A stretch of DNA of 64,000 nucleotides from Saccostrea cucullata (lineage: Eukaryota): contig NW_026933222.1 in NCBI RefSeq assembly GCF_032062105.1, positions 124,001 to 188,000 of the forward strand. Reading direction: 5' to 3'. The position numbers were made by a program, and so were the translations under genes. The notes beneath the pieces are model-generated. The model searched no databases. It was given only the letters and a program-made list of their open reading frames with translations, and had not been told where the DNA came from. Shown one piece after another: positions 1 to 64,000 of this stretch (position 1 is its first letter; every line of letters starts with the position of its first letter).

Positions 1-13300: not shown

Positions 13301-16300
13301 CCACTTTCTCTTTACTTTTGCACTTTTAAATCTTCAGTCTAATATGTTCACGTTATCATGCGTCTTTGAATTTGAAGAACACGTTATTTCTAAGTTACCT
13401 GTCTTCCTATTTCCAGGTAAAAGACTTGGTGCGACAGCGAGTAAGAATTGTATCCTGGTGACGTCATAAAATTCCAACATTCGTCTGATATTCTGCAGTG
13501 CTCTTTTGATTTCTTTCTAAAATGCAGAAAAAAGTGAAAAAGTTATATTTGACACCTAAAAGCTTTTATAATTAAACAGGGAAACTATTTTGTGACACTT
13601 TAATAGATTTTGACGACAATTTAATTGGTAGATGGCTTCAATTATCGGAAGCAATCAGCGAATCCAGATTTTATGTTTTGCGGCTTTGGGACGAATTGGC
13701 GACGAAAGCATTTTTAAAAGGATTATGGGTAAACCCTTATTCTGATCCCAAAACGTTTCTCGAATGCCCAAACAGGATAGCATTGACACGCATTTTGTTA
13801 TCGCGGATCCCTTGATTTCATTTTATGACCACGAAGGCTGATTTCATTAGCACAAAGAAGCAATACCATAAAAATTAATTGACTTAACGGAAACAGAAAC
13901 TTTGCTCATAAAATCACAACACTTCACCAATCACAAAGCAAGGTAATGGGTCTGCATGCTTAAAAGTAAAAAAATAATCAACTTTTTGTTAAAATCTTGA
14001 AAACGTTGATCTTTGAAAACACCAAAAGCTGCTAATGCATAATGTTCCTAAAATATACTCTGACTGAAATAGGTTATAGACTTAACAAGATTTCAAATGC
14101 ATTAGAAATATGTTTTGATCAAAGAATTATCATCAATGCCATTAAAAATGCCATTAAAGGCCGAAATGGCTAGAGAAAGCGTCAACTAGCTGTAATCTTT
14201 AAAGTTACAATTTGAGCTTTTTCAAGTTGCAAGTAGATAAAAGAATTTGTCTTCGGATTTTTTTTTATTAACCACCCCGAATATGTTTTGTTTTGCCTTT
14301 CTATAAGAGCAAATGGGATTTTTCTACAGTGGCTAGCATTTTGAGAATTAGATTCCACACAAACTACATGTATCTGTTTTGTTCAAACTAACCCTGTTCC
14401 AAAGAATTCTGCCAGACAATCATCTGACTTTTGTTCCCTTAAGGATTCTCCTTCTCGATATTGCCAAACTTTTACTTCGGGATCAAAATCCCGGCTCGGG
14501 TAGTCCATTTCCCAAAATCCTCCTTGTATAATTGGCCCTATCTCTAAAAAGGAATTAGAACATTATTAACAATGATGTCGACATCAAATTCTCTATGACC
14601 TGAATCCTTAACCCGAGGAGTGGTATCATGTTGTAAATTTTGAATTTACTAGGAGGAGGTAAATGCAAAATTTTTGCATTTACCTCCCTCTAGTAAATTC
14701 AAAATTTACAACATGATGGTGGGGTAACAAATTTGGTAAAAGGGTAACAGATTTATTATTATCATTGTGAAAACAGAGACAATTAAGCAGAATTCAATAT
14801 GTCCATAAGCAAAGAAGAAAAGTTTATTTTATCCATTTTAGCATCGTTATATATATTTTTTTCATTTTTATAAATATTTAACTAAGGTCTTTCTAATGAA
14901 CTTCAAAAATTTGAACGTCATTTCACTCATTTGTCGAAATGCAAGACAGATTTAGAACTCCAAAACTTTGTTATGCGAACAGCATCCGTGTCATGATTAT
15001 ATTTACATAGATTAATATACTGATATATGTTCGTTCAAAGCAGATAATTTAAAAAAAAACATTATTCTAAATACGTTTCGACAGTTTCTAGTGATTTGTT
15101 GAATTTCGAATCATTTTGTTATAAATATGAAATTTGTTATAAGCAAACAAAAACAAGACACGAGCCTTGTTTACGTTATGAAGAACTTGATACAAAGTTC
15201 TGTATCTCGTTTGTTAATCAACAAATGTTGTTCAAATTTTTGTTAATCATTAGATGATGATTGTAAACATTAAAATTGGTTTTCAAAATTCTGTTAAACC
15301 TGTTTTCATGTCCCTATAAGTTCTAGGCATACCGTTATAATATTGTGGAGTAAATGCCGCTATGTAGGGCAGCGCTTCTTCACTGACCAGTCCAGCCACC
15401 TTCTGCAATCTCTCAATCCTCGCAATCGTTGGGTTCCAAATTCTCTTCGCATCATTTTGGGGTCGAGAATTTAACTTTTTGAGGAGAACTTTAAATTGTC
15501 CTGTTTGAGATACAAAAATGAAAAATGCATAATTTTGCTTTATTGTTTACTTGAAATTTTTATAATTCAATCTATGGGTGAAAATTTGTGTTTTTATACT
15601 TTTTCTGAATTTTGAATAAAAAAAATGTCAATAGGACCTTATTCTTCAATATGCAAACGTCTTTCTTCTAAATATAAATTAAAGCCCACATTTACCATTT
15701 AGATGCTGTGATCATTTGTTCAGTAAATGATATTCATATTTAAGGGGGCCGACTATATTTTCCATCGCGCAATATTTCGCGCATCATAGTAAAATGAAGT
15801 GTATTTACTGTTTTAATGCAACTTTTTTCGCTTAATTATTAAAATTAAACAAAATTAAGAAATTATAGGTATGAAAATGTAATTACAATTTGATATATTA
15901 ACTGATTTCTTAACCGATTTTGCAATTGATAGGTAGGTTGACGTCGTTGCAGTGTGTTTTTGACGTTATGATAATCTGTACCTCTTAAAGAAAGGGGTAA
16001 TAAAAATATTATTAAAGAAAAAGTAATAAACATTCGTTCTTGAAATTTAAAACATAGAAATTTGAGAATATCTCCAATATTTTTATTATGTTTTCATGTG
16101 AATCCATTGTGTACGTCATATTTTGTAATATTCTATAAAAATAGTAAAATTTGCTTATTTTTTGCATTTTGAGATGCTCCCTCTGGTAACAAAACGGTAG
16201 AATTTTGTATGTCTTACATATAATGTACAATATAGTATTACTCATCAAATATTATAGTTTGAACAAAATGTCTATTGTAGTATTTGTACAATTTGCTTTA

Positions 16301-17608
16301 AAGTGCTAAAAATTGGCATTTTCCTATATAATCCTATAGTAAATGTACCTGCATTTTGAGACGGTCCCTCAAAAATACCTGGACGATAGATTTCAACCAA
16401 ACTTTGCATGTACACTGAAGTTAATGTAAGTTATATATGGTATAAAAATGAAAAGTTTCGCTATTGTAGTTTTCACACAATAAAACTGTAGTCGGCCCCC
16501 TTAAACCATTCTAATATGCGGTACAATTTTTACACTTATTTTCCAGTCATCCTTTGTAAATGCATTGCTTCATTTAACTTTATAGTAAAACATCAGGTAA
16601 GTTTTCCACCGATTAGTTTCGCGGTCTTATACTGAAGGCACAGAAGTGACGGCAAAGAAGTGTAGTTCTTTGACTTTTGTACATTTAATAAACTTGCCTT
16701 TCCCGAAAAGTTAATCACAGTAACTTTAGAAGGATAATAACTTACATAATATAGAGACAAAGAAAATTTAAACTTTTTATCATAGCAGTAATATGACAAA
16801 AGAGATGTTCAATTTAATACTGATATCTGCTCATGATAATTAGGTTTTTCCAAAGGTAAATCAACAAGTATTGAAAACGAAAGGAATAATTTTTTTTAAA
16901 AATATATGCATATGTATTTACATGTATATATTTTTAGAATTGAATCTCAATTGACTTAGGGGAATAATCTCTTTCGAACGCAAAAAACAAAAGATTCTTG
17001 AGGTAAATTACAGTATTCAACAATTTCTGTTTTAATTAAATATTTTGTTTGTGATCATCGATTCTTTTTTCTTTGTCCACGGCTCCACCAAATAAATTCA
17101 TCAGCTTAATGGGCCCATTTAAGTAAGTGAGGGGCGTTTTAGCAATTTGGTAAAAATCTCACTTAAAGCATATTGAACAACTTACTAGGTTGCAATTGAA
17201 GATCTAAAGGAATTTTATACTTGTAGATTTACTTCGTTTTAACTAATTTCCTAACCTAATCTGAAACCAAAATATAGATAGATTTACACCATTTACTCCT
17301 TACAAATCAACACTTACAAAGATGTGTTAATCTTAAACTGAATTTTAAAAATAAAACATCTTACAAAATATTATGGTTTGGAATGGATTAAAACAAAGAA
17401 TGAACTTACCCTCCACCATTCGTGTTCCAATAACGGCATCTAGATTGAGGTTAGGGTGCTCCTGGTGAAAATAGTTGAGTGCAAACTCTATAGCATCTAG
17501 CGTTTTAGTAAGAAGCACCAAGGAGTCGTTAGAATTGGAAGCGATTGCAGTTGAAGACACTACCGGCACCAATAAAATCCCTGTTATATAGGAAATAAAA
17601 TATCTCAT
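1371..17608 (-). CDS. C16orf89: UPF0764 protein C16orf89 homolog, secreted, 7 exons, ~359 aa
   Basis: Exons 17410-17608, 15333-15500, 14393-14543, 13399-13516, 13013-13172, 12386-12511, 1371-1528. All introns are GT-AG and phase-consistent; total 1080 nt. Signal peptide, then motifs NLNLDAVIGTRMVEGQ, GFW, SDDCLAEFFGTG, YSLSHQVF, FCKNM..DLFMEQ, WLSPILSWQ..GC, RRKREE..GCLCHRTTVALAALG, colinear with human C16orf89 as I recall it. Confidence 0.9.
1567..2118 (+). mobile_element. Non-autonomous Helentron (HINE), second family
   Basis: subTIRs AGCTCGACTGG / CCAGTAGAGCT, GTCC/GTCT microsatellite, 3-4 internal units starting AAATGCTACTCC, 3' hairpin AGTCTCGTCAGTGACT, T-rich flanks. Confidence 0.75.
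3505..6064 (-). mobile_element. Two head-to-tail HINE-type elements with ~147-bp CCAAT/CACGTG-rich tandem units
   Basis: The end AACTAGTGCTAATTGTAACGGGGACCGTTACAGATGTTCCCCAAACG occurs at both 3505 and 4565. (AAT/AAG)n microsatellite; subTIR palindrome TGTTCCCCAACTTCGTTTGGGGAACA duplicated at ~5983-6060. Confidence 0.75.
6081..7510 (-). mobile_element. Non-autonomous Helentron (HINE)
   Basis: subTIR ATACGCCCGTC at ~6109 and GACGGGCGTATAAAA at ~7497-7511; GACG/GACA microsatellite at 7435-7463; terminal hairpin near 6091-6106. Confidence 0.65.
8362..8720. mobile_element. Degenerate hAT-like MITE in the foldback spacer
   Basis: Imperfect TIRs CAGGCACGTAGCA / TGCTAC..ACGTGCCT with G/C-run subterminal motifs; no clear TSD. 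Confidence 0.4.
8914..10029 (+). mobile_element. HINE inserted into the right TIR of the foldback element
   Basis: ATACCCCCCGCTTGAAAAGCGGGAGGGTAT start, (GTCC)n microsatellite, 3' GCGGGGGGTAT..GTGAGCTCAGTGCTCAC hairpin. It interrupts the T-run AAAGTTATT|TTCGTACG, which is intact in the left arm. Confidence 0.85.
9104..9800. mobile_element. hAT-type MITE nested in the HINE
   Basis: TIRs CAGGGGCGTAGCT / AGCTACGCCCCTG; perfect 8-bp TSD ATTTTACT (9096-9103, 9801-9808). Confidence 0.85.
14625..14717. repeat. Near-perfect 93-bp palindrome in C16orf89 intron 2
   Basis: ATCATGTTGTAAATTTTGAATTTACTAG..GGAGGTAAATGCAAAA / TTTTGCATTTACCTCC..CTAGTAAATTCAAAATTTACAACATGAT. Confidence 0.85.
15744..16500. 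mobile_element. MITE with TTAA TSD (Kolobok-like)
   Basis: TTAA|GGGGGCCGACTA ... TAGTCGGCCCCC|TTAA. Confidence 0.75.
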
Positions 17609-19942
17609 CTTACAGCCCTTTTCCCCTCTCGAAATTGTAAGTTCTTTGGCCTCTGTTGAAAATCGCCGTCATTTTGATTTTAATAACCTCAAGAATAGCG
17701 TAGGATTTCAAGCGCGCTAAATCATTGGTTGGCTTATTAGCGATGATGCACGCGTTAAATACGAGAGTGATCTTTATGTAAAGGGTTAAGCATATTGTTA
17801 TTCTATGGATTAATATATAGGGATTGCTGTGATAGTTGTTTTTCCCCATATTTTCTTTTAAATTGTCGGAACTGCAAACTTTTTCTATGCAGAACCAATT
17901 ATTTGAGATGACACTTTAAAAAAAACCCATTGTGAATTGAATTTATTTTTTTAAAATGTTATTGAAATTGAAGTAATGATCAGTTTGTTTTACAACATAC
18001 ATCATTAATTGATGAATGTATGAATATATTTTCTCATTCTGTGTTTTCAGTAGGGAAAAAAACAAGCAGGAAACATCGAAAGTTCTGGTGAAATAGGATC
18101 CGTTACAGTTCTGTCTCAACAAACACAGAAGGAAGAGAAATGGTGAAACACATATATCATTAAGTATGTGATGATGCAAGACCTTTATTTTGATTGAAGG
18201 AAATGAAAATAAAAAATATTTGCACATTATTAAAATCCAATAATTTTACAACAGGGCATTTTAATTGCAATTAACAAAGATTGTCTTTATGACAAATGCA
18301 ATGTAGGTTGGGCCACTATGGGCAACAAAGTTTTACATGGGTATATATTGGGAAAGTCTTTAAAAATCTTCTTATTTACAAGAATAGCAAAATCTTTCCA
18401 AAAAGATAAGCCATGATATTGAAGCCATCTTTATATGCAAACATCTTCCGGTTAACTAACAAATATAGTGTGAATTTAAAAAAACGACAGCTTCGAAATT
18501 CATAACTCAAATATAAAGTTCATGACTAGATCAGTTCTGAGTTTATGAATACTATGAACTTGATGTCTGTTCTAGACGAGCTACAATGACCAGAATATCG
18601 CGTCATTCTTTGATATATTATATATGAATATTTCAAATAATTAAATGTTCTTGATGCTTAGATCACGGTAGGGTTGGCAAATTTCTGTCCTTGGCCATCA
18701 AAACTGTCCTTGATTGAAACGTCTTAAACTATCTCCTCTTTTCAGAACAAACTTCACTTTTTCCCAGTATGATCTAGAACAATGATAATCTGCCAAATCT
18801 GGCTTAATTAAACACAGCAGCCAAGGTAACCCTTATAACGGCCTGTTCTGATCTGATCATCACAGGTTAGCTTTAACATTTTTTCCACCCCCATGTTGAT
18901 ATTACTCAAAAAATGTGTTTAGTTATATATTTTATTAGTTATTTATGTAAAATCAATGCTATTCAAATGTGAAACAGGAAGTTTGTCATACCATTATGAA
19001 CATCAATGAACTTTTATATGGACAGTAGTAGAACACAGGTGGGCCGACAACGCCCGGAGTTGGTTTCTTGGGGAAAAAATTGGAATCCACATCAAATACT
19101 TGAATATTAGGTTTCTCTCTTTATTTCTTTCACTCTCCCCCTCTCTCCGTGTTTTTATTTCTGACTGTGGTTTTCGGGTGATGGCTAATGAAATCTAGTT
19201 CTGACCTCTGATTTTTTGCATCTTCCTTTCCCATCTTTCGTTGTTCCTACAACGAAGGTAATTTCCTTTTCAGGATCGCGAAGAGTCATGTAAAAATATG
19301 CCTGAAAAAATGTTTCGTGTCTGAAAATCCAAATGAAGACCTAATGTTGAAAGGAATACCACTTCAGCATGAGCAGTGGCATATATTTTGTATTGCCCTT
19401 TTGTAGAATTAAATAATACAACACATGCATGTTGCTATCCATTTGGTCACCTTTTCTTGCGGTACGTATAGAACCTGTGTGGCCTTCGGCACTGCGTTAA
19501 ACTTTTTGTTATTCGTACGGACTAATCAGCTTATTCATTGAATCTTTCCAGAAGAAGATCAACTCCATTCATGACACGTTTGATCAGATGAAGCCAAGAA
19601 ACTACTTGACAGTGAACCCAGCTTTCTTAAGATAAACGGATTAATTCAATAAAGTTCCACAAAAGTCTTATTAAACTCCAACTCCATCTATTTCTATGGC
19701 CACCCAAAAAAATCTCCGTGAACTGGGATATAAAAATAAAGTTGACACCAGTTTATAAATGCTTCATCCTTGAAAATAAAATGAACATGAAAAATACCGA
19801 TAGATTTAAGAAAAAAACACCAAAATTTATTTTTTTTTAAATATATTGTTACTATACCAAGGTCATTTACAATCATTATCATTTCATTCATCTTCCGTTA
19901 GGACATAATAACATGTATGTCGTGTTAATAGTGTCAGATTTA

Positions 19943-20595
19943 AAACAAGAGGCTGTGTCACATCGCTCATCTGAGCACTGTGGATAGGAAAAAGTAGAAA
20001 TTGGTTTATTACTGAAAAGTTTAAATCCAAAAGTAGTCCCATGACCAATCATGGCTTTGCTATTCTTGAGAAGAAGATTTTTAAAGAATTTTCCTATATA
20101 TTTCTATGTAAAACTTTTGTCGGCCATTGTGGCCCCGCCCTACCCCGGGGTCATGATTTGAATAAACTTGAATCTACACTACCTGAGGATGCTTCCATAT
20201 AAATATGATCAATTATGGCTTTGCTATTCTAGAGAAGAAGATTTTAAAAAAATTTTCCTATATATTTCTATGCGAAATTTTGGTCGGCCATTGTGGCCCC
20301 GCCCTACTTCCGGGGATCATGATTTGAACAAATTTGAATCTACACTACCAGAGGGTGTTTCCCCATACGTTTCATCTTTCCTGGCACAGTGGTTCTTGAG
20401 AAGAAGATTTTTAAAACATACCACCAAATTTTCATTATTTCCCAATTATCTCCCCTTCATTTGAACAAACTTTAATCGCCTTCACCCAAGGATACTTTGT
20501 GACAAGTTTGGTTGAAATTGGCCTAGTGGTACTTGATAAGAAGTCGAAAATGTGAAAAGTTTACAACAACGACGACAACGACAACAACAACGACA

Positions 20596-20640
<45 letters not shown>

Positions 20641-20650
20641 TTCACGTGCT
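19943..20650 (-). mobile_element. HINE with Cg170-type repeats, reverse orientation
   Basis: AACAAGAGG..CACATCGCTCATCTGAG end, ~166-bp units (CTTGAGAAGAAGATTTT), (ACG/ACA)n microsatellite, AAAGCTCACTTGAGCC subTIR. Confidence 0.8.
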
Positions 20651-21720
20651 TTTGAGATAATACAAACGCTAAATAAAGCAACAAAAATAAAACGAAGTTA
20701 AAATAAACAATTGAAAACTTATCATTAGCGTAAGGATTTTTGAAAAAGACGTTATTATGTACATGATTTGGTTCATGACACGACGGACAAAACATTTTTT
20801 AGAAACTGGATTTTGATTAACTTGAGTAAAACTTCCGGTATATATATGTAAATTTATCAGTCTGTTTCAAGATTTGTGGGCGTTTGACATTTTTTCAGTA
20901 ATATTTCGACACATTCTAAAAAAAAAATTAGAATATCAATATATAACATAATTTTTCATCTTAAAGAAGCGAAATTATGAGGGGTATGCCATTTCTATAT
21001 TCACCGGAAATTATTCTATTGACGACTCTCGAGTCTTCCAAGAAATTCGCTGCACTGTTTGAAGTCTGCACAACAAAAGCTTCAGTTCATCAGATTTCTT
21101 ACAATATAAAATCACATCATTGATTTTAGTTAACCTCTTAAAGAACAAGGGACCATCCCTTTCAACCAATAAGACTTCCTTTTAACACAAGACGTGTTCC
21201 CTCTCCATTATTATCTTCGTTTATGGAGAGAAAAACTTTATATAATTTTTTCCCCTTATCACGGTTCCTCAAATACTTTTCTATATCTCCATTAATATGA
21301 ATTAAATCTGCTTCTTTTATCATAAAAAGAAAGTCATACATTAGTATTATAAAACTAGAATACTTGTTTATTTTTACTTTTTGGATACCAAGCCTCATTA
21401 CCATTAACTTGGAGTTTACAGTTTTGTTGTTGATTGAAATGAGGATAATATATTATATGTACATGAGTTTGGCACTGCATACAGTTGTACGGACACCAAT
21501 GACTCCCTAATACAAGAATATTAAACCATTTTAAAAAAAAATAATCAAATTTAAAAGCGTTTGACTTCATAAACTGATAAAAGTGAAGGAATAAATAAGC
21601 TATTTTGTTTCACTATACTTGAACTAAACCATGGTTGTATATTGGATAAATCAAGTTTATCTCTCTTATAAAAGTCGTGAAATCAATTGGAAAAAATTAC
21701 TGGTAACTCACATTTCCCTT

Positions 21721-22470
21721 TTAATACCCCTAGCTTCAAATGGGAGGGTAAATAATGATCTGGATGTCTGTATGTTCGTCCGTCTGTGATGCTTGGGGTA
21801 AAAATTTCTCATCCGCAACTCCTCATGGTTCATTCTACCTATTCCCACTTTTTGAAAATCATGTAGAAAAAGGTAAGATTTTATGTAGGAATAGGTGGAA
21901 ATTTGTGTAAACAAATAATTCACTATGTTCTTAAATTTAGGTATTAAGTTGCTTTTTCTTGTAAGATCTTTTTATTATTTCAAAAATCCGAAATAAATCG
22001 TATTTTCTCATAGATGTATTAATTATTTTCTGTCTTAAAATGTACAAAATACAGGTAAATCTAAACATCTATTGTTATTTGCAAGTGGGAATAGGTGGAA
22101 TTGAGATTTTTAAAAAGTGGGAATAGCTAGAAGACACCCTCCTCATTTACAACCGAATGGAATTTAACGAGACTTTCACAGAATCTTTGTTACATAGTGC
22201 CATCAGACACATGTTTCGGGTTTCCCCGAACAAAAAAGGACTCTGCCATTCTGAAGAGTACCCATTTTTTATCTGCAACTCTTCCTATATACCACTGAAT
22301 AAAATTTAACTGTCACAGATTATTTATTACATAATACCATTGTGCATTTTAATATTTTATTTTTTTGATAAAAGTTCTTTCGGGTCTACGAGAGCAAAAC
22401 ATGGACTTTGTCATTATGATCATATGGAAGCGGGGTATTACTTAGTGAAGTCAGTGCTCATAGTACCTCT
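21721..22470 (+). mobile_element. Degenerate HINE, same family as 8914-10029
   Basis: ATACCCCTAGCTTCAAATGGGAGGGTA start, ATCCGCAACTCCTC units, GCGGGGTATTACTTAGTGAAGTCAGTGCTCATAGTACCTCT end. Confidence 0.65.
21827..22138. mobile_element. MITE with GG..CC termini and 8-bp TSD, nested in the HINE
   Basis: Imperfect TIRs GGTTCATTCTACCTATTCCCACTTTT / AAAAGTGGGAATAGCTAGAAGACACC; TSD CTCCTCAT (21819-21826, 22139-22146); internal GGAATAGGTGGAA repeats. Confidence 0.7.
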
Positions 22471-22659
22471 TTTTTATTTTTAAATTATGCAAAAGTTATT
22501 AACAGCGAACACAGAGAGTTCATTAGACTTTAAACGTATTTAACAGGAAAAAATAAAGTCTTAGATTTATGGAAAATGGCTCTTTGTGGGAGTTAATTAT
22601 TGCCCTCTCCGTCCCACTTAGTTCGAGATGACGAAAGAACTTTATTCGGTAATAACCAG

Positions 22660-23194
22660 TATTTGCCCCCCAAATCAAACTTTGATGGAGATATATTTAA
22701 TTAAGTTCTTAAACAATGGAGTACATGTATATGCTGACTTCAAAGCACTGAATATTTTCATAAGTAATGACGCCATATGTGCGTAATGACGTCACCAACA
22801 TGACGTAAATTTCAGTTTTTTATGAATTTTACAGAAAAATATACATATTTCATCGATATTTTGAGTAAAAGTCAACGAGCGCACGTGTGTTCAGGATCAA
22901 TATTTTGATATAATGTGTAGCATGATAATATCAATGAAATATGTCAATATTGTTCCTGAACAAACTTGCGCTCTATAAATTTTAAAGCTAAAATTGTTGA
23001 AATTTTGTCAATTTTGTCCTCTTTCTGAAAAAGGATATCAAATCGGACTAGTCTGTGACGTCATAAAAACAAAAATTGTGCATACACTGCTTTGACACTA
23101 TAATATTTTCTGTTAATTTATATTTCTCATACAATTTATTCAATTCAGCACATTTCAGGAAGTTTTCAAAATATGACTTATGTGGGGGCAAATA
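22660..23194. mobile_element. Putative MITE (TA-flanked)
   Basis: Short TIRs TATTTGCCCCC / GGGGGCAAATA. Confidence 0.5.
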
Positions 23195-24702
23195 TATGCA
23201 ATATACCGCATATAGTTCTTTGACTGTAAATAATCTTAAGGAAGCTAGCGGGTCAACAAATTATTTTTTTATCATAACCACCAGATATAACTTAAATTTT
23301 GGGATATGATATCTTAAGCTGTTAACTATCATTTAACAAAGAAAAATTTCATAAATTTTAGTTTTAAAATTTGATCATTTTATTATATCATTATATGGAG
23401 CTCTTCTTCTAAAGGAAATCAAAATAGTCTAAAAATGGGCACGACCACCCAGCCTCTTGAAACAATCTTAAAAATTGACAGGTATGGAATTACTAGTATA
23501 ACAAACAGAACTTTTCTGCGAAAATTTATTTTGGAAAAGAAAATTCTTTGATTTAAAAAAAAAAAGCATGTTATTCTTATGGTTCGAAACAAAGCATTCA
23601 AAATCATGAGCTGTACCTTGCAGGCACGTATAATCGGAAGGGATCGAGGATTTTTCCTGGTAGCCCAAACATTTTTGTTGCAGCATTGTGAAACATTGTT
23701 TCCCACCCCTGGGCTATGCTAGGGTGGGCTAAAATGGAAAAGGTTGGGGGGAAAGAAAGTTTAATTTTCTTAGATTTTTGTTGCAACGCTTCAAGATAAT
23801 AAAATTAACTGAATTCTTTAAAGAGAATGAAACTAAAAATTTAAAAATAAAAGCAATCAGAAGATAGGGCTGGTACTAGATTTACTTACGACAGCGTCTA
23901 ATTAAGTGATTGATCCTCCTGTATCGTTACTTTTGTCGTATCAAAGAAAATAGTTCTATCCGGTGCTTTGCATGACGACATACATTGAGCGAAAGAGCGC
24001 GCATTAAATCAGTCATTAGTCAGTAAAAAACAATAAAAACATTCTAATAAAACGTCTTTTATCTTAATGTCATAAACGAGAACTTTATAAAATTTCAACG
24101 GAAGAGCGTGCTGCAATGTTAGGCATAGCCCATCATAAACGACACCTCAACGTTAAATGAAATAGGAATGGTTTCACCAACAAGGCAGCAGCTCTACTTC
24201 TCTCTGTGTCTCCGCAAAGCTTAAAGTTTGAAGGAGGTGGCAAAAAGATTTCTGTTTATTCCAATAGTAGGCATAATAGTCTTGTCGAAATGCATATATT
24301 TAGTCGAAAACAATGTTGGAGGCTTTGTCTTAATGCAGTAATCTCAGGGTTTTTTTTTTCAGGTAATTGATCATTGCAATAGAAATCTAAATTAGAACAA
24401 CTGAAAATTATACAGAAGATTTCAGTTTCTTGATATGTTGCACCAAAAATATACCATTTGACATACATATTTATAGCCACTCTAAACGTCTATTGCCTTT
24501 GTGTGAAGCTGAAAAAAAAACTTTAAAATTGTTCAAATATTAGAAAAGTTGTGAAAAATGAATTCTCTAGAGTTCAACCTTAAGTAAACATACAAGTACA
24601 CGTTTCGTTACATGTAAAAACATCATAAATGGGCATCATACCCACATAAATGAGTGTTGGCTTGACGCAACCTGCTTATAGTTGACAATTAATATACTAT
24701 TG

Positions 24703-24737
24703 TGACGTCATTCGATATTCAATTGTGACGTCACAAT
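24703..24737 (+). promoter_or_regulatory. Paired CRE (TGACGTCA) sites upstream of orphan ORF copy 1
   Basis: TGACGTCA at 24703 and 24726 (23-bp spacing; second within the 16-bp palindrome ATTGTGACGTCACAAT). The arrangement recurs at 25995, 28400/28423/28451 and 29916/29939. Confidence 0.55.
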
Positions 24738-24823
24738 AAACAAGCAAGAGATCAAGAAGCCGAAAGACGTTTCGTTTCCAGGCTAAGACTTTTTGTATAA
24801 TATTTTAACCAGCCGCGTGAGAT

Positions 24824-25307
24824 ATGGAGAAGAGAACAAATTATAGATCCGCCATAAAGCGGTTGTTTACTTGTAGAACTTACCGTGAGCCCGAGCAAGC
24901 AGAAGAGCAGGAGGACTTCTTTCAGAACAGAGATACCGGCGAGACATTTATCGCCATGGACCCCAGACCTAAGAAAGGGTTCTCACATCAACTTAGACAA
25001 TTTCAAGACTTCTTAAGACGTGTGTTTCACATTGAGAGGAAAATGAAGATTTTGAAGAGACCTTCTTCAGAAACAGCCAAACCAGCAATACTGCTGTAGG
25101 GACGAACCAGAAATTGAACGCTTTGCTGTTAAATCACAGCTTCCATGCCATGTGATGCCGAGCAGAGGAAACAAATCTTTGTCAAAGACCTTTCCCGAAG
25201 CACAAATCAAGAGTGATTTAAAGATATGCGTTCTCCAGGTTCCAGAGGAAAATGGTCTTGTAACGGAACAAGATGATATGGACAAAGAGGATGTCATTTA
25301 TCTGTAG
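24824..25307 (+). pseudogene. Orphan tandem gene copy 1, disrupted
   Basis: Near-identical to 28552-29124 but with a 6-bp deletion and a 65-bp deletion creating TAG at 25097-25099 and a frameshift. Confidence 0.7.
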
Positions 25308-26118
25308 AATGGAACAGAATCATGAGAATCATGATCAAATTTTCATATCTAAGACAGTGAAAAAAGAAAATATTTGTGTTCACTTTCGTCAGATATAAGA
25401 TTGACTAAAAAGGTTATGTATTTTGCTAACATTCAAGAGCAGTCATGTAGATGATTTTAAACGTAATACCGGTATACCAAAGTTTTCTTTCAACGAAAAT
25501 CTTGTATTTTAAGAGTCATTAATCATTACAAGTGTACTAATCTGTTACCCGATAATGTGAGAAAATTTTCAGAAATTATGCAATAAACACATTATTGAAA
25601 GATATCGTCTTTGTGTTTGTAGTATTGCAAACGGTAAAGAATCATGAAACGTTTCTACTTATTCCAAATGAATTCTACGCATGGTCTTTCATAAATTTTT
25701 GATGAAACACACAAATTTAAACGTTTTGAGAAAAAGGAGGGGGAGGGGGGGACTACAAAAGAGTTTAAGACTAGGACGAAAAACTTAGGTTGATTGTGAA
25801 ATTTTGTACAATCAATCATTCTTCTGAAAATTAGTACCATAACATAAATATCTTATTCTATTTTGTATGAATAAAAAATATTTAGACAATTTTCAAATTA
25901 ATGTAAAATAAAAGTCAAAAGCAAAATGAAAATTTGTTCGTTCTTTTGTAAAACGGGCTCCTGGTTTTATAGTTCATGACTGTTAAGTCCATTGTGACGT
26001 CATTCGACATTCAATTGTGAAGTCACAATAACCCTACTATAGATCTTTAAGAAGCCGAAAGACGTTTCGTTTCCAGGCTAAGACTTTTTGTATAATATTT
26101 TAACCAGCCGCGTGAGAT

Positions 26119-26530
26119 ATGGAGAAGAGAACAAATTATAGATCCGCCATAAAGCGGTTGTTTACTTGTAGAACTTACCGTGAGCCCGAGCAAGCAGAAG
26201 AGCAGGAGGACTTCTTTCAGAACAGAGATACCGGCGAGATATTTATCGCCATGGACCCCAGACCTAAGAAAGGGTTCTCACATCAACTTTAAACATCTTC
26301 ACCTTGCAGTAATGTTTGGAAGGGATGAACCAGAAATAGAACGCTTTGCTGTTAAATCACAGCTTCCATCCCATGTGATGCCGAGCAGAGGAAACAAATC
26401 TTTGTCAAAGACCTTTCCCGAAGCACAAATCAAGAGTGATTTGAAGAAATGCGTTCTCCAGGTTCAAGAGGAAAATGGTCTTGTAACGGAACAAGATGAT
26501 ATGGACAAAGAGGATGTCATTTATCTTTAG
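26119..26530 (+). pseudogene. Orphan tandem gene copy 2, disrupted
   Basis: ATG at 26119. A 143-bp deletion between AACTT microhomologies (relative to copy 3) shifts the frame. Second CRE mutated to TGAAGTCA. Confidence 0.7.
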
Positions 26531-27173
26531 AAATGAACAGATTCATAATCAAATTTTCATATCTAAGACAGTGAAAAAAGAAAATATTTATGTTCAATTA
26601 CGTGAGATACAAGATTAACTGGATAGTTTATGTATTTTGCTACAACATTCAAGTGCAGTCATGCAAATGATTTTAAACATAATATACCACATTTTCTTTC
26701 AATGAAAATCTTGTATTTTAAGACTCATTAATCATTACAAGTGTTCTAATCTGTTACCCGATAATGTGAGAAAATTTTCAGAAAATAAGTAATAAACACA
26801 TTATTGAAAGATATCGTCTTCGTATTTGTAGTATTGCAAAAGGTAAAGAAACATGAAACGTTTCTAATTATTCCAAATGAATTCTACGCATGGTCTTTCA
26901 TAAATTTTCGATGAAACACACAAACTTATTGAGCAATAGGAGGGGGGGGGGGGTTACAAAAGAGTTTAAGACTAGGACGAAAAACTTAGGTTGATTGTGA
27001 AATTTTGTAAAATCAATCATTCCTCTTAAAATTGGTACCGGAATATAAATTATTCAATTTTGTATGAAAAAATATTTAAACAATTTTTAAATTAATGTAA
27101 AATAAAAGTTAAAAGCAAAATGAAATTTTGGTTTTAGGTGAAAGTTCTTTTATAAACGGGCTCCTGGTTTTAT

Positions 27174-28371
27174 GGGGGGACCTATGTCCAAAAAGTCTTT
27201 GTGTGAAATTTTTAAAACTTTCACATTTCTTTCCTGACCACTTGATCTTAATTTTTAGGTATTAAAAACAATACCTTTATATGCTTATTTTTACACGGGA
27301 TCACGTGCAAAAACAGTGTGAAATGCTAAAAATAGATTATTTTCAGACATTATTGTTGTTCTAATCCAAATATGCGATAAAAAGACCCAAAAATGTCAAA
27401 TCACATTCGAAATCAACATTTATTTAATTTATATGACTTGTATCTTTAAAATGAAGGCAAATTCATTGTAATTCATCTCGCATGAAAAATTATAAAGGAG
27501 CACAATGTGTATCACCCCGTTGTCGTATTTTTTACAATTCCGACATGCATAACAGGTAATATCTTAAAAAGTCTTTGTGTGAAAATGTTGTAATTCATAT
27601 GTTTTGAAAGAAAAGACCCCTCTCTTTATTTTAACAAGGTAAGAAGTGTACCTTTATGATAAAATAAACGAGAAATATGACGTTTTCTTTTATTTTCGTA
27701 CTCTTCTGTCATAAATATTGACCTTTCTGCACTAAAAAAGGGTAAGCTAGCACTGACAAACATATGAATATAAAACTATTTTGCAAAAAACGAGTATTTT
27801 GTTTTGATAAGAAATAATTTAAACAGATATACTCTTTTTTTCTTCATTCTAATCATTCTGCCCCCCCCCCCCCCTTCCACGTCAACAAACAACACCTAAT
27901 AGAACCTAGGAATGACTTTATACAATAAAATCTACATACACTATAAATCAATAAGTAAATATAGGTACAAGTACATTTCTTATTTTTTTTTTCTTATTTT
28001 TATCCAGAAAATACAATTAATGGTAATAATAAAATTAAACATATTTCCCGAATTTTAGCAGCTGTCTTTGCTGAATTTCATCTTATATTTTTTGCATTTT
28101 TATATCAGCATATCATAGAGGTATTTCTTCACAACTGAAATTGCTATGAATTATCAACCAAAGGAATTCTGATATTAACAAACTCCATAAATCAAATAAA
28201 ACTGTTTTAAATGATGAAATTTTTTTCTTTTTGTAAACTGTTTACGTTTTTGATTAATAACAATGTTATGCTTGTAATCACAGTTGCAAAAGTCAGCGGG
28301 AAAAAAAACAAACGTCGCTATTGTGACGTCACATAACGCTGCTTTGACGTCGAACGACATAGGTCCCCCCC
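27174..28371. mobile_element. 1.2-kb non-autonomous DNA transposon with 4-bp TSD (Kolobok-like)
   Basis: TIRs GGGGGGACCTATGTC / GACATAGGTCCCCCC; TSD TTAT. The empty site CTGGTTTTATAGTTCATG is visible in the paralogous unit at ~25961. Confidence 0.85.
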
Positions 28372-28551
28372 TTATAGTTCATGACTGTTGAGTCCTTTGT
28401 GACGTCATTCGATATTCAATTGTGACGTCATTCCATTCGATATTCAATTATGACGTCACAATAAACCTGCAAGAGATCTTCAAGAAGCCGAAAGACGTTT
28501 CGTTTCCAGGCTAAGACTTTTTCTATATTATTTTAACCAGCCGCGTGAGAT

Positions 28552-29124
28552 ATGGAGAAGAGAACAAATTATAGATCCGCCATAAAGCGGTTGTTTACTT
28601 GCAGAACTTACCGTGAGCCCGAGCAAGCAAAAGAGCAGGAGGACTTCTTTCAGAACAGAGATACCGGCGAGACATTTATCGCCATGGACCCCAGACCTAA
28701 GAAAGGGTTCTCACATCAACTTAGACAACTTCAAGACTTCTTAAGACGTGTGTTTCACATTGAGAGGAAAATGAAGATTTTGAAGAGACCTTCTTCAGAG
28801 TTAGAAACAGCCAAACCAGCAATACTGCTGTATGCCGCCAATCCATTGGTTAGGAACCCTAACTTTAAACATCTTCACCATGCAATAATGTTTGGAAGGG
28901 ACGAAGCAGAAATAGAACGCTTTGCTGTTAAATCTCAGCTTCCATCCCATGTGATGCCGAGCAGAGGAAACAAATCTTTGTCAAAGACCTTTCCCGAAGC
29001 ACAAATCAAGAGTGATTTAAAGATATGCGTTCTCCATGTTCCAGAGGAAATTGATCTTGTAACGGAACAAGATGATGTAGACAAAGAGGATGTCATCTAC
29101 CTTCAGAATAGAACAGAATCATGA
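28552..29124 (+). CDS. Uncharacterised intronless 190-aa protein, tandem copy 3 (intact; ancestral TAG changed to CAG adds 6 aa)
   Basis: Long ATG-initiated ORF in AT-rich DNA, three upstream CREs, AATAAA ~240 nt downstream; no domain I recognise. Confidence 0.65.
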   Translation: MEKRTNYRSAIKRLFTCRTYREPEQAKEQEDFFQNRDTGETFIAMDPRPKKGFSHQLRQLQDFLRRVFHIERKMKILKRPSSELETAKPAILLYAANPLVRNPNFKHLHHAIMFGRDEAEIERFAVKSQLPSHVMPSRGNKSLSKTFPEAQIKSDLKICVLHVPEEIDLVTEQDDVDKEDVIYLQNRTES

Positions 29125-29755
29125 TCAAATTTTCATATCTAAGACAGTGAAAAAAGAAAATAATTGTGTTCATTTAGTCAGATATAAGATTGACTAAAAA
29201 AGGTTATGTATTTTGCTAACATTCAAGTGCAGTCATGTAGATGATTTTAAACATAATATACCACAATTTTCTTTCAAATGAAAACCATGTATTTTAAGAG
29301 TCATTAATCATTACAAGTGTACTAATCTGTTACCCGATAATGTGAGAAAATTTTCAGAAATTATGTAATAAACACATTATTGAAAGATATCGTCTTTGTG
29401 TTTGTAGTATTGCAAAAGGTAAAAAAAAACATGAAACGTTTCTACTTATTTCAAATGAATTCTACGCATGGTCTTTCATAAATTTTTAATGAAACACACA
29501 ATACGTTTTGAGAAATGGGGGGGGGGGGGGGTGGTTTACAAAAGAGTTTACGACTAGGACGAAAAACTTAGGTTGATTGTGAAATTTTGTACAATCAATC
29601 ATTCTTCTTAAAATTAGTACCATAACATAAATATCTTATTCTATTTTGTATGAAAAAAAATATTTAGACAATTTCAATTTTCAAATAAATGTAAAATAAA
29701 AGCAAAATGAAAATTGGTCTTAAGTGAAAGTTCTTTTGTAAAACGGGCTCCTGTT

Positions 29756-29879
29756 CTGGGGGCCATAAAAGTTAGATGAGCTCACTTTTGATCTCAGTCT
29801 CATTTTTCCACTATATTTTCCTTTGGAAAAGGTGAGACTGAGATCAAAAGTGAGCTCGTCTAACATTTATGGCGCCCAG
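29756..29879. mobile_element. Palindromic ~124-bp MITE (PIF/Harbinger-like)
   Basis: Arms CTGGGGGCCATAAAAGTTAGATGAGCTCACTTTTGATCTCAGTCTCA / TGAGACTGAGATCAAAAGTGAGCTCGTCTAACATTTATGGCGCCCAG; absent from the paralogous site at ~25960. Confidence 0.75.
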
Positions 29880-30039
29880 GCCTGGTTTTATAGTTTATGT
29901 CTGTTAAGTCCATTGTGACGTCATTCGATATTCAATTGTGACGTCACAATAAACCTGCAATAGATCTTCAAGAAGCCAAAAGACGTTTCGTTTCTAGGCT
30001 AAGACTTTTTGTATAATATTTTAACCAGCCGCGTGAGAT

Positions 30040-30594
30040 ATGGAGAAGAGAACAAATTATAGATCTGCCATAAAGCGGTTGTTTACTTGCAGAACTTACC
30101 GTGAGCCCGAGCAAGCAAAAGAGCAGGAGGACTTCTTTCAGAACAGAGATACCGGCGAGACATTTATCGCCATGGACCCCAGACCTAAGAAAGGGTTCTC
30201 ACATCAACTTAGACAACTTCAAGACTTCTTAAGACGTGTGTTTCACATTGAGAGGAAAATGAAGATTTTGAAGAGACCTTCTTCAGAGTTAGAAACAGCC
30301 AAACCAGCAATACTGCTGTATGCCGCCAATCCATTGGTTAGGAACCCTAACTTTAAACATCTTCACCATGCAATAATGTTTGGAAGGGATGAACCAGAAA
30401 TAGAACGCTTTGCTGTTAAATCTCAGCTTCCATCCCATCTGATGCCGAGCAAAGGAAACAAATCTTTGTCAAAGACATTTCCCGAAGCACAAATCAAGAG
30501 TGATTTAAAGATATGCGTTCTCCATGTTCCAGAGGAAAATGATCTTGTAACGGAACAAGATGATGTAGACAAAGATGATGTCATCTACCTTTAG
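30040..30594 (+). CDS. Uncharacterised intronless 184-aa protein, tandem copy 4 (intact)
   Basis: About 98% identical to copy 3; paired CREs upstream; AATAAA at ~30878. Confidence 0.65.
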   Translation: MEKRTNYRSAIKRLFTCRTYREPEQAKEQEDFFQNRDTGETFIAMDPRPKKGFSHQLRQLQDFLRRVFHIERKMKILKRPSSELETAKPAILLYAANPLVRNPNFKHLHHAIMFGRDEPEIERFAVKSQLPSHLMPSKGNKSLSKTFPEAQIKSDLKICVLHVPEENDLVTEQDDVDKDDVIYL

Positions 30595-31448
30595 AATGGA
30601 ACAGACTCGTATTAAAAGAATCTTATTTTTTCAATGACGTTAGAGAAAGAAAATACAGTACCTGTTCCTATGCACCTACATCAGATATCAGATTGACCAT
30701 AAAATTCGCTTCTGTATTTTGCAAAAATATTAAGGTATTCGTATATGTTATTTTAAACATAATAGATGGCACAAGTTTTCTGTCAAGGAAAATGGTGCTT
30801 AAAAAATCAAATTAAAGACTTCGTGTACTAAATTGCAAACTGATAATGTAAAGATTTTTTTCTCTCAGAAATTGTATAATAAACACATTATTAAAAGATA
30901 TAGCACGAGTGTTTGTATTTTTCTTAGTATTGCAAAAGGCAAAGAAAGGTAAAAGAAACATGAAACGTTTTGAATTACAAATAAATTATACATATGCATG
31001 GTCTCTTTTAAACTTATAATGAATCTGAGAAATACCTTTTTGTTATTCCCAGCAAAAATTCTATATTCAATTGATTTTTTAGTTCTCATATATATTTCAG
31101 CATAATAAGATTAACTGCCTAGAAGCTTCAACATATAAAAGTTGTATAACATATATGTAGGCTAATTAAAAGAATTCACAGAAATGAGGGGAGCTGTTTT
31201 TTGGATATACCAGTATGACAATATGAATTTTAATTATTACATGCAATTGGTATGTATTGACAAGAAATTAAGAAGTTTCTCTTGTGAACTGAATTTTTTT
31301 TTTCGTATTCATAGAAGACTAACACAATCACCAATTATTTTAATTCAATTTATTTTACAGTATTAACAAAAACAAATGAAAACAAATATAAAAAAGATTC
31401 AACAATAAATAAGAATTGTCTGAAAACTAAGCGAAACGTCATTTAGAA

Positions 31449-34400
31449 TTAGTAATAAAAGACATTCCAGCAAACAGCGAAGACTGTCCAACCCATGTAA
31501 ACAGCGAACGCAATCCACCACAAGTATTGTTCGTATAGTCTCTGATCAAAGTTCTTCAGCACCAGCAGCCCCACGGTCAGTCCTGCCAGGGACCCCATTA
31601 AGTGGGCAGTGTAACTGACCTGGGGGAGTAAGTCTTTCTCCAGTAGTCTGTCCCATACTGCAAATCCCACGTCAGCACTAGCTACAACAGGTAATATAAT
31701 TGTCGTTTACTCATAAAGTACGTTTCATTAAAGTTTTTCTCTTGCAGTAAATTTATTTGATTTGTAAAGAGTGAGTTATCTGAATATTTTTTCTTGTTTT
31801 GCGTTCTATTAGGCGTATACTGTAGTCAAAAGTTTGGGGGAGTCGAGGAAAGTTGGTGAAAATTCAAAAATCCTATGATTTAGTTACGAGACTATGAATT
31901 TATTTCTATGGTTATTTCTATAGTTATTTATCTAGTTGATAAAAAAACTTCCAATTTGTTATTGGATATATAATCCTAGAAATGGGTAAAATAAACCATT
32001 CAATTTCAAGCTACAAGCTGACATCGTAATAAAGTTTTGAGTCTTGTAGAAAAACAATTCACTTGTTTCGTTTTGTTTTGTTTTTTTGGTTGTTGTTGTT
32101 GTTTCGCTGATAATCATTCCAATGATATCTCTTTACATTTTAAGATAAAAGTCTTACGCTTTTTATCTAGAGTATATCGATTTACAAATTATAGATTTTT
32201 TGTTCTTGATGAAGCCTAAATATTGGGATTGGAAAGAGGTGGGGGGGCTCGTAGTTCTATTTTTATTTTTCTACAGAAAAAATCATATCTGTAGTGAATT
32301 TATTTTAAAGTGACTGACAACTTTTAGAAAAATACCAGGAAACAGTTCAGAAAAGAAAAAAGTCTTTACCTATAATTAAAACAGCACCAACTTTAACGAG
32401 CCCGAATTCCATTTCAGAGTAATTCTACAATATATAAAAAAAATAATGAAGTCGTAAAATATTAACAGTCTAATTACAACACTTTTTATCAAGGATATTT
32501 TTATAACAAAAACAAATCATATTTTGTATGTTATTATTTTTGTGAAAAACAAGAACATGGCATGTCGATGCAATTTTCCTAACGTGATGAAAATGAAACA
32601 ACTATGAGATTTTCTTGTTAATGAGTTCATTCACAGACCAAACTACACATCAGTAGAGGATACTTGGCAAAGAGTGAATATCATAATAAGTTGTTACAGA
32701 CCAGCATGATGTTAGCCAGATGAGCTGCGAGTAAAGAGTAGACTCCCCCTGAGGCCCCTGCGAGGTACGCCTTCGTATCAAACACAGAGGTACCGAGGGA
32801 CCCTGAAACATAATGCAGACAACGGAAGTGAGGCCAATACAGAGTTATCAATTACATTAATCTACAATGCATTTAAGAAAATCTTTGGAATTGTGTTCCT
32901 TCATGCATTAAGTTTTACTTGATTCACTGTTCGACAATTTGAATGCCAGGGAGTGGAAGCTAGTATTAGTTTATCTTGCAGAAGACGTTCAAATTTTCCC
33001 ATAAAATATCATCATTTTGATTGTGAATTTGTCAAATTATGGTTGTACACGCAAACATTGATTTTTTATAACATTGTTGCTAATTTGCTATCGACATCCT
33101 TACAACATTCCTAACAAAAATCTGCAGTGATATTTATTAACTGTCTCCTAAAACTACAAATCAAGCCAAATTTTAGAAGAACTTGCAAAACTGATCTCAT
33201 TTTTTTTCCACGTTTTATTATGTGGTCGAAAATCATTGAACAAAATTTTTGAAAAAAAGGGGGGGTGTAAAAAAAAAAAGAAGGAAGTGATCAATTACTG
33301 ATGATACCTGCTAAGACTCCTGAAATGTACACTATCATTACTCTTCCTGACCCATGCACCATTTCCAGGGGGAGACCCACGAGAATCTGTACGAGCATGT
33401 TGAAAAATAAGTGGACCCATCTGAAATAAAAAGAAAAAGGATCTAATTCAAAATGAAAATAATAATTATCTTATGTATTTGTCTTCTGTTTATTCTCTAT
33501 TTTTATCTAAAATATTATTTCAAAATGTTTTATTTGACGCTGAATAATTTCTCAGTGGTGCACTTATGTGTCAGGGAAGATGTAAAACTCTATTTTGTCA
33601 AACAAGAGTAAATTGCAGATTCCATAGAATCAATCAATATCACTGAATTTATTTTGTTTTATTTCTTCCCAATTATTCTTAAATCAAATTACATCAAACA
33701 CTACAAGTGTATGACAATGACATTATTAAATATTGCATCTAAAATACATTAACTTAATACTTATACCTTGAAGACTCCTTGTATCAATTTAGCATTTTAC
33801 AAATTACAAAGAATCTTAGTAACAAGGAGTACATATTTTAAATCAAATAATTTTGATGGTGGTTCATTAAATGAGAATTGAATAGCTTTACAATAACTTA
33901 GAAATAATTCAGAATAAATTTGAACAGATAGATAAAAAAAAAAATCAAATTCACTATCTACACCTTCTCCCTAACTATTCAGCTGGATTTGACACAAAAA
34001 TTTTCACGATATAGTCTGGAAATTCAAATTTCTTAAGAAAGAATCGTGAATAAACAGAAGCTGCTAGACGGGCGCAAATTTTTAAGATTAATTAAAGCTG
34101 TTTTTCAAGTGATAAGGTTGAACTTTCTGCTAAGGGTTAAAAAAAATTCAAGAAATATTAAATTCCCTTTGCAAAACGTGTTGACAGAATCTTGTCCCAG
34201 TAGCCCTTGCATTTTTCAGGCTTTTTACCTTCAAATCAATTTATAATTTAATCATTTTATGAAGAGTACCTTCACTGTTTATGAAATCTACAAAACTGAT
34301 AGAAAAGAAAATGAACAATAGAACAGATGACAGATTTGAAAAAAAACCTCAGATATTGAGAAATGAAACAAAAAAATCCACACACATCTTTTATCAATAA

Positions 34401-35814
34401 TTAAAACCTTTTTTCGATGTTGGCCCGCTAGAGTTATAGCTCTTACCCTGCATGGATGAGGGTGTACGTGATGAACCGCCATAACTGAATCCTTCTGTCT
34501 GGTCTGTAGATAAGAACACTCTCTACTGGTATTGGTCCGTTTGCAGAAATGACCCCGGCGTCCAAACAATGATACGTGAAGAGGCCGATCTGTTTTAATG
34601 TAACAAATAAATTCGACTATACGAGTACAGTATACTTGAAACAAAATCAAACACTCGGGTGAATTCCGTAAAGAACACTCCATGGTATCTATATTTGCAA
34701 AACAAACTGATCCTTTGCTCTAAACGATAATATGTTTTTGAAAAAAATGAGTCCTGTTATTATGTCCCATGTAATTACTCTTATATAGATCTTCATGATT
34801 GGACAAAATATAATTACGACGATATACAACCGATAATTTAGTCACATTTAAATCTTTTTTAATTCATGTTTTTTTTTTCAAATATTTGAAAATATTTTTA
34901 ATTTTTTTTTATCAATAGATAAGTAGGTACTCAAGTCGAAATATGCACGAAACATTTTTTTGTCCCCCCAAAAAATAGCCTATCCTTTAAAGTTGCGGAT
35001 AATGAAGAAATGTCTTGTATTTATTCAAATAATAATTTGAGGGTAAGGAATTAGAATATCGCACAGGCATATAAAAATGTGCTCATGTGAAAGTTTTTTT
35101 TTTAAAGATGAAAGACTAAAACAGTTTTAAAGAAATAATGATATATATTTTGTGAAACTTTATGCATATTTTTGCTATTTTGATCATTTTGTATTTAGTC
35201 CATCCATAGCATTGTTTAAATGCACAATGAAAGCTTTCAGTATACATGTACTCTAAATTTACATAATGTATTGTATAATCACATATTTTGTGGGTCAAAT
35301 TTTCGAGGTTTTAGGAAAAATATTGGTTTATGGGGATTTGATTTCGTGGTTGGCTATGTATTGAGTAGTTTTAATATGAAATTTTATATTTCGTGGTGGA
35401 CATGAATTCGTTGGTCTATTCATACCTCGAAAACAACGAAAATTAACCCCCAGGAAAATAAGTGATTCCACAGTATTTGATATATTATGGAAAATGTTCG
35501 ACCTTTTGATTTTTTTTACTTCATTTAGTGCTATAAAATGTGTGATGTTCAACAATATATCCTTGATTTATTTACATACAGAAACTTACTTCAGCTAAAG
35601 TAATAACAGGTATGAACCAAGGAGGGGGGCAGCAGGTATATCTATCAGCATAATATTGCCTGTCACTCTCTTTTGTCAAGAAGCCTTTGGCAACGTAGCG
35701 CACCATCATCTGAAAACATGGGGATTTCCTTCGCCTGCGGAGGAGACGGGGTCTTAGGTATGTGGTACTACCTTGGTCAGTCTCGTGGGAGGAGCAGGGG
35801 GACTCGGCATTCAT
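31449..35814 (-). CDS. Rhomboid intramembrane serine protease (RHBDL/rho-like), 6 exons, ~289 aa
   Basis: Exons 35590-35814, 34447-34589, 33308-33420, 32702-32802, 32370-32424, 31449-31681 (870 nt, phases consistent). Motifs [25 protein letters not shown], catalytic GASGG and AHLMG. Confidence 0.93.
35270..35476. mobile_element. Degenerate Tc1/mariner-type MITE in rhomboid intron
   Basis: Right end GATTCCACAGTA with ATTTCGTGG repeats; left end degenerate. Confidence 0.45.
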
Positions 35815-36564
35815 CTGTAAGGAAAGGTAGGAATCGGCTTATTATTATTGATACAGATCGAAATGTAAGTGTAGAGATTGTCTTTTTTAGTATAAAGCCA
35901 ACCATATGATAAGGTAACCAAGTAAAGTAAATGTAGAGAGTTGTTTTTATGCTCTCCTAAGATACAGGGTTATATTGAGACAAGACCTTTCAATGGGTGT
36001 AAATACTTTTTTACCTTTTAACTTTGACCTTAGAGTTTGACCTACTTTTAAGAAAACTGTAAACTTGGCCATAACTTTTGAATGGTTAGCACTAGGGCTT
36101 TCATATTTCACAGGTCTATTCCTTATAACAAGACCTTCCTTTGGATACCAACGATCACTTGATTGTATGGATGATACATCTAAGTATGCAAGCTATTAGC
36201 TTGCTTCGTACAAGTGACCAGTTTAGTTATTTTTTGAGCAGGTCCATTTTAAAATAGACATGTTACTACAAACCCGATGTTGACCAAACTTGAAAGGATG
36301 ATACAATTATTGATGCAGTTAACTTTTCTCGTTGCTTTGGAAATGGGATTTTACTCATATTTTACTAATAAGTGACTTATATACAGTTTTATGGGACAGG
36401 TCCAGTACCAAGGAACTAAAAGCCCTCCCTGAACCAATCTTGCAAGGTTGCATCAAACTACAAGATTTTCCCCTAGATGCTGGTTTTCCAGATGATTGAC
36501 CACTATGGTGAATGCCAAATACCAATAAACTTAAGCACCTATCTGAATCAAGCTTAAAGGGATG

Positions 36565-36776
36565 AGGCACGGATCCAGAATTTTTTTTAAGGGGCGGGGG
36601 GAAATATCCACTTTGAAAGTCAAAAAAAATTCCAATCTAGAAATTTCTTGACAAGAAAAAAAAACGTAATCTCATTTCTCAAACTTTAAAAACCTACTTC
36701 GTTGGGGTGGGGGTTCACTTTTATACATTTAATAACTCTACCAATTCCAGGGGGCCCCCGTCTAGATCAGCGCATG
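36565..36776. mobile_element. hAT-like MITE
   Basis: AGGCACGGATCCAG ... CTAGATCAGCGCATG termini, flanked on both sides by GGGATGA. Confidence 0.5.
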
Positions 36777-37268
36777 GGGATGATGCATCAAATAGTTACC
36801 ACTACCAGTCAGTGCTGCTTCAGATCCTGGATCTGAGTAAAATTTCCGGATATGTGACCAGGTTAAAGTTCTTAGAGCATACTAATTCCAGTGTTACCGC
36901 AAGCCGTATTTTAAATTAGACTACACTGGATGATGCATTTAAATGAAGAACACTCATAAACTTAAGTACTTCAGTCACTAAATGAATCATTTTCTGGATG
37001 CAATGCGGTATAAAAATTGAGAAAAGAAAGAAGGAAAGAGAGGAAAGGAAAAAGCGGAGGTAGAGAGTTAGAAGTCCTCCCAAGTGCTGACTGCTAATGC
37101 TTATACGTAGATGATTTGATCAACTTCATTATCTGACAAATTAATGAATATTCACCTAAGAAATTTTTAAGTTGATATTGAGTTTTGAATAAGAGAGATG
37201 GAGGGGGTTAGAAAAAGTAGAGGTGAATATCCTTAGAAAAGAGGATTCCTTGGAGTAATCAAAAAGCT

Positions 37269-37528
37269 CATGCGCGGGTCTAGAAGGGGGGGGTCTGGAC
37301 CCCTCCCCTGGAATTTGGAGAGTTATTAAATTTATATAGTTAATTAAGTTGGTATGAAAGTCATAGGTATGAAGAACTACCCCCCCCCCTCCCCGAAATA
37401 GGATTTTCATGTTTTGGCGAGGAGGTAACTTTTTTTTTGCTAGTCAACAAATTTCTGGGGTGAATTTTTTTTCACTAGGGTGGACCCCCCCCCCCTCACC
37501 CTGGAAAAAATTCGTGGATCCGCGCCTG
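37269..37528. mobile_element. hAT-like MITE
   Basis: CATGCGCGGGTCTAG ... GGATCCGCGCCTG termini with G/C-run subterminal motifs; no matching TSD seen. Confidence 0.55.
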
Positions 37529-38850
37529 CAGCTACTTTCAGAGGTTGGACTGGAGGTATAAACACTTATCCAATTATAAAAAGGAGGCCACTCGGCGGTA
37601 AAAGGGGCCTCAAAAAGTCCCTTGTGAAATTGATGAATGATTAAATGAGAAAAATTAAAAATGCGAAAGGCGTTATAATATCACATAACCTTTTCCTCTA
37701 CATAAATATATCGTATTGTTTGTAATACAAAATCATAAACTAAATTAACATACTTATGAAGAACGTGTGGTTGTCTTTTTAAAAAATTTATTTATAGATA
37801 ACAAGGTGATTATTTTATTTTACATTTTGAAATAAAACATTATGTTTTTAAAAAAATGCATTATACGCAAGCAGGAAAAAGCTTGAAGAAAAATGTTTAA
37901 ACTGACTTACATGAGCCTTTCATTTCCTAAGGTTTTACTCCCAATATTTTCATTTTCATAATGTTCTAGAGATCTGAATAATTCTTGTCGCACAGAAATT
38001 GGGTAAAATGTAGTTCTGAAAAATTGATGACATGTAGAGTCATTATAGTGGCCGCGACCATATTGGGTAAAATCCTATAAATATTTTATCATTCATTTTA
38101 GCTCAATAACAAGGGAAGGTATCCATAATCAGGCATCCCGATGAAATATCAATTATTCAAAAATAATTATATATTTCTTTTGAAAAAAAGAAGAATTTAA
38201 GGTCTAGTAATAAAAATATGAAAATAAAATCAATTACTAAACAATTTACTTCATTAAAACAATCCCCTTGGGACAGTTTCTTCAATAACAACAAGAATAA
38301 GTTAAAAAGAAATATTTTAGGTCATATTTTCTCATTTTTCCACAGTTTATTAATTTCTTTGAGTTTATTTACAAAGATATTAACTGAAGCGAAGAATCGT
38401 CGTGTGCCGACTGTTCAGTTCCGGATGGCTATATAACAGATGGCGAAATTCAATATGTAAATTTTCTGCTGTCTGCCTGTTTGACTTTTAAAATATTTAT
38501 ACCCAGTATATGACAGTCAAATAGCGATTTAACATAAAAGCTGCCATTTAAATCACTCTAATACCTTGTAATTCTGTCGAAAAGTGTTTAATTCATATTA
38601 ACGTATTTCCATCCACACAATGTTATGGGTTCAAAGTAGAAAAACTGCATTTTCACTAAAAATAGTGAAGATTAAGTTATAATCTAAAAAGATGTATAGG
38701 TTGCAATATTTTTTAAAGAAGTAAGACAAATCTAAACGGAAGTGTCTGTCAGCATTAAAAATCGTTCATTTTTAGGTTGTTAACATTACTAGTATTATCA
38801 TGTAAACTTTGGTTAAAATATATTATTCTGATGCTGAAATTTCCAAAGTA

Positions 38851-40413
38851 TTTTTATGCGTCCGGATCGATAGATCCGGGGCGTATATTGTTTTTGTCCT
38901 GTCTGTCTGCTTGTCTGTTTGTTTGTTTGTTTGTCTGTTTGTCTGCAAACTTTAACCTTCGCCATAACTTTTGAAAGAATTAAGATAGAAACTTCATATT
39001 TGGTATACTCCACTAATTAAGGTCTTTCAAATGACAGCAAGGTTAATGGCCTTCTGACCTTGACTGTGACCTATATATTATATATTATTATGTTTATTCA
39101 CCAATCAAGGGCCCACAGGGGGCATGAACAATTATTACAAAATGATAACATTGATTACAATTCTATATTAAGGATAATGTAACATGACTTGTGATTAAGT
39201 TTGACAATGAGAAGTGCATCACCACACTGGATCAAAAGCATAGAATCCATAGAATGATAAAAGAAAACACAATTAAATAAAAATGATAGATATAAGGTAA
39301 ATTAAAAAAAAAAAGAAAAAAAAAAAATCTTGTAGTAATGGCAGTACTCTAATATAAAACTAGTGCATCTTGAATACAAAGGGCACCAGGGGATGATACC
39401 TCTACACAGCCAGTCTGGCAAACCTGTACCCTAAGTATTGAAGATGGTCATTCAAAAAAAAAAATCATTTAAGTATTAACAGCAATAGTAATTTCAATTA
39501 ATAAGTACTTAGCATATAATTAGAAACTTAATGCAAACTAATCTCTTGGAGTTAGTTCAATAGATATTTGACATATGCATACCCACATACACAAACACAC
39601 ACTTACTGTTACACAAATCCATGCATACAAAAATAATAATTTATATACAAATATATGTATGTATAGTATATATTATAAACATACACTTATTGTTACACAT
39701 ATCCATGCATACAAAAATAATAATTTACACACAAATATATGTATATATATAAACAAATGGTACTATCCTGTATAAATATAGCTTTTTATCTGCAAACTTT
39801 AACCTTCGCCATAACTTTTGAAGCATGAAAGATAGAGACTTTATATTTGGTTTGCATACTCCACTTATTAAACCCTTTCAAATGACATCAAAGTCAATGA
39901 CCTTGTGACCTTTACTGTGACCTATATCCTAAAAATAGTTTTTTCGTACCTTTGCCATAACTTTCGAACCATAGAAGATAGAGACTGTGTATTTAGTATG
40001 CGTACTCCACTAATTAATTTCTTTCAAATGACACCAAGGTCAATGACCTTGTGACCTTTATGCTAAAAATAGTTTTTTCGTACCTTTGCCATAACTTTCG
40101 AACCATAGAAGATAGAGACTGCATATTTAGTATGCATACTCCACTAATTAATTTCTTTCAAATGACACCAAAGTCAATGACTTTGTGACTTTTACTGTGA
40201 CCTTTATGCTAAAAATAGTTTTTTCGTACCTTTGCCATAACTTTTGAACTACAAGAGATAGAGACTTCATACTTGGTATCCATACTTTACTAATCAATTT
40301 CTTTCAAATGATACCAAGGTCAATGACATTGACTGTGACATATATGCTAAAAATAGCTTTTTTAAAAGATTTGTTGCCGCCGGGCGCATAGTGTTTCACA
40401 AACACATCTTGTT
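38851..40413 (+). mobile_element. pearl/CvA-like HINE with ~130-145-bp central repeats, interrupted at ~39075-39775
   Basis: TTTTATGCGTCCGGATCGATAGATCCGGGGCGTAT start, (GTCT/GTTT)n, units GCCATAACTTT..AAATGACACCAAGGTCAATGACCTTG, 3' GCATAGTGTTTCACAAACACATCTTGTT. Confidence 0.8.
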
Positions 40414-41239
40414 TACTTTATGAAATATTTAGAATTGTGAATACCCCGGTATCTGCAGGGAAAACATTTTACATAATAAATGCCCAAAAAATGAAGACAC
40501 ATGAGAAGGAGTTATTGCCCTTGGCAATATTTTTGAAGATTGAATGATCGATTGAATAAAGAAAATATACATTTGTATAATTCTTTTATGTACAATTTAT
40601 TTGAATGACACCAATTGAAAAGTATTCATACAAAAAGATATTTTCTTATGGATATGAATTAAGATTAAAAACAATTTTGTAAAAACCTATGACATCACAG
40701 AAGGGTGGAGCATTAATTTAATTCATGACGATTTATTATGTATAACTTTCAATTAAAATTTTTTCTAAAGAACGTCAAACAAGAAATGTTTCTATAATAG
40801 TGGCCAACTGATAATTTAATTGTTAAACATTTTGACAGAAGTAGTCAGCAACACGGTATACAATATATATTGTTTCAATATACGTCTTGTACACAAATTC
40901 GAGTGCTAAAAATCATCATTGGAAAGCGCAAGCCGCCTGTTCCTGGATAATTTAAAATTTTTCAAATAGCTTTGTAAAATCTTAAATCCCTGGCTTCACA
41001 TAAAGACACAACAAGCAGAAGATAAAATATATAATTATATATAATTTTGATAAAATATTCAAAATAATATAAGATGAATGCAACCTGTCTCACGCAGATA
41101 AAGCAATCAGATGATGAAAGCGTCTAGTCTATCCCTATATTTGTAAAAAGGCATGAAAAATCACTCAAAGTTTCCACAAAAATAAATGGGAAGTATGGGT
41201 TATGTTTCTCATAAACTAATGTAAAAGTCGGTAAATTTT

Positions 41240-42660
41240 TCTAGAAAAGCTTTGATAAAGTCAGCAGCATCGGGCCATATTTTGTCTGAAACAGGTTTAC
41301 TTTAAAAAGATCAGCAACACTTCTCCAACGGAATGCTTCTTTTAAAAAAGCATCTCCATGCTCGAGCAACTCTTTTTTATGATAGTACTTCTGGTAAACT
41401 TGGCAGATCTGAGCAGTATTTGTCCGACACAGAGCTTCTGGTGAAGCAAACTGCACTGAACGACAATGTTCAATACAGTGTTTCTGGTAAACTAAGCAGC
41501 AATGTGCAGCGATTGTCCAACACAGAGCCTGTGGCTTATGGTAAAGTCAAGAGCAATTTAACGAGTGATATTTGTTCAAGACAGAGCTTTTTAGTCCAAC
41601 ACAGAGCTTATGGTAAAACAAACAGCATTGAGCGACAATTGTTCAAGACAGTGCTTATGGTAAACTCGACAGTGCTGTGCGGTGATTGTTCAACACAGAG
41701 CTTCTGGTAAATCCAAGAGCACCGAGGGACATTTGTTCAACACAGAGCTTTTTAGTCCAACACAGAGCTTCTGGTAAAACAAACAGCATTGAGCGACAAT
41801 TGTTCAAGACAGTTCTCATGGTAAACTCGGCAGCGCTGTGCGGCGATTGTTCAACACAGAGCTTCTAGTAAAGCCAAATGCACCGAGGGACATTTGTTCA
41901 ACACAGAGCTTTTTAGTCCAACACAGAGCTTCTGGTAAAGGAAACAACATTGAGTGACAATTGTTTAAAACAGTGCTTTTGGTAAACTCGACAGCACTGA
42001 GTAGCGATTGTCCAACACAGGGCTTCTGGTAAAGCCAAGAGCACCGAGGGAGATTTGTTCAAGAGAGTCCTATAGTGTTTTTGTCCAACACAAAGCTTCA
42101 GGTAAAGCCAGCAGCATTGAGCGACACTTGTGCAAGACAGATAGCAGTAAGCAGTGACATTTGTTCAAGACGGTACTTCTGGTAAAGTTAGCAGCATTCA
42201 ACCACACTTGTTCAAAGCAGTGCTTCTGGTAAAATCAGCAAAACTGAGTGGTATTTTTCCAAGAGAGGCCTCTAGTAGGGACAGCAGTATAGATTAACAT
42301 TTGTCAAAAAGTTTTCTTGGTAAGGTCTGACAGAAAAAAAATTCCGTAGAGATTGTTTCTGCTAAAGCTGCAGTGAGCGTCACCCGTTCAAGACAGTGTT
42401 TCTGGTAATTTAGCGGCATTGAGAGACATTTGTCCAAAACAGTGCTTTTTGGTTTAGTCAGATAGTGACAGTGACCCAATCCACTTCTTAGAGACATTGG
42501 ATACCATGTGTCCTATACGGTGCTTCTAGTAAAGTCAGCAGCATTGAATAGCATTTCGTTTGGTAAAGTTATGGGGAGTGAATAGTATTTGTTCATTACA
42601 GTGTTTCTAGCTAAGTCAGCAGCAGTATATATTTTCTTCAAGACAGCGTCTCTAGTGAAA
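41240..42660. repeat. 47-bp minisatellite with 161-bp higher-order repeat core
   Basis: Core TGTTCAACACAGAGCTTCTGGTAAA recurs roughly 25-30 times; higher-order unit starts at 41571, 41732, 41893, 42054. Confidence 0.85.
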
Positions 42661-45578
42661 CCAAACTAATCCCCCCCAACCACATATTCGAAAATAGACA
42701 TTGCAGTAAAAAGAAAACAGAGCTATCAATAATTGCAATAGGGTGTTCATTCCTTACATAGAAATTGACAATAAATCACCCCATATAATAACAGTAATTG
42801 TATACATACACGTGTCTCATACAAATGTCAAAATATTTCATGACATTTAATGCAACAATGACACTTCATTGCCTAATACATAAATCAAATGAGACCAAAG
42901 ATAATAGTTTTCTTAAATAACATATCTGAATGAAAGAAAATCGCTCTGTGATTCTAAAGTTTGATGTGTGGACACTTAGACAAGTGTTTCTTCAGAATAG
43001 GCGGTATCTGTTTTATATACACTGAAATATGTACATGCACTACGGAGTTTAATTTTAATTGGCCATTTATCTCTTTTCAGATAAAATCAACAGCATGATC
43101 CACTCCTGAAAATGGATTTGGTTGGAGGATTGATTTTAAATTGTAAACATGATAAAATATAATATAATTAATACCAGATGACTTACTACAAACAAAATAG
43201 AATATTTTTCATCCTTTTTCCTTGAAATTTGAATAAAAATAATTCAAAAAATATCTTTAATAATTCAAAGACGTCAAATGAAATTTGAACTGTGCCGCGA
43301 AATGTTGTTAATAAATGCTACATTGTTTAATTTTCTAGTATCCCTACCTTTTAAAATAATTATAAATGAAATACTGTGCACATTCAAAACAACATTTACA
43401 AATACAATGCATATTTGAATTTCCCCCAAAATCAATATTTGACTTAATTCTAAGAAATGGTACGTTATGAGCTTTACAGTAGCTCCGCGGATCTAAAGGA
43501 GGTGTATGTGTTTTTATGTTTGATACTGTTTTAGTCCATTGAGCAAAGAAAGAGTCAAACTTAGCATTTTAAATCAATAGTAAAAATAGTAATTTTAACA
43601 TTTTAGCTATACTTTGTTTAAATATATATAATTTATGACGTCATTTGAATTTTACTGGTGAGAAATTAAGTAACTTGTCCTACTTATTTGTTAAGGATGA
43701 TCCAGTGACCTTTGTTGATAGTAATCACCAATATATCTATGCCATATATATATAGCTGTGTATCTCGTGTAAGGGAATTTCCTAATTAATCACTTGTTAG
43801 CAAAATGGGGTCATTGAAGTGTAAATTTCATTTATGTTTAATTACACTTCCCTTAAGAAGCTAATTAATTGACTTTTTAGTGAGTATTTCTGAATATCCT
43901 GATTTAATTGCGGTAGAGATCCATCTCCTGTTTATCTAAGCCTTGTGATAAAACTGCCAGGGAACAATTCCCACCACTTCCAAAGTTTTACTGGAGTCAG
44001 CAAATTTACAAGAATATTTGGACATTTTTCGCGATTAATACCATTATATAAAGTCCAAATATTGGATTAACAATCTAACGCAGAAATTGAAATAAAGAAA
44101 CCACTTACTATTGCTACTAGTCTTTGGAACGACTCGTTATGGCTGTCAGAGGCTTCACATTGCATCTGGAGGGTTCCGGCCATTCTTAAATTCCAGGAAT
44201 CGTGAACATCTAGAGGAAGAAGCAATTAAGATCCTCAATTTGGAACGATTGCGTTGGCATGAAAAGGAAAGTCTTCGCTTCACACCTCAAAGCAATTCCC
44301 TCTCTGGTATATTTTTTTTCGTAAACTTCGGTTTAAATCCATTAACATGGGTTTCAATTATTGATATTCTTCCAATTCGCTGCCAAATGTCTTTGTTTAA
44401 ACTGTTCAGAATCATCCCTTACAAGCATCACTTTTCGCCGCTATCGAGGACTTTTTTGTAGAGTAATTGCATTAAGCAACAACTAACTAAGCCAATAAAC
44501 GTCACGGGTTACATCGACATTATTGGTGATGGTTAAAATATCAACAATATTGATAATAATTGAGGATGATTGTTTTGTATTTTACCCTTTTATTTGACTA
44601 ACCATTAAATAAAGAATCGGTACGAATTTTTTTGTATGGTTAACTTAGAATAAGTATTTAATGCTATTTATACCCCCCTAGAAAAATGACCATTTACTTC
44701 ATTGTGCCGAAATTATTGTATACCATGAATGTCTCTTTTTAACTTATTTCTCTATTTTTAAACAATAATAATACTGTACTCTAATTTTTGACTCTGAGTA
44801 AAAGTCGTTAAAGTTCAAAACAAGATGCGTTTGTGTAACACCGATGCCCCCGTATGGTAGCTTATAATGAAGGTTGAATCATATGCACTTCAAACTCCAA
44901 AGGTCAAGGTCAAAAGTGGTTGTACGGGGCCTAAAAATTGCTTTAAAATTCTATGATTATGATTTTTCAGTCATAATTTAATATAGTCACCTAGCTGTAA
45001 TACTAGCCCTCTCCGATTTTGGTTGGAGGAATTTTCAAATTGTATCCCCCCCCCAAAAAAAAGAAATATTGTGTGTTTTATTTCATATTACTTACTTTGG
45101 ACAATTAGGACATCGTATCGTTTTTCAAAGTCATTTTCAAATACGATATGAAAAAAATGTTAATGCATCACGCATATCTCAGTCATTTAGATGCCAAGTT
45201 AATTCAATTGAACCAATTCCTCGGTCTTAAAGAACACGGTTAATTCAGAGAACAAGATGTGTTGGGTTTTTTTTGTCTAAAGGAAGAATATCAATACCAG
45301 TCCAGGTCAAGAATAGAAGACACTTTTTGTGCGAGCCAAAGAACAGTGTAATGAAATTTCCAATTTTGGGGGGTAATTGAATACTTTCTAGATGGATTTG
45401 CTGGAAATGCAGTGCTCAATGGAATTAAAGCAAAGAGACATTTAGGACACACACAATTATTTATTTACACAAAAATTTGAACTGAAAGGCTTTTCTTGAT
45501 AGCTCTTGTTAAATTATATAATCTCAACACGTTCGTAAACTTCTACCAGGCTCATATATCATATCGGCTGTGTGCTAT

Positions 45579-45609
<31 letters not shown>

Positions 45610-46084
45610 GGGGGTGTTAGGAGCCAATCGTCCCTTCAAAAATCCTAGAAAAACCTTTGCGTAAAGAGTCTCTTAAGGTGTCTGAAAATAAAAATATACT
45701 TTTCGTTTCTTCAAGCATATGGTGGTTCTGTATAAGGCTATCTGGTGCTTGAATATTAAAACTAAAAACAAAAAAAGTAACGTAAACGAATAATGAGAAC
45801 GTTAAAATTTTCTTGTTCGTTCACCAAGTCACATTTTTATTGGAGTTTTACATATAATCAAACTAAAGCAATATAAGCAATAGTTGAAATAGTACATATG
45901 CTTAGCAACATACTTTACACAAAAGACAGTTAAACTGGCATTAAAAAAGTAAAAGGAAGTAGTGGTGAAATAACATCGGTCAAATACAAGCATTGTGCAT
46001 ATAAACCCACTTTCAACTGTTCAAGTTAATTCAAGAATAAATTTACAAGTATATCATGCCAAACGACAGATTTTTTTTTAGAAA

Positions 46085-49000
46085 TCATTTTTTGCTCTTT
46101 TTCTTTTTCTTCTTCTTCCTTCCTTTACATATAGTACAAATCAAAATACATGAAATAGAAAAAATAGTCAGACCAAGCCCGCCAAGAGTAATGACTTCCT
46201 TAATTTTTATGTCGTTGTAAGCCTCATGGACGATCACTTTAATGGTCGCCAAATGAAGAGTTGAGCTCCAGCAGTTGTATGGCGCGGTGTCAGTCAAGCG
46301 CAGGCGCCGGATGTGCAGTCTGTTTACAGTATCAATGAACACTCGTCCTCTGGTTTGTCGTTTAATTGTCAGGGGATTTAACACCATTGAGTTATTTTGC
46401 CATCGTATCAGAGCCTTAGAATGCTGACTTTTTGGGCATTTTAGAATAAGGTGTTTGTTTACAGGTTCGAAAAGCACTTTTCGCACGACCATAGGTGGAA
46501 GTGTGGGTGGCTTTCTGAAATACCAAAAACAAATATAAAAACGTAAGGAATAGTTGCTGAAACAAGTAGAACTCGGTCAAAAAGCTTTAAGCGATTCCGT
46601 CTTTAACAACACTTTTAAAAAGGTTTGAGTAAACTGACCTACACCTATCAGGCTGTTTTATTTTATAGCATTTCTTGGCTTTTTTTCCCCTCTTCATCCA
46701 CATTAGCTCTAACTCAACCAGAGTTACAAATACATGTACAATTACTTTGCTGATACTGTCCATTCAAGAAATATTGAAACCAACTGGCTGTTTTCTATAA
46801 TCCCCGAGGTGACTGATTCCATAAATTAACGGATTAAACCTAAATATGCTAGCTAACCTGAGCTGAAGGCTCAAGTGAGTTTTTCTTTTCAAAATTTGTC
46901 CTTTGTCTATCGTTGTCGTAGTTGTTGTTGTCGTTGTCGTCATCGTTCTTGTAAAGTTTCTTCTCAAGAAATTTTGGGCCAGTTTCAAACAAACTTGCCA
47001 CAAAGTGTCTTAAGGAGAAGGGGATTCAAGTTTGTACAAATGAAGGGCCACGCCCTCTTCCTTTTCCTACGGGGGGGGATAATTATGAATTAATGAAAAA
47101 TTGTAAAAAAAAAAAAAAAAATCTTTTAAAAATCTTCTTCTCAAGAACCACTGGGCCAGGAAAGACGAAACTCATGTGGAAGCATCCTCGTGTACTACTG
47201 TAGATTAATTCAAATTTGTTCAAATCCCCGGGGGTAGGGCTACAATATGGTATCAAATTTTAACATAGAAATACATAGGGAAGATCTTTAAAAATCATCT
47301 CAAGAACCACAGGGCTAGGAAAGATGAAACTCACATGAATGCATCCTCATGTAGTATAGATTCAAATATGTTAAAATCATGAGCCCCGGGGGTAGGGTCA
47401 CTAGGGTGGGGCCGCAATGGGGTATCAAAGATTAACATAGGAATACATAGGGAAAATCTTTTTTAAAAACTTCTTTTCAAGAACCACTGCCCTGGACCAG
47501 GAAAGATGAAGCTAATGAGGAAGGGTCATCTGTTTGTGACGATTCAAATTTGTTCAAATCATGTCCCCCTTGGATAGGGTGGGGCCACAATGGGGAATCA
47601 AAATTTAGCATAGGAATTCATAGGAAAAATCTTTGAAAATCTTTTTTCTCAAGAACAGCAAACCCATGATTGGTCATAGTGATATGGAAGCATCCTCTGG
47701 TAGTGTACACTCGTGTTTATTCAAATCATGGCCCACGGGGGTAGGCTGGGGGCGCATTAAGGGATCATTTGGCATAGGAATATATAGGAAAAATCTTCTC
47801 AAGAAGAGCAAAACGATGATTGGTCATAGTTATACAGAAGCATCCTCTGGTAGTGTAGATGTACGTTTGTTCAAAACATGACTCCCGGGGCAAAGGTGGG
47901 CTATAATGTGTGCTCAATGCAGAATTTGCATAGAAAAAATCTTTAAAAATTCTTCTTCTCAAGAACAGCAAAACCATGACTGGTCATAGTTATTTGAAAG
48001 CATTAAAAAAGGTGGTGTAGATTCCATTTCGTTCAAATCATGACCATTGGGGTAGAATGGGGCCAGAATGGGTGAACAAGGTCTTATGTAGGAATACATG
48101 GAGAAAAAAAGTTAAATTCTTCACAAGAACAAAAAAGTTATGATTGATCATCAACAAACATCAAGAAAAGTAATGTAAATTTAAACTTGTTCAAATCATG
48201 ACCAGTTTGGAGAATAGTGGGGCCATTAGAGTGGATCATAACAAGGGAATCCCTCCTCCCCTGAACCCAATTTTATATTTAAACTTTTCAATACTGAATT
48301 GATTTTTGCGTTAACCTAGCCAGCTGCTCAAGTGAAATAAGACTTTTTGCTTATTAGGTAAAATAAAAAATAGTGACTGGTGATACAGGGTGTGTAATAC
48401 AATGCGTGTTCATATCAGGGATGCAAAAATCCTGTAAATAACATATTTCATAAATAACATTATTATTTGAATTCGGGAGTAAAACGCCGCACGTGATGCG
48501 TATATCAGACAAAACAATTTGTATTTGGCCGAGGCCATTATCATAAATTAGTTTAGAAACAAAGTTTTTTATGGCTTACTTGAGTGAGTAAAATCCAGCC
48601 TCTACTGTTTCAATCACTGTACCATTCTCGTCTTTGATGAGAGTGTAACCCGGCGTAGTTGGGCAATTTTTGAAACAGTCTGCCAAACACACCTCGCTAC
48701 GCCTCATTTTGATGCGTTTAACTGAAGCCAGATCTTTAGGCAGCACGGTTGACCGACAAGGCACGCCATTGGGGTAAAGGTCGAGGACTGGAAGGTCATA
48801 AGGCAAAACAGGAAGAGTCTTATCAATTTTGTTGACCATGCATATACCCACCCTCCGTTTAACACTTTTCTTATTGCAGTCTTGGCAGTCAGTCCAATCT
48901 GACCAGGCTGTGAACGTTTTGATGTTGCGATCCTTCAGCCAGTATTCTCCAAGAAACTTGTCTTTTCCCTGTGCAATGTCTTCGTATTTCGTCGTCTTAA

Positions 49001-49562
49001 GCCTTTCCCTGAATAACACATCAAGTTGATAGATTTCCTCATATTCTCTGTAGAAGGTGTTTATGCAAAAATATTGACCTGCATCCAAAACATCCACTGC
49101 ATCAAAGATAAGATCACGAGTACTCTTGTCAATTTTAACTCGTTCATTTTCGTGATCAACGAATACGAAATCTGAGTCCTGGCGTCGTAGTTGTTGCCAG
49201 TCTATTATCTGCAGTTTGGCGAAGTCCTGGTCAGGTCGTGGGCACAGATTGCAGCTGAGTCTCACACTTTGGCCCTCCAATACCAACAACCCCCGAATCG
49301 TGTTCTTTCCTTCGAGTCTTTCTGCCTCTCTCTTCTTTAGACATTTTTCATACTCTTTGAATTCGTCCTCAATCATCTCTTGCCGAGTTTTCTTGCGGTA
49401 TACAACTACATTTCTCTGAACCCTAGAATATCTTGGTTCTCCTTCAAGCCCATTAAGTCCATTAATTTGACGCACTAACTCTTCCAAACCTGGTTCTGTA
49501 AAATGCTTCTCTTTGAATGCATGCGTATTTGATAAAATACCCAGAATTATTAAGAAATGCAT
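46085..49562 (-). CDS. FAM187A: Ig-like domain type-I membrane protein, FAM187A-like, 2 exons, ~470 aa
   Basis: Exons 48580-49562 and 46085-46514 (phase 2, 1413 nt). Signal peptide, Ig-V (LSC..W..DAGQYFC), TSP1-like WSDWTDCQDC..RRVGIC, second Ig (LKC..W..DTAPYNC), TM helix, polybasic tail. The family name comes from architecture recall. Confidence 0.8.
46850..48335 (+). mobile_element. HINE with ~7 Cg170-type satellite units in the FAM187A-like intron
   Basis: AGCTAACCTGAGCTGAAGGCTCAAGTGAG start, (GTC/GTT)n, ~165-bp units TCTCAAGAACCAC..GGGGTAGGGTGGGGCC. Confidence 0.85.
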
Positions 49563-49690
49563 TTCATCATAGATTCGGTGTTTAGTCTGCTAGCATAGCA
49601 GAAATGACGTCATATTGTGTTACGTCATAATGGTTGATCCAAGTCACATGCCCTTGATTCTGATTTACATGTAATACTTTGTTTTTAAAT

Positions 49691-49745
49691 AAATATTAAA
49701 GAATCAAGTGTCTGTGGATCACAGACACTTGATTCTTTAATATTT
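49691..49745. repeat. Perfect 26-bp-arm hairpin upstream of the FAM187A-like start codon
   Basis: AAATATTAAAGAATCAAGTGTCTGTG-GAT-CACAGACACTTGATTCTTTAATATTT. Confidence 0.9.
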
Positions 49746-50482
49746 CTTTTACGTCAAGTGTATATCCAGGGAAAAATTATTTCAATCCACGAGTAGTCTT
49801 TCTTGACATGGCATAAAATTCTATCGACATACTAGTAATAATGATTAAATATTCCGTGCAAATTAAGCTCATTCATATTTACGTTAAGTTCTTCTAGTGT
49901 AAATAAGCATATTAAAGTGTAACTCGTTTGAAAGAGGTCATGATCTTCGGAAATTTAAGGTAGTCCAATGCTGAGATTCATAAAATTACAGTCAAGTAAT
50001 TTAAATGTTTCGGCGCAAAATTGTCGTAAAATTCACATTCAGTTTGATATTTCTTTTAAAAAGTTGAATATTTCTTCAAAGTCAGTGTGTTATATTTTTA
50101 TATAATCAAATCTGAACGATGTATGAAAGAAACGCCACCAGAAGTACACGTTGTATAATTGAAGATGGAATTTCAATTAGGATAAAAGGAAAATCTTAGT
50201 ATCCAGGTATTCATAGAAAATTACATGTATATTCGAGGTATTTTTGTACTACTTACCTCAATTTTTATTGCAGCACGGAGGACTGGGCTGCTCTATACAT
50301 ATAAGTTTAAGTGTTGGTGTATGGAGATTGAGGTGGGAGAAGTTATTCAGAATTTAAGGTTATCTAAACATTAAAAAAGATGTTCTTTCCCTTTATAAAT
50401 TACGAGATACGCAATATCTTTACTTCCATAAAGTGAATCTTTAAAAATATATATGTTTTTCATATTTAATTTATAAACTTGC

Positions 50483-51115
50483 TATGGCACGCCAAATTCA
50501 CAAAAATGAGATAATCATAGTTTCACAATCGATAAACTAGGTTTATCGGTTGTAAACTATAGTTTACAAATCGTAAACTATAGTTAACAACGTTAATCTA
50601 TATTTCACATCTGTAAACCATAGTTAACGCGATAATCTATGTTTCACAACCGTAAACTATACTTAACACCGAAAACAATCATTTACGATTGCAAAACATA
50701 GATTATCTGATAAATACAGTTTCACGATTTGTAAACTATAGTTTACAAACCGTTAACTATAGTTAACGATCTGATACATATAGTTTCACGATTTGTGAAA
50801 CTATGATTAACAACTCTTAACTATAGTTTACGATTGTAAACTATAGTTTACAAACGTGAATCTATGTTTATCAACAAAATCTATTGTTAACGCTTTATTC
50901 AGACAGATAAACTTAGATTAGCATTCGTAAACTATAGTTAACGACCGTTAAATATAGTTTTACAGATGAAAACTATACTTAACGAATCGTTAACTATACT
51001 TAACGAATCGTTAACTATAGTTTACGGTTTGTAAACTATAGTTTACAGTCGATAAACCTAGTTTATCAATTGTGAAACTAGGTTTATCTTATTTTTGTGA
51101 ATTTCGCGTGCCATA
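50483..51115. mobile_element. IS3EU-like non-autonomous element with internal ~22-bp palindromic repeats
   Basis: Termini TATGGCACGC / GCGTGCCATA, long TIRs, 6-bp TSD ACTTGC (50477-50482, 51116-51121); internal GTAAACTATAGTTTAC repeats. Confidence 0.8.
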
Positions 51116-52989
51116 ACTTGCTTATCATTTACTATCGAAAAAACGACAGGTCCCTTTTTTAGAACATCGAATTTTACTTATCGCAGTGATGCACATGTAT
51201 CTGATTTTAATTTATATTTTATGCAACCAACATTTACATGTACTTGAGGAACTGATAAATTTTAAAAGGGTACCATTTTTGATCAATTTTCATCCGACTA
51301 TAAATTTCTGTATCTTCTCGACTATCGTCTCCATCATTTAGACGCATGTCTTTTCCACACATATTGAAGCGGTTTAATGATCAAGACTCATTTCCATTGT
51401 TTACTGAATTTATTTCCCGGGCGATAATTGATGGTTACATCAATGTTTTCTTGTTATACATGTAACACATAATGTTAAAAGTTTATGCTATCATTGCAAG
51501 ACATCACGGATCACTTCTTATTTTCATAACATGCTAACAAGCATTGGTGTCTATGGCTAAATTGAAGAAAAATCTATATTTTAGGAAAAATTTGTACTTT
51601 AACAGGAAAAAAATGTTAATTTTGTTACTGTTCCTTTTAAGACTTCTATAATATATCAGATCAAGATGTATGAAAAGAAAGTTGTTGGGTGAAATATCAA
51701 TTTTAAGCTTCGTTTTAAATTGATGGTTTTCAGTTATCATTCCTGATTCCATGTTGTCAAGACGGTGAGCTGATTTATTTCATGATTTAATGTCCCACAA
51801 AAAAGTTTCGATTGTTAGTCCTTGTTGAATTTTATCTTCAAAACTGATTCTATTTTCTGATGTTTTTATTTCTTTATTTACAAAGTTTTAGTAATTTTCT
51901 AAAAAGAACGAATTCATGTCCACGATGGATGTTGTTAAGGAGATCCTTAGTTTTTATATACATGGATTTTTCCTCTTTGTGCAGAAATTCTTGGCATTCT
52001 TATAAACCAACTCGTGATATAAAAGGTATTGGTGTTTATGATAATTGAAACATAACTGATGATACTTCTCTAGCTCTTGATGGGTCTCCTGTGTGTTGTC
52101 CTAGTCCCCAAAACACTGAAATCAGCTGGAAAGGCTAAAAATCTCTGCTAAAGCTTTTTTTCTTCCCAAATAGAAGCTGGATTAAGGGCAAAAAGCTTGA
52201 AATAGCTATGAAGCCGACTACAAGAGAGTCATTGGCAATGCTACTTAATGAATACGCATAAAATATCATCGATATCTAAAATCAGCGATGATTTAACTGT
52301 CCTTGATCATTCCATGAAATTACCCGGTAATTTTTAAAAACTAGTTTTGCATATTTTCTGGTCCCCATCATTCTCTGGACCTTCTTCCGAGAGTTTTCAT
52401 AGGATCGAGCTACAGAACATTGAACTTGCACTTAAAGAACCCGTTTATGAATTGAAATTGAACCTTCAATCCAAATAAGATGATAGACCCTTAACGTAAA
52501 ACTCTGACGTACGGTGTATTGTCTTAAGCTGAAAAAATAATCAATTTCTATCATCAAAAGCATATGGTACATCGCTTTCATGGTAAGTGTATGCAAATAT
52601 TTTAACAAAAACGGACATCCCATCATAGCATTGCTCATTCCTCTAATGATCGATAATCGTGATTGTAATTCTAACCTGTATATTGACTGTACTTAAGAAT
52701 ATCAAATATGGATATCACTGTCTGTAAAATGATTAAATTTGGTTTATATTTCGAAATTGATTAAAATTCACTTTATCAATACCAGGGAATTCATCCTAGG
52801 TCTAAATCGTTCAATAGTTGAACACAAAAATGCCCTCGAAGACACAAAGTATAGAAAAGCAGAAAGTCCCATATTGTTATTTATATGAAGAAAAAATAAC
52901 ATGAATAGCAAGAGCCAACAAAAACAACAACTTATCACAGACTTAGACGAAAAATGAATCACAGCCTTAAGATGGCGACACAACCATTG

Positions 52990-64000: not shown

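What the first reader, a model, noticed from the sequence alone, without database searches (positions are those of the whole stretch)
24690..31010. Birth-and-death tandem array of an unrecognised intronless gene
Seen: four head-to-tail ~1.3-1.5-kb units (regulatory motifs, ORF, AATAAA-containing 3' region). Copies 3 and 4 are intact (190 and 184 aa); by eye they differ by 5 replacement and 3 silent changes plus a TAG-to-CAG readthrough. Copies 1 and 2 were broken by different deletions (65 bp; 143 bp between AACTT microhomologies). The protein has no domain I recognise: basic amphipathic segments (AIKRLFTC, LQDFLRRVF), a KRPSS PKA-like site and an acidic tail. Inference: a young lineage-specific gene family under rapid copy turnover, as often seen for reproductive or immune genes. 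This is the best candidate for an undescribed system in the window.
Basis: partly seen in the sequence, partly recalled or inferred. Interest (0 to 1): 0.8.

Follow-up and report, generated by a model that had tools for sequence, protein, structure and literature searches.

The report
Oyster-only orphan gene tandem array
Four tandem copies (two intact, two broken) of a small intronless gene found only in oysters; it is a real protein-coding gene of unknown function with a conserved double CRE plus TATA-like promoter, which makes it a modestly interesting orphan family.

Summary
There are four head-to-tail units at 24675-31023. Copies 3 and 4 are intact (190 and 184 aa) and differ by 5 replacement and 3 silent changes plus TAG/CAG. 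Copy 1 is broken by 6-bp and 65-bp deletions, copy 2 by a 143-bp deletion at AACTT.

The family is not a new or young gene. Exhaustive searches find relatives only in oysters, including UniProt K1R1N6 (Magallana gigas, "Uncharacterized protein"), with no Pfam, PDB, viral or literature match. Among Magallana-type members dN/dS is 0.17-0.53, so the gene codes for protein. Synonymous sites are saturated against the window, so the family is old.

Copy 4's 3' flank is only 66-75% identical to copies 1-3, while its promoter and CDS are 94-98% identical. This points to an old duplicate homogenised by gene conversion.

Both lineages keep two bZIP sites 23 bp apart, the proximal one a perfect CRE abutting a TATA-like box. 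RNA-library contigs cover the intact ORFs without splice joints.

AlphaFold predicts disorder apart from one basic amphipathic helix. The PKA-like serine is not conserved, and nothing supports an immune or reproductive role.

My best reading is a CREB/ATF-driven gene for a small disordered regulatory protein.

The parts
24675..25966 (+). Unit 1, a pseudogene. It has two intact CREs (24703-24710, 24726-24733) and an ATG at 24824. The ORF is truncated at 25099 by a 65-bp frameshifting deletion, and there is also a 6-bp in-frame deletion. AATAAA at 25582.
25967..27130 (+). Unit 2, a pseudogene. It has one intact CRE (25995-26002); the proximal site is mutated to TGAAGTCA (26018-26025). ATG at 26119. 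A 143-bp deletion between AACTT microhomologies shifts the frame. AATAAA at 26791.
27131..28371 (.). A 1.24-kb dispersed repeat inserted between units 2 and 3. It is not part of the gene and it explains the 2433-bp spacing. It carries its own TGACGTCA at 28324.
   Evidence: at least 927 first-look candidates; the 40 scored are 88-97% identical and mostly full length; very deep in all three runs
28372..29720 (+). Unit 3, intact. It has three CREs (28400, 28423, 28451; a 28-bp internal duplication) followed by a CAATAAA TATA-like box. CDS 28552-29124 (190 aa; CAG in place of the TAG stop adds 6 residues). AATAAA at 29367.
   Evidence: RNA-library contigs lie on 28455-29050
29756..29879 (.). A palindromic MITE-like dispersed repeat inserted between units 3 and 4. 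It is not part of the gene.
   Evidence: self inverted match; at least 1360 first-look candidates
29888..31023 (+). Unit 4, intact. It has two CREs (29916-29923, 29939-29946) and a CAATAAA box. CDS 30040-30594 (184 aa). AATAAA at 30878-30883. The 3' flank is an old, diverged version (66-75% identity to units 1-3).
   Evidence: RNA-library contigs lie on 30199-30885

Best explanation
The array is the window species' set of copies of an oyster-restricted orphan protein family whose only database entry is K1R1N6 of Magallana gigas. Each unit is a self-contained intronless gene of about 1 kb: a compact promoter, a short 5' UTR, a 184-190-codon ORF and a 3' UTR of about 270-300 nt ending at a conserved AATAAA block.

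Shown: the gene is protein-coding and under purifying selection. It is unique to this locus. Two copies are dead through independent deletions. The promoter and CDS of the copies have been homogenised by gene conversion or unequal crossover on top of an old duplication. RNA libraries contain unspliced contigs of the intact ORFs.

Inferred from a phylogenetic footprint: transcription is driven by CREB/ATF-type bZIP factors. They would bind two sites spaced 23 bp apart, the proximal one a perfect TGACGTCA directly abutting a TATA-like box. In vertebrates that layout is typical of strongly cAMP- or stress-inducible genes (background knowledge, not tested here).

Inferred more weakly: the product is a small, basic (pI 9), largely disordered cytosolic or nuclear protein that acts by binding partners, not by catalysis. 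Binding would go through a conserved N-terminal module of about 80 residues containing a strongly amphipathic basic helix (residues 53-77, fitting a 1-8-14 calmodulin-binding-type pattern) and a short acidic C-terminal motif (PEE.DL ... I.L).
For: Family and restriction: phmmer against 1.84 billion representatives gave only 2 hits (5.5e-12 and 2.5e-9). One cluster holds K1R1N6_MAGGI plus 55 Logan variants. The profile search gave 11 clusters of 121-176 aa, none with a Pfam hit or a name. There were no viral, PDB, Pfam or atlas relatives.

Coding: dN/dS is 0.17-0.53 at dS 0.09-0.50 among intact Magallana-type genes, over both the N-block and the rest (one exception: 1.02 in the L011-L015 N-block, from only 4 silent differences). 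The N-block of copies 3 and 4 has 0 replacements and 1 silent change. Invariant columns cluster in TFI.MD...GF...R...RK.K..K.P.

Single locus.

Expression: contigs from two RNA-seq libraries and a third run only guessed to be RNA lie on 28455-29050 and 30199-30885. There is no cover on the non-repeat spacers 29200-29599 and 31000-31199 or on copy 2, and no joints inside the ORF. The listed ORF differences are 8 replacement to 5 silent, with indels only in the UTRs.

Promoter: TGACGTCA occurs 16 times in the window against 0.69 expected, 8 of them in the units. The cross-lineage alignment keeps TTGTGACGT, then 14 nt, then TGTGACGTCA[C/T]A..AAA, with the same 23-bp start-to-start spacing in both lineages. 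The Magallana-type member with a mutated CRE (L016) is also frame-shifted.

Concerted evolution: CDS identity between copies 3 and 4 is 98.4%, against 66-75% in the 3' flank. Informative sites are (12)(34)=9 in the CDS and (123)(4)=114 in the 3' flank.

Protein: AlphaFold mean pLDDT is 37.7, with a single long helix at 53-77. Hydrophobic moment is 0.77, reached by 0.6% of shuffles. There is no hydrophobic segment (maximum KD19 0.56).
Against: The RNA evidence consists of Logan contigs that are 93-96% identical to the window, so they come from other alleles, individuals or a close relative. Contigs cannot show strand, start, end or expression level, and DNA carry-over cannot be formally excluded. 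One contig starts inside the proximal CRE (28455), and Magallana contigs L009 and L014 start just upstream of it, so the transcription start could lie upstream of the CRE. The Magallana contigs look genomic and say nothing about expression. CRE-plus-TATA composites also occur elsewhere in the window (13459, 23056, 49605), so this promoter type is not specific to the gene. Inducibility is untested. The calmodulin-type pattern is only a pattern match. The C-terminal half differs greatly between lineages (dN about 1.2). Half of the copies here are dead, and the non-N-block part of copies 3 and 4 shows 5 replacements to 2 silent changes.
Confidence: 0.6

Rival explanations
1. The locus is dying in this species. 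All four copies are functionless or heading that way, and transcription of copies 3 and 4 is residual.
For: Two of the four copies are already broken by independent deletions. The stop codon differs between copies 3 and 4, and outside the N-block they differ by 5 replacements to 2 silent changes (dN/dS 0.67). Frame-shifted relatives also exist in the Magallana lineage.
Against: Both ORFs are intact over 184-190 codons, and the N-block has no replacements. The expressed contigs carry no stops or frameshifts in the ORF. The promoter sites and the AATAAA block are kept in copies 3 and 4. The family is under clear purifying selection in the sister lineage.
Confidence: 0.1
2. This is the first reader's view: a fast-turnover immune or reproductive effector family under diversifying selection.
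For: The family shows tandem copy turnover and is lineage-restricted.
Against: No comparison gives dN/dS clearly above 1. There is no signal peptide or transmembrane segment, so a secreted effector is unlikely. The ISRE-like element is absent from the Magallana-type upstream regions, where only the bZIP sites are conserved. No tissue or challenge data were available.
Confidence: 0.15
3. The ORF is a fragment of a transposable element or of a virus-derived gene.
For: The gene is intronless and compact, with its own promoter and poly(A) signal. It is flanked by two dispersed repeats.
Against: The protein matches only this locus in the 1.17-Gb genome. No relative was found in 2.9 million viral contigs or in any non-oyster protein among 1.84 billion representatives. 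The repeats are later insertions between units, not part of them.
Confidence: 0.03
4. The ORF is the terminal coding exon of a larger spliced gene.
For: A pyrimidine-rich stretch followed by CAG lies about 15 nt before the ATG in the window's units.
Against: An in-frame TGA sits two codons before the ATG in all copies. RNA-library contigs run colinear with the genome from 28455, 28476 or 28487 through that CAG into the ORF, with no joint reported inside the ORFs. The pyrimidine/CAG stretch is absent in the Magallana-type genes. Each unit carries its own conserved promoter footprint.
Confidence: 0.03

Closest known systems
UniProt K1R1N6_MAGGI (Magallana gigas 'Uncharacterized protein', 153 aa) and its unnamed relatives assembled from SRA runs
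   Same: The N-terminal block is homologous (about 49% identity over residues 9-87; invariant TFI.MD, GF, RK.K..K.P). There is a similar acidic C-terminal PEE.DL...I.L motif. Both are small, have a single-exon ORF, and share the double bZIP site with 23-bp spacing plus a TATA-like box. Frame-shifted paralogues occur there as well.
   Different: The window proteins are 30-40 residues longer. Their middle and C-terminal parts are essentially unalignable (dN about 1.2). They have one Cys where the Magallana type has Cys-Cys. Their distal promoter site is a full CRE and not TGACGTTG. Neighbouring genes on the available contigs show no synteny.
Vertebrate CRE-plus-TATA, cAMP-inducible genes, many of them intronless or compact (background knowledge, not tested here)
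   Same: Perfect palindromic TGACGTCA sites lie within about 100 bp of the ATG, the proximal one abutting a TATA-like box. The gene is compact and intronless.
   Different: There is no protein homology to any known CREB target. Inducibility is untested. The start site is unmapped and could lie upstream of the CRE.
Small disordered, basic signalling regulators such as PP1 inhibitor-1/DARPP-32 or calmodulin-binding IQ/1-8-14 proteins (resemblance recalled from memory, a lead only)
   Same: Similar size of about 150-190 aa, predicted disorder, a basic amphipathic helix, an acidic tail and a basophilic-kinase-like site in some members.
   Different: There is no sequence similarity. No conserved RVxF motif is present. 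The candidate phospho-serine is Ala in some members.

Membership tests
K1R1N6-type oyster orphan protein family (unnamed) | Significant sequence similarity over the N-terminal conserved block | tested here: met
   phmmer E = 5.5e-12 and 2.5e-9 against 1.84 billion representatives. The profile search recovered 11 clusters. 13 invariant columns lie in the block.
K1R1N6-type oyster orphan protein family (unnamed) | Single-exon ORF preceded by two bZIP sites 23 bp apart and a TATA-like box | tested here: met
   Window units and L007, L010, L011, L013 and L017 share the module (L014 begins too close to show the distal site).
K1R1N6-type oyster orphan protein family (unnamed) | Orthology supported by conserved gene neighbourhood | tested here: not met
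   ORFs flanking the family genes on L007, L011, L012, L013 and L017 have no counterpart in the window. The contigs are short, so this is weak negative evidence.
CREB/ATF target gene (CRE-TATA promoter class) | Full palindromic CRE TGACGTCA close to a TATA-like box near the gene start | tested here: met
   8 sites lie in the four units against 0.69 expected for the whole window. The proximal site abuts CAATAAA in the window and CATAAA in Magallana.
CREB/ATF target gene (CRE-TATA promoter class) | Conservation of the sites across species | tested here: met
   Alignment A4 shows the core and the spacing invariant across two lineages whose synonymous sites are saturated.
CREB/ATF target gene (CRE-TATA promoter class) | Occupancy by CREB/ATF and induction by cAMP or stress | not testable with these tools
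   This needs ChIP, reporter assays and forskolin or cAMP treatment.
Transposable element | Multiple dispersed copies in the genome | tested here: not met
   All 6 protein matches in the 1.17-Gb genome are the four units themselves.
Birth-and-death multigene family | Tandem duplicates with some copies pseudogenised by independent lesions | tested here: met
   Copies 1 and 2 are broken by different deletions. Frame-shifted relatives exist in the other lineage.
Birth-and-death multigene family | Copies diverge independently, without concerted evolution | tested here: not met
   The promoter and CDS of copy 4 are 94-98% identical to the other copies while its 3' flank is 66-75% identical. The tree differs between the CDS and the flank. 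Gene conversion or unequal crossover is therefore superimposed.
PP1 inhibitor-1 / DARPP-32-like regulators | Conserved RVxF docking motif followed by a conserved PKA phospho-site | tested here: not met
   No conserved [RK].[VI].[FW] motif appears in alignment A3. The Ser aligned to the KRPSS site is Ala in P0003 and P0005. There is no Pfam or PDB similarity.
Calmodulin-binding 1-8-14 basic amphipathic helix | Hydrophobic anchors at positions 1, 8 and 14 in a basic amphipathic helix | tested here: inconclusive
   The anchors are F63/I70/I76 in the window and Y/I/V in the Magallana type. The helix is predicted at 53-77, with hydrophobic moment 0.77, reached by 0.6% of shuffles. This is a pattern match only; binding is untested.

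The most novel reading that the evidence does not exclude
The K1R1N6-type genes could be a previously undescribed, oyster-specific class of immediate-early, CREB/ATF-induced signalling regulators. In this reading they are small disordered proteins whose conserved basic amphipathic helix binds calmodulin, a membrane or a kinase/phosphatase, and they feed back on cAMP/Ca2+ signalling. Their dosage would be tuned by tandem copy gain, loss and gene conversion.
Probability: 0.2. Interest if true: 0.55.

Novelty: new member of a known kind. Interest (0 to 1): 0.35.

Why it matters
Bivalve genomes are full of taxonomically restricted genes with no assigned function. This one is a tractable example. 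It is short, intronless and demonstrably under purifying selection. Its two-site CRE/TATA promoter footprint is conserved across lineages and immediately suggests an experiment (cAMP or stress induction). Its copy number is shaped by both gene loss and gene conversion. If the inducibility and a binding partner were confirmed, it would add a lineage-specific node to oyster cAMP/Ca2+ or stress signalling. If not, it remains one of many orphan tandem families. It also shows that this genome (and possibly other oyster genomes) leaves such genes unannotated, since neither window protein is present in the 15-billion-protein collection.

Tried and rejected
- **Single-sequence word search**: nothing found, not even a self-hit.
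- **Pfam** on the window proteins and on all 15 family members: only noise (DUF3287 at E 0.2; DUF2740 and Herpes_capsid at E 0.03-0.05, one member each).
- **PDB profile search**: no hits at E up to 1.
- **ESM Atlas feature search**: no usable hit.
- **AlphaFold with the 15-sequence alignment**: mean pLDDT 37.7, so I did not run fold search, because matches to such a model are meaningless.
- **Viral-contig scan with the family alignment**: 254 pattern matches, none confirmed.
- **Synteny** through ORFs flanking the Magallana-type genes: no counterpart in the window.
- **Poly(A) tails on the Logan contigs as a sign of transcripts**: none; the contigs include promoter DNA and look genomic.
- **Literature**: zero papers mention K1R1N6, and the oyster orphan-gene and CREB searches returned nothing on this family.
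- **L010 dN/dS values**: discarded, because that locus is frame-shifted.
- **Naming the species**: I ran no further search on this. Apart from its closest relatives being in Magallana gigas, the genome's identity is left open.


Full report
**1. What is in the sequence**

Direct-repeat search and a MAFFT alignment of the units confirm four head-to-tail units on the + strand. They start at about 24675, 25967, 28372 and 29888, and copy 4's homology fades near 31023. A sensitive blastn of one unit against the whole window finds no further relics.

- Copy 3: 28552-29124, 190 aa.
- Copy 4: 30040-30594, 184 aa.
- Copy 1: truncated after 91 codons.
- Copy 2: truncated after 57 codons.

Copies 3 and 4 differ by exactly 5 replacement and 3 silent changes. 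In addition, copy 3 has CAG where copy 4 has its TAG stop, which adds six residues. Copy 1 carries a 6-bp in-frame deletion and a 65-bp frameshifting deletion. Copy 2 carries a 143-bp deletion bounded on both sides by AACTT.

The uneven spacing (1295, 2433, 1488 bp) has a simple cause. Two dispersed repeats were inserted between units after the array formed:
- A 1.24-kb element at 27131-28371, with at least 927 first-look candidates in the genome. The 40 that were scored are 88-97% identical.
- A palindromic MITE-like element at 29756-29879, with at least 1360 candidates.

The region has no N stretches.

**2. It is a single-locus gene, not a repeat or an exon**

A six-frame search of the window's own 1.17-Gb assembly with the 184-aa protein finds only the four units. 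All four copies have an in-frame TGA two codons upstream of the ATG, so the ORF cannot extend upstream.

**3. Relatives**

The word-indexed search found nothing. The exhaustive phmmer search of 1.84 billion representatives found two proteins, at 5.5e-12 and 2.5e-9. One of them represents a cluster of 56 sequences that includes UniProt K1R1N6 of Magallana gigas, "Uncharacterized protein", 153 aa.

A profile search with the first alignment recovered 11 clusters of 121-176 aa. All came from SRA-derived (Logan) assemblies, and none has a Pfam hit or a name. Pfam on all members, a PDB profile search, the ESM Atlas, a scan of viral contigs and a literature search for the accession were all negative.

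Neither window protein is present in the protein collection, so the gene appears unannotated in this species. The family therefore exists in public data but is undescribed and, as far as these searches reach, restricted to oysters. The exact species of the window was not determined.

**4. It codes for protein**

The alignment shows a conserved N-terminal block covering window residues about 9-87, 45-54% identical between lineages. Its invariant residues are concentrated in TFI.MD...GF...R...RK.K..K.P. A Ser-rich or variable middle follows, and then a recurring acidic C-terminal motif (PEE.DL...I.L).

I fetched DNA for eight further members. Among the intact Magallana-type genes, pairwise Nei-Gojobori dN/dS is 0.17-0.53 at dS 0.09-0.50, both in the N-block and in the rest of the protein. 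The one exception is 1.02 for the L011-L015 N-block, which rests on only 4 silent differences. This is clear purifying selection.

Between the window and Magallana, synonymous sites are saturated. N-block dN is about 0.4 and the remainder about 1.2. The split is therefore deep and the family is not young.

Within the window, the N-block of copies 3 and 4 has no replacements and one silent change. The rest of the protein has 5 replacements and 2 silent changes.

Three Magallana-type variants (L010, L016, L017) match the intact protein only across two or three reading frames, so they are frame-shifted. Gene decay therefore recurs in the sister lineage. My dN/dS values for L010 should be ignored for that reason.

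**5. History of the array**

Segment-wise identities show that simple recent duplication is not the whole story. Copy 4 is 94% (5' region) and 95-98% (CDS) identical to the other copies, and its dS to copy 3 is only 0.027. Directly after the stop codon, however, its 3' flank is only 66-75% identical to copies 1-3, which are 87-94% alike among themselves there.

Informative sites group (1,2)(3,4) nine times in the CDS and (1,2,3)(4) 114 times in the 3' flank. Copy 4 is therefore an old paralogue whose promoter and CDS have been homogenised with the others by gene conversion or unequal crossover. Alternatively, copy 3 is a recombinant with a copy-4-like body and a copy-1/2-like tail.

One contig from run X3 (only guessed to be RNA) joins a copy-4-like ORF end to a copy-1-type 3' UTR (record 17). 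This shows that both tail types occur next to intact ORFs in other individuals.

The 58-nt block around AATAAA is better kept in copy 4 (81%) than its surroundings, which suggests constraint on the poly(A) signal.

**6. Expression**

Two are recorded as RNA-seq and the third is only guessed to be RNA.

Laid on 25200-31199, their contigs cover 28455-29050 (copy 3: 5' region and ORF) and 30199-30885 (copy 4: ORF and 3' UTR, ending at the AATAAA). No joint falls inside an ORF. There is no cover on the non-repeat spacers (29200-29599, 31000-31199) or on copy 2. The two inserted repeats are extremely deep.

That pattern argues against uniform DNA carry-over. However, these are assembled contigs, 93-96% identical to the window, so they come from other alleles, individuals or a close relative. 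They cannot give strand, ends or expression level.

The listed ORF differences are 8 replacement and 5 silent, with no stops, and the listed indels fall only in the UTRs.

The Magallana contigs include promoter DNA, lack poly(A) tails and look genomic, so they do not bear on expression.

**7. Promoter**

TGACGTCA occurs 16 times in the window against 0.69 expected. Eight of these lie in the units: two in copy 1, one plus a mutated site in copy 2, three in copy 3 and two in copy 4.

The Magallana-type genes carry the same arrangement. A distal TTGTGACGT (there TGACGTTG) and a proximal TGTGACGTCA sit exactly 23 bp apart, start to start. The proximal site directly abuts an A/T-rich TATA-like box (CATAAA in Magallana, CAATAAA in the window).

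Synonymous sites are saturated between the lineages, so this conservation is a genuine phylogenetic footprint. The member with a mutated CRE (L016) is also frame-shifted, and L015 has lost the module through replacement of its upstream sequence.

From background knowledge of CRE-plus-TATA promoters, I infer regulation by CREB/ATF-type bZIP factors. This is not tested.

Three caveats apply:
- One RNA contig begins inside the proximal CRE, and Magallana contigs L009 and L014 begin just upstream of it, so the start site is unmapped.
- The same CRE/TATA composite occurs elsewhere in the window (13459, 23056, 49605), so it seems to be a common promoter type here.
Its ISRE-like element is invariant in the window's units but absent in Magallana.

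**8. The protein**

AlphaFold with the family alignment gives no confident fold (mean pLDDT 37.7). The only substantial element is a helix at residues 53-77. I therefore did not run structure searches.

The protein is basic overall (pI 9.0), with a basic N-terminal 87 residues (pI 10) and an acidic tail (residues 151-184, pI 4.1). It has no hydrophobic segment that could be a signal peptide or membrane span. The helix is strongly amphipathic, with a hydrophobic moment of 0.77 reached by 0.6% of shuffles.

The helix fits a 1-8-14 calmodulin-binding-type spacing in both lineages, but that is a pattern match only.

The N-terminal Cys (Cys-Cys in Magallana) could be lipidated. This is speculation.

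**9. Verdict**

This is a real, unannotated, oyster-restricted orphan gene in a four-copy array with two dead copies. It is old rather than young, it evolves under purifying selection with gene conversion superimposed on copy loss, and nothing indicates an immune or reproductive role.

The most likely mechanism is a CREB/ATF-driven compact gene encoding a small disordered binding protein. My confidence is about 0.9 for a real coding gene, about 0.55 for CREB/ATF control and about 0.35 for the protein's mode of action.

It is a new member of a known kind, namely lineage-restricted tandem gene families, and it is of modest interest.

Noticed in passing
window 27131-28371: A 1.24-kb non-coding dispersed repeat is inserted between units 2 and 3. 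It has at least 927 first-look candidates in the genome; the 40 scored are 88-97% identical and mostly full length. It is very deep in all three laid runs and carries its own TGACGTCA at 28324. The element family was not identified.
   Followed up: partly
window 29756-29879: A palindromic MITE-like element of about 125 bp (its arms match each other at 83%) has at least 1360 first-look candidates in the genome. It is inserted just upstream of unit 4.
   Followed up: partly
window 9877, 13459, 22787, 23056, 43636, 49605, 55883: Seven further perfect TGACGTCA palindromes lie outside the array (16 in all against 0.69 expected for the window). Several are directly followed by a TATA-like run (TGACGTCATAAAA at 13459 and 23056). 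CRE-plus-TATA appears to be a common promoter type in this genome.
   Followed up: partly
window 48576-49562 (-): A 328-aa single-exon ORF has a weak immunoglobulin-domain hit (PF00047, E 0.0033, below the gathering score). A perfect CRE at 49605 lies 43 nt upstream of its ATG.
   Followed up: no
window 31449-31670 (-): This looks like the terminal coding exon of a rhomboid-like gene (PF01694, E 0.0023, below the gathering score). It is convergent with unit 4, so the two genes' 3' ends face each other within about 400-500 bp.
   Followed up: partly
window 62715-63401 (-): A sodium/calcium exchanger exon (PF01699 Na_Ca_ex, E 4.8e-21).
   Followed up: no
L011:72-656 (+): On a Magallana-type contig, a 194-aa PB1-domain ORF lies about 640 nt upstream of the family gene on the same strand. 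It has no counterpart in the window.
   Followed up: partly
L007:2540-2878 (-): An ORF fragment downstream of the Magallana-type gene on the opposite strand looks like the N-terminal exon of an amino-acid transporter (a resemblance from memory; no Pfam hit). If so, the orphan gene there may be nested in or adjacent to that gene. It has no counterpart in the window.
   Followed up: partly
L010, L016, L017: These Magallana-lineage relatives match the intact protein only across two or three reading frames, so they are frame-shifted. L016 also has a mutated CRE (TGACTTCA). Gene calls in the public collection translate them as if intact (P0002, P0025, P0024).
   Followed up: yes
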